Source of the DNA: Lama guanicoe | Lineage: Eukaryota | Reading direction: 5' to 3' | Assembly: GCA_013239625.1 (NCBI GenBank) | Contig: MU053365.1 | Span: 1,894,115-1,958,114 of the forward strand | DNA length: 64,000 nucleotides | The notes under the pieces: generated by a model | Seen by the model: the letters and a program-made list of their open reading frames with translations, nothing else | What the model was told of the DNA's origin: nothing | Database searches by the model: none | Program-made: the position numbers and the translations under genes | Part shown: piece by piece, positions 1 to 64,000 of the stretch | How positions within the stretch are numbered: position 1 is the stretch's first letter | Layout: the number at the start of each line of letters is the position of its first letter

Positions 1-1516
1 AGTTAGAATAGAATTCCCAAAGTCTATGGACACGAAAATAGCAGAGTGCTTGTCTCAGGGACGATTCTCTAGCCTATTTCAGTAAATTGATTTCTGAGCT
101 CTGGGTTAGAGGAGGTTACAAGAAGAAACTGAAGAAGCCATGAACACAAGAACACAAGAATACTGAGGACTCTGGAAAACATGGAGCAGCCTCTAACATG
201 TCAGCAGCAGTGGTAGTTGACAGGAGAAAAGCCAGAGAGGAAGAGGACGTCACATGGTAGCTATCAGACAGAAGCGGAGGTCTCATTTATAAACACTTTA
301 CTGATACTTTCAGATGTTAACTGAGGGCAGGATGTTTGTAGAGGTCTGGAATTGGAATCAGTAGCTTAAAAAGAGAACCAGCAATATATAGCTTACTCTT
401 GTTATTTTGATTTCATTTAACGATAAGCCCAGAAATACATAGGTCACACATGCAAACAAATGACCACAACACACAGCAGAATTAAATATACATTAGCAAG
501 AGGTGCAAAGTAATTAAGAGAATGAAAAAAAAAATGCAAGATGTAATTCCAAACAGATGAACAGAGATTGCTTTAGGGAGGATGTGGTATTTGGCTATAG
601 TAAAAAGATAGGATTATTTCCTGTGATGTCATAGTCTCGTTATAAAACTATTGCACATAATTGGCACCAAGTAAATCGTTGTTACACGAAGCCATTTTGA
701 AGCAAACTGAGTAAACCCAGAAGAACGATATGAATGGGAGAAATGGGGTTAATTTGGGAATGCTTCTTCACAAGGGCTTCATCCACTGAAAGGATTTTCT
801 GTCCTAGGAAAACACTAGGAGGAATTGCTTCGCAGAACAGAAAGCAATGAACCGATTGTAACTGGAATGTGGGAAGCAGGAGGAAGGGCTGCAGCTCAGA
901 AGGGCCCCTGAATGGAATTTGAATTTTATTCAGAAAGCTGCTATTTGACCTCAGCATTTTAGAACCTAAAATATACTCACATTTTTTTTAACCTTATCCT
1001 GGTTTTCATTCATTTTTAAACCATCTCAAAAGTGCAAACTCATTTCTATTTGCATTTGTGTTCCCTGGATAAAGCCTTGATTCATAGCACAGAATAAGAA
1101 TCAGACCAAGTCATATTTGGAATATAAGGTTTTATACTTTCAAAGAGACTTACAGTTTTTAATTTAGAAAATGTTCCTATGAGATGCTGATTTTTTAAAC
1201 CTGCTTTTACATTTAAATGGGAGTTAAGCTATTTTTCCCCCATTCAGGGATAAACCCTTTAAGGGAATTTAAATGCATTTGCAAACGTACATGGAAGATT
1301 AATACAGGCCTGAACCTTTAAACTTTTTAAATAACCTTACTAAATATTAATTTATAAATTTCCGTTTGAAATTTTTAAAAGTTCAATGAGCTATTTATAG
1401 CAACTGATACTTAATTAAGATAAAGGCCAATTCAAAATAGCTTTATTTTTTTGAAAGCTAGCCAAAATATTTGAGGCAAATTTCATTTGAGACTGCTTTC
1501 AACTTTTGAAGTCCAG

Positions 1517-1535
1517 TATATATATATATATATAT

Positions 1536-1572
<37 letters not shown>
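1517..1572. repeat. Interrupted (TA)n microsatellite containing a 36-bp perfect palindrome
   Basis: (TA)10 followed by TTGA(AT)14TCAA at 1537-1572. Confidence 0.95.
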
Positions 1573-3869
1573 AATTCTAAACTCCAATCATTTTTTCCAA
1601 GCCTATTTTAACTGTTTTGTTTACTTTTTTCTATTAAGGATTTTCCATTTTGAAAGCATCAGAAAACCATCTTTTCTATGTAGAAGGCGGGATTATAGTC
1701 TTTTAATGGTTATCTCCAAAAGGAAGGACTGGTAATTGCATACCTAAAGAATTGGTTGATAATTACCAGCTGCTTGGCCATTTTAAATTTACACATTTAC
1801 AGTAAGCTTTTCTCTTAACTCTGAAATTTTTTACTGAAAATCCATTTTCAAGCCATTTTTCCATGGAGAAATATTTACTACTGACACTATCACTAGAGCA
1901 TCTTAAATTAAGATGGTGAAAGAGTTTGAGTGGCATCACTTCTTTTAGGATGCTGCAACTAAACACGAAACCATTCTTGGTTCTATAGTAGGTTTCTGAG
2001 AGCAGTAAAAGATGTGAGGACCACAAATATTGATGAAAAATTCAGGTACCTTAAGTCATCGGTACCTCAAATAAGAGTGGCAAAAAGCAAAATTTCTTTC
2101 CACTGCCCTTTTGCTGTTGACCGAAGTGCACGCAGAGGTGTGTGGCAGTAGAGGACACTGCTGCCAACCTGAGAACGTTTTCTTGGAGGTCTGTATGACC
2201 TTCTAGCTCCTCCACAAATGTGAGTCAAGGACCCGTCATTGAATTTAAACTTCTGCTGAAATTAAGCTCTAATGGAGCGACAGTCATTTCAAGCATTGAC
2301 CAGAAGCTTTGCCCTGTTTCCTTCCTGTACATTTGAAAATTGATGCATTTCCCCCTGCTCTTCATTTCGCCCATACCCAACTTGCCCTGTAAGTGGGGAA
2401 AAGTCCCGTGCCTTACCAGGGATTTACAAAAGATGCATTTGGAGATAATGTTTAAAAGAGATGATAAAAGGATTTCTCATAAAACCCTTTCAATTTCCTG
2501 GCCCCTGACTTTTCCAGACTGAATCATAGGTAGAGGATAACTCCTGACATATTTAAAATGTGCTAAGGCCCCTAATCCTTGTTTACTTCCTCCTAAATCT
2601 CCTGCGGGGGCAGAAGAAAAATGTGAACATCAAGCCAAACTCAGAAAGTTACTTTTACAAAGAAAAAACTCTAGTCAATTACAGGAGCCTTTAGATGGTA
2701 TTAAACACATGATATTTTCCCCTTTGGCCTAATTTTGAGCATTGCAATTGGGACTGTGAGCTTTGCTTAGTTTTATGTTGTCACTTCTATTTAATCCCTT
2801 CATGAATCTTTCACTAAAAATGAACTTATTTTAAGATGAAGTGGTGAATTAATGCAGTTACATAATCCAGCAAAGACATCTAATTTGAGACTATGTCAAT
2901 TAGAATGTGGCAGGGCCTCTGGCCTCTGCAATCAAAATACAAGCCCACTATTGTACAGTATTTTTTTTTTTTATCCTCAGGTGCCTTTCACTGGGAAGAT
3001 TCTATTTTTTACTTCCCTCATATCAGAAGTCATCATGTTGTGCTCTGCAGCTTTCATAGAGGAAGATAAAAGGCAAAATGAGAGTTTCGTTCCATAGTCT
3101 CAAGCATGGGGCCCCGGGTGTCCTGGAGTGGGCTGCTCCCCCTTAGCCCAGCAGGCAGCCGGTGGCAGCAGTGCCGAACCGCAGCTGTGAGCTTGATGCT
3201 AACTGGAGCCTTTGCAGAGGTATGCCAGGTCACAGAGTTAGTGCTACTCAGGTAAGCATGAATTTACTGTGGGAGTGAAGTCGTTGAGTATGTTGTTCCA
3301 AGATAAACGTTAGGTGGGAAAGAGTGGGCACATCAAAATTGGTATTTCCAAACATAATTTTTAAAAATGCGCCATATAAACTTATTCCTCTCCTGGTTTC
3401 TAAATGTGATCTGTAGATGGTTTTCTGATAGAATTAACACTATGATGGTATATGTTTCAGATTGATGTTTGAGCTTTTCACATTTTCAGTGTGGGACCCT
3501 GATTAAATAGGTCAAGAAGGGGCCTCTTCATGTGTCCAGGTTAGGGGTAGTGAAATCTACTGGGCAGGGTGGGACAAGGCATACTGTTCTCAGCAGCTGA
3601 ATCCTTCTCTTGGAGAAAGGGAATCTTGTCTGAGAAATCAGACTAATTACCCTCAGAAAACCTGGTCATCACAGAGGTGATAGTTCCCCAGTATCATCAC
3701 ACAGAGTTTGGGAATGATAGTTTATTGCTACAATCCAATTCTATCTTTTCTTTCCTACCTTACTGACATTGGCAAGATTTTCCACAAAGGAGAAACTACT
3801 GAAAATGAGTAGCAAACAGCAACCCTTAAGAGTGGCCACAGATTACAGACATGGGAACAGGGGTACAAA

Positions 3870-6510
3870 TGACAGTTGACTTTTCAACATAACTAATGGA
3901 GGACAGAGGATAATGGGTAAATATCTTTAAAGTACAAGAGGAAATAAACTTAACCTAGGTTATCTTTAGCAAATATATCCTTTATAAGTAAGTCAAAGAG
4001 AAGACATCTCAGAAGAACAAAAGCTCAGATAATTCATCATGAATTAAGAAGTGATTAAAAAATTATTTTCAACAAAAGCAGAATATGTATTCTTCTCAAG
4101 TGGACATGGAACATTTATAAAGATAGAGCATATTCTGGGACATAAAACAAACTCATAGAATGAAATATTGGAAAACTAGAAGTAAAACACTTGTTGTTCC
4201 TAGAAGATTTGTAATGTAAAAAAACTTTCTGGAGTCTAAAAACATTTTAATAATCAAAATAACATAAACAATTTTAAAACACTAGCAAACAGTTGGACAA
4301 AAAAAATTATAGCACCAAAAGAGATCAAATATCTAAGAAAGAGTTTAATGAAGATGTGTAATGCCAGTACACCAGAAACTACAAACATCTCTAAGAGAAA
4401 TGAAAGGATAGTGAAATAAACATGGAAAATGTCCATGTACGGAAACTCGCAGTCTTACTGGGCTCTCATTCTCCCATAATCTATCTGTTATGCAATCCTT
4501 ATCAAAATTTGGGGATGAAGTTTCAAAAAATAATTATCTGTGAACCAAAAAGATCTAACATATCCAAAACAATGTTGAAAAAGAAAATATGGAAGATTCA
4601 ACCTACCAGATTTCCAGGCTTATTCTAAAGCTGTAGTGGTCAAGACAGTGTGGTATTAGATAAAGGTTAAATAAGAATAGATCGATGGAACATAATAGAT
4701 AGTCCAGAAATAGACTCACACACATATAGCCAAGTAATGGTATATCAAGATGCCAAATCAGTTCAATGGAGGAAAGATATATCTGCTTAAAAAAATGGTA
4801 CTGGGAAATTGCATGTTCACATGGGGAACAAATGCACCATAACAGCAATCTCAATCCATACACAGCATTAGTCTGTCATTGATTATGGACCTGAATGTTA
4901 AACCCAGAAGTATAAATCTCCCAGAAGAAAATATTTGAGGATATTTTGTAACCTCAGGGTAGGCGAAGATGCCTAAGAGAGGAACACACAGGAACACACA
5001 GAAATACTTCAGATGGAACAGAAAAAAGCATTACCTGGGCTTCATAAAAATTAAAAGTATATTTTAATCAAAATACACCATTAAGAAAAATAAGAGGCAA
5101 GTGAGAAGTACAAAGGAATTCTCAGCACCCCTGCACTAAGAGGCATGACCAACTCTAGCATGGCTTCTGGCAGCCCACAGGGCCCGTTCCCTCGCTGACC
5201 CAACCCTCCTCTGAGTGCCTTTCTGTAAAAAAAACCAACCAAGGCCAGACAACAGGCCCCTGACCCAGCCCCGCTTTCTTAGACCATTTTCTACAAAGAG
5301 CTTGCAACTATGAACCCTTCCTCTGTCCCTTTGCAGTGTGTATGTATCTTTTGCAACTCAGGCTCTTTCTCAAAGACTTGGAAGCCATCCTTTGCAATGT
5401 AATCTTCATGAAAGACAGATGGGGACTCTGTCTCCCAGTCTCTGTGGCAGGATCAAGTCCCAACTTCCATAATTGCCAGCTAGCAGACACTGAGGGCCTA
5501 GTCACATTTACAGTGACCAACTCTGTAATTTTTTACTTGAGTCCCTGCTCACTGCCCCTCCCTACTGAATAAAATCTGTTTTCACCATTTTAACTATTGT
5601 CTGGCTTTGTTTTTGACACACAGAATGGGAAAAGCATTTCTAGTTCACGTGTCTGACAAAATTTCCCCTATCCGGGTGTATAAAAATACTGTTGCAAAGC
5701 AACAATAAACTGTTGCAAAATAATAAATATACGTCCTTGTGTACCTGGTATATGTCTGTATGTACATATGTACGTGGCCAATAAGCATGCAGAATAAAAT
5801 CCTAATAAGATAAAATTTCACATTCAATGTATTAACTAAATTTTTTTTTAACGTTTGACTACAGCAAATTTTGGCAAGGATGTACATTGCTAGTGAGAGT
5901 GTAAAATGGTACAACCACTTTGGAAAATAGTTTGGCAGTTTCTTACAAACACACATTTACCTTATGACCCATCAATTCTATTCCTAAATATTTACTGGAA
6001 AGCATGAAAACAGAGATCTAGAAACTGACTTATACAATAGTATTCGTTCATAGCAACCTCGTATATAATTGCCCCAAACTGGAAGCCAACCCAAATGCCT
6101 ATCAATAGGAACATGGATAAGCACACTGAGGAGTATTTATATGATGGAAGGGTCCTCAGCCATAAAAAGGGCTGGCATAGAAATAAATGCAACAACATAG
6201 ATGAATCTCAAAAACATGATCTTGAGTGAAGGAAGTCAGACACAGAAAGTACATACTGTATGACCCAATTGATATAAAACACGAGAACAGTCAAAACTAA
6301 TCCATGGTGAAGTAAGTCACTGAGTGGTTGCCTCTAGATGGGTGATGTGGAGATCGGTTTGGCAGAGGCATGAGGAAACTTTCTGGGATGATAGACATAT
6401 TTGATCTCTTCATTGGGCTGGAAGTTTCAGGGGTTCAAAAACTTGTCAAGTCATTGAACTGAACACTTGAGACTTATCCATTTTATTGGTTGCATATTAT
6501 ACCCTAATTG
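3870..6510 (+). mobile_element. Old fragmented L1 (L1M-type): ORF1 end, ORF2 pieces and 3' UTR, interrupted by an LTR
   Basis: Typical L1 motifs include GCAGAATATGTATTCTTCTCAAGTGGACATGGAACATT, AAGACAGTGTGGTATTAG, GTACAACCACTTTGGAAAATAGTTTGGCAG and AGTGAAGGAAGTCAGACACA. Confidence 0.85.
5102..5618 (+). mobile_element. Solo ERV1-class LTR inserted in L1
   Basis: TG...CA termini and AATAAA near the 3' end. It splits the L1 motif GGCAAG|CACAGAATGGGA. Confidence 0.7.
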
Positions 6511-6683
6511 AAATCAAGTTTAAATTAGCAGTTAGGAGACAATTCAGAAAATGAAATGAGTGACTGGTGTAATGACTTTTTCTTCCATACTGGATTTTTT
6601 TTTGCAAATGTCCTATGAGTTCTATATATAGAACACAGTAAAAATAGCCTTAATCGCACAACTGATTTTGGAAAATACCTTCA

Positions 6684-6808
6684 TTGCTCAAAAATTCTAA
6701 ACATAGCCTAAAAATCTGTTTATTTCATTGTCTATTTTCTTGATTAACATAGGATCCTATAACTTAAAAGCTGAGAGATTTGGGTAAGTCCTGAAGATTC
6801 TCAGTTGT
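6684..6808 (+). repeat. Inverted repeat, left arm (125 bp)
   Basis: Reverse complement of 7734-7858 with 3 mismatches. Confidence 0.95.
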
Positions 6809-6884
6809 TGAAATGTGAGATGAAAATACACTTAATGAATGGTAAGTCAACGTAACAATTAAATTAGATAATAGTGTTAGCCAA

Positions 6885-7060
6885 CATACTAAGCACTTAT
6901 GACAAACTGGGTGCCCTGCGAAGTGATTTACATGTGTCATATACTTCACTCCTTTGAGGTAGTTACTACCTGCCTATTCATGAGGAAACTGCAGTATGGA
7001 GAGGTTACCTTAACTTGCTCAAAGCTATAAAGCTAGTAAAGTATATTGCCAGGATGTGAT
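6885..7060 (-). mobile_element. MIR SINE
   Basis: Core ATGAGGAAACTG...GAGAGGTTA...AACTTGCTCAAAGC motif. Confidence 0.7.
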
Positions 7061-7733
7061 GTCCGTTAGTTTGTTACCACTTCTACCACTGATTGGCAGT
7101 GAAACATAACACATCAAATATCCAGTGATACAAATGTCAATCAGTGTTATTTATTACAACTTTAATAAACGTATTTTCATGTTCATTCATGTTAACAGAT
7201 ATACTAATCAGTAGCCACCCCGTGTCAGGTAAGGTGGTGCGATTTGGGTCAATCAGGACATGTAAGTGTCTGAGTCCGGGAGTGCTCGCAGTATAGTGCA
7301 GCATTTGCAAAGCACCGTGGGAGCACAGATGATCTACGTTCTGTCTGACTTAACCTAGAATGCGATGTTTGCTCTGGGCCATAATAAATGAAAAATGGTG
7401 TTCCAGGGAGAAAGAATGATGTGTGCAGAGGTGAAGACAAGGACGAAAGGATTTTGGAAAGGACTTCTATTTATTTTAAAGGGGACATGAGATAATATAG
7501 TAAGATAAGACATTGGAAAGATAGGTGGGGAACATGGAGAGTCTGGACTACGTAACATATTTGGAGATTTCATCTTGCACTGTAAAAGTTTACAGACTTT
7601 TGTCCCAAGGGGAAACTTATGCAGGATCCAATACATAAACTAGATCTAAGAATTGACTCTAGTTGAAGTGGAGACAGGGCCACCATTTCCCCTGTAGTAG
7701 TGCCATTTTATTAGACATTTGAATATTTTCCTC

Positions 7734-7858
7734 ACAACTGAGAATCTTCAGGACTTACCTAAATCTCTCAGCTTTTAAGTTATAGGATCCTATGTTAATC
7801 AAGAAAATAGACAATGAAATAAACAGGTTTTTAGGCTATATTTAGAATTTTTGAGCAA
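7734..7858 (-). repeat. Inverted repeat, right arm (125 bp)
   Basis: Reverse complement of 6684-6808. Confidence 0.95.
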
Positions 7859-9104
7859 CTTTACTTAGCCTAGAATAAAATATTTCATCTTCCATGCCTA
7901 GGGACCTCACCCCTTATGAGCCAGAATAAATGTCATACGCTCTGTAGAATAATAGCCCTTTTAGGAAAAACACTTGAAAAACAGTACTGTAGGCAATGGA
8001 GGGTTATTTAAGAGTTTTAAATAGGTTGAGGGGGGAAGGTTGATGATCACATTTTTGGTTGAGAAAAAGGGACTGTGGCGAAAAAGGACCAAGAGAGTCA
8101 GTGATAAAATATGATGGTGGCAGAAATGGAGGAAGGAAGATAGGTAATAAACATTACTGAAGCCTGCAACTTGAATAGGAGAGAAAGACAGAGGAAGAAG
8201 TAAGTTTGTTGGTTGATGTGGTACCATTACCAGAGAATGTTATGCTTGGTACAACGCAGGGTTTAGTAGAGATGAAAATCATGGGTTTGCAGAATTCATC
8301 ACTGGTTATTAATCTCAAGGCAAGAATATAAACAGGTATCCAAAGTTGATATTCAGAATTCACTATTAAAAGCTCATAAATACCCTATTAACATAACTTG
8401 GAGAGAGCAGATACTTTGGGGGAAAAAAAAGGCAGAACAAGGAGATTGGAACAAGGAATTCTAAAGCACGATGGTTTGTATTAAATAACCATGTAAGAGT
8501 GAATTTGTTTGCCCAGGGATATACTTGCCATGGTTCTAGCCCTATAGGGAACAAAAGACACCTTCCAATATCTTCACTGGATTCATGGATGGAAGAGGAA
8601 GAGGAAGAGAAGGAGCAACGATTTGGGTCAGGAGATGTTGATGGTTTCCCACTCAAATGGCAACACCAAATGCTCCTGTGCTCCTGACAGATAAATAAAT
8701 AAATCAGTTGTATTTTTCTTCACCTTGACCCAGTCCTGGCTTCTGGCTCCTTCTCAATTCAGCACAGGTACTATCTATTTGCCATCTCTTATCTGGAAGA
8801 TACATGTTGAACATTCAGGCGGGAAAGTCAGTGAGCATTTAGATACATGAGTCTGATTTTCAGAAGTAGAAATACATGTTTGCCAATATTCACTACAGAA
8901 ATGGCCTTCAGGCTATGGATGGGAATGAGATAACCCAGGGAAAGTCTGTCTTAGCGTGTAAGGACACTTCGTTCTTTGAGGAAAAGAGGCTACCTTCTAT
9001 TTCTTTATATTGTCCCTAGACTGAGCACACAGGTTAGCCTTGCGGGATATTCACTTGTTGCTGCAATCTCCTAAACTTTTTCCAAATATTTCATTGAAAT
9101 ACCT

Positions 9105-9290
9105 AGAGTAGTGACTCTCAAAGCATGTTCTCTGTAGAACACAATCACCAACCCCTGGAAATTTGTTAGAAATGCAAATTCTTGGGCTCCACCCCAGCCC
9201 TACTAAATCAAAAACTCTGGGGATGTTTTTGGGCTCCGGAAATCTGTGGTTTAGTAAGCTCTCCCAGCGATCCTGGTGCACACCCAATTC
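9105..9290. mobile_element. MER5A-like hAT-Charlie MITE
   Basis: TTGTTAGAAATGCAAATTCTTGGGCTCCACCCCAG...AATCAAAAACTCTGGGG...GGAAATCTGTGGTTTA hallmark. Confidence 0.85.
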
Positions 9291-10019
9291 TGCTAACAGA
9301 TACCCTTAGCTGACACAAATAAGCCTGTCTATTATATCTCTCAGGACCAATCTGTGCTCTTTGTTCTACAGAGCTTTTGTTCTACAGACTGACTCTACTT
9401 GTTAATTAATGACTGATTGAAGATTTACGTTAGGAAAGACTCTGGGGGAACACACAGGGTCTGTGTGAAAGAATGCCATGGTAAGTTAGTTAGGTCCACC
9501 ATGGGTGCTCTTGGGCTAATGGTAGGTACTCCTTTCTCATCCCTCCAGAGTGTTGCACTGAATCTACCAATTTCCTGCAAAACACCAACCTTCTCAAAGC
9601 ACTATGAATGAATAACTATACATAGGCTCAAATCTTCTCTTTAACTGTGGCATCTTCCTCCAATTCATAATCATAAATTAGTTCACACACAGAGCCAACT
9701 TGGTCTGAAATACAGAAACACAGATGAAAAATAAATAGGGGGAGTTTATAAACCACCAGCGTAATCTGCCATATATATTAGAATGTAGAAGAAAGCTCTC
9801 CATTAAGTTATTTCCCTCTATATGCTCAATCATAAATGATCTTAGAGTTTACCCAGCATCCTGGCGAAGCCTGGCTAGTTCCTGGCTTTATGTCAGCAAA
9901 TTACCCTAAGGACATATTTTACCAATTATCCTAAGGATATAATTTTACTTAACATCAGTTCTAGAGAAGCACTGCAAATGTGGGAAAATATCAAAAGCGT
10001 TTTTAAATAATTTATGATA

Positions 10020-10500
10020 TCCATTTATTCAACAAATATTTAATGAGTACTAAGTACTAGGTATTGTGTAAAGGCTTAGCAATCAGAAACGGACCGTCCA
10101 TAGTGCATGCTTCCGGCGACTCTAGAAGAAACAGTGATAGCGCCCTGTGCTGAGTGATAGTGGTGAGCCCAGTAGCAAATGGACAAGACAGCATCTATTA
10201 TATGTGAAGATAGGATGGGAAGGCTAGAAACAGAAGGCTTTTCAGGAAGAAGCAGAACAGGAGCTGAGTACAGAAGGACAAATATGAGTTGCACGGAAGA
10301 GGGGGCAAGAACGGAAAGAGTGGGCTAGCAGAGAAAGTGCTGTGTGAAAAGTTAGAGGGGAGAAACAGCATAATGTTTTATTAACTGCGTGTAGTTTCAC
10401 GTGGCTAGAGACCAAGGTGGGTTGGGAGGGAAGGAGGAAGTGACTATGATGAACTTTTGGCTGCAGAGATGAGCAGGGGCAAGAATCAACCAATGCCAGG
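10020..10500 (-). mobile_element. L2 3' fragment
   Basis: CATTTATTCAACAAATATTTAATGAGTAC tail followed by a purine-rich L2-like body. Confidence 0.6.
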
Positions 10501-10959
10501 GGGAAAGTTCATTTGAGGACTAACTAGCTTTGAGTTAATTTTGATTTCTGCTTTGCCATCATTTCTCTGTGCTAATGTTCAGAGCAATCCTGGAACATCC
10601 AGTTCACTCCACATCAATTTCATCCATTTGGAAACTAGTCTGGTAAATATAGGTTCAAAGAAATGATTTTGTCCTGGAAAATTTTGAGGAGCGAAGGTTG
10701 CTGGCATGAGTGCATGGCCATTTCTGTCTGGGAAGCATTGCTGCTGGATATGGCTGCTGCTGATCTTCTCCTGGTATACGTGAGCAATTTGCCTGCCTCC
10801 CTGAATTTTGATAGGGGTTACTTAAGGGTTTTTAGAGGAAGTAGAGGGACCATTTCAGAGTCCCACATTCTCAGAAGAGCCCTCAATGAGCAAACCTTAT
10901 CAGGTTCAAACATCCCTTCCAGCAAGCCCCTCTGAACCAGATGGGGATTGCATTCAGTT

Positions 10960-11436
10960 GATAAAAATAGAAAACTGGAAAACAGGGGATTAAAATGGGG
11001 TGTTACTTTTTCTTTTTCCCGCGTCTACAGGCAGGCAGTCGGCGTCTGGGGCAGTGGCTCTGGGAAGTCAGTGTCCCAGGCTGCTGCTTTCCTTCTGTTT
11101 CGCTTCCCGTGGTCTGTCCCCCATCCACAAGGTCAGCTCACGATCTCACTGATCGCTGCTGCAGCTCTAGCCATTTTGCATCCCTCTGGGGAGAAAGGGG
11201 CAAGAAGGAGTGGGGAGGGGTCAAAGTCTGTGTGCCAGCAGACTCACATCCTTTTGACTGTTTTGTTCAGAAACCCAACCCGCTGACGTTTACTTAAACC
11301 TCATTCACCAGAACTGCCACAGGACAACTTCTTGCAAAGGGGAATTGGTCATGTTGCTACCCAAAATCAAATTGTGGCATAGTCAGGAATGAGGAGAGGA
11401 TGTTTACTGGATAGACAGTGAAGAATCTCTGCCACA
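10960..11436 (-). mobile_element. MaLR LTR (MLT1J/K-like)
   Basis: GCTGCTGCAGCTCTAGCCAT, CTCATTCACCAGAACTG and terminal TCTCTGCCACA. Confidence 0.6.
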
Positions 11437-12456
11437 GCTAACATTCCACCTGAAGCTGGCATCCGGATCTTGTAACTCTGCGAGTTTCACTCTCCCTCTT
11501 TCTGTCTCTCAAAATCTAAGCGCTCTGCCAGAATCCTGCAATTCTGCAGTTCCTCATTTGTGTTTGCTGTGTTATCAGCACTATACTACTGAGCCACTTG
11601 CCTCTTATTGGCACAGTTCTGTTTTATTCTCTCTTCTATTTCACCACTGGCATTACTGTATGGGCTCACGTAGGTGCACAGAGATGTCCATGTATTTAGG
11701 TGTTTCTGACTGCTCTGAGCTCATACACAAACACTATCTCCAGAGGCAGGCCAAAATGTTTTGTATTTGTGTTTTATGATCTCCGTCCATGACAGAACTC
11801 AATTGTTTTCCAACCCCTTCTCTGCTTTTGGAAAATTTCCTTGAAGAAAACACAGCACATTGTGCCATTTGTCAGCAAATGAAATGAAAAGAAAAAGTTA
11901 AAAAAAAAAAAGGCCCATGTCTTTCATAATTAGAACTTAAGTTTACATTTGTGTCCTGGAAATTAAGACTTTAAAAATAATTCCTTAAGGGCTAATTAGA
12001 GGAAAGTTGGGGGTTGTGTGTATTGGCAAATTTTTTTTTTTTGCAATAAGATATTTAGAAAAGATGGAAGGATGGTTTCACAGTTCTGAGTTCAGGGGTG
12101 GGGGGAAACTTCAGCTATTGGCATACTGAATATTTTATCAAGCATACATTTCCAAATTTAGCTCATTCCCTGGATGTTGCCTTCCTGTAATCAGTTGGAG
12201 ATAGCTAAAAATTGAAATGAAATAAAATTTCATTAGATGACACACTTTCACATGTAATATACAGAATCATTCAAAATAGATACAGGTCATATTGTCTTTG
12301 GAAAAGGTACTGGTTTAAAGGCTCTCTGCAGATGTCTCACTCCTTGGGTATGAGCTAAGGAAGGGTACATGGGAGGTAATCATTTTCAAAACTAAACAGG
12401 CAGATGGGAAATTTCTTTATGAATGAGAGGAGATATCTGGCAAAGAAGGGGTGATC

Positions 12457-12990
12457 CTGTTAGAGCAGGCAGATATGAGCAGAGAAAAGGGGACACAGAC
12501 CACATGGCAGAAATTGGGCAGAAAGGAGGGCCACAGGCCAAATGCAGGAAACCATGTATTAGGTAAGCACCAGGGGTCCCTGGGCAGAGAAGGAAAAGGA
12601 GGAACCTCTGGGCTGATAAGTGGTCACACTTTTTAGGGTGATGAGTGGCCTGGTGGGAAAAGGCAGGAATCTCCGGTGTCTGAATGTAACATTCTGCTCA
12701 TTATGCCCTCATTACAATAAAACTAGCCTTGCAGATTAGAAGTGCCCATCATGCACCGACGCCATGACACTTCCCATCCAGACTAAATAAGGACAAAAAT
12801 CCCTCCTCCCCTCAGGAAGGTGGAGCTGAGATGAAAATCAGGGAATATGACCCCAAACCCTTCCCTAACCAGTGAATATTCTGCCCACTCATTTTTAAAC
12901 CCTATGTAACCAACTTGCCAAAGAAACTCAGAGCAGCTTCTCTCCTGAGCCTGCCCGCTCTCCCCTGAGAGTGTATTATCCATCCTTTAA
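12457..12990 (+). mobile_element. ERV1-class LTR (MER50-like), 3' truncated
   Basis: Starts TGTTAGAGCAGGCAGATATGAGCAG and ends in CCTGCCCGCTCTCCCCTGAGAGTGTA. Confidence 0.6.
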
Positions 12991-14557
12991 CTTCACACAA
13001 ATGTGATAGAATGTAAACTTACTTTACTTTAAAAATTCTTAGATCATACCAGTTCCTGAGTTTCCAAGAAGAAAATCAATAAAAATGCACTTCGGATTCT
13101 ATAAAGTACCGCCTGAGTGCTAGAAATTGTTATTTCTGGATAAAGGTTGAATTATCCTGTGTGTGCTTAACACTTATTTGACCTAAGCCACATGCGTGTA
13201 TACAATTTTGCATGAACACACACATGTACACATGCACAACCATTTAATGTATATGAGATTATTTCTGTTCAAGTCCTAGAACTGTCTTTGCAGGATTTAA
13301 ATAGTTCATGCATTTTTCATTTTGATAGATTAATGCCAAATTGGTCACCCAGAAAGGATGCATAAATCTACAGCTTTACCAACCATTCATGAGGTTGCTT
13401 ATTCCCCCATATTTTCATTAATAAGGCTTATTAGCAAACATATTTTTGCTAATCTCCAAGCTGAAAAGTGTCATTTCATTTTCCTTTGCACTTTGGTATT
13501 AATGAGGTTGAACAGTTTTATGTTTATTGACAAGTTGCATCTCCTCCTCCCTAAATGAACTGTTCATATTCTTTTTGTATTTTGTTGCTGGGTCATTTGT
13601 GTTGTTTTCCCTTATTTTCAGTGAGAAAGAATTTTTGAAGCTAGAAAAGTCATTGTGGAGAAGACATTACAGGCTTGGGAACTTGTGGAGCAATGGCAAA
13701 ATAACAGCCCAAGAACTGTCAAGGTCGGCCAGCATGTCTGGAGTGCAGGACAAGCAAAGGGCAATGGAAATGGCACTAGGAAAACTGCTGTACACATCAG
13801 CCAGACGGATCAGGTTAACACTGTGCATGATTATGCAGACGTTATTCCTTGTTGCCTGGATGAGACTCTGTGCACAAGCAATACTGCGGATTCATATTCA
13901 AGCTGGGGACCACTGTTTGCTAACTGCATGGTGAGACATTTTAGGTACTTTATCAAAGTGAACGATGAAAATTCAAATAGAAAACAAACAGCATCGCAGA
14001 AGCAGCTGGGAAACACTGGCTACAAAAACATCACCTGAAGCAGCACACGTGCTTTTGGCAAGACCCCAGTTGGTTTGGGGAGTCAGTAAACCTGGATTAG
14101 TTTCAGATTTGATACTGACTCATGGGGTGACCTTAAGCAAAACTCATCTTCAATTCTCTGGGCTGTTTCCTCATATTCAAATGAGGTGGATCAGACTTTT
14201 ACATTCTTTATATACTTTTAAATCCTGTCACTTACGTATGTTCATTTCATTAGCTAGTCCCACTGCATGATGGGCCTTGACATTTATTTGTTTAATCTAG
14301 AACACGAAAGAAGGCTGAGGATACTGTGGTCATGTCTGAGCGCTCCTTGGAACCCCATTCAGTGCCTGCTCATTAACTGTGGAAGCACAGCAGTAACTTT
14401 CCAGGTACATTTCCAGGGCTACAAATAAAGTGGAAAAATCTGACATTTTCAGAGTCATTCTACCTTCTATTTTTAAAGATATATGTACTATTTTCAACTC
14501 CTCAGAAAACTCGCTAAGCCTCATATACATTCTCTTTGATTCTTCCTTTAAAAAAAA

Positions 14558-14582
14558 TTTTAATGGGGGAAGGTAACTAGGT

Positions 14583-14625
<43 letters not shown>

Positions 14626-14709
14626 TTTTAATGGAGGGACAGGGGATTGAACCCAGGACCTCATGCATGCTAAGCACGTGCTCTACCACTGAGCTACACC
14701 CTCCCCCCC
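14558..14709 (-). mobile_element. tRNA-Ala-derived SINE, camelid Vic-1 type
   Basis: The reverse complement reads GGGGAGGGTGTAGCTCAGTGGTAGAGCACGTGCTTAGCATGCATGAGGTCCTGGGTTCAATCCCC (A and B boxes), then (AAAT)n and an AAACCTAGTTACCTTCCCCC tail. Confidence 0.88.
14582..14630. repeat. (TTTA)n microsatellite within the SINE tail
   Basis: Directly visible. Confidence 0.95.
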
Positions 14710-17700
14710 AGTGCTTCTTGATTAATGTGTTTTGAAAGCAAATCGCTCACTTGTCATACATGTCAAGTTGTGTGCAAACTTCTTACTAGTATGGCATCAG
14801 TAAGGAAGTTAGACAAGAATGAGACTTCTTAGAGGATCCAGGCATGACTTCATTATTCTCTAATGGAACATCTGTTGCATCATTAGATGTTTTATGGGAG
14901 TAAAGAAATTTCTCGTTGCTCTTTCATACATAATTGGTAACAAAACTTGTTTCTGGATAGCTATATACTCATGAATAAATTCATTTTATCTTAAATTAAT
15001 AAAAAGAAATTAAGTGGAAAAACAACAACTGGTAAAATGAAGGGTCCAATATTTCCACAGTCACACCTATAACATTTTATTAGAGAAATTTTGTAGTCTC
15101 CAGTATGGGTATAACTGTGTATCATTTATTAAAATACACCAACCCTTTCCTTTCAAAGACTTACTTTGTTGCCATCACTCTTATGCTAGATGAAAAATTT
15201 TTGTATCAAAGCTAAACAGTAAAAATGTCTTTACTAATATTTTCAACTGAGCATCAACATTTTTCAGTTATTAAAATTGATGCAAATCTCTCATAATTAA
15301 AGTGCTCTATTTTATTTAGGAAATCTTTTCTTTTCTCTGAAAATGTTTTACAGACTATGTATCTATAAATTCTGGCTAATGCCATATTTTGATATGTGCT
15401 CAGGAAGTTAACAAAGTCTGTAAGAGAATTTTATTTCCCTATCCCTAATCCCAAATTAATACTACAAGTAATAATAAGCAAACAAAAACCTTTTTGATAA
15501 ATGAATGAACTAAAAGGCTTTCCTTCATAAAGCATTTCAATTTAACAAAGTCATGATATGTACACACTAAAGAAGACATTGTCCTCCCATTTAGATTCTA
15601 ATGTTACAAAAATAAATTACTTTTTGTTTTGTATAAGGCACTTGAAAGGCAAAAGAAAGCAATTCGTTACTCATGGACATTATCTGGACTGAAGCAAAAT
15701 TTAGTTTCTTTGTCAAATCGACATCACAAACTTTCTAGTAAGTCCGAACCAGTATATCATAAAGTCAACCCAAAAATGATTTGGGAGATAGTGAGATTCT
15801 CTTCCTTCACCCTCAATGAACCTGTCATGGTCAAGGTTACAAGACAAATGAGAAAGGGCCTGGGAAGCAGTAGGAAATGAAGGTATATGGTAGGGTCCAC
15901 AGAACAGGAAAAGGCTAGCCAGGTTTTCAGAGCGCCTCTGGGTCACAAAGCAATGAGAGCCAACGGTTTTAGAGACTGAGGAGAGGTAAATACCATTTTC
16001 CTGAATAGGGAGCTTAACCAAATGGATGAATATAGAAGCTCTAGTTAAACACACAGACCCCAAGGATTTTCCCTTTGCTGATTTTTGGCACTCTCAACTG
16101 GAAAAATCTATTGGCAGAGGAGGACCCTTCACACACAAAAATCTGACTATTGTCTCTAGAGTGGCATTTTCTAGAGTGAAATTTTCTGGATATAAACTAT
16201 GAGAATGAAATGGGCCTGCACTATAATTCAGAAATGCTGCAAATTTCAAAGATGCCACTCTCATGAATACCTTCTAGAAGAAAACTGAGTAAGGTGACAG
16301 GTACCTACCCTGTTTGGACTACTTCCTGATGGCAACCTCATTAATTTAAAGGCATCCTATTTCAGTTTCCCCAAGTTCATCCACAGTTCAACTGTAATCA
16401 CTTAACCTGAAGCACTGAAAAATAAAGGTGGGAAGACTTATTTATAAGGTGCAATAACAAAATAAATAAATAAAAGGAAAATGGCACTAACTCTCCACGC
16501 CCCAAATTCCTACGCTAATCCCAAAATAGAAGATTTTCATAAACTGTGAACTTCCTCAGGGCTAGTGCGTCAGAGAACGGGTATTATAATGTTGACCTCT
16601 CCTGGGCCAGCATTTCACTTCTGGGCCCCCACCTTTTGTTTATTTGTTTGTTTTTACAGGATAATTCAAGATGGGGTCAAAATGAAATTCAAAGCATCAT
16701 CTGTAGTAGTAACATATGTACCATAGCAACTTTATCTCCTGATTACAGCCTTTTAAAAATAGCCCTCAGCATTGTTCCATACCATCCAGAAGGCAGGGTG
16801 AGGCATCTTCGCACTGCTTTCCTCTCCTCAAAGGTTCCATTGCTACAGAAATGGAAACTCATGTTTCATTCTCTAATTAGTTTAGATGACTTGGGAAAAT
16901 AAGAGATGGCAAGATCAGATGTCAAACATTTATCTGGCCAGTGAGTGCTTATCCAAGCAAAATGATACCCAATCTATTTTAAATAAAATAATTCTGCAAG
17001 GTCTGAACATTAGACAGCCCACATTCTTCTTTCTAAAGGGGAGAGAAAATAACAATATTCAGAATAAGAAAATCCTTAATTCACAGGCTAATACCTGCTT
17101 CATCCTTTCTTGTTCTAATCAGGATTATATAATTATAAATAGAATTTCAAGACATACCTCTACATTCCCTGGATTGCCATTGCTATTCAGACATGGTGAA
17201 AACAAGCTCTAACGGATAGCAGGTACAGCTTCACGTGAGGAGTAGCGCCTCAAAGAAGCATTCTATTTAGTGAACAGAAGTGGAGTTTTCCATGTACCAG
17301 GAATTTAGGGAGACACACAAAACTTGACAAAATGGCTGAGCTATTCCAGGATGCACACCAATAAAAGGGTTCCTTATGGAACCAGTGAAGGTCAGTGTCT
17401 TCATTCACTTTTTCTTCAAAACTGCAAGCCCCTTGAAGGCATTATAGTATGCTTTGTACCTCTTCATTTTAAAAAAAAATATTACCATGATTGCTAAGAA
17501 GAGTTCTGGGCACATAATGGATGCCTAATAAGTATGTACTGGTTTTCTCAATAGACTGTAAACTCTAGGATGGCAGGGACCATCAGTCAGTCCTGTACAT
17601 CACTGTACATCCAGTGTAGGCTGGACATCTGATATATTGTAGAGGTTCAAAATATTTGTTAATAAATCATCAGTGAGTGAATGAATGGCCTCACCATGCT

Positions 17701-20639
17701 CCAGCAATAAGTGAATGTGCACATTTTGAATAAAACTGTATTTATTCAGTCCTTTCTATTCAGACACATTTGAAGAAGAGACCTGGAAGTGGGTGTCTCG
17801 ATATGGTTTAATATGCCTAGCAAACTTTTCGATTCATTACATAATTGAGTCATGGAAAAAATGTATCCAAGAATCATGATAGTACAGACGGCAAGACCTG
17901 TACAGCTAATCCTGAGTCTCACATATTGCCCTTCCCCAGTTCCCTGAACATTCTGACAAGGAAATGCTGAAACGGTCAGAAAGCACACCTTGAGAAGGAG
18001 GTTTTTACTCTTAATATCCCTCGGATTGAAAGACCAAGGTAAGTGACCTCAAATGAGTCCAGAAGAGCCTCCCCCAATCCTCCTTACATTAGCTAAAGGC
18101 AAAGTATACAATCATGTGGTAAGTTTGCAATTTGTTCACACATGTATGCCTTGCACAGCAAAACTCATTTTACTAGAAAAACATTTGTTATTCTATGACT
18201 CCATTGGCTAGTGTCAGTTGGCATCTATGGAAGACGGTTAAATGTAGGAATGTCCCCCAAAGCTGCAACCTAAAGACCAAACTCTCCTGGTCCCTACTAA
18301 TCCATCTGCATCAGACCTTGTGATACTGATGGAAATGGCAACAGAGAGCTCTGTCTGCGGAGGTACCTACCACTTATGAATATGCCTATATAGGTTGACC
18401 TTTACAACTAGAACTTGATTATAGTTTAATTCATTAAATGACTCATTCTGCAAATATCAAAGCTTCTATCATGTTCCAGCCATAGTAGCGGACGTGAGAA
18501 ATACAAAGTGGAGTAATACACATACCCTGCCTTCAAGACTATCGCAGCAAAAGGAAAAGCTTATGGTACAGCTTTGGGCACAATGCTGTGAGCACACAGA
18601 GAAGGTGGGGCTTCACTGCCCTGCATGGTAGAGAAGATTATGAAGAAGAAATTACATTGGTGCAGCATCTTAAAAAATGGAACAGATATTCAGTAGGCAA
18701 GCAAGAGTAAAGGCCTTCTAGGTAGAGAGAGCAATATTTCCTGAGAGTGTGTAAGATTTGCACGTTTCGGGAAGAAAGAGAAACACATTTTGCTAGAGAG
18801 TTGGATGTTTAGTTGGACTGGGTGGTAAGTGAGCAGCTAAAGAGAAGCTTGGAGAGTTGAGATTGAGTTAATAATTTGTTTGTATTTTCTATTTTAAAGT
18901 GTTGACTCTTCCTGGTAGCTGAAAGGGAGTCACCAAAACTGTATAAAAAGAGATGATGGTAGCTTGACCTAGATCAGTAACAACAGGAAAGGCAACAAGG
19001 CACTGAATTTCTCAGGTGGAATCCACACATTTTGGTACCAAGGCGGCAGAGCAGATTTGCTAGAGAAGAAGGACTGGAAGCTGGTTACATAATTATGAAC
19101 CAGGATGGTTAGACAGGTCACTGTAGGAAAGTTTGTAAATAAAGGGCAACACAACAAACAAGATGACCTTGGTAAAGTCACTTCTCTTCACAGAGGTTCA
19201 GTTTACTGAACAATAAGTGGGTAAGAACTGAACTTGTCATCTTCAAAATTGTGCCCAATTCTAAAGGTACGTGGAAAATGATTTGATTTGATTTTTTAAA
19301 AAATGCTTCCTAGTGAGTGTCCAGGTTTCCTGTTTCCTTAGATGCTATTACTAAGCCTGTACATTGGTTTCTGCTATTGTCAGCTACAGTGATCATTGGA
19401 AAGGAATGGTAGAGAAATGTTCTCATTATTGAAAAGCCTATTTCCAGAGAACAATTAAATGAAGTATTCACTGAGTGACAGAGCTTAGAATTTTTAGCAT
19501 GATTTTGCTTATATGCTTTCAGATTGGCTCTGCCATAATTAAGAGATGCTAATAAGTTTGCCAAAGTCTTAGAAGTAAATCAAAAGAAGAATTCCTTTTC
19601 CATTTAATTCATAAGTATTGATGCTGCTAATATCTGTATTAAAAAATCTCACCTTTTGGCTGAATTCCAAGAACATATTGAGGAACAATTAAAGTAAGGT
19701 TTTGTATGAATAATGAAATTTGGTGATAAAAGACTGTACTCTGCCTTGAATGAAGATTGCATTTCTACTTCCATTTTAATTCCACAAAGTTCACTAAAAT
19801 ATATTTTAGGGAACAAAATCTTTATCTTGATGACAAGAGGTCTTTGCCAGAAAAAAAGAAACAAATCAATGCTTTCAATTAAAGATGAGAAAATGTTGCC
19901 AAAAGCAATAAAAGACCCCACTAGAATCTGGCCTTACCTGAGGCCCAAAATACAGTCAGTTCTTCCACCTGTTCCCCTCCCACCCCCATAGATTCTTGGA
20001 GTTCAGACTTTGGTCACAGGTAGGTTACTCACGCCCTGGGAGTTGATATTTCCTGTTAAAGGTTCTAGAATTTCAGATCCAGTTGGCCCTGAGTACTTCC
20101 TGATTCTCCTATTCCTATTTTAATGCCACTTCTAGGAAAACTTTCCTTATTCATCCAACCTTCAGTCATATTCTAATAGTTTCCTCTTCCATGATACCAC
20201 AGGGCACTGGTCTTGCAATTTCTAGAGATCTTGACGCTTGTTTTGTAGTTACTTGTTTACACGTATATATAAACATTTCATACTTGATGGTGAACTCTTT
20301 GAGATGCCTAATTTACCTCTGGGCCATAATGCCCTAGAAGCTTCAGACTAAACTACATTCCAGGACCCAGGTAAAGTCTAAAGCCACAGCAAGACATAAG
20401 GCTTTGGAACTCTATAAGCTAGAGGTAGATCTATCTCAAAATCACTAATTTATCTTCTTAACCAAGCTTGTTTCATTTGTGGAAGTAGTAGAGCTGTTGA
20501 CAAGAATGTCTCTCTCACCAAATTATGATCTGAACAGAGCAGAACTGTGTAAGATTGAAATGCTTCATGAAAAACTCATGGACATTGGAACCATTTATAC
20601 CTGGGTTCAAATTCTGTAACTGTTATTTATTGTGTGTGC

Positions 20640-21118
20640 TGTGTACTGGATACAAATGTCCTTCCATATCTATTTTCCACCCTCCTCCACCCTACTTTCT
20701 GCCCAGTGGGCTGACTGATATGAAGTGCATAAAGAGGCTCATCTGGTTTAGGGTTGAATTTGATCAATAGAAAACTCCAAGGAGGAGATCTGAAGGATGG
20801 AAGGCAGTGAGATCAAAGCATTTATTCCTGGTGACCTCTCCGTTAGGTGGGTCATGCCAGACTGGTTGTGTGTCTAGACTGTCACTATTTCTCTAAGGAG
20901 TCCAGCTTTACATAATTCCCTCCCCCACCCAGGCCTTTTCACACTAGAGGTGGTAGCAATTTTACCAGCACGAACTGAGGTTCCTGTAATATCCTTTGAG
21001 TTTCCTCTTTATCTCACACACACCTTTATAATTAGTTCCTTTATGAAAACCTACCCTCCTCCACAAGTTATCCTAATTTGAATGGGTTCTTTGTTTCTTT
21101 TGGAGACCCTAACTGATA
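20640..21118 (+). mobile_element. ERVL LTR (LTR33-like)
   Basis: GGAGATCTGAAGGATGGAAGGCAGTGAGATCAAAGCATTTATTCC and terminal GAGACCCTAACTGATA. Confidence 0.65.
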
Positions 21119-21750
21119 AATATTAGAAAAATCATTGGGGCTATTAATGACTGTCACTCAAAGTTCTTGTGAGGAATATATAAGAAAGGACATCCTAATT
21201 GTCTGCCTACCACAAATCCTGCTGCATAACAAGCATTCATGAGACAGTAGTAATGATTATTGTTTTCAGGTCTATACTCCAGGCCCCAAGCACCAAATCC
21301 ATCTTGAACTCACTGAATATTGGTAAGTGAATGAATAAAATTACAAAAAATAAGGCGAATTTAGATCTGTTATTTAAAAATGGATCCACTATCCGTCTAC
21401 TGATTTTAACTTTCCTCTATTCTTCCTCATGGTTTTCTCTCATGTTGAAATGATTTAGATATATGGATATACGATCTGCCTCTAGGACCTGACCTATATT
21501 TTAGGGACTGTAACTGTAGCTCCTATTTTTATTATTTCTACTCCTTCTAAAGGACTGCTCCTCACACAGTGGGCACATATCTTTTGTGGGCTTTAGGGAT
21601 GGACTACCCATTCTGAAAAGTAATTTCATGCATTTCTAATGCTGTGTTAAATATAATTCATTAAGAGCACATGACAGGTTGCAGTACTATTTTGATACCT
21701 AAATACTAGCAACATTCAAACAGCAGTGTGTTACTGGAGAAAACACCCAC

Positions 21751-21838
21751 GTCTGGGGCAAAAACTTTACCATTGTACCTTTACAGTTTGTAATGTCTGG
21801 GGCAAAAACTTTACCATTGTACCTTTACAGTTTGTAAT
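21751..21838. repeat. Perfect 44-bp tandem duplication
   Basis: GTCTGGGGCAAAAACTTTACCATTGTACCTTTACAGTTTGTAAT occurs twice. Confidence 0.97.
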
Positions 21839-22429
21839 GTATTTCCCATCTCATTTCATTCTGATGGAACATAATTTCCTTTTGATACTGTACATTTGTG
21901 CCCCTTGTCCTGTTCAGTCGCACTATACAGACAGGTCCCTTTAACTTTGTTTTTCTCTTGGTTTCAAACAATGCCAATAAACTCAATTTATGGCATAATA
22001 TGACATTATTACCAAGTGATCATCATACCTACCTCACTTGGAATTATTTGAAGTGACAAGCTGATTGTCAGAAGAGGGACTAAAGGTTTTTTAATCATTT
22101 TACAAACCAAATAAATAGGAAGCAAGACTCTTTACTTGACACCAGAAGAATAGAGTCTATAGCAAATGAATGTTTTTAGCCTTCTCCATTTCATTAAAGG
22201 CTAAATGACAAACTGGGACCAATAAAAAACTATTTATTTTCTTTCATTGTGTATACATTTTGATTTAATTCCTTGAAGAATTCAGATGTATCTCATTTCC
22301 AAATTAAATGCAGTTTATATATTTGAATCCCTGCCATGAAGACAACTGTAGGTTTCCTAAGTGTATAAATCCCCAGTGCTTCACTCCAAAGGCAAGAATA
22401 GTAAGACGGTAGATTGAATATACACATCC

Positions 22430-23400
22430 AATTTCACTTCCTCTGAAAACTCCACTAGGACCTACAAGGACACAGAGAACAGGAGCGAATAAAACAGCAA
22501 CAGCATTTTGGAAGTTGGAAAGCAAATGAACCAGTGATAATTAACTTAGCAGAACTAGGAAAACTGAATCTCAAACAGGCCTTAGGAAGAGCTGAGAACC
22601 AACTAGATGTATATTAAAGAATCCTCAAAGATTCAGGAAATATTAGCTCAGGTACTTATGGGATTGGGCACAAAAGGGAGAGGTAAAAAGAAGGGACAGG
22701 GTGTGCATGTATATGCATGACTAGGACATTGTGCTGCACACCAGAAACTGACACACTGTAACTGATGGTACTTCAACAAAAAATAAAGAAAGAAGGGATA
22801 GGATTAAAACTGTAGAAAAACACTAGATTTCTAGATCACCTTATTTAGTATGTCCCTAGGGAACTCTCTCTCCCACTTCAGCAGACGCCTGGAGTTTTAT
22901 TCTCCAGAAATATCAGGCACAGTTGAGGGCATGTGCACTAAAAACCAGGAATGTTACATGAGGATGAACCATGTCCATATTTAACACTGCAAATTCCTGG
23001 CTTTCCTTCCTCAGTTCTTATTGAGTGTTGCTCCCAAATCTCTGGCAGCCAGAGCTTTACCATCCAGACAGATTAGACATTGCTCCTCCGTAAAAGTTTA
23101 TCAGAAAAAAAGAGTGACATAAAGATACAAAATGTCACATTCCATCGTATAAAATTGCATCCAGATAATTTTACAATAAAATTAAATCAACCAATTAGAT
23201 CCACATACTCAGCACTTGCAAACATCATTTTATTTCCCCATCCTCAATCATAAGCAGACAATCAAGGATTACCAGACATCTAAGAAAAACTTCATGCAAG
23301 AAAAATGAAGAATAACACAGACATAAACAAAGAAAAAAAGATATTGGAAGCAACAGAGACTCCTGTGGGAAAAGAAAACTTCAAAACACTCTAGCATTAA
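22430..23400 (+). mobile_element. Ancient L1 5'-region/ORF1-proximal remnant
   Basis: Resembles old L1M 5' ends (AACAGCAACAGCATTTTGGAAG...; AGCAGACAATCAAGGATTACCAGACATCTAAG). Degenerate. Confidence 0.5.
22701..22788 (+). mobile_element. Severely 5'-truncated young camelid-type L1 3' end with a 14-bp TSD
   Basis: GTATATGCATGACTAGGACATTGTGCTGCACACCAGAAACTGACACACTGTAACTGA plus an A-rich tail. TSD AAAGAAGGGA(C/T)AGG at 22687-22700 and 22789-22802. Confidence 0.85.
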
Positions 23401-24494
23401 TAGAATCACACAGATAAGACTAGGCTGTACTCAACCCATTACCATGGGTGGAGAATTTTAGGATTTGTGGAAGCTGAAAGGTTTGCTAATATTCCACTGA
23501 AAATGATTTAGAAAATACATTTTTCTATTGAAATTTTTATATAAAAAGTGATATTTCATAGCTTAAGCACTGAATCATGGTAGCAGTTTATAAGGCATAT
23601 AATGCAAAATTTCATAATATCCCACTACATAGCTTTCTCTTTACATCCCATTTTAACCTCCAGTATCTACCTACCTCATGGGTTTCATTCAAATGTATTT
23701 GTCATATACAGAAAAAGAGAGAGTGAGAGAGAGAAGGAGGGAGGGAAGGGCAGAAAGGGAGAAGGAGAGAGAGGATGATTCCCCTGCAATGCCCAGCATG
23801 GAGTGGTTTTTTTCCTATAAACATTAGAACACACTGAACACATGATTATGCAACTAATTTACTCTTTAGATTGCTACATGGATGTACATACATGCCAAGA
23901 TGTATGTATCACTGGATAGATATATTGATATATGGATACATGACAGTGGATTTTAAAATTAACCTCTGGAAACCACGTGTGAGAAGAGCTAATTTTTGCA
24001 AAATGGAATCTTGATTTTTCAATGTGAGATTCAAATTTATCTGACAGCACTATACACACTTATTTATCTTCCCACTGTAGACTTCATTAAAACTCTAGCT
24101 AATGCTGTAGTTTAAAAATGCATGTTCGACAGATCCTTCATATACTTTGGTTTCTGCTACTGCCAACCTCCTTAGCACCCTCCTTTTTTACAGTAAATCT
24201 AGGAGGGTTTTGTTAGGTTCAGACTTCATGTGGCAACTGACTAAAAGTTGCCCAGGTTGGCAAATATCAGATGCGTTGACTGGAAAAGAAAGACAAAAGC
24301 TGTGACCATTGGTGAGGATAAGAGAGTAAAAATAGACCAATAAGATAATGAGGAATTACGATATATACGTTATAAGCAGGGGCCCTAGAATCTGGGAGAC
24401 TGAAGCTAAGACTTGGCTCTGTCACTTACATAGTAGTATGAATTTGGGCAGGTTATTGAACTTCTGAGATTCATTGTTCTGATCTTTAAAATAT

Positions 24495-24690
24495 CGAGTC
24501 TGTAAAACTTTCTGTAAAGGGTCAGGTAGTAAATACTATAGGTCTCTGTTGAGTTAGCACAAAAGCAACCACGGACACTATGTAAATAAATGGGTATGGC
24601 TAGGTCCCAAATACACTTCATTTGTAAAGACAAGCACCTGTGTCTACATTTGACACCCACCCCAATATGGACACTGGTTTTCTGACTCCT
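24495..24690. mobile_element. MER58A-like hAT MITE
   Basis: AAACTTTCTGTAAAGGGTCAGGTAGTAAATA...AAAGCAACCACGGACACTATGTAAATAAATGGG. Confidence 0.75.
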
Positions 24691-26249
24691 AAATCACAGT
24701 GATATACATCACAGTGTGTGTGTATATATATATATATATACACAATTTTTCAATAATTGTCACCAAGAAAGAATTCAAGCAAAAATGTAAAATATCCCAA
24801 CATATAAAGCACATATAAAAGAGATTTTAAAATAAAGGATTACTATAAGCCACCTTAAGATAAGTTTGGAAAATACAGTCTAAATGGATTTCTTTAAAAT
24901 TAAAACATAGCAATTTTCACAGATTAAATTGCAAAAAAGGAAAGAAAACCAGAATAATTGAAACCAAATATAAAATTCTTAAATGTATTCTGTAAATCTC
25001 ATTTGGTCCTTATTACAAAATATAATAAAGGAAAGTTCACTCTAAAGGTTGTTTATAATGGAGAGGCAAAGCTCTGACAACATGGTCCACCAACACAACC
25101 CCAAAATGATTTAATTGTGATGCAAATAAAGTAAAATGTGAAAGTACAACATTATTGATGGTAGACGAAACATTTGACTTTTAAAAAAATATATTATTTA
25201 AAATTATTTGTCAGTCTTGGGTTTATATTTAGAAGACAAATTTCTCATATCCTAAAATTGCTTTACTGGGGAGAGAGCATATATTTTTTCACCTGTAATA
25301 AGAAATATTAATCATTCCATCATGTCATTACTGACAGTCCTATATTGACTATTTCTTGGCATTATATGCAAAAAGAGTATTGTCCTCATTAATATTTTAC
25401 TATTAGAAATTCTTCCAGGTTTGAAAAGTTAGTTCAGGTACCAGAAAGATCTAACTATAACTACTGAGTTAGGTAAAGATCAACGTTTAAAAATATTCCT
25501 CCTTTGTTATTATCCCATTGTACACTGGTTTTTAAAACATTATTTTACTTATAAAATTTCTGGGAAGTATCTCATGTCACAAAGTAGCTCTTTTCTGTAT
25601 GCAACAAATATGTATTACCTACTAGGTGCTTAGTTTTCAATGATGATTTTTAAAAAATTATAAGAGATTATAATTTTAAAGAAATTATTGGTAGGAAATA
25701 GAAAAAAAGTTTAACCAGATCACACAAAAATATAGCAAGATATTTGCATTTTATCTGTGAAAGAGTAATAGTAATTCCTGCCCAAGAATCTTTCTATGCT
25801 TTATTTGGCTTCCTTTGAATTTGCACTTAAGAGTCCATTTCACCTCTTTATGATACACATGGAATTGGCACTGATAAATGAGTCTTAGTCATCGTGAAAA
25901 TAAGCAACTGACCTTCCTAAAAATATAGCACAGAGACAGCCTAAATAAGCTTTTAATTTAATGACCCAAAGTCACAGCTGGGACAGGAAACCTAGCCTCA
26001 AGAGTAGTGGAGTTCTACCTTTAGTCCACATCTCCATTTTAACAGTGTTCTTACTTTGAGAAATTAGAATAACACCTGAAAGAATAGTACAGTGATAACG
26101 CTGTAGCTGTTTGAATTAGCATCTTACTTGAGAGAATGATACAGCTGTTAGTTTGGATCAGTGATGCCTTCATTGGAAATGTTTTCTTATTTCACTTATT
26201 TTCAACTGACTTATTGTTTCTACGTATATTAAGGGTACCAAGTAAAGGA

Positions 26250-26510
26250 TGTTGATCACCACCTGGTTCTACAAGAATTAAGTCATTAGACACTGTAGTC
26301 ACTGACCTTCAACCTACCCTGAAAGGAATTCAGGGCGAAGATGTGTACTTGACTGCACCTATCCCTCTGCCAAAATCTTTGGAACAATTTCTCAGAGCCA
26401 TCTGAGAGGTTGTTTCTCAGGCTATAGTCCTTAATAAGACACTGAATAAACTCAACTCACAGCTCTAGTTTCGTGGGTTTCTTTTGTTTTTTTTTTTTTG
26501 TCGGTTTACA
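26250..26510 (+). mobile_element. Short solo ERV1 LTR with a 4-bp TSD
   Basis: TG...CA termini flanked by AGGA on both sides, with AATAAA. Shares CTCAGAGCCATCTGAGAG with the LTR at 26929. Confidence 0.8.
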
Positions 26511-26593
26511 AGGATCAACTATATGCTGTCATCTACAGGAATACACAAATAAATGAAACCTAGGTCCTGGCCTCAAAAAGCTCGAGTCTAGCA

Positions 26594-26810
26594 CAGGGGT
26601 GGACAATATTTTTCTCTTGAGCTAGATAGTAAATAATTTTGGCTTTGTATACCATATGGTCTCCATCACAACTACTCGACTCTGCCTTCACAGCATTAAA
26701 TTAGCCATAGAAAAAAGATGCATGAATGTGTGTATGCCTGTTTCCCTTTGGCCTAATCAGGCAGCCAAGTGGAATTTGGCATAGTGGCCATCAGTTGGTA
26801 ACTACTAATC
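26594..26810. mobile_element. MER58A-like hAT MITE
   Basis: CAGGGGTGGACAA...AGATAGTAAATAATTTTGGCTTTG...CCATATGGTCTC...CAACTACTCGACTCTGCC. Confidence 0.75.
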
Positions 26811-26928
26811 CGGCATCGGGACAACAGATAGGTTATACATTTTTTGTCAGTGTTTGTCCACTGGTAAAGCCTGGCTAGAATGTTGTGTTTAACTAGATTC
26901 TGAGGCTGCAGCAAAATTATGGCATGAC

Positions 26929-27422
26929 TGTGAATGAAAAATACTGCAAACCAGATCAGTAAACAAAGAATGCTGAAGCCATCAAGTCATCAGCGGCTGC
27001 CCCACCCCCCAGTGAACACAAGCCTGCAGCCCAGCCTCTGCAGCCACTCACCATGGTGCACCCTGAGGGGACTCAGAATAAGAAAGGACAGGATACTGGC
27101 CCTAGATAGCTAGGGGCTTGTCAGAGGAATGAATTCATTGAGCCCAAATGTTTGCTTCCTCCCATACATAGAAAAGCGCTAAATTCTTTAACTTGAGATG
27201 CCTGGTTTTCTTTAGTTAACAAGTAATCTGTTAATGCTCTGACTACCTGGTCTTGTTGTAAAGCTCCTATATATTCTAGCTCCTCCCCTGCTTTTCAGAG
27301 CAGTCCCTCAGAGCCATCTGAGAGCCTGTCATCCCGGGCTTGAAGGGGTCCGAGTCCTCAGAAATGTCCGCCAAATAAAAATAACTCTCAGCTTTTAGGC
27401 TGCGCATTTATTTCAGTCGACA
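26929..27422 (+). mobile_element. Solo ERV1-class LTR (cetartiodactyl type)
   Basis: TGTGAATG...TTTCAGTCGACA termini, TATA-like CCTATATA and AATAAA. Confidence 0.8.
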
Positions 27423-27899
27423 CGGTCATTCACTCACTCATTCAAACATGTACTCAGCTGTTATATGTCCACTGCCTGAATAGACAGCAAAGCCACACAC
27501 TTTCTGTCCACAAAAAGCTCACATTATAATAACAAAGGAAAAGGTGTGAAAGATCAAAAGAAATTGTGATTAAAATGTTTCCAGCTAGGGGAAATCTCAA
27601 ATGTTTCGGTTCTATTCACCAGAAGTACAAATGTAGGGAGCATTTCTCCCTCTATCTCCTAGGGGTCCAGAGACCTACATCCTTTTCTAATGCTTGCAGA
27701 TGTTCTGGGGCTTTGCAGGAAAAGTTCTGACCAGGGCCATCAGGTGGACACCTGGCAACGTCTTTGGGCTCAGGCATCTTTTCTACTAGATTAGTCAGTG
27801 GAGGAGGCGCTGATTGCTGACAAAATGTGGTCCTCATCAGAATACGGTGGGTAAAAGCAAAGGGATGGAAATATGCCAAGCAGCTCAGAGTCAAAACAG

Positions 27900-30120
27900 A
27901 AAAGGGGAAAGAAGCAAAGATAGATGATCTGAATAATAGACTTAATAAGTACAAACTGGAATATAGAACACTTATTGTCAGCAAATAGAGAATACACATT
28001 ATTTTCAAGCAGTCAAGGAATAGTCTCAAAGATTGACCATGTACAAGTTTACAAAGAAAGCGTGAGAGAACTTTAATGAGTTAATATCTTGCAGACTATT
28101 TCATTTAATGATAATAAAATTAGGTTCTTTTTAAGGATAGCTTAAATATCTAATATGCTTAAAAATTATCATCATATTACCTAATAATCCTCAGATTAAA
28201 GAGGAGATAATAAAATTGAGATATTCCTAACACTAATTAGCACTAGAAGATTTGTGACATATAGCTAACACAGAACTTGGTGAGAAATTTACTGCTCTAA
28301 ATATATTTATCAGAAATAAAAAAACATATTGAAGACAAATAAGCTATGTATTCAATTCAACAAGCCAGAAGGAAGGGCAACAGAATAAATGTGAAAGACA
28401 CCATAAATGAGGAAATAGACATAAATACAGAAGTGAGGAAATATAGACCAAAAATAAAGAGCAATTATAAAATTAAGAAATGATTACTTTAGAAGATTAA
28501 TAAGATAAACAAACCACAAGGGAGACATCAAGGAAAAAAAAAGAGCTAAGACTCAAACAAAATGTGAATGAGAAAAATAAAAATACTACAGAAATTTAAA
28601 AAGCAATGAAATACTATTATTACTTAGTATATGCCAATAAACTTGAAGCCCAAGAGGAAATGAGCCTATTGTTAGGGGAAACAGTATAAATGGCTAAATT
28701 TTACAGGAAAAAAACCTGAAAAGGCCAATTGTTTGGGAGACTCTTAATTGTTCTAGTCTAACTTTTAAACACGTTTAGACTCTCTGCACCACCTCACTCG
28801 CTTCTCCCCAGGAAGAGACAGGGATTTCTTTGGTAAATTTGTAAGGAGCAGTGGGATACGCTTCACTCAGCCCCTTCTGATCCACTCACTTTTCACAGGA
28901 TCAGCCTATCAGCTGAAAGGTGAATTCCGATCTGCTATGTAGTAAGGAGTCTTACAAATTCAGGGGTGAATTATTAGCAAATCCACTTGGCTAGAGATCT
29001 AAAGTCACAACTTGCAGTCAGCTTTATCTAGATCTCTCTAATGCATGCACATCTATCAATAGGTTACAAGCTCTGAAAGGGAAGAAATCGGTATTATTAA
29101 TTAGCCTACCTAACAAGTTCAAATGCCTATAACTATGGAAGACATAAAAATGGTAAACAGACTCGCTCCTATCCACTGCCCCACGTACAGGAAAGCCCTA
29201 GATCTAGGTGGCTTTAGAGATAAGTTGTACAAAATGGTAAAGGAACAGGCAATTCTAGCTCTTACACAGTTGTGTCAGAAAATGAAAATGAGAGTATAAG
29301 GCTAGTGTAAACTTGATTTCAAAACTGAGATAAGACAGACCATATAATGAAATTTAAAGGCTATCTATCTCCCTTATGAACATTGACATAAAAGTATCAA
29401 ATAATATATAATAATAGGATAATGCACCATAATCAAGTAAGATTGTCTTAGGAATATGAGAATGATTTAAGATAGGAAAATATGTCTCTGTGATTCCCCA
29501 CCCTAATAGAATAAGGAAAACATTTCATTTAAATAATCATCTCAATAGGTATAGCAAAAGCATTTGGTAAAGACACGTGATTTTTTAAAAAGTGTTTTCC
29601 AAAATCTAAGGAAACTTCTTTAACATGATAAAGTCTCTGTAGCAAACAAAGCAAAAAATACCTTCTCCTAATTACCATAACATGTATATCCTGAAGTTCA
29701 TGTGCCTAACATGTCTGATATTGTCTCTACATTCAACATAGCACTAGCAGTCACGATCAATGAAATAACCCCTAAAAATAAAAGGTGTGTAATAAAGATA
29801 TCACCACATATCAGATGGTGCAGGGAAACAAACACGGAGGATAGTGTTGAACATAAATGCTTGATGGTCATTCAAAGCATATCAAAGTTCACTAACAAAG
29901 AATTAATATCCATAAAATATAAAGGAATGGTAAAATCATGAAACTTGAAATAAACAACTTGAAAAAGACAAGAAATCCAACATAATGAGAAACATCGTTG
30001 ACCAAAAACCAATGTAAAGAATAGAAAATCTAAATAGCTGAATCACTAGTAATCATAAAAGTGAAAGGAGATTATACTTTTTACCACTGGATTTTTTTTT
30101 TTAAATTAAAAGTTGGATAA
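27900..30120 (+). mobile_element. Degenerate L1 ORF2 remnants
   Basis: A-rich strand with EN/RT-region motifs (ATGCCAATAAACTTGAA, ATCATCTCAATAGGTATAGCAAAAGCATTTG). Confidence 0.7.
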
Positions 30121-30123
30121 TAC

Positions 30124-30660
30124 TGTGCCAGTTATCGTTTGCTGTGTCAAAAATTACCCCCAAAGTTAGTGGCTTCAAACAACAAAATCTATTATCTCAG
30201 AGTTTCTATGAATCAAGAATCTGGGTGCATCTTAGCTAGCCCTCTGGCTCTGTGTATCTTACATGGCTACCTCATATCAGTCTCAGTTGGGAAGAATCTG
30301 TTTCCTATCTTAGTACTGTGGTTGTTGGTAGGATGCAATGCCTTGTAGTTTGTCGCACTGAGGGCTGAGTTCCTCAGGAGCTATTCCTTGATGTGTGAGC
30401 CTCTTCACTGAGCACTTCACAATATGCTTTCATTAGAATGAGAAGACAAGCAAGCAAGAGAGACTGTTAGCAAGAAAGTTCTAGCAAGAGGAAGCTTAAT
30501 CATGTTAATAACATCCTATTACTTTTACTGGATTCTACTGATTCAATTCATTAGAAGCAGTTCATTAGGCACAGCCACACTCAAGGGAAGTGGATTACAT
30601 AAGAGCGTGAACATCAGGAGGCGGGGATCATTGGGAGCCATATCCGAAGTTGCTTCCACA
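30124..30660 (-). mobile_element. MaLR LTR (MLT1F/G-like)
   Basis: AAATTACCCCCAAAGTTAGTGGCTTCAAACAACAA...ACAAGAGCGTGAACATCAGGAGGCGGGGATCATTGGG. Confidence 0.75.
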
Positions 30661-30766
30661 CTGAGTATTGGTGAGTTTGGAGGGAAACAGCTAATATAAT
30701 TCTATTGGGAAGATAGACTGGTACAGTCATTTTGGAGAGCAACCTGGTAACATTTAGAAAAAATAT

Positions 30767-31135
30767 TGCTTATAGACTGAATGCTTGCATCCCTCCAAAA
30801 GCCATATGTTGAAACTCTAGTCTTCTAGATGTGATGGTATTTGGAGATGGGGCTTTTGGGAGGTAATAGAGTTGGATTAGGTCATGAGGGTGGGGTCTTA
30901 TGATGGGATAAATGCCCTTAGAAAAAGAAGAGGAGACAGGAGATAGTTCTCTCTTTGTGTGTAGCCACCAAGCAAGGCCATGTGAGGACATAAGTAGGAA
31001 GAGGGTCCTCATCAAGAATTCAACCATGCTGGCATCTTAATCTTGGAATTCCAGCCTCCAGAACTGTGAGAAATAAATGTTTGTGGTTTAATCTCCTAGT
31101 CTATGGTATTCTGTTATATCAGCCCAGACTAAGGA
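30767..31135 (+). mobile_element. MaLR LTR (MLT1A-like)
   Basis: CATATGTTGAAACTC...GTGATGGTATTTGGAGATGGGGC...CCAGCCTCCAGAACTGTGAGAAATAAAT. Confidence 0.85.
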
Positions 31136-32025
31136 TCTCTATGACCCAGAAATTCTATTCCTGAGTATATATCCCAGAAAAATATATGCAGAAGTCCATA
31201 AGGGGACATGAATGAGAATGCTCATCACAGCATTATCTGTGGCAGGGGGTAAAGAGCCAACACAGGTGTCCCTCAAAAGATGAAGAAATGGACAAGCAAT
31301 ATTTGGGGCATGTGTTCTAATGGAATATGATGCAGCATTAGAAACAATGAACTAGAGGTACACATAGCTGTGTAAGTTGAACTTAAAAGCATAAGAAACA
31401 GAACAAGTTCTAAGGCACAATGTACTGCATTCAAACACACATATTTAACAAGGTTATATATTTCACAAGAGTACAAACATATAAGGGCATAATCCAAACA
31501 CATCAGAGCAGGTCCCTCACAGTGGGAAGGAAATGAGTGTTGAACTCCAGGATGAAAGAAAAAGAAAAAATACATATATAAGACAAAGAACCTTATAAAC
31601 TCAATGGTGGTGATATGGCCAGAGTTCAAGAATAGAATAAAAGTAAAAATAGAAGTAACCTTCATGAGTGGCCAGTTAATTCTAATCCCTGCCTTTAAGT
31701 TGCAGAGCTGGCAGACAATAATCAAAATAAGCAGCCTTTAATGTTTATTCATGGTTGCGGTCTTTTTGTTAGTTTGTAAAATGATTCATATCTTCTCCGA
31801 CATTTGAATTCAGCCATACTGCTTTTGGAGGGATTTTAGGCAACATATTGAAAACAGAAGCTAGTAACTAGGGATGGGAGGTACCAGAATAAACCACCGA
31901 GCAGGGGCAGCCTTGGAGAACAGCTTGGAGGACAGGTTCTTTCTCTACCCCGTGCACCACCACAATTGAACATGGAGATATAAGGAGGGGTGGCAGTTCA
32001 GCTTGGGAAGACTATTTTGGGATGT

Positions 32026-32153
32026 TAAAGAAAGCCCCTTTTCTCTGTCCAAGCCATCTTTGCCTCCTCATCACCCCCTCTCCCTCTACTAAAGAAAGCC
32101 CCTTTTCTCTGTCCAAGTCATCTTTGCCTCCTCATCACCCCCTCTCCCTCTAC
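32026..32153. repeat. 64-bp tandem duplication (1 mismatch) upstream of the CXorf51-like promoter
   Basis: Units 32026-32089 and 32090-32153. Confidence 0.95.
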
Positions 32154-32276
32154 AGAGGTGTCAGAAATTGTACTTTGAAATGTCTGAGCCATATCTTGGC
32201 CCCTCCAGCAAACTTTGCCACACACAGAGGTGTCATCAGCAGTACTTTGTGATCGCTAAGCAACCCCCTTAGCCAC

Positions 32277-32400
32277 TATTGGCTAGGGGAGTGCCTTGCT
32301 GACCAATCAAAGCTGAAGGGTGTGGTCCCCTCATTGTCCTGGGGAAGGGTATATATAGCACGGTCAGGAAGCCTGGGCTAGTTCACCGGGAGGCTTCAAT
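32277..32400 (+). promoter_or_regulatory. Core promoter of the CXorf51-like gene
   Basis: Reverse CCAAT (ATTGG ~32278), CCAAT at 32303-32307, GT box GGGTGTGG at 32318-32325 and TATATATA at 32350-32357, about 50 bp before the ATG. Confidence 0.7.
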
Positions 32401-32523
32401 ATGTCTAAGGTGTCCAAGAAGCTACCACAGCCTAATACAGATATGGACCAACCAACCTCAAGTTCCAGACAGCGGAAGAAGTTGAATGTTCCTGATCAAC
32501 CCAGGACCAGAAGTGGCGGCAAG
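32401..32523 (+). CDS. CXorf51: Coding exon 1 of a CXorf51-like (SPANX/CYPT-related) small basic testis protein
   Basis: ATG at 32401 (A at -3). 41 codons, MSKVSKKLPQPNTDMDQPTSSSRQRKKLNVPDQPRTRSGGK, end at a strong phase-0 donor AAG|GTAAGG. The spliced junction RSGGK|ALKTTRK resembles human CXorf51 RSGVKGLKTTRK as recalled. Exact orthology is unverified. Confidence 0.85.
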
Positions 32524-32727
32524 GTAAGGTGACCCTATTCAAGCTACTCTTTTCTTCATTGACCCATTGAGCCCTCCTCCCCCAAGAATCTTACCCTTCC
32601 TTGCCTGGCACAAACCCCCTCCTCAGCTCTGACCCCTTCTTATGAAGCCATCCTTTCCATCAATATCCTATCTTTTCCCCCCTAAACCAGTGTCCTTTTA
32701 AACTCACTCTGTTGTCCTCCTTTCTAG

Positions 32728-32961
32728 GCATTGAAGACAACCAGGAAGACTAAAAAAAACCTTCAAAGGACTTTGAGTAAAAAAGCCTCTGAAAAAACTA
32801 CCAACCCTATAAGAAAGTCTAAGAAGGCTAAAGGGCCAACACTATTCGGCCATTATCACAGGCTGAATGAGACATTAAGTGAAAATCAAAATGAGCTGCA
32901 GCAGAAGCAAGAAGTAGTGGAGAAGCCCACTACTTCAACTGGTGACCTGGGCTGCCAGTAA
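32728..32961 (+). CDS. CXorf51: Coding exon 2 of the CXorf51-like gene (total protein 118 aa)
   Basis: The 204-bp pyrimidine-rich intron (32524-32727) has a branch-like CTCAC (~32703) and acceptor TTTCTAG|GCA. The exon reads ALKTTRKTKKNLQRTLSKKASEKTTNPIRKSKKAKGPTLFGHYHRLNE...DLGCQ* with no disablements. KKAKGPTLFGHYHRL resembles CXorf51 KKARGPILRGRYHRL. Confidence 0.85.
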   Translation, partial: ALKTTRKTKKNLQRTLSKKASEKTTNPIRKSKKAKGPTLFGHYHRLNETLSENQNELQQKQEVVEKPTTSTGDLGCQ

Positions 32962-33071
32962 CTTCAGAGAGAGGCTAGAGACCTCAGAAATATCTGCAAA
33001 GTCTCTGAAGTCTGAGAAATGACCAAATGTGTACATACTGAATTTTACAGCTACAGGGTACACTGATGGTA

Positions 33072-33115
33072 ATTAAATAAAAACCAACTTGTGAAAATTT
33101 CTGTGTGCTTCTGAG
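33072..33115 (+). terminator. Polyadenylation signal of the CXorf51-like gene
   Basis: Overlapping ATTAAA (33072-33077) and AATAAA (33076-33081) about 110 nt after the stop, followed by a GT-rich TTCTGTGTGCTT downstream element. Confidence 0.7.
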
Positions 33116-33814
33116 AGTTCTCTCGTGGTGGGAGCAGGGAAGGAAGGGAAGAAGAAAGGGTGTGAGGAGGGAGGGACGCTGGGTCCTGCAGAGTGGGGGC
33201 AAGACTGGCAGAATCACAGTTAACCAGATAGTGGGGAAAAGGAGTGGGTCAGGACAGAGTGCTGCGGACAAATTTCCTGCTTAACACTTGAACCTACTGG
33301 GAAGATGGAAAAGGGCTTGGCGTTTCTATTTTTGGGGTGGGGCGCAGGAGGAGCACGCTGTCAAAGTGTAGATTGCCAGAACCTATATGTTTAAGGTGTG
33401 TGGGTGGCAGTGGCATCCCACGAAACAGGGAAATAAATGACTCCCAGGCCACCTACCTCATAATGGTGTTTGTTACATGCCACCTGATGACATCAACAAC
33501 TGACGATCCTCCCAAGGGCCAAAAACCTCACCCTACTAAAAGTTACTGAAAGCACCCTAAGGACTGAAATAATGGTGACTGGAAGCCACAAATCCAACAC
33601 TAATTAGCCCACTTGCTACAGAAACTTAGGGTCGAGCACTGGCTTCCCAAGGGCAGGGCAATGGGAGCAGTCTGCTTTGCAGGCAATAAAGGGGGATATT
33701 GTCTACAAAGAATTCTAAAACAGCAGTCTCCCCTGCAGAGATCTTTATCTTCATTCTTTCCAAAGTTGTTTTTCTCTCTAAAGAGGATATCCTTTTAAGT
33801 GGTTTCATTGAAGT

Positions 33815-35180
33815 ATAATTGACATATAATAAATTGCGCATGCTTAAAGTGACAATTTGATGAGTTTGGTTGTATGTATATACTTGTTAAGACATCACCA
33901 CAATTCAAAGTGTGAACATACCCATCACCCCAAGAAGTTTCCTCCTACTCCCTGACGATTGCTTCTTTTTGCCCCTCTCTGTAGATCCCCATCCTCAACA
34001 AAATAACAATCATACTAATAAAATTAATGTAATATTGTTGTACACAAGAACCCTCAAATCAAGTATGTTGAGTGAAAGAAGCTGGATAAAAATGAGAACA
34101 TACAGATTCCATTTATATGTATAGATGGCATTTTCTAGCATTTTATGATTGTTATTTTGCTGAGAGTTTGGCAGCATTTAAACGATACCACAAACTAGCT
34201 TTAATTATATTTAAAAAACTGAGTCATTGTAAAGTCACGTGCAGCTGTAAGAAATAGAAATATCTTCTACCCTTAAACCTAGTTTCTTCCAATGGTAACA
34301 TCTCGCATAGCTGTAGTAGAACATCACTATCAGGAAATTGAAAGTGTTATGATCTATTTACCTCACTCAGTTCCACCAGTTTTTGTATAAGTGTTTGTGT
34401 TTAGTCCTACGGAATTTTATCACCTGTGTAGTTTCCTGTGATTAGCACCATTACAATCAAGTTACAGAAGAATTCCATCACGAGGATCTGTCACGTTATA
34501 CTCATTTATAACCACAACTACCTCCCTCCCTCCCTGACCTCTGGAATCCAGTAATTTGTTCTTCATCTCTATAATTTTGCCATTACAAGAATAATAAATA
34601 AATGGAATCATTCAACATATAACCTATTGTGATTGGCTTTTTACATTCAGTATAAATCCTTTGAGATCCATTCAAGTCATTGTGTATGTCAATCTTTTTT
34701 TCCCTTTATTGGTGAGTAATATTCTATGGTATGGAGGTACCAAGTTTAACCAATTCATTTATTGAAGGACATTTTCATTGTTTTGATTTTTTTGACTATT
34801 ACAAAAAAAAAAAAGCTGATATGATCGTTCCTGTTTAGGTTTTCCTGTGAATGTAAAAGTTTTCATTTCTCTGAGATAAATGCCCACAAGTACAATGGCT
34901 GGATCACGTGGTAATGGCATGCTCAGTTTTGTTAAGAAACTTCCATACTTCTCTCCAGAGTGGTTGTATCATTTTACAATCCCACCAGCAGTTCCTCTGC
35001 ATTCTCACCAGCATTTGGTGCTGTCATTTAAAAAGATTAAATCATTGTGGTTCATGTATAGTGGTATCTTCTCAAAGTTGTCATTTGCCTTTCCCTGATG
35101 GTAAATGTTGAACTTCTTTTTGTGTGCTCATTTGCCATCTGTATATCCTCTTCATTGAGATTTCTATTTATGTCTGTAGC
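33815..35180 (-). mobile_element. L1 (L1MB-like) 3' end segments
   Basis: TTTCATTGAAGTATAATTGACATAT, AAATGGAATCAT and GGCTGGATCACGTGGTAA motifs. Confidence 0.8.
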
Positions 35181-35183
35181 CTA

Positions 35184-36777
35184 TTTTTTTTTTTTAACAC
35201 TGGCAGAATCAAGCTTTCAAGAATTTGAACACAAGGCACAGGTTTCCAGGTGTACAGAAATACATCTCCATTTTACAATTGATTCTTGGTTTTTCTATCT
35301 CAATCTTTTTGGACAGGGATAAAAAAGCAAACTGTTTCTAATTTAAGCAACAAGATCTTTCTTACAATGACCTTATGGGCTTTTAAGAGCGGATCATCTG
35401 AATTTCCAGGACTTCCTGCAATTGTATGTAAATAACATATATTATTTCCTTTCTACACCACCTACCACTAGCTGGTTGTTGCCTCCTAGATCCTAGTGAG
35501 TTTTTTCTACATCCCCTACTTATAAAATGCTGGATTGGAATTCTAATCCTTGACATTTAAGGTGATCTAGGAGGAACTTACATGTGTGCATTTCCACTCC
35601 CACTACAAATGCATTATGACAGTTAATTAACTTTACTTCATTCTATCACTGCCTCCGTTTTGGTCCTTCCCCACAGGGTACTGCAACAGAGTCCAGTCCT
35701 TATAGCATACTATACAACATGTAAGTTTTAACAGTATCTTTAGCCTATATAGTTGTTGGAGGTGGTAACACCGAGCTCCTGACCCTCCCAGTCATAGATT
35801 CAGTTGATATTTTCAACCTTAAAGTCGTACAAGACAAGAGAAAATTCTACAGCCATACTGTAGTGAGGTTTCTGGGAATATCTCTCTCTGTTCGTCAATA
35901 ATCTCTGGCTTATCCATCCCTTGGCCAGTCACAAAAAGGATAGTCATCATACAGCGGTCTTGATAAAGAACGCCTGGCCAATCACTTCAAACTGACATAA
36001 CTAGAAAGATTCTTGCCCTCTCCCTCCCTCAGGCTCTGGACTACTAGCTGTACTTGGGCAGACAGAATAGTCCACTGAAAATCAATCAGTCTGTTGGGTA
36101 CATTCGTTTTACGCAAGCTCCTGAAATCTTACGTGCCTTCATATTTCACAGCTGCGTAATTCATGGTTACTAAATCAGCACAAGGGGAGAACTGTAGTAA
36201 GCCTGCTCAAGACAACCGAACCTAGCACTGAAGCTGGGCTCCACAGGGGCCGGGGCCAGTATATGGATGTCTAAAGGGAGCCCCTGATTGCAAATATGGG
36301 TACAATGAATTTCTTTGCCAGCACTGTTGACTTCTTTCAAAGTAATATCTTTGTTTCTTCACTCATATCAGCGAGAGCTGGCTGCCTGCCTGCTTTCTCC
36401 TAGTCCAGCCTTGGTTAGAGCCTCTTTCTCTTCACTAATATTGCGTTTTTCTGGCTGGCAAAGCCTTCGTATCCTTAGCTCAGATCAGATAGACTATACA
36501 TAGGGCTGCATGTCTTTGGTCATGAGGACTGACATTAAAAAAAGAAGAAAAAAGTACACTTAGCATTTCCAGTTCCTGAAGAATTTTCTCTAATGTTTGA
36601 GTTCCTGTTGTCGGCCTGTTCCTTCTTAGGTCATTGAATCTCCTTCTCCAGTTCTTGTACCCCTTTTAGGAGTTTCTCAGTCTGGTTTCTGTCTATGTGA
36701 TTTTCAGCAATGGTGTGATAACCCCAGGAATAAAGGAATCATGCAGGTCCCCCCTGTTTAGCATGGGCCACAGCTGA
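35184..36777 (-). pseudogene. PUS3: Processed pseudogene of tRNA pseudouridine synthase PUS3
   Basis: Minus-strand translation gives DRNQTEKLLKGVQELEKEIQ*, SNIRENSSG, ILAPAPVEPSFSARFGCLE, QKPHYSMAVEF and KCQGLE..IQHF, matching PUS3. It is intronless, ATG is mutated to ATT (36711), and it carries stops and frameshifts. 5' and 3' UTRs are retained, with a polyA tail (T run ~35184-35195) and TSD-like AGCC(T/C)ATTTT on both sides. Confidence 0.92.
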
Positions 36778-39180
36778 AGCCCATTTTCTAATTGGATTTT
36801 TAAATTTTGTTCACTGTTGAATGTCAAGAGCTCTTTATACATTTTAGATATAAATCTTTTGTCAGGTAACGTGATTTACATTTTTTCTCAGTCTGTAGCT
36901 TATGTTTCAACATTATAGTATCTTTCACAGAGCAAAAGGTATAATTTTGATGAGGTCCAGTTCATCAATTTTTTCCTTTTATGGGTCATGCTTTTGCTGT
37001 CAGGTCTAAGAACTTTTCACCTGGTCTCAGGCACTGAACATCTTCTCTAAAATTATATGGTTTTAAATTTCAATCTGATTTGTTTTACCTTTTGCATAAG
37101 GTATGAGATTTGGGCCAAGGTTCTTTTTTTATTATAGAAGTGTCCAGGTGCTCTAGGACCATTTATTAAAAAGGCTATTCTTCCTCCTTGACATTGCTTT
37201 TTCATCTTTGTCAAAAATAGTTGGGAGGAATATTGGTTTGAGTCCGTTTCTGGGTTCTTTATTCTGTTCCATTGATATACGTGTGCATACCTCAGCAAAC
37301 ACCATGCTATCTGCATTATTGTGACTATACATTCAATCTTAATACAAGTACTCTCTTTGCAGCTTTGTTATTCGCATAATACTTGCTTCACAAAATGAGA
37401 TGTTAAATGTCTTCATCCTCTTCCATTTTGTGGTAGAGATTGTAAATTGGGTACAATTTTCCAGCGAAATCATGTAGGCATGGGTAGTTCTGTTTCAGGA
37501 GCAGAAATACAAATTCAATCTCTTTATTGGTTAAAGGACTAATTATATTGCCTATATAACCTTTTCAAAGAATTGATTCATTTCTTCTAAGTTTTCAAAT
37601 ATAGGAGCATATAGTTAACAACAGTATCTGCCTATCATCCGCTGAATGGCTGCCGGATCTGCAGTGACATTCCTGGAATCATCCCCGGCACTGGTTGTTA
37701 GGTCATGTCTAATTTGCTCTTTGTCTTGCTAAAGGCTTATCAGTTTTACTGATTTAAGAAATAGTTTCATTCCCATTGATTTTCTTTATTTTATTCTTCC
37801 TTTCAATTTCATTGATTTCTGCTCATAATTATTTCCTTCCTCCCACCTGCTTTGGGTTTATTTTCTTCTTTTTTCCCCCTATATGCTTTAGGTAGGAACT
37901 TAGGGCTCTGATTTGAGACCTTTCCTTTTTTCTAAGGTAAGCATTTGATGCTATTAATTTCACTCAGTGCTGCTTTAACTGCTTTCCATTTATTTTGATG
38001 TCTCTTCCTTTTCATTCAGTTCAATGTCTTTGTTTTTTTAATTTTCCTTGAGACTTTGTCTTTGACCCACAGATTATTTATAAGTGTGTTGTTTAATTTT
38101 CAATTGTTTAGGGGCTTTCCTGTTGTCTTTCACATTTACAGATTTCTAGTTTGATGCTTAGAACATATATTCTGTAAGATTTCAATCTTTTAAATTTGCT
38201 GAAGCTCATTTTATGGCAAAGCATACAGTCTATATTGGTATATATTCTAGACACTTGAAATAAATATGTGTTCTGCTGTTGCTGAGTGGAGTGTTCTATA
38301 TATATAAATTAGACACTGTTGGTCATTGCTCTGTTCAGTTATTCTTTGCTGATTTTTCGTCTAGTGGTTCTGTCAGTTGCTGAGTGTTACACATGTTTGA
38401 AGTCCAACTATAACTATGGCTTAGTCTGTGTCTCCTCAGAACTCTGTTGGGATTTGCTTTGAGTATTTGGAAACTCTGTTGTTAGCTGGAAACACATTCA
38501 GGATACTTGTATCTTTGTGATGGATTGATACTGTTATAATCATGTAATGCCCCTCTTTGTCTTTAGTAATTTTCTTTGCTAAAATGTCTACTTATCTGAT
38601 ACTAATATAGCCATTCTTGCTTTTTGTTTTTAATTCTGGCAAAATACAGATAACATGAAATTTGTTATCTTAACCATTTTAAGTGCACATTCTCAGTAAT
38701 ATTAAGTGCATTTATTTAAGCAATCTCAAAACTATTTTCACCTTGCAAAACTGAAAGTCTCTAGCCACTAAACAACAATTCCTGAGTCCTCCTCCCTCCA
38801 GTCCCTAACAGTCTCTATGAATTTAACAGTTCCAGGTACATCATATAGACTGTGTAAGAATAGCTTCTCTTTTTTAAGGCTAAATAATATCCCATTGTAT
38901 GTACAGACCACATTCTTATTCATTCACCATTAAGCACTTGGGTTGCTTCCATCATTTGCCTATTGTGGATACTGCTGCTATGAGCATGCGTATCAAACAT
39001 ATCTTCAAGACCCTGCATACAGATTCTTTTGTGCATATATCCTGAAATTGAATTGCTGGCTCATATAGTGATTCTATTTTTAATTTTTTGAGAAACCCTC
39101 ATCTGTTTTCCAAAGTGGCTGCACCAATTTATATTCCCATGAACAACACACAAGTGTTCCCATTTCTCCACATGGCCTTG
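36778..39180 (-). mobile_element. Continuation of L1 (ORF2 remnants) plus a further nested L1 3' end
   Basis: Resumes at CCCATTTTCTAATTGG after the PUS3 retrocopy, with TATTCTGTTCCATTGAT and similar motifs. Confidence 0.8.
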
Positions 39181-42100
39181 TGCTGAGATTGAGTGCTCGG
39201 GGTTGCTGGAGAGTTTTTCTTAATGTTTGTTTGCTGTCTTTTAGCTTTCGGGCTGTCCCTGTGTGCCTGCTCCGTGCTTTTGCCAGTCACCCACCACTGA
39301 GTGCAGCCGCTCGTTATTCCCTGATCGCTCAGCAGTATGGACAGAGTGTCCTCGATTCTCCTCATCCACCCTCAGTGTCAGGTAGGCCCTGTAAGCCCAG
39401 TCCTCACGGGTGGGTCCTTCGGTGTTCCCAGCCTTAGTCCCCATCAGAGCCAGATGCTCTCTCGTTATGGGTCTGTTGTGGGAGATACATCCCACCTCAT
39501 TTCCAAGTAGTAGATGCTTACTGCGTATTTGCATCACCTACAAATGCATATTTTCATTTTTGGCAGGAAATTATGTCTGGTAATCTTGGGAGAAGGCAAG
39601 GTTCCAGGCCTGAATGCACATGTAATTGTGTGCTTTTAGTGGAAACATCAGCATGGCCTGTGAAGTCCCTACAGTGTCGCACTTGGTTGGAAATTGCTAC
39701 TTTGGATACTGGTGGATGCACTAGTAACTGAGAGCTATTAGTGTTGTCATTATTACTGTCTGCAACACCCCAGGAGGGTGGCATTTGTCACTAGCTGCTA
39801 TAGCTGGAGTCTTCTCTGATGGAATGTGTTTGGTAAATAAAGTTCTATTCAATCACTGATGATTTTATTTGCACATATGTGCCTGGAAAATATCACCAAA
39901 GGCAAAAGACCAGTGCATGCTGCCAGTGGGCATAATAAATGAACTGAGTAGGGCAATCTTGCTAAAAAGCAACAGAAACCTGGAAACACCTTTTCCTCAT
40001 TTCTGTCATAAGGTTATATCTACCTTGAGCATTATCAGGATAAGATAGAAGAATCAACCTGGCCTGCCTGCAGAAAAAAATGGCCTCAAATACATAGAAA
40101 CTACTAGGCAGAAAATCGGAAAAATAGAAAAGTTGTACTCAGCACTTACCATGCCGCAAGCACTCTTTTGGGTGCTGGCAACAATTATACCTCGGAAATG
40201 ACTACTGAGTAACTTCTTAATTAAAAAGAAATAAAGTTCTTCAAGGGCCCCTGAATTTCACCTAAATTTCTAGAATTCTTTAAAGCTGCCATAATAGCCA
40301 ATTCACAAAAGTGTGATGCGGCCCCTCAATCTTTGGCTCAACCCTATTCCTTTGTTTCCCTTAATCTGGCTGAGCCAGGCTTCCATTTTGAAAAGGAACC
40401 CATGTTCACAATTAAGGGAGGAAATATGTAAGACTAAGCTAGGAAGGAAAAACTTGCCAAGTTTCTATTCCAAACACTGTCACATTTGAAGGACTTCTAC
40501 AACTTCCCAGGCTTCTGACCTCTGCTTTCTACTCTCTCACCTCTTTGCCATCTTATTCACCACTCCCCAAGTGTCAGTCAGCTGCTCGCATCATCATCCC
40601 CTCAGAGAAACACAGAGGCAACCATGTTTCAACTACGTGACTTGTCTTTTGACTTTCTTTTGGTCTCCAAACAAAGAACTGACTTTTCCCACAGGCAAGT
40701 GGCAAGATGGTGATTTTTTTGTTATCAGTTATCACAATCGTTATGAATAATTTTATTTCCTTCCAAATTTCTGATAGCATTTATAATTAGATGTTACCAC
40801 ATTATCCATTTTGATTACCTTTTCAATGTGCTAATGCTTAGATTAATTTCAATCTATATTTTCAATCCCATGATTTATGTTGCTAAATTTAATAATTCAT
40901 TTGTCATGGTTCCTTTTGTTTTGTATTTTAACTTTTTAAATTGCATCTTTACTTCACTTGCTTTTATTCATTCTTTAATGGAGAAACTTCTTTTTGACTA
41001 TGGATTTTCTCATATGTACAGTTTGCCTTCACTGAGTGATACTATTAATACTGAAGTGCTTACTATGTACCACTTTTATAAATATTTTACATACATTTAT
41101 TTAATCCTCCAATAACCTGAATAGGAAACTGCACAGAGGTGTTACATTTTCTCATATTTACCCAAGATCACACAAGTAGTGGATGGCAGAGCCAGGATTG
41201 GAATTCAGGCAATCTGTCTGGAGATACAGTCCTCCAAATCACCATAATTTTAGAATTAATCTATAGCATTTCCTGTGTTTCCCTTTGCCCCATGGAAAAT
41301 TCTGGCTGGGACTTGATACCAAATTATGTCATTCTGGTACAAATCAAGATAAATAGCAATATACAATACCCTTGAGTCTTCATAAACTATTAACATCTTC
41401 ATTTTGAAAACCTAACTATTTTTCCACAGGAAGACTATTTCTTTTAAAGTATGACCATAAGTAACTATTTTGTGGAAATCTTAACACAAAATAATAATTG
41501 TTGGATTAGTTTTAAAACTTTCATTTCTCTCCACTTCTCACTTCAGACCCTGAAACTTTCCCTGAATACCCTCAATACATACAATAATATGTCATTAGGC
41601 AGCCTTATCCAACTTTTAAGAACAATTTGTTTCAAAGTAAGCTCTCAAAAATATTTTGAATGAATATATTGCTGAATTTTGAAAAGCAAACTTTTAATAA
41701 TCAGAAGCAGGGAGATATTTCCAGTCTTAAAATAATTCAGACATTTTTGCCTCTTAAAATTAACTTCCTATCAAATCCCCATCTTGGAGAATTATGAAGC
41801 TAATGATCCAGATTATATAGGTAATATATCCTTCAAAAAATCAACAACTTTGCAAAGAAGCTAAATGAAGGTTTTTGTGATGAATGGCATCCAAAACATT
41901 TATCTTCTCTAGGTAAAAAAGAACCTACAGTTGAATATACAGATTTATAAATCAGTTCACACGGGATTCAGTTGAATAAGAACAACAACTCAGCAAATAT
42001 TACCACTTACCCTCACATGCGTATGCCAAGATATGGTAAGGGTCAACATTGCTATACATATATTTTGTCCTTTCACTTAATCTGTGTTCTCTTAGGGGGT

Positions 42101-43374
42101 TGTATTTGTGCATTATAATGATAGTGTGACTATTCAAAGACTTTTTAGGATACTATAACTTAATCCAACTTATTCTATTATTATTACTACCTCCAAATTA
42201 TACCTTCCTGACATATTACTTTAAAAAGTTTCTTAAAATTATACACAGTTTGCCTAAAACCAGCATTTACAACACTGTTTACAATGTTTTATGTAAATAT
42301 CAAAACAGGGAGACCTGGGGACTGACACTTCAGGCACATAAAATATGTCATGAGATTTCTTTCCTGTTACTTCCTTTGTGCTGTATTGGGAAATCCCTCT
42401 GGTACCACCCAGAAAAAAATTTGCTACCCTTCTTGTCTTTACCATTATCATTTCACTATTTGCTCTATTCCAAGCCAATATTGAATAGAAATTGAAAATG
42501 AGTATACTCAAAATTAGTCCTTCAACTCAGCCTGTTTTTTTAATATCAGAGAGTGGACAGAACTAAAACATCAATCAATGCTAAGTCAATAACACTTGGA
42601 AGAAAATGTTCTGTTTCTTGCTTCCCTAATCATCCGTCTTCTAATTGCTTCCTGAACAAAGTCTGACTTTGAAGACCATGTGTGATCTTCATTTTGACTT
42701 TATCTTGAGTCAAATCAGAACTTTCATACATGTGATATGTCAGCTCCCACTAATTGAAAAAGGAATTTGGAAAATGGCAGCCTAAGTGCCCCTAACCAAG
42801 GGCGTGGTGACTGTGTCTCAGCTTAGCCCAGTGGACTTGCTTCCCACAGCCCCACAGAAGTCAAATATCTGACCTCAGACAGCTGCTGCAAGTCACTGTC
42901 ACCCAAACCTGTGTGTTGCGGTGTGTTTCTTTCTGGCACGTAGACAGTCATGCCTTACCTTGAAGCATTTTGAATGGTGGAAGTTTCCTATTCATCTTAC
43001 AGCATTGCATTTGAATCTCTGTATTGCATTTTCTGAAGGATTATTATTCAAAACTTATTCTGAGCATTCCTGTAGTACTTTACTCCATAAATATTCTGTC
43101 AGCCAAACAACATTCTCTGTTTTCAGTACCACATCCATTATTCACATTCAAAACGGCACTGAAGATAAGGTTCAGCATTCTGGTGAATCTTGGCTTGTAG
43201 TGAGCACCAGCCTTAAACGTTTCTCCTGTACTTTGTGTGCATAGGCCTGAGCTTCGTCATTCTACCAAGATATTAAAATACACACAAGGGACTAAAAACT
43301 TCACTATTTTTAACAATCATAGTGATAATTCATTCCAAACAAGATATTTATATAGTCTTAGATTATCCTCCAAA

Positions 43375-44340
43375 AATTTTATGTTAATATCAAAGGTAAA
43401 ATAGTAACCACATGTTGAAAGAACTTAGCAAACACCAATTTAACTAAATGATTAAGATGAATGCCACTAACAAAAGAGAAACTGATATCTACTATACCTA
43501 CTGATAGGATGTATGGAGAAGAACACAGCCTCTTTCTGGTATTGTTCCTGCCAAAACTGTATAACCTAAATCTATCATGAGGATATGTCAGATAAAGCCA
43601 TATAAAGAGACATTCTACAAAGCAAGTAGCCTCTATTCTTCCAAAAATTTCAATGTCAGTGTTGTAGAGATTGAAGAAGATTGAAGAAACATAACTAAAT
43701 GCAATGAGTGATCTCAAGTGGGTCCTGAATGAGGAAATGTAACTATAAAGGTTATTATTTGGATGTGGTCAAATTTGAATATGGACTTTGAATTAGAAGG
43801 ATCAGAAAACTTGTTCAGTATAGGATCAAACATTAAATATTTGTAGCCTTGTGGATCACATGGTGCCTGTTATAACTACTCAAATCTGTTGTAGTAGCTC
43901 CACAACAGTCATAGACAACACATGGTTGTATTCCAGTAAAACTATTCACAGCAACCAGCAGCAGTGGTCCATGTTTGACCTGAGAGCTGTAGTCTGCAGA
44001 TCCCAAAATTAGAGAAGAGTATTGTATCAAGGTTACATTTCCTGATTTTGGTAATTTTACTATATTTCATTGTTCTCAGGACACACCTCCTGAGGGATTT
44101 AGGGATTTAGAGTAATGATTTATAACATGTGTGACTGAACTCTTAAATGGTTTGGGGGAATAAATATTAGGTTTACATATTATGATACATAATATATATA
44201 CATATATAGAGAGAGAAAGAATGAGTAAATGAAAGAAGGAAAATGTGATAAAACACTGGTGAATCCAGTGAAGAATAAAGGAAATTCCTAGTACTACACT
44301 TGCAACTTTCTGTAAATTTGAAATTGTGCAAAAATAAAGT
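43375..44340 (+). mobile_element. L1MC-like 3' end with a nested MER58A (~43800-44005)
   Basis: ATAACCTAAATCTATCATGAGGA, AAATTTGAATATGGACT and TGCAACTTTCTGTAAATTTGAAATT. MER58 motif GTATTCCAGTAAAACT. Confidence 0.7.
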
Positions 44341-45584
44341 TTATTGGAAAATCTAAATTTAAAAAATCAATGTGCATACCAGATGGATGTTTATTTTGTC
44401 ATTGGTTTTCTAAACCTACATAGTCAATCCATCATTTTAAGCTGTTCTTTCTGTCACTCACAATAGCTATACTTACATTAAATATTTTAAAATTCATTTT
44501 TAAAATGTCTTCACTCAACACGCCATCTATCTGTGGCTCTGTTTTTGTGACTCAGAGAAATGTTCTTAAACTTAGCTTTGAGGGAGCATAGTTGAAAGAA
44601 ATTTGTGGCATCAGAGGAACTGCACTTGAGCTTTATCTATGTTTCTTATTAGCTGCGCTTATAGGCAGGTCACTTAACTTCTTAGTTTACTCATTTATAC
44701 CTGTCATAGTGTTGTTCTGAGCATTGAGATAATGAATACGACGATGCTATAAAATCCATGAAGTGCTATACACAAGAGAGATGCCCTCATTTATAACAAC
44801 TAGATTTTCTAAGCTAAAGAGCAAATGTATAATATACCACTGCATTGATGTATGCTTTTAAAACATCAGATGAATTTCCTTCTATGAAACCAAAAATTTT
44901 GAGATAAGATATCAAACTAGCATGGGCTTCCTTTCCGAACCCAACCAAAGAGGCAATGAAGAAGTCAGGATATTGACAGAACACAATCCTACGCTGTATA
45001 CCTGAAATAAATGTGTGAGAAATCCTTAGAGACATATGGAAAGTGTTTGGGTCTCAGCATGGAGGGGAAATGACTAGTTGAATTGGAAAGGGTAAAGGAC
45101 CCAAGGCAGGAGGATAAACTGGGGGAGATGATTCTATTTGTACCCACTATTATCCTTCACATTGTCCTGGAGAACCCCAAGATAGGGATGTGATCAAGGT
45201 GAGCTCAGCCAGACACAGAACTGGGACATTTCTCAGTTGCACTTCCAAACCTAGGTATCTACTTACTGTCCAACACTAGTCGCAGGGCACTCAGAACCCT
45301 CATAAAACAGAATACATGTGGAAAAAGCAATAAAATAAACAAAAGCACAATTATTAAAAGAGTGTTTAAGCCTGGACACATGGATTTGCACCTGCTATGT
45401 TAAATGTGGGGCCATCAAAAGAGTCTCTAATATTGAATAAACAAAAAATTCCAACAGTATCCTGCTTTTAAAAGATACATTTAACAAAAATAGAAAATTG
45501 TTGTAAATAAAGACAGGGAAATAGATGAGGCACATATAAACCACAAGATCTAACACCACACATAAACAAGTTCCTTGAACATGG

Positions 45585-46100
45585 TGCAAATGATGCAGTT
45601 TTTAAACATGACCACAGATTATTGGAGACTCCTTCATTCAAGAGATCAACTCTATTTCCCCTCTCCTTGAATATGGGCTAGCTGGGGATGGCTTCAGTCA
45701 AAAGAATACTATGGATGTCACTCTATGTGCCTCTTATGTCATAAAATTATAAGTCAAGCAGATTCTAAGTCTCTAGGTTTCTTAGATCTCCGGATGCTTT
45801 CTCTTGGAACCCAGCTGTCATGACGTAAGAAACCTAAGCCAAATGGAGAGTCCACGTGCAGTAACTACATACAGTCCACTGTCCCAGCTAAGCCCCACCT
45901 TCAATACATTGCAGTCTAGGTGCAAGACGTATGAGTAAAGAAGCCTTCAGGTGACTGCAGCCCCCATCACTGAATTCTTACAATATGAGGCCCCAAATAT
46001 TGTGGAGCAGAGATAAAGTCATTCCTACTGTAAGCTGTCTCAATTCATATCCAACAGCAATCTTGAACATAATAAAATGTTTATTTTTTATGTGGCAATA
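45585..46100 (+). mobile_element. MaLR LTR (MLT1F/H-like)
   Basis: TCTATTTCCCCTCTCCTTGAATATGGGCT, CTCTTGGAACCCAGCTGTCATG and AATAAAATG. Confidence 0.65.
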
Positions 46101-47677
46101 CATACCAAAACCAAAAAAAATCTTGCAATATAATAAAGGAGGGTAAAATTCATAGATGTGTTGAGGAAAAACCACTAAATAAACCAGGTATAAATTCAAA
46201 TGTAAACAATGAGATCCTTTGAACTTAAGAACAAGGGGAGACGTATCTGTCAAGACTATGGAATATATCTAAAGCACAACTTATGGAGAAATTCATAGAT
46301 TTGAATTTTTTATTAGAATATGTGGAAAAATAAAATATTCAACTAATTAAGCTTGAAAAAATATCAAGAGAGTAAATTCAAAAAGAATAAGAAGGTGTAA
46401 AGTGCAATTCAGGGCAAAACAAATGAGATAGAATATAAAATAGAAAAGAATTAACAAAACAAGTAAACAAAATGGAGATCAAAAGTGAGCTCATATAATT
46501 ATATTGGGTCTGGCCAGATGATCCAGGATAACCTCCCTATTTTAATACCACTGACAAGAACCTTAATTACAGCTGCAAAGTCCACTTTGGCACGGAAATT
46601 AACATATTCATGGGAGAGAGAGGAGAGAGAGAAGGTCAGGGGGCCAAAATTCTGCCTAAATTCTGCCTCCCACGTCCACAAGGGCTGTTAGCCTCCTCAA
46701 CTTCTAATGTCTATCTTGCAAGCATCTTATCAAAAACTTCCAACCCCTTCTCATGAAGGTTAAATGTTTGTGCTGCCATCTATTATGATTTTTTCATATC
46801 TTTAGATCTTAGAAAAAGCTTTGTGTATTAGTTTTGTATGACCTTCTGCTCTTCTGCTTCAGAGGCTGAGGACTATGTCTTACTTTTCTCTGAAGCATCT
46901 CCAATGTCTAACACTGCGATCAGTGTCCTGTGAATAATCTCTAAATGTTTACTTAGTGAGGAGACAGTGTTGCTTAATGGGCTTTGATATAAAGCAGCCC
47001 TGCGTTTAGAATGATGGTACCACTACTTACTAAGTGCATGAAGAGCTGTAGGATGTGGAAGATATTTAGGCGTTTAATCTGACACCCGAATCCATCACAT
47101 TAGGATAATGCCACTTCTCCCTTGTAAACAGCCATTCTTAAATGAGAAAACAGCTGGATTTTACTTCTATCCTTCAAACATTTTTATTATCTTCTAATGC
47201 TTAAGCCATGTGCCTTTTAATGGATATTTAGTAGTAAATAATACTGCCTCTTTCCTCTTGGCGTTCACAGCCTAGAAGGGGAAATACACGCTTAGACTAC
47301 TATGTACTTTTAATGCCTGGTGTGGGAACCAATTTGATACTCTTTATGAGTTGCTGGCCCATGTATGGTAAATACCAGTGAACTCCATGTAAAATTTGCA
47401 AGCTTCCCTCACAATATTTCCAGAGAATTCCTAGCACACTCTGTTCTACACCTGATTGTGCTCCTCTGACCTACCATGTGTTTATCTAGTCACCTGCCTT
47501 AGTAGTTAATGACACTCCCCACGGTCCTCTTGGATTAATGCTTCCGATCAACTGCCTATTTGGTTCTTAACCTCAGCTTTAGTCCTTAATGCTGCTTTTC
47601 AAATCACCCTTGTTCCCATGCTCTGCAGGAAAAGGGCTTTCCTGTCCCCATACTACAGTGAAACCCATCTCTGGGAC

Positions 47678-48199
47678 TGTCGGTGGGGTAGATTCTCCCT
47701 CTCCCTGTCTTGCATTCTTCTGGCCAGAGTGACAATAAAGTTGATACAAGACAAATTAACAGGAGAAAAAGAAACAAGTTTTAATTCATGCGTATGGAGC
47801 TGTCATAGAAATGGGACCTAAGAAGTGGTAGACAGCGTTTATACCTTTTAGACAAAGAACAAATCTGTGAGGAATACGCAGGACCAAGGAACTTGGGTTT
47901 TGGGTACCCTATTAGTGAGAAATCTAAACAGAGTTTGGGCTTGGGGTTACAAAGAAGTCACAAGGTTTATACAGGCTTCTTGGCCCACATGCCCTGCCTT
48001 TGGTGATAAGGTTATTCTTCTACCTCCCGATGCAGGGAGGGCACCTTTCATGTGAGAGATTTATTTCCTGATTTCAGGGAGACATGAGGGAGGGTCAGAG
48101 TGCCCCTCCTGCACTGGCTGTTTCTTAAGTAACTTTAATTCAAAATAATCAATATGCCATTGAGATGAATTTAGGGGCAGCCTACCCTGGGCCCCAACA
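47678..48199 (-). mobile_element. Solo ERV1-class LTR
   Basis: TG...CA termini and the AATTCAAAATAATCAATATGCCA motif typical of MER4/MER41-group LTR ends. Confidence 0.75.
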
Positions 48200-50130
48200 G
48201 ACACATCAAGGCTTGGGGCCTTGCATTCTACAGAGAAATACTGACCCTTGGGATAGAGATGCCAAGGTTCCATTTCTCTTGTCCCACACTGATCAATGGA
48301 TTTTTGTTCCCTTCCCAACCCTTCTTTCCTCATTAATCAAGATAAAATTGTATTATGAAGCAAAGGCTCAAATTTGAGAGAAAGTGCTAGAAGATCACAG
48401 GGACTCTGGCCTCCAGATACTCTAAGCACTGCTCTCATGTTGTTCTATTGGCAGCATTCACACCTGGACAAGCTTGCCTCATTTTCCACAGAAATGACTC
48501 CACTGACGTCTGACTTGATGTGACACTCATCATTTCAGGAGAACCCCTTTGAGAAGCATCCACTGGAAACCTGAAGCTGGAGATGAGGATTCCCCTACAC
48601 CCCTCTTCTTAGAATTCAGTGTCAAGAAAACAGTTGTTTCGGTAGTTTAAATTCTTTGCTTCTTTTCATCAGAAAATCACACAATATCACCCAATGGATC
48701 CTGCTTCTTGTTTGGGCTGCTACATTGATTGCTCAGTTTCTATACTTCATTCATTCCAGATTCCAACTTGATTCTCTCTCTCCTCTTTTGCAATAGGTTC
48801 TCATATGTACATGAATTTGTATGTGGATTTACTCATATTTTTTTGCATTTTAACTGCACTTATCAAGAAATATTTTCACACAGTGTCCTAATCCTTTTAG
48901 AATTAGGCAAGGTGTAATTTATAAGTAATTTAAATCACTTAAATAGAATCTGGAAGATGAGTTATTCCCATCACAACCTCTTATCAAATCCACCAACTCA
49001 TAAACTATGGATCTCGTTTACTCCATAGCCCAAATTAACACTTGTTCCCACAAAGAAATAAGTGATAAAAGTACTAAGTTCTTTATAGCCAATCTCAGGA
49101 TGCAAAAAAAAAAATGTAGATTCATGAGCTCATTCTTCAATAGTGAGTTTTGAAATACCTTGGCCGATCTAGACGGCTCTATACAATGTAACTATGAGGA
49201 TTCAAATGGTGAGAGTCAAGTGATGTATAAAGCAATTCCTTCCAAATGAACCTGCAGTGACTACCTAGGTCTTCGCTCTTTTGAGCCTTTGATCTTCACA
49301 CCAGAAATGACTTAGCCTGCACTTTAATAAGGTTTGGCCTAAAATTATGCCCTAAAACTCTAGCCAGGGGTAAATGCAAATACCGCTAAGCTCAACCTTC
49401 AGCCCCCCACCCGCCCCAGCTATATTTCTGAAGATGAGAGGCATTGTGAATTTTCCCCAATTATTAGTCCAATATTTTTTTCAAAAAATATGCTGAGCTC
49501 TAATATCTAAAACAGGAAAAAGCAAAACTGCCCAAGTTGAAACACAGGTAAGAGTCCCTGAACCCTGGTTCTAACAGGTCCCGGGTTTGGCCATCTCTGT
49601 TCTGATGGCTCATTGTTCTTGGTGCATTTGGTACTTCTGGGAAGAATGATGATCAGTCAGAGAGCCTAACCCAGCACCCAGGAATTCGTGTGTTCATGCA
49701 GAGATGAACATGCAGGACAGGAACCTAAACAATGTTAAATAAGTTATCTGACCTCTCTGAATCTCTAAAATAAGTTAAACAAAAGTGACTGCCTTATGGG
49801 ACTAAATGAAGTGCTGTGTATATGGAGGCACAGAAGATGCTTAATAACTTTTAGGAGACAATAAAAATAAAACAATATTCTGCAAAATCTGTCATTAAAT
49901 TATAGACATGTTACAGTTAACATCATAATTCATCACTATTTTCAGTGTAAGGTTAAAAATCACTAAATATGAGCTGCAACTATTTTCTGATTCTATTAAG
50001 ATAAACTATATAAACTATATTACATAATATATAAACATTGTATATATTTAAGGTATACAGTGTGATGATTTGATATACCCAGACATTGTGAGATGATGAC
50101 CACAATCAGCTTAATTAGCACATGCATCAC

Positions 50131-50484
50131 TGTGATGAGAAAACAGCTATTTTGAGTTGTTGCTTAGGCATTTTATAGTATGGGTGTTGACAATTCTGTT
50201 CACACCCAGAGTGTGGTCATTTCAATAAGGACCTCAGTTTAGGATTACTGCCCCAAGTTCCTGCTTTGATTTTCCTGGGACATCTTTTCAAATAACCTCT
50301 TAGACTTGAGCCCCCGAAACAATAGTAAGCTCCACCCCAGCCACCTTGTATGTAATAGGTGCTTGCTCCCTGGCTCTCCATCTCCTGCTCGCTCATGACC
50401 TGGGATGGAGGACTGCCCTTCCCCTGGCTCATTTCCAGGGATTGTTCTGCCATCACTATTCATACTAGGGGGTTTTGGGGTCAC
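50131..50484. mobile_element. Probable solo LTR
   Basis: TGTGATG...GGGTCACA termini and LTR-like composition, directly after a short L1 3' fragment (~50010-50130). Confidence 0.5.
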
Positions 50485-53400
50485 ATAGTGCATTTTATAA
50501 TAATCCTCAAGGATAGGATTATGGTTGGCCTATTCTTAACCCTCTCCAATTCTTCCAGGATTACATGAAATATACCCGATACAGTCCCTCTTACCACAGA
50601 AATATCTGAATAAGATTTGAATTGAACATTGGAAACATGTGCCAGTTGTCCCTGGAGAATTTTCACATGGAATCTAGAACACCCACTTTGAATCATCAAG
50701 AATGTAATCACTGTATCCATGCAGATAAAGGATCATTATTTCCATCTTCCCTAGGGCTTCAGTTTTTGTACATCACTTCTAATCTCCCCAGTATACATGT
50801 GCAATTATATCGTCTTTGGCATAATTCATATATTCTTGGCCATGTATGCTGTAGAGACAATTGATCCTCCTTCTTTGTTGGGCATCCCCTAGTCTAAGGT
50901 GGGTGGTAATCACTGAACTGCAAAATTTTAAGAACAGTGAACAATGAATTCTAATCACACAAACAAGGATGAGGATCCAGGGAGAATTCAAGACAGGACA
51001 AAGGAAATATATAGCAGCAGCAGGTGCTCTGATAATTATATTTCAACTTGTCAGAAAGATGGGCATGGCCTCTCTGGTGGTCCTGACACTGGGTCCTGAC
51101 AAAGCAGTCAGAGAGGTAAGCACTCTCCGGCAGCCCGTACAGCAGCATGCTTTATGTCCATCCTTGCTGCCTTTTGCGTTCATTAAAGTTCAGGGAACAA
51201 ATACAGGCACTTAAAATGCTTCTGGACAGCCTCCCACTTTGCCATGTGGAACATGGATGTTTCAGTCACCTCCGTCTATCTGTCTGCATCGGCTGACATC
51301 TAGTGCAATGAATGAGACCAGATGCAATAACAAATCGAGAAAAAGAAACCAATAAAACTCTTGGCTTTGCTTTGAGCTGCCTGTACTATGGGCAATAGCA
51401 GATGACAGCCTATGTGCCTAGATATTTTTTTAACTCCTTCAGAACTCCAACAGAAGCTTTGACGGACAAGGAGCCACCAGGAATCGATCAAGGCTTGCAT
51501 CCACTCTGCTTTGTTTGGTGCAAACTGCACACAGGAAAACATGCAAAGATCCTTTTTGCTTTAATCCTAATACGCTGTCAAGTGATTGAAATCACCTACC
51601 TTCTGGTTGTGACCATAAAATCAACAGCCCAGAGAGGCAAGGTTTTATTTGACAACTGTATTACTAAAGACCTATGAAAAATCTTAAGAACAAGAACTTT
51701 TTTATACTCAGAAAAAGGTAGTGAGGAAAACTGCAAAATCACTTTTTATTGCTTGCCAAGGGCAAGAAATTATAAGCATAAAGAGCAAAGAACCACAAAC
51801 AGCACAGATATCACTGCACCTTCTTCATGTTTATGCATCATGTCATGAGAAAGGCTTTCCGGAAATACAAACTGTAAACACATCTCAGAGAAAAATGGAA
51901 ATGAGGAAAAAGCTAAGGCATTGCTTTGTATAGGGATCTCACGCATCTTTCCCTTGCCTTTATCTGCCTTCCCATCAAAGGAGAGAAACCATAGAAGTGA
52001 CAGTAAATCTTTTCAAAGGGTTCTAGTTAATTTAAAGAGATGATATTTCTTAATGACGGTCTTGAAATAGAGACAAGAAGTGGGGCAGCATAATGTAGGG
52101 AAGCTCAGGGCCAGGTTAAACTGTCCCGGTGCAAAAGAAATTCAGGGACAGGAGGCAGCCTCAGGAATTTCAGAGCTGAAAATGTCCTGGCTATTAGGCC
52201 ACTGTAGTTGGTATATCAAAAAAAAAAGCAATGTTAAAGGGAAACAGTTTTCCATAGGTAATTTATAAAACATGAAAGTGAAGATTCTGTCTACTTTGAT
52301 GTGTGAGTACTCTGCCTTTTTTAAATTTAAAGGTAAATTCAAATTTGGCTTAATGAGCTAAGCAGCATATTAAAATAAGAGTAACACAATTCTTCTTCTA
52401 GATTCATGATAACTAGTTTCAATATGTTTCTGGGGGAGGGGGAAACATGCCATTAAAAGATCTAAATAAGACATTTTTCTCAGCCAAAGCTGTCACTGAG
52501 AAGGATAAATGATCAAAATGCGTCCTTGCAATGGACAGGCTACTCTTCATGTTAGAGTGGCTATTTGAACAAATTTTTATCTTGATTCTGCAAAAACAAA
52601 GTTTATTTCTATATTTATAAAATGCGGCTTTATTTCTAAATAAGTGGTCTCATCATCCCGTTTTCTCCAACTTAAATTTTCAATAAATATAATGAATAGT
52701 CTTCTATCAACCTCCAGGGTGGGAAAGCGGGAAGACATTCAAGTGAAAATGAATGGACCCACTAGTGCTGTCTAATACTGGACACTGGTGGCACCCCGCT
52801 CTGCACTTCCCTTTACTGGAGCAATAGTTCGGCTTTAAAATGTCAGCTATTTTTCTTATGGGATCATCAAAATCCAAATGTATTCACTGGGAAAAAAATA
52901 CATATAGCTGTATATAGCTAAATCTTACTAACCGCTTATTATGGGATCGTCACTGAACTAAACTATGTACTCACTTATTTCTCATGTAATCCTTACGACA
53001 AACCTATGAGGTATATGTCCTTTCCCATTTTGTAGGTGATAAACTGAAGCAAAGATAGATTAAGAAATTTGTATATATGGAAATAAAATGGCAAAGAAAG
53101 AACCCTGGGCCATGTGCTGTGAAGGACTGAAAAATGTTATGATCTGTTAGACAAAATAGATCATGACATTTATACACAAATATAGACACAAAGAACTATA
53201 GTATAAAAGAATCAAATAGTAGTTATAGAGATATAAAGCAAATAATTTCAGCCCAATTAAGGCATTTGCTTAGTCAGTGAGGTACACACACACACCCCAA
53301 CACACTTAGATCCTTTATGTAATGAAGTGGGTATACATAAATAATTGTAAATGGAGAGGAAAAGGGAATGGAAGAATATTAAAGCAAGGAGGCAGATTGG

Positions 53401-53929
53401 CATACATATTATCAAATGACAAAATTAATACAAATGAGGAACAAATTTGATGTACTTTACTTAAGAGAAAACAATCCATGGACTGGGGGAGTATAGTGAC
53501 TCACAAGCAGCACACTGTTTGGGAGGGATGTGGGGCAAGAGCAGGTGGTACAGAGCAGTAGATGAGTCACCATGGAAACGGCATGACTGCTCTGGGACCA
53601 GGATTTCCTTACAAGGCTAGCAGGTCCTATTCTCCAGGGTAAGGTGAACTAGCTAAAACTGAGTTGGTAGATTATGACTGATGTATGTTAAGTTCCCTAG
53701 ACTGCTGTTTCCAGTAAGTGCAGACTGACTAGGGTTTAGATCTGTGACATGGGCAGGACAACCACTTGGGTGGCCTCCACTTTGTGGCCCCTGATTTATG
53801 AACGAACCTGATCACTATTTATGGACCATATGGCCCAGTGCAATTGCTGGAGCTGGGCAAAGACTTATTCCTAATAATGCAGTGACCAAAACAGGGTAAG
53901 GGTTAAACAGAAGCACTATGGGCATATTG

Positions 53930-54087
53930 GGCATGTTGATTCTTTGTTCTTCAAGTCTATTCTGCACACTTGCAGGACACTTAGCCACTGTCCTCTAAAT
54001 CAGAGTAGTTGATTGTAGTAGCCCCAGTCTTTGTGACAACCACAATGCCTCCACACATTTCCAATTCTCCCACTTGAGGACCACTGA
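53930..54087. mobile_element. MER20-like hAT MITE
   Basis: TGTGACAACCACAATGCCTCCACACATTTCCAA...TTGAGGACCACTG. Confidence 0.65.
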
Positions 54088-55154
54088 ATTACAAGGTCTA
54101 CGTTGTTCACCATCTTCTACTTAGAAAACAGTAATCAATTACTTTAGAGTGGATCTGATCCTCAGTGCTGACAATTTTTTTTATTGTAATGTTACTTAAA
54201 CATGTACAAACATAAAGCTAGGTACAAATTTGTTTTTATAATTTGTTAGTACTATAAAACCATATATAATTAATGACAACAAAATCATAAAATCTATGGA
54301 AACAAAACCATAGCGCAAAACACATATAATGATACTGACTGACATGGCCCATTTCTTTGTGCTTTGTGTGATGTGTCAATTCTTCTCATCATTTTTGTAT
54401 TGACAAGTCATTTTCAACTCTTAATTTGTACAGCATGCCATTGTATAGTTTGACCTTCACTTGGTGCAAATCCCTCACTTATATATATAACCCATATCTA
54501 GTCCTTCCTCACTAGTTCAAGGCTAAGTTGTAGTACTTGGTGCCAACATGATTACAAAACTAAACACATGCACGGACACCATGTGGCAGGATTCAATTAA
54601 AAGATGTTAGGAAATTCAGAAGTCTCCAAGTTACAAAATTTTCACAGATTTGCTCTCTTCATTAATGGAATTTTTCTAAGTGATTGTTAAATCTGTCATT
54701 TGTCCCAGGTACGTGGACTCTAAGATAAACTATGTGGTTCTTGGTGGAGAAAGAGATCATTTTTCCAATTTAAAGAAAAATGGATACTAGTGGATACTAA
54801 AAACATAAATGAGCTTTAATCATTGTCACCAATCACATAACGTGGAAAGCATTCTTTGTGTCTTTGCCCATACACTTAAAGTTTTGCAGGCAGCACTGAA
54901 CACAAAAATTGGGTTTATGTCAAGTGTCCTCTCCTCCTTGCAGAAAGCCTGACCCTATGCCTGCCTTATTCTTATTTAAAGGATTCCAGTTGGCAGGAAC
55001 TTCTTGATTCTAGAAGAGTTTAGGAACTAAACAGACCCAGCATATTTTATACATCCTCCTCAGAGACTAAATGTTATGCTTTATTTCCATAGACTAGTGA
55101 GCACTTCCCAAATATGTATTCTTAATAAATCGTAATATTGCTAACATCATTCAG

Positions 55155-56035
55155 ATGCTGAAATATCTATTTCTGATACATAGTTGGTCTTCTCTGCAGT
55201 TGCTGGCTCACAACCTCCCCAAACCCTTGGAATTTCCTGAGGATAAGAGCAATGGGAGCATCTTTTGTTATACTATTTTGCCTCAGTTCCTGAAAATGCT
55301 TCAGAGCCATAAAAGTGAAATGGGTGCCTTGTTATTTTTAACAAGGTCCTTTCTACCACCGCTGGGCTTATGTTAATGAGGTGACTTTTGAAAAGCACCT
55401 GAGGATAGGGGTTGGTTGCTATGGGAATAGACCTTGGATTTACTTGGAACTTTCTGTGCCAACCCCTGATTTCCAGGGACGGGGGAGGAGCTGGCGGTTG
55501 AGTCAATCACCAAGTGGCCAGCAGTTTAATCAGTCATGCCTATGTAATGAAGCCTTCATAAAAACCCATAAGGAGCAGTTCCAGAGAGCTTATGGGTTGG
55601 TGAACATGTGGAGGTGCTGGAAGAGGGGTACACCTAGAGGGGATATGCAAGCCCCACACCCCTTCCCCATGGCTTGTCCTAAACATCTCTTCTGTCTGGC
55701 TGTTGGAGTTATATCCTTTATATAATCAACTAGTAAGTAAATCTAGTAGGTAAAATTCTTCTGAGTTCTGTGAGCCACTGTAGCATATTGGTTGAAACCA
55801 AAGAGGGAACCTCTGATTTATAGCCGGTTGGTCAGAAACACAGGTGATAAACTGCACTTTCAACTGGTGTCTAAAACAGGGGGTGAGGACTGAGCCCTCA
55901 ACTTGTGAGAGACAATGCTATCTTTGGGTAGTGTCAGAACTGAGTTAAATTGTAGGACACACAGCTGGTGTCAAGAACTGCTTGTTGGATGTGTGGGGAC
56001 TCTCCAACAGTGGAACTGGTAATTGGTGACCAGAA
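55155..56035 (+). mobile_element. MER21-like LTR
   Basis: AAACCCTTGGAATTTCCTGAGGATAAGAG, TTTAATCAGTCATGCCTATGTAATGAAGCC and CTGAGTTCTGTGAGCCACT. Confidence 0.8.
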
Positions 56036-57169
56036 CTCCTTTCTAGTGTTCTCATAAAAAAAAAAAAATAGTCATTAATTGAAGCTGTGTTAAGAAAAGA
56101 ATTAAGTCCTTTATTACTGCACTCGAAAGTTTTCCACACGCTAAATTATATTGTACATCCTCAAGAGGAAAATATAGTATTGTTAAATTTATTTAACATT
56201 TAATATTCTATCATTATATTTATTATAATAAACTTCAAATATCATGATTCTAGAACAGTGTTCCTGTAACTAGCAAAAGCTCAAACAGTACAACAAACTA
56301 AGAAATGATTTATTTGGGAGAGATATTTGGCTCCACCACTATATTAGTTCATGATCTGGGACAAGAGCCTAACTTCTTCAAGCCTCATTTTCTAGTTCTG
56401 AAAACATGGATTATAATAAAAATTATCTAACAGGGTTATTGAGCAGATCAAGTATAGTATGTCCAAAGAGCTAGCAATCGATGTTAGCTATTCGTATTTC
56501 ACATCAGCGATTTGACTGCCTCTTTCTCTCTTTACTGCAGTACTAATTCACCTGCTCATATGTGTAATTGTTGAAAGTTAACCACAAACAATTATGAAAG
56601 ATGCCAGTGAAAATATCCATTTATTCACTCATTCACTCAACAAGTAATTATTGAAAACCTACCATGTATTCGCCACTGTGTCAAATTGTGAAGACAGAGA
56701 AATGGATTGGACATGAGGTTCCTGTCCTGGAGCGGCTCGTGGCTTCTTACGGGAGAGAGCCATAAAAATAGGTCACAGTATGGTGTCAAGGCAGAACAAG
56801 TTGTGATGAACTACCTGGGAGAAAGAAGCAGATGTGGCTTCCTGGAGTAGGTGAGAGCTGACCTTGCACTTGAACGAAGACTCACTAGGTTGGAGGTAAG
56901 AAAGGCGGGGCAAGAAATGCACTCCAGGCTCAAGAAACGCCATGCAGGCTTCAAACAGCATTGTGTGTCCTAAAAATTTTAGTTTGCGGTTTCTACAGCA
57001 AAAAGGTTACAGAGGACAACAGTAGATGGGACCGCAGAAAGCACCATCCTTGTATAATAAATGCATGTAACCTCTTTAAAATGTCGCCTTGCTTTGCAGT
57101 TCATTTTACAACTTTGTTCTTGGTCGGTGAATTAATTCATACAATCAACTCTCAGTTATAACAAGCAAA

Positions 57170-57385
57170 GCTAACTTATTGTGCACTTACTGCGTGCCAG
57201 GCAGCATTCTAAGATTTTTACATTTGAGAACATTTAATTCTTCCGACTCTCAGAAGTATGCACTGATCACACCACTTTGCAAATAAGAAAATCAAGCTCT
57301 TAAATGGCTTGTCCAAGTTCATGAGGCTAGTCGATGACAGAATCAAGACAGGCTCCAGAGTCTGTCTTCCTATTACCCAGCCATT
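57170..57385 (-). mobile_element. MIR SINE
   Basis: CACTTACTGCGTGCCAGGCA...ATAAGAAAATCAAGCTC...CTTGTCCAAG. Confidence 0.6.
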
Positions 57386-58458
57386 CTCAACCCCCCCGCC
57401 CCCCGGTGTTATTATTTGCTCTGTCTGCTCTCCCCAGCAGAACGGGACACACTAAGTTTTCAACGTTGTCTTTCAAACATTTTGCCTGTTTTCTTCATAG
57501 CACTTATTCCAACTTGTAATTACTTTTTTATTCTCCTGGTTTGATTTTTTATGTCTCCCCTACAATGTACAAAGTCTTTGCCTCTGTTCATTACTGACCA
57601 AGTCCTACCATAGTACTAACATATAGTAAGCATTCCCTAAATATGTTAAGTGCATTTCCATCTTAAAAAGACAATTTGGGGGGCAGCAAAGCTGTGCTTC
57701 TGGCACAGAATTTTATCATTCAAGAGTGCTAAAGGCAGAATTTGAATGCATTTAAACAGAAAATGCCTGTTCCACCATAACATATATCTGTCCAATAGAT
57801 TTTTGGGAAAACATTTTTTTTTTTTAACAAAATGCCAGTTGTTCATTAGATTTCAACACTCTCCAATCTCAACTCCTGCCTGCAAGTTAAACCCAGCATC
57901 ACAGGTGATTGCATTACTCATTCTCGCTCTCCCTTTGTTATGAAACAGGCAAGTCTCCATTCACCTGGCTATGCAGTTTTCTGTTCCACAATATAGATTC
58001 CTTTCAAAACAGGGAGGTCAAATCTAGCTGGTCTTGTGGCAAATCCTGCAGATATGTTTTACTTGGCCAACATAGTAGTTCTTGTAAAGGACTGAATTTC
58101 AAGATCTTTAAATCAAGCATGCATTCCCCAGTCTAAGAGAGGTTAGGCCATCCCCTGCTTCCTTGTACCTGACTTTACGAAACAGTTAACTGAAAGGCTG
58201 GCAGCAAAGTGGAAAAAACTGGTTCTGGGTCTCTCACCTTGCGGATGGAAATGCAAGTCATACACCTGTTTGAGAAACCAATTTGGCATCATCTTTTAAG
58301 TAAAAAGACACCTACTCCAACCCAGCAAGCCTCAATAATTTGGTGAATCGGTCATTTAAAAAATTGGCTTCCAGCAAATTGATTTTTGACTAATTGGCCT
58401 CCTTCTAGCATTCAGTAAATGTTAAGTATTGTTTTCATTTGAATTTTTAATTACTGGT

Positions 58459-58895
58459 TGTGAACGCTGTGGTTCACTGCCTAGATACCTCTTCAGCACC
58501 AAGGCACTTATTTCCCCAGCTGCCAGGAGTGCTGGTTGCTGAGGGCCCACAGCTGCAACTGGCTCTGAGCATTGCCCCTTATCTAGGAGTTGCCTCCCTC
58601 AAGGTTATGTCTCTTCTCCAAGGGCAGTCGGCATCCAACGACTGGTCAGTACAGGACTACAAAGGCCAGGCCCCTAGCCTCCATCCTGGATGACTATGAA
58701 GGGCCACCCCAGCTTCAGAGCTTCTTGTCAAGTCGGAGGAGCAGTCTGTTGCAACCGCATCACAATTCACCTTCTCCTGCAGCTCAGTCCCGCCCCCGCC
58801 TTCCTCCCTCGCAGGTGTTTCGGACTGCGCTCCCCAGCCAGTCTCCTGAATGCAAATTTCCCTCTTGGAGTCTGTTTCTCCAGAACCCCATATAA
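58459..58895 (+). mobile_element. ERVL LTR (LTR16-like)
   Basis: TTCCCCAGCTGCCAGGAGTGCTGGTTGCTGA...CCTGAATGCAAATTTCCCTCTTGGAGTCTGTTTC. Confidence 0.75.
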
Positions 58896-59949
58896 CTCAC
58901 TCATGATATTGAGTAACATTTTAAAATAAAAATCCTATCTTCATTAGAGATTTTGCAAATTGCAAAAGAAAACATCCTTGTATCTAGGGAAAAAATATAC
59001 AACAAAGATGCTAGTCACCCTGTTCCACAGAAATAAAAACCCAAGTACCTAAATAAATATACAAAATCATTTACTGCAGCTTTTCTCATGGGATCACAAA
59101 GCTGGGAATGACCCTCCACTCTCTAAATGAGGGAAATAACTAAATGACTTAGCATGCACTGATACCATAAGTTATTATGAATAATAATTAAAAAAACCCA
59201 ATGACTTGGAGCTCTATTAGTTGACTTGGTGGGATTTTATGAGGTTTTGATGAGTAACAGAAACAAAGATGGAAAGAAATGTTAATATATGATCCTTTGT
59301 TAAAACATAGAATGATAAACTGTGTATCAGTGTTGTGTGTGTACAAGTAAATGTGTGTATATTCACATGGATTAAAGTAGAGCTGTTAACCTGGGTTTTG
59401 GAATGGGACTACACTGATGGAATACATTCGGTCACGTGTTACAGTAAGCACATTCATTTGAAATTGGAGAAACATCTGATCACGAAGGATCTTAATTGAA
59501 TTTTAAATTTCGACATCATTAAGTGAAAATTTCAGCACAAATAGTTTCCAGTCATTGAGCTCTGGGAGCAGGCCCATTTGCTGGAAGGCAATTCATTGAA
59601 ATCCAACCTACCAGGAGACAAATTTGCCAAATTATTGTTAAAGTTCTAACTTTTCCTGCTCCTGCTATTTGTCGTCGTATCTCTTAGTAGCAGGCTAAAT
59701 GCAGTCTCCCTTCCTCCTTTACTCTGTCGCCACATCTTGCCCTGCCCCTAACTTGACTTATGTCTCTGCCCCGCTTCCCCAGAGACAGTCTCTTCTGTGG
59801 ACTTTGGCCTTCTTCCTCTGGCAATGTAAAGCCTGTAGTGAACCCTCCAAAGCCAGGTTTCAGCTACTTGTCTTTCAGTTTGCAGGGAACTGCTCATTTA
59901 GTAAATTGATTAGCAAGGAATTTATTCTGCATGAATTTACCCAGCTGCG

Positions 59950-60170
59950 TTAGGTAGTTACTATGCCCCTGGCGCTGTACTTAGCCTTTTACTTATGTGA
60001 TCTCATTCAGTCCTCATCAGCAGCCTTAAGAGTTAGATACTACCATTTGCCTCACTTTATGAATGAGGAAACCGGAACTTAAGCGTTATTAACTATCTTG
60101 CCCAGGGACTCACGTAACAGCAGAGCTAGGGTTCAAATTCAGATCCAACTGATCCAAAGACCAGAGTTAT
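59950..60170 (-). mobile_element. MIR SINE
   Basis: ATCTCATTCAGTCCTCA...ATGAGGAAACCGG...CTTGCCCAGGG...GGGTTCAAATTCAG. Confidence 0.75.
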
Positions 60171-60521
60171 TCACCAGAAAAACAAAACAGTTTCCCCCTT
60201 CAACTTAGCAAATATAAGAACAAATGATATCACTGTTGGCATGTTCACACGTGCTAGAGAATCTGGGTTCAAATTTTCTGGAGGATAAGTTTCCAACATG
60301 TTTTTAAAATGTGCATTATGAGTAAACAGGCAATTCTCCTAGATAGCATTCTACCCTCAGAATAACATTCATAATTAAGTAAAATTTTTTTTCAAGTACT
60401 GCTTCAAATAGAAAAAAAAAATAATCGAAATGTCCAATAGTAGTAAAATCCAAGAATACTTGTGATAGTAGCACAAAAACAAGATAAATGGTACATAACT
60501 TTTAAAAAAATAAAATGTAAC

Positions 60522-60965
60522 TTTTAGAAGTATAGTTGATTTACATTATATTAGTTTCAGTGTACAGCATAGTGATTCAATATTTTTATAGATTGTACTC
60601 CATTTAAAGTTATTACAAAAGAATGGTTGTATTTCCCTCTGCTGTACGATATATCCTTGTTGCTTTTGTATTTTATATATAGCAGTCTGTACGTCTTAAT
60701 CCCATACAACTCTTTTGCCTCTCCCATCCTTCCCCTCTCCACTGGTAACCACAAGATTATTCTCTTTATCTGTGAATCTGCTTCTTTTTTGTTTTATACA
60801 TTTATTTGTTTGATTTCTTAGATTCCATATCTAAGCAATAACAGAGTATTTTTCTTTCTCTCTCTGACTTATTTCACCAGCCATAATACTCTCTATGTCC
60901 ATTCACATTGTTGCAATGGCAGAATTTCATTCTTTTTTATGGTTGAGTAATATTCCACTCTCTAT

Positions 60966-61004
<39 letters not shown>

Positions 61005-63982
61005 CTCCACATCTTCTTTATCCATTCGTCTGTTGATGGAACTTAGGTTGCTTCCATATCTTTGCTATTGTAAATAATGCTATGAACATTGGGGTGCCTG
61101 TATCATTTCAAATAAATGTTTTTATTTTTTTCAATATATACTCAGGAGTGGAATTGCTGAATCATATGGTGGTTCTATTTTTAGTTTTTTGAGGACCCTC
61201 CATACTGTTTTCTACAGTGGCTGTACCAATTTACATTTATCACCAGTAGTGTACAAGGGTTCTCTTTTCTCCACATCCTCTCCAACATTTGTTATTTGTG
61301 GTCTTTTAGATGATAGCCATTCTGATAGGTTGAGGTGCTATCTTGTTGTGGTTTTGATCTGCATTTCTCTGATGATGAGATGTTGAGCATCTTTTCATGT
61401 GCCTGTTGGCCATCTGTATGTCTTCTTTCAAAAAAATGTCCATTTGGGTCTTCTGCCCATTTCTTAATTGGGTTGTTTGTTTTATTCATATTGAGCTATA
61501 TGAGCTGTTTATATATTTTGGATAATAATGCCTTATCAGTCATGTCATTTGTAAATATTCTTTCCCATTCCATAGATTGTCCTTTCATTTTGTCAATGGC
61601 TTCCTTTGCTGTGCAAAAGCTTTTAAGTTTAATTAGGTCCCATTTGTTTATTTTTGCTTTTATTTCTTTTGTCTAAGGAGAAAGGTCTAAAAATATAGTA
61701 CTATGATTTATGTCAAAGAGTGTTCTTCCTATGTTTTACTCTAGGAATTTCATAGTGTCCAATCTTACATTCAGGTCTTTAATCCACTCTGAATTTATTT
61801 TTGTATATGATGTGAGGAAGTGCTATAATCTCATTCTTTTACATGTCGCTGTCCAGTTTTCCCAGCATCACTTGCTGAAGAGGTTGTCTTTTCTTTTCTC
61901 CACTGTATATCCTTTCCTCCTTTATCATGGATTAATTAACCATAAGTGTGTGAGTATATTTCTGGGCTCTGTATTCTAGTCCACTGATCTATGTGTCTGT
62001 TCTTGTTCTATTACCATGCTGTTTTGATTACTATAGCTTTGTAGTACAGTCTGAAGTGTGGGTGGTTTATACCTCCAGCTTTGTTCTTTTTTTTCTCTCA
62101 AGATTGCTTTGGCAATTCAGAGTGTTTCGTGGTTCCACATACATTTTAGGAATTTTTGTTCTGGTTTTGTGAAAAATGTCTTGGGTATTTTGATACAGAT
62201 TGCATTAAATTTGTAGATTGTTTTGTATAGTATGGACATTTAACAATATTAATTCTTCCAATCGAAGAATATGGTATATCTTTCCATTTCTTTGTATCAT
62301 TTTCAAATTCCGTCATTAATGCCTTATAGTTTTCAGAGCATAGGTCTTTCACCTCCTTGGTTAAGTTTATTTCTAGGCATTTAATTCTTTCTGATGTAAT
62401 TTTAAACTTGATTTTTTTTTTTACTTTCTTTTTGATAGTTCATTAGTGTACAGAAACAGATTTCTGTATATTAATCCTGCATCCTGCAATTTTACTGAAT
62501 TAACTTATTAGTTCTACTGAGTTTTTGGTGGAGACTTTAAAGGTTTTCTATATTTAGTATCATTTCATTTGCAACTAGTGAGTTTTACTTATACAGTTTG
62601 GATGTCTTTTCTTTTTCTTGTCTAATTCCTGTGGCTAGGACTTCCAATGCTATGCTAAATAGAAGTGGTGAGATTGGTCTTCCTTGTCTTCTTCTTGAAT
62701 TTAGAGGAAAGGCTTTCAGCTTTTCACCATTGAATATGTTAGCTGTGGGTTTGTCATAAATGGCCTTTACTGTGTTGAGATGTTCCCTGTATACCCACTT
62801 TCATGAGTTTTTAATCATGAATGGATGTTACATTTTGTCAAGTGCTTTTTCTCCATCTATAGAGATGATCATGTGATTTTTATGCTTAGTTTTGTTCATG
62901 TGGTGTATCACATTGATTTGAAATTATTATATCATCCTTGGATCCCTGAAACAAATCACACTTGATCAAAGGTGAATGATCCTTTTTATATAGTAATGAA
63001 TTCAGTTTGCTAGTATTTTGTAGAGTATTTTTGCATCTATATTCATCAGAGATATTGGTCTTTAATTTTCTTTTTGTAGTGTCTTTCTCTGGTTTTGGTA
63101 GCAGGGTAATGGTGGCCTCATAGAATGAACTTCGGAGTATTTCATCCTCTTCAATTTTTTGGAATAGTTTGAGAAGGATAGGTATTAGATCTTCTTTATA
63201 TGTTTGATAGAATCCCCTTGTAAAGCTGTCTGGTCCTGGACTTTTGTTTGCTGGGAGTTTATTATAAATTCAATTTCAGTACTAGTGATTGGTGTGAGCT
63301 TTAATGGTCAAGGCAGAGCTCAGGGCTGCTTCTGATGCCCTGCATGTGTAAGCACCAATAATGGCTGCCCCCACCCTGCCCAAATGCCACTTTGGGTCTG
63401 AGCAACCTTGTGTCTCACAGACAAACCCTTGTCTCAGTGTGGAGCTGCTCTGTGAAGCAGGCTAGGCTGGAGAGTTCAGTTGGATCAGGCTGTGGTGCAT
63501 GCTGGGGTGATCTGAAGTGGCCTGCCACTTGAGCAGTTTTCAATTTGCCCTGTCCAACCTGCTTTAGGAGCAAGCATGCATGCACGGCTCAGAAGTTAAG
63601 TCCAGGCTTCCCACAGCCCTCCTATCAGTCTCACTAGCCCTCCAACCAGCCCAGGGGGCTCGTCTTCCCTATGTAGGAGCCCATGGCTGGGGCTCCCAAA
63701 AGATGGCTCAAACTGCTTACTGCCCAGAGCCAATCTCTACCCATATAATCTCCCTTTTCCTCTGAGTCTCCTCCCAGGGGCACAGGTGTTGACCTGATCA
63801 CTTTTCTTCCCTTTGTACGCAATTTCATGTGGATCTTTTGTATAGCCTTGGCTGTAAAGGAGTCTGACGGTTTCCGGTTGGTTTTTAGTGAAAATTGCTC
63901 TACGTATAGAATTATTTTTAGTGTCTTTGTGGAGGGAGGTGAGTTCCATGTCCTCCTACTCCACCATCTTGATCTCCTCCCC
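60522..63982 (-). mobile_element. Relatively young L1 with intact 5' and 3' ends and a TSD, but a large internal deletion
   Basis: 5' start GGGGAGGAGATCAAGATGGTGGAGTAG at 63982. About 690 bp of 5' UTR is joined at 63294/63293 to mid-ORF2. RT and C-terminal remnants ([30 protein letters not shown]) and the 3' UTR follow. TSD AAAATGTAA(C/T)TT at 60512 and 63983. Confidence 0.88.
60968..60998. repeat. (CA)n microsatellite within the L1 3' region
   Basis: Directly visible. Confidence 0.95.
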
Positions 63983-64000
63983 AAAATGTAATTTATACAC

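Follow-up and report, generated by a model that had tools for sequence, protein, structure and literature searches.

Transition protein 4 (TP4) of boar and ram shares its name with many members of a mammalian protein family, among them the bovine, equine, oryx and deer proteins, which bear it in NCBI or UniRef. All of these proteins are basic, of small size and found in late spermatids, a site of expression that would presumably extend to camelids. In the case of the boar protein, the title of the work of Akama et al. (1999, FEBS Lett 442:189) is said to place it in late spermatid nuclei, and boar TP4 has reportedly been found to stimulate topoisomerase I. SPANX and mouse Cypt are small genes that have been described as X-linked and expressed in spermatids.

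In humans, the family that carries the TP4 name is represented by CXorf51A and CXorf51B, located at Xq27.3 in palindrome P17. CXorf51 has been described as a testis-expressed gene family of this X palindrome (PMC8327919), it is listed among the RNAs of round spermatids and sperm, and it is named together with SPANX among the multi-mapped sperm RNAs (PMC3627604). According to the Human Protein Atlas as quoted in PMC8481210, CXorf51A is also expressed in prostate and T cells. The family is named after a spermatid transition protein of the boar, yet the sole structural paper on the human protein, an NMR study, treats CXorf51A as uncharacterised (PMC8481210).

Here, we describe a member of this family in a stretch of 64,000 nucleotides of guanaco (Lama guanicoe) DNA, hereafter the window. 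We consider, with a probability of roughly three in four, that the locus is an intact camelid orthologue of CXorf51A, which would be transcribed in spermatids and would encode a DNA-binding accessory protein of chromatin. The CXorf51A orthologue reading is supported by the spliced match to the alpaca CXorf51A protein, by the linkage to FMR1 and by the anatomy of the gene. The spliced protein shares 117/118 residues with alpaca XP_006213041.1, annotated as “uncharacterized protein CXorf51A”, and 110/118 residues with its Camelus orthologue, and therefore the gene is already annotated; the CXorf51A proteins of alpaca and Camelus (XP_006193284.1, XP_031302103.1 and KAB1252580.1) are the same gene with the same length of 118 residues. 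The window and alpaca sequences disagree only at position 105 (V in the former, A in the latter), a difference of allelic or species level. The locus is accordingly no discovery, and its value for annotation is small, given that RefSeq already carries the gene under the name that a previous sequence-only reading had proposed for it.

At about 0.9 kb, the gene is compact, with a promoter containing a TATA box and a GT box, a short leader, two coding exons and an AATAAA signal (Table 1). Its spliced reading frame runs uninterrupted over 118 codons (41 + 77) across a phase-0 intron of 204 bp, which starts with GT and ends in a pyrimidine tract followed by TAG. The list of open reading frames starting with ATG shows exon 1 only, as a 43-residue frame at 32401-32532, while exon 2, having no ATG, is absent from it, and this confirms the remark of the sequence-only reading that the gene is only partly visible among these frames. 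That reading had also listed the CCAAT, GT-box and TATA motifs, the ATG, the 204-bp phase-0 intron and an AATAAA with a GT-rich element, all of which are present, and had counted 19 Lys and 8 Arg in the 118-codon frame with a more acidic C-terminus, where its counts are exact and the last 33 residues have a pI of 4.4.

Table 1. Features of the CXorf51A gene of the guanaco, in positions of the 64-kb window.
Feature	Position	Strand	Remarks
Conserved upstream block CTTTGTGAT	32245..32253	+	distal edge of the conserved promoter
Conserved block CCACTATTGGCT, inverted CCAAT (ATTGG at 32278)	32273..32284	+	
CCAAT motif	32303..32307	+	specific to the window copy
GT box GGGTGTGG	32318..32325	+	single occurrence in 64 kb
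TATA box TATATATA	32350..32357	+	44-51 nt before the ATG
Exon 1, coding part	32401..32523	+	ATG at 32401; 41 codons; donor AAG/GTAAGG after 32523; 123 nt also in L002 and L005, with the ...CAAG/GTRAG junction common to them
Intron (GT...AG)	32524..32727	+	position matches L002 (189 bp) and L005
Exon 2, coding part	32728..32961	+	77 codons + TAA; holds the hallmark KKAKGPTLFGHYHRLNETL and the acidic tail
3' UTR	32962..33107	+	AATAAA at 33076-33081; GU-rich TGTGTG at 33102-33107

The same genome holds three further loci of the family (L002, L004 and L005), all with an exon 1 of the same length (123 nt) and all sharing with the window copy the GT-box/TATA promoter; in the models of L002 and L005, which cover the place of the intron and its acceptor, there are, as in the window copy, two coding exons and a phase-0 intron after codon 41. 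This conserved anatomy bears on whether the predicted splice is right at all. It is very improbable that it is wrong and that the locus is untranscribed or uses one exon, a reading that could draw on the lack of any match for the family in our local copy of Pfam. Against it, full-length proteins of 115-120 residues, belonging to at least 10 species, can be aligned over their whole length, exon junction included, exon 1 and exon 2 both find their match at 98-99%, the junction falls at the same codon in the paralogous L002 and L005, and the frame of exon 1 reaches a stop three codons inside the intron.

The promoter of the gene is itself conserved among the four loci. The GT box GGGTGTGG is invariant across 4/4 paralogous promoters of the genome, the TATATA core of the TATA box is retained in 4/4 loci, and the distal block CTTTGTGAT, with 2 occurrences in the 64-kb window, is invariant in the three-locus alignment and is also found in L004. 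Within the block CCACTATTGGCT, the pattern CCAC.A.TGGCT is retained in 4/4 loci, with the exact ATTGG only in the window copy and L004, and the CCAAT at 32303 reads CCAAA in L004, GCAAA in L002 and CCTCA in L005. Some of these words are individually common in the window (CCAAT 60, TATATATA 32 and AATAAA 99 occurrences). Identity between the window copy and L002 amounts to 73% over the last 150 bp of the promoter and to 45% farther upstream. The 3' UTR stretch is 71% identical to the corresponding region of L002 and is therefore part of the duplicated unit. Transcription would start near 32380, and the position of the 3' cleavage site is likewise a presumed one.

Membership in the CXorf51 family was found to extend well beyond the camelids. 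With exon 2 alone, the match to the Camelus protein reached E = 6.7e-37, and those to the pig, bear and cattle proteins 7e-19 to 2e-18; a profile search of 1.84 billion proteins retrieved 61 representatives (E <= 0.001), the orangutan CXorf51A scoring E = 6.1e-18. The precomputed label PF27987.1 was carried by 7/7 exon 2 matches (42 candidates) and by 46/46 profile matches (3262 candidates). The family is small, all its named members belong to eutherian mammals, and the databases label them either CXorf51A(-like) or “spermatid nuclear transition protein 4(-like)”. The window protein is similar to named members over its full length and has the hallmark K-K-A-K/R-G-x-x-L-F-G-H-Y-H-R-L-N-E complete, together with the basic N-terminal part and the acidic, S/T-rich tail of the family; across 37 sequences, Y84 never varies, while K74, F81, G82, H83 and L87 are each kept in 90% or more. 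In contrast to the window protein, the orangutan CXorf51A has the F-G-H-Y-H part of the hallmark replaced.

Pfam contains models for SPAN-X and for transition proteins 1 and 2. Searches with each exon and with the alpaca protein at full length brought no Pfam family to its cut-off, and the local copy gave no match even for annotated CXorf51 or TP4-like members, so that it apparently lacks the PF27987 model. Of the name “CXorf51/SPANX-like” given by the sequence-only reading, the CXorf51 part therefore stands, with the spliced protein retrieving the CXorf51 family in alpaca and Camelus just as that reading had suggested checking, and the SPANX part falls, there being no SPAN-X match at E up to 1 with both exons and the full-length alpaca protein. 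Its comparison with Cypt has to be given up as well, the window protein having 1 Cys/118 (that is, not being cysteine-rich) and no Pfam family at cut-off. Neither TNP1 nor TNP2 was matched in Pfam at E up to 1. As for the TP4 of the rat (HMGB4L1), it shares with the family only the name “transition protein 4”: the rat protein belongs to the HMG-box proteins, with 66% identity to HMGB4 (PMC5036535), and the window protein has no HMG-box match in the Pfam search. Matches below cut-off were taken as chance, namely FapA (E 0.15-0.25, far below its cut-off), which was the one family that the exons and the alpaca protein matched at E up to 1, and VitD-bind_III on the bovine protein (20.9 bits vs. 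a cut-off of 27).

The 118 residues include 19 K and 8 R (23% K+R), 10 Q and 1 Cys. With a pI of 10.5 overall, the protein is divided into a basic N-terminal two thirds, the pI of residues 1-85 being 11.5, and the acidic Gln/Ser/Thr tail of residues 86-118. The AlphaFold2 model (mean pLDDT 61.5, pTM 0.15) shows one helix at residues 82-105, which is opened by the hallmark and followed by the acidic tail, and on this model, the lysine-rich protein is predicted to be mostly disordered, in agreement with the disorder found by NMR in the human CXorf51A (PMC8481210). The predicted helix looks amphipathic. Solved structures gave no match at E <= 0.1, and the ESM Atlas gave no usable match.

FMR1 is located at Xq27.3 in the human genome. 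In the guanaco, the gene lies at C722:1,926,515-1,927,072 and an exon of FMR1 at C722:1,185,878-1,186,090, with 0.74 Mb between them on one scaffold, and the gene is therefore in the Xq27.3-equivalent region, X-linked by synteny, a position that the sequence-only reading had given as typical of such genes. The exon was assigned to FMR1 by its 94-99% identity to FMR1 of many mammals, with neither FXR1 nor FXR2 among the 120 matches listed for this FXR-family exon. Indirectly, it appears that a family member and FMR1 may also share a contig in nine other species. Human CXorf51A/B are thus comparable with the window gene in belonging to the same family, in their X-linked position near FMR1, in similar size (108 residues) and in their basic, disordered character, besides being testis-expressed; the kinship is, however, at the level of the family, without a clear one-to-one orthology in the tree, and the human genes form two copies in a palindrome vs. 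one copy with no second arm in the window. A tblastn search of the window with 67 family proteins for a second copy or palindrome arm matched only 32389-32958, with all other matches at E >= 0.04. Of the stop-to-stop frames of the window, the longest 18 and the 100 following them in length were searched, and no Pfam family was found (E <= 0.01 or 0.001) beyond a stray Peptidase_M56 match, itself below cut-off and taken as chance, in a search that small exons would escape. The gene is thus isolated, as had been claimed, being both the only family copy and the only recognisable coding sequence in the window. An Rfam scan of the window returned one tRNA-like match only.

In the tree, the window gene clusters with the 117-residue protein of the pig and the 120-residue proteins of the ruminants (support 97/94), forming an A group, beside a clade of longer B proteins of 136-138 residues (support 95/92). 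In the camelid genome, three or more copies are open, and one, L004, has a frame shift in exon 1. The sequence-only reading had called genes of this kind fast-evolving, and this is borne out: measured against the B paralogue, dN/dS comes to 0.67 overall (0.83 in exon 1 and 0.57 in exon 2), and between lamines and Camelus, the A copy, that is, the window gene, differs at 8/118 residues vs. 2-3/136 in the B copy, changing about three to four times faster in camelids. Identity to the paralogue is 66% in exon 1, 71% in the intron and 79% in exon 2. These sequence comparisons show weak constraint on the gene, and one could go further and regard it as a dispensable family copy, drifting almost neutrally or turning into a pseudogene, whose open frame merely reflects its recent history. 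We consider this unlikely, even though it would be in keeping with the overall dN/dS, with an exon 1 no better conserved than the intron, with the excess of differences from Camelus over those of the B paralogue and with the frame already shifted in L004. In addition, human copies can be deleted: in the men described in PMC8327919, deletion of one CXorf51 copy is common and without association with azoospermia or oligozoospermia, and two control men apparently lack both copies. Nevertheless, the window copy is intact in its 118-codon frame, its two splice sites, its hallmark and its promoter blocks; alpaca, three Camelus species, pig and ruminants all have an open frame at the orthologous gene; and exon 2, which has the lower dN/dS, shows more conservation than the intron. 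Also arguing against drift is the cattle orthologue LOC781895, which falls in the same clade as the window gene and is strongly expressed in mature testis, where it ranks among the 15 most up-regulated genes (693.9 in mature vs. 0.00 in immature testis; Table 1 of PMC8614260).

Under the preferred reading of an intact CXorf51A orthologue, the gene would be transcribed in spermatids after puberty, and its protein would move into the nucleus, bind DNA through its basic disordered part and play an accessory role in chromatin during the exchange of histones for protamines, like the “transition protein 4” of the boar. For camelids, we only infer expression in spermatids, entry into the nucleus, binding to DNA and any part played in fertility. 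Among the 23 sequencing runs listed, the RNA runs hold 0.06-0.13 of the sampled words, a share too small for use. The description as a sperm nuclear basic protein in the sequence-only reading would fit the database name “spermatid nuclear transition protein 4-like” as well as the expression of the cattle orthologue in mature testis. A spermatid-expressed protein could, of course, work outside chromatin, with its basic disordered region bound to RNA or to some structure in the cytoplasm or around the nucleus, along the lines proposed for other small X-linked spermatid proteins such as SPANX or Cypt. The predicted disorder of the window protein with one amphipathic-looking helix and the automatic transfer of the name “transition protein 4-like” would both be compatible with such a role, which we nonetheless find improbable in view of the absence of sequence similarity to SPANX, the single Cys in 118 residues, the K+R content, pI and family name that point to nucleic-acid binding, and the title that reportedly places boar TP4 in late spermatid nuclei.

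The link between boar TP4 and the window gene consists of the names given by NCBI and UniRef, and the tree, taken together with the length of the boar protein, suggests that the 136-138-residue B clade may be closer to it than the A group of the window gene. A literature search returned no paper linking CXorf51 with transition proteins, as judged by title or abstract. Tentatively, and as a rather doubtful extension of the CXorf51A reading, the CXorf51 family might be the wider eutherian form of the TP4-type (perhaps TP3-type) proteins of boar and ram, split before the eutherian radiation into the A (115-120 residues) and B (136-138 residues) groups. If this were true, the faster change of the A copy would suit an accessory protein of sperm chromatin that evolves adaptively under reproductive pressure rather than one that simply drifts. 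The hallmark FGHYHRLNE, lost from the orangutan protein examined, is still present in artiodactyl and camelid copies, and this makes them useful for the study of CXorf51 function.

The gene at the centre of the window belongs to a family that already has a name. When exon 2 was searched against 5.8 billion proteins, seven of 42 candidates matched at E ≤ 0.01, all seven mammalian and each carrying the precomputed label PF27987.1, with the best match being a 118-aa Camelus protein (E = 6.7e-37, 95% identity) whose 90% cluster also holds the alpaca RefSeq entry XP_006213041.1, “uncharacterized protein CXorf51A”. Set against this alpaca entry, the spliced window protein has a single substitution (V for A at 105); against the Camelus protein it has 8 in 118 residues. 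The window would therefore derive from a South American camelid or a species very near to one. Judged by these protein and profile comparisons, the CXorf51 assignment made in the sequence-only reading is right, and the gene was already annotated in RefSeq under the name proposed there; neither the gene nor its little-studied family is new. With a profile built from ten orthologues, 46 of 3262 candidates passed E ≤ 0.001, each of them labelled PF27987.1, and HMMER, run exhaustively against 1.84 billion representatives, gave 61 at E ≤ 0.001, 34 at ≤ 1e-10, and 6 at ≤ 1e-30. The named members are eutherian mammals without exception, most commonly called “CXorf51A(-like)” or “spermatid nuclear transition protein 4(-like)”, besides a few with uninformative names (hypothetical, LOC-numbered, one “histone H1.0-B-like”) and one mouse lemur protein named “transition protein 3-like”.

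An alignment of 37 members yielded the hallmark K-K-A-K/R-G-x-x-L-F-G-H-Y-H-R-L-N-E, complete in the window protein, whereas orangutan CXorf51A, also within the family (E = 6.1e-18 with the profile), has lost its F-G-H-Y-H part. The label “SPANX-like” is not supported, with Pfam giving no SPANX, TNP1/2, or HMG-box similarity of the window protein at E up to 1, and neither is the comparison with Cypt, which the window protein, having one cysteine only, does not resemble. We suggest keeping in mind that Pfam returns nothing even for annotated CXorf51-family members, and therefore the copy used appears to be without a model of this family.

The two-exon anatomy first described from the DNA was found in full, from the ATG through the phase-0 GT-AG intron and the 118-codon frame to the AATAAA signal (see the table). 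The spliced product contains 19 Lys and 8 Arg and has a pI of 10.5, with the last 33 residues at pI 4.4. It was also correct that the ORF track shows the gene only in part, because the list of ATG-started frames holds exon 1 alone, as a 43-aa ORF ending three codons inside the intron, and exon 2 is absent. G+C peaks in the gene's own 2-kb bin, at 0.462, with the other 31 bins of the window at 0.320–0.440. Some relatives have an intron that is open in frame: P0023, P0024, and P0025, proteins from Logan/ENA contigs of other species, are read-through gene calls of 162–177 aa that align to 32401–32946 in one piece, unlike the window gene, with its frame closed three codons into the intron.

Coordinates of the window gene, its paralogues, and the FMR1 exons (window positions, or genome:scaffold:positions)
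Feature	Location	Strand	Description
Exon 1, coding	32401–32523	+	from ATG, 41 codons; donor AAG/GTAAGG at 32523/32524
Intron	32524–32727	+	204 bases, phase 0; pyrimidine tract, then TAG at 3' end
Exon 2, coding	32728–32961	+	77 codons, then TAA
Upstream motifs	32278; 32303; 32318; 32350		ATTGG; CCAAT; GGGTGTGG; TATATATA
Downstream motifs	33076; 33102		AATAAA; TGTGTG
L002, paralogue	G000:C4372:360137-363466	minus	intact 136-aa gene, long “B” type
L004, paralogue	G000:C3057:6172-9393	minus	promoter blocks and exon 2 kept
L005, paralogue	G000:C722:291152-294355	minus	two-exon copy at ~0.29 Mb, open 117-codon spliced frame
FMR1 exons (L008/L009)	G000:C722:1182689-1187590		PF12235 match at 1.184–1.186 Mb, 0.74 Mb from the window gene

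In the 2.05-Gb assembly, where the window is C722:1,894,115-1,958,114, a six-frame search with the alpaca protein found four family loci: the window gene, L002, L004, and L005. L002 differs from the Camelus “CXorf51A-like” protein at 2–3 residues, and has an exon 1 of 123 nt, as in the window gene, with a 189-bp intron at the same codon. L005 lies on the scaffold of the window gene, across FMR1 from it, and its hallmark has decayed to S-H-C-H-K-K-K-E-E in place of F-G-H-Y-H-R-L-N-E. L004 is probably a pseudogene, because its exon 1, read from the ATG, is out of frame with the family's basic stretch.

Compared with L002, identity is 45% at -300 to -151 and 73% at -150 to -1, with exon 1 at 66%, the intron at 71%, exon 2 at 79%, and the 3' UTR at 71%; from this alignment, therefore, the duplicated unit is read as a compact ~0.9-kb gene with ~150 bp of proximal promoter. 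Five blocks are common to all four upstream regions (CTTTGTGAT, CCAC.A.TGGCT, GCTGA, GGGTGTGG, and TATATA), and the CCAAT at 32303 is found in the window copy alone. No full CRE (TGACGTCA) was found in the 64-kb window, and no CRE half-site within 32200–33200. Outside the common promoter block, at 32026–32153, a 64-bp unit stands twice in tandem (98% identical), 248–375 bp upstream of the ATG.

By pairwise counts, the window gene appears weakly constrained, exon 1 most of all: its dN/dS against L002 (Nei-Gojobori) comes to 0.67 for both exons together, 0.83 for exon 1, and 0.57 for exon 2, and between lamines and Camelus the short A copy differs at 8/118 residues vs. 2–3/136 for the B copy. 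In a maximum-likelihood tree of 44 family proteins, annotated plus a few unnamed, with rows of our choosing and a midpoint root only, the camelid window protein groups with pig 117-aa and ruminant 120-aa proteins (support 97/94), and a separate clade of longer proteins (95/92) holds those of camel (136 aa), horse (138 aa), and pig (127/147 aa), together with rhinoceros, a mouse lemur, a colugo, and an armadillo. Orangutan CXorf51A falls in the remaining grade with no resolved position.

In humans, FMR1 lies at Xq27.3. PF12235, the Pfam family of FMR1, FXR1, and FXR2, has matches at three loci of the guanaco genome, and the exon on C722 shares 94–99% identity with FMR1 of numerous mammals; among the 120 matches listed of 1120, all gene-named ones are FMR1, with FXR1 and FXR2 absent from those listed. 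Because these exons share the scaffold with the window gene, the X linkage first noted as typical of such genes is supported here, and by this neighbourhood the window falls in the camelid counterpart of human Xq27.3. For nine further species, the records of a family member and of FMR1 give a longest contig of equal length, an indirect sign of the same linkage. Human CXorf51 is also placed at Xq27.3 (PMC8481210), within X palindrome P17 (PMC8327919).

As for function, post-pubertal testis expression and disorder would carry over from papers on relatives. Cattle LOC781895, which represents the bovine line in the clade of the window protein, reaches 693.9 in mature vs. 0.00 in immature testis and ranks within the 15 most strongly up-regulated genes of that comparison (PMC8614260, Table 1). 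Published work treats human CXorf51 as a gene family expressed in testis, with one-copy loss a common polymorphism that is reported to show no association with azoospermia or oligozoospermia (PMC8327919); CXorf51 is also named among multi-mapping round-spermatid and sperm transcripts (PMC3627604), and human CXorf51A is reported as intrinsically disordered by NMR (PMC8481210). The AlphaFold2 model of the window protein (37-row alignment) has a mean pLDDT of 61.5 and a pTM of 0.15, with a helix at residues 82–105, beginning in the hallmark, as its sole predicted element, and the family profile matched none of the solved structures searched. We propose that a TATA/GT-box promoter would drive spermatid transcription of the camelid gene, that the lysine-rich disordered part of its protein may bind DNA in condensing nuclei, and that the protein might work as an accessory transition protein in the histone-to-protamine exchange, a role suggested by the database name “transition protein 4-like” and the title of Akama et al. 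1999. This name is ambiguous, since TP4 of the rat is an HMG-box protein and unrelated (PMC5036535).

The description of the gene as isolated is true of the 64-kb window, where the 118 longest frames have no Pfam family, one stray sub-threshold match aside. No second family copy was found there by tblastn with 67 family proteins, which matched only at 32389–32958, all other matches being at E 0.04 or worse. Elsewhere in the window, a tRNA-like sequence at 14633–14703 on the minus strand (46 bits against Rfam tRNA) adjoins a (TTTA)n run at 14582–14628, a neighbour hinting that the sequence probably represents the head of a tRNA-derived SINE instead of a tRNA gene, and a 44-bp unit is perfectly duplicated in tandem at 21751–21840 (two copies, 100% match).
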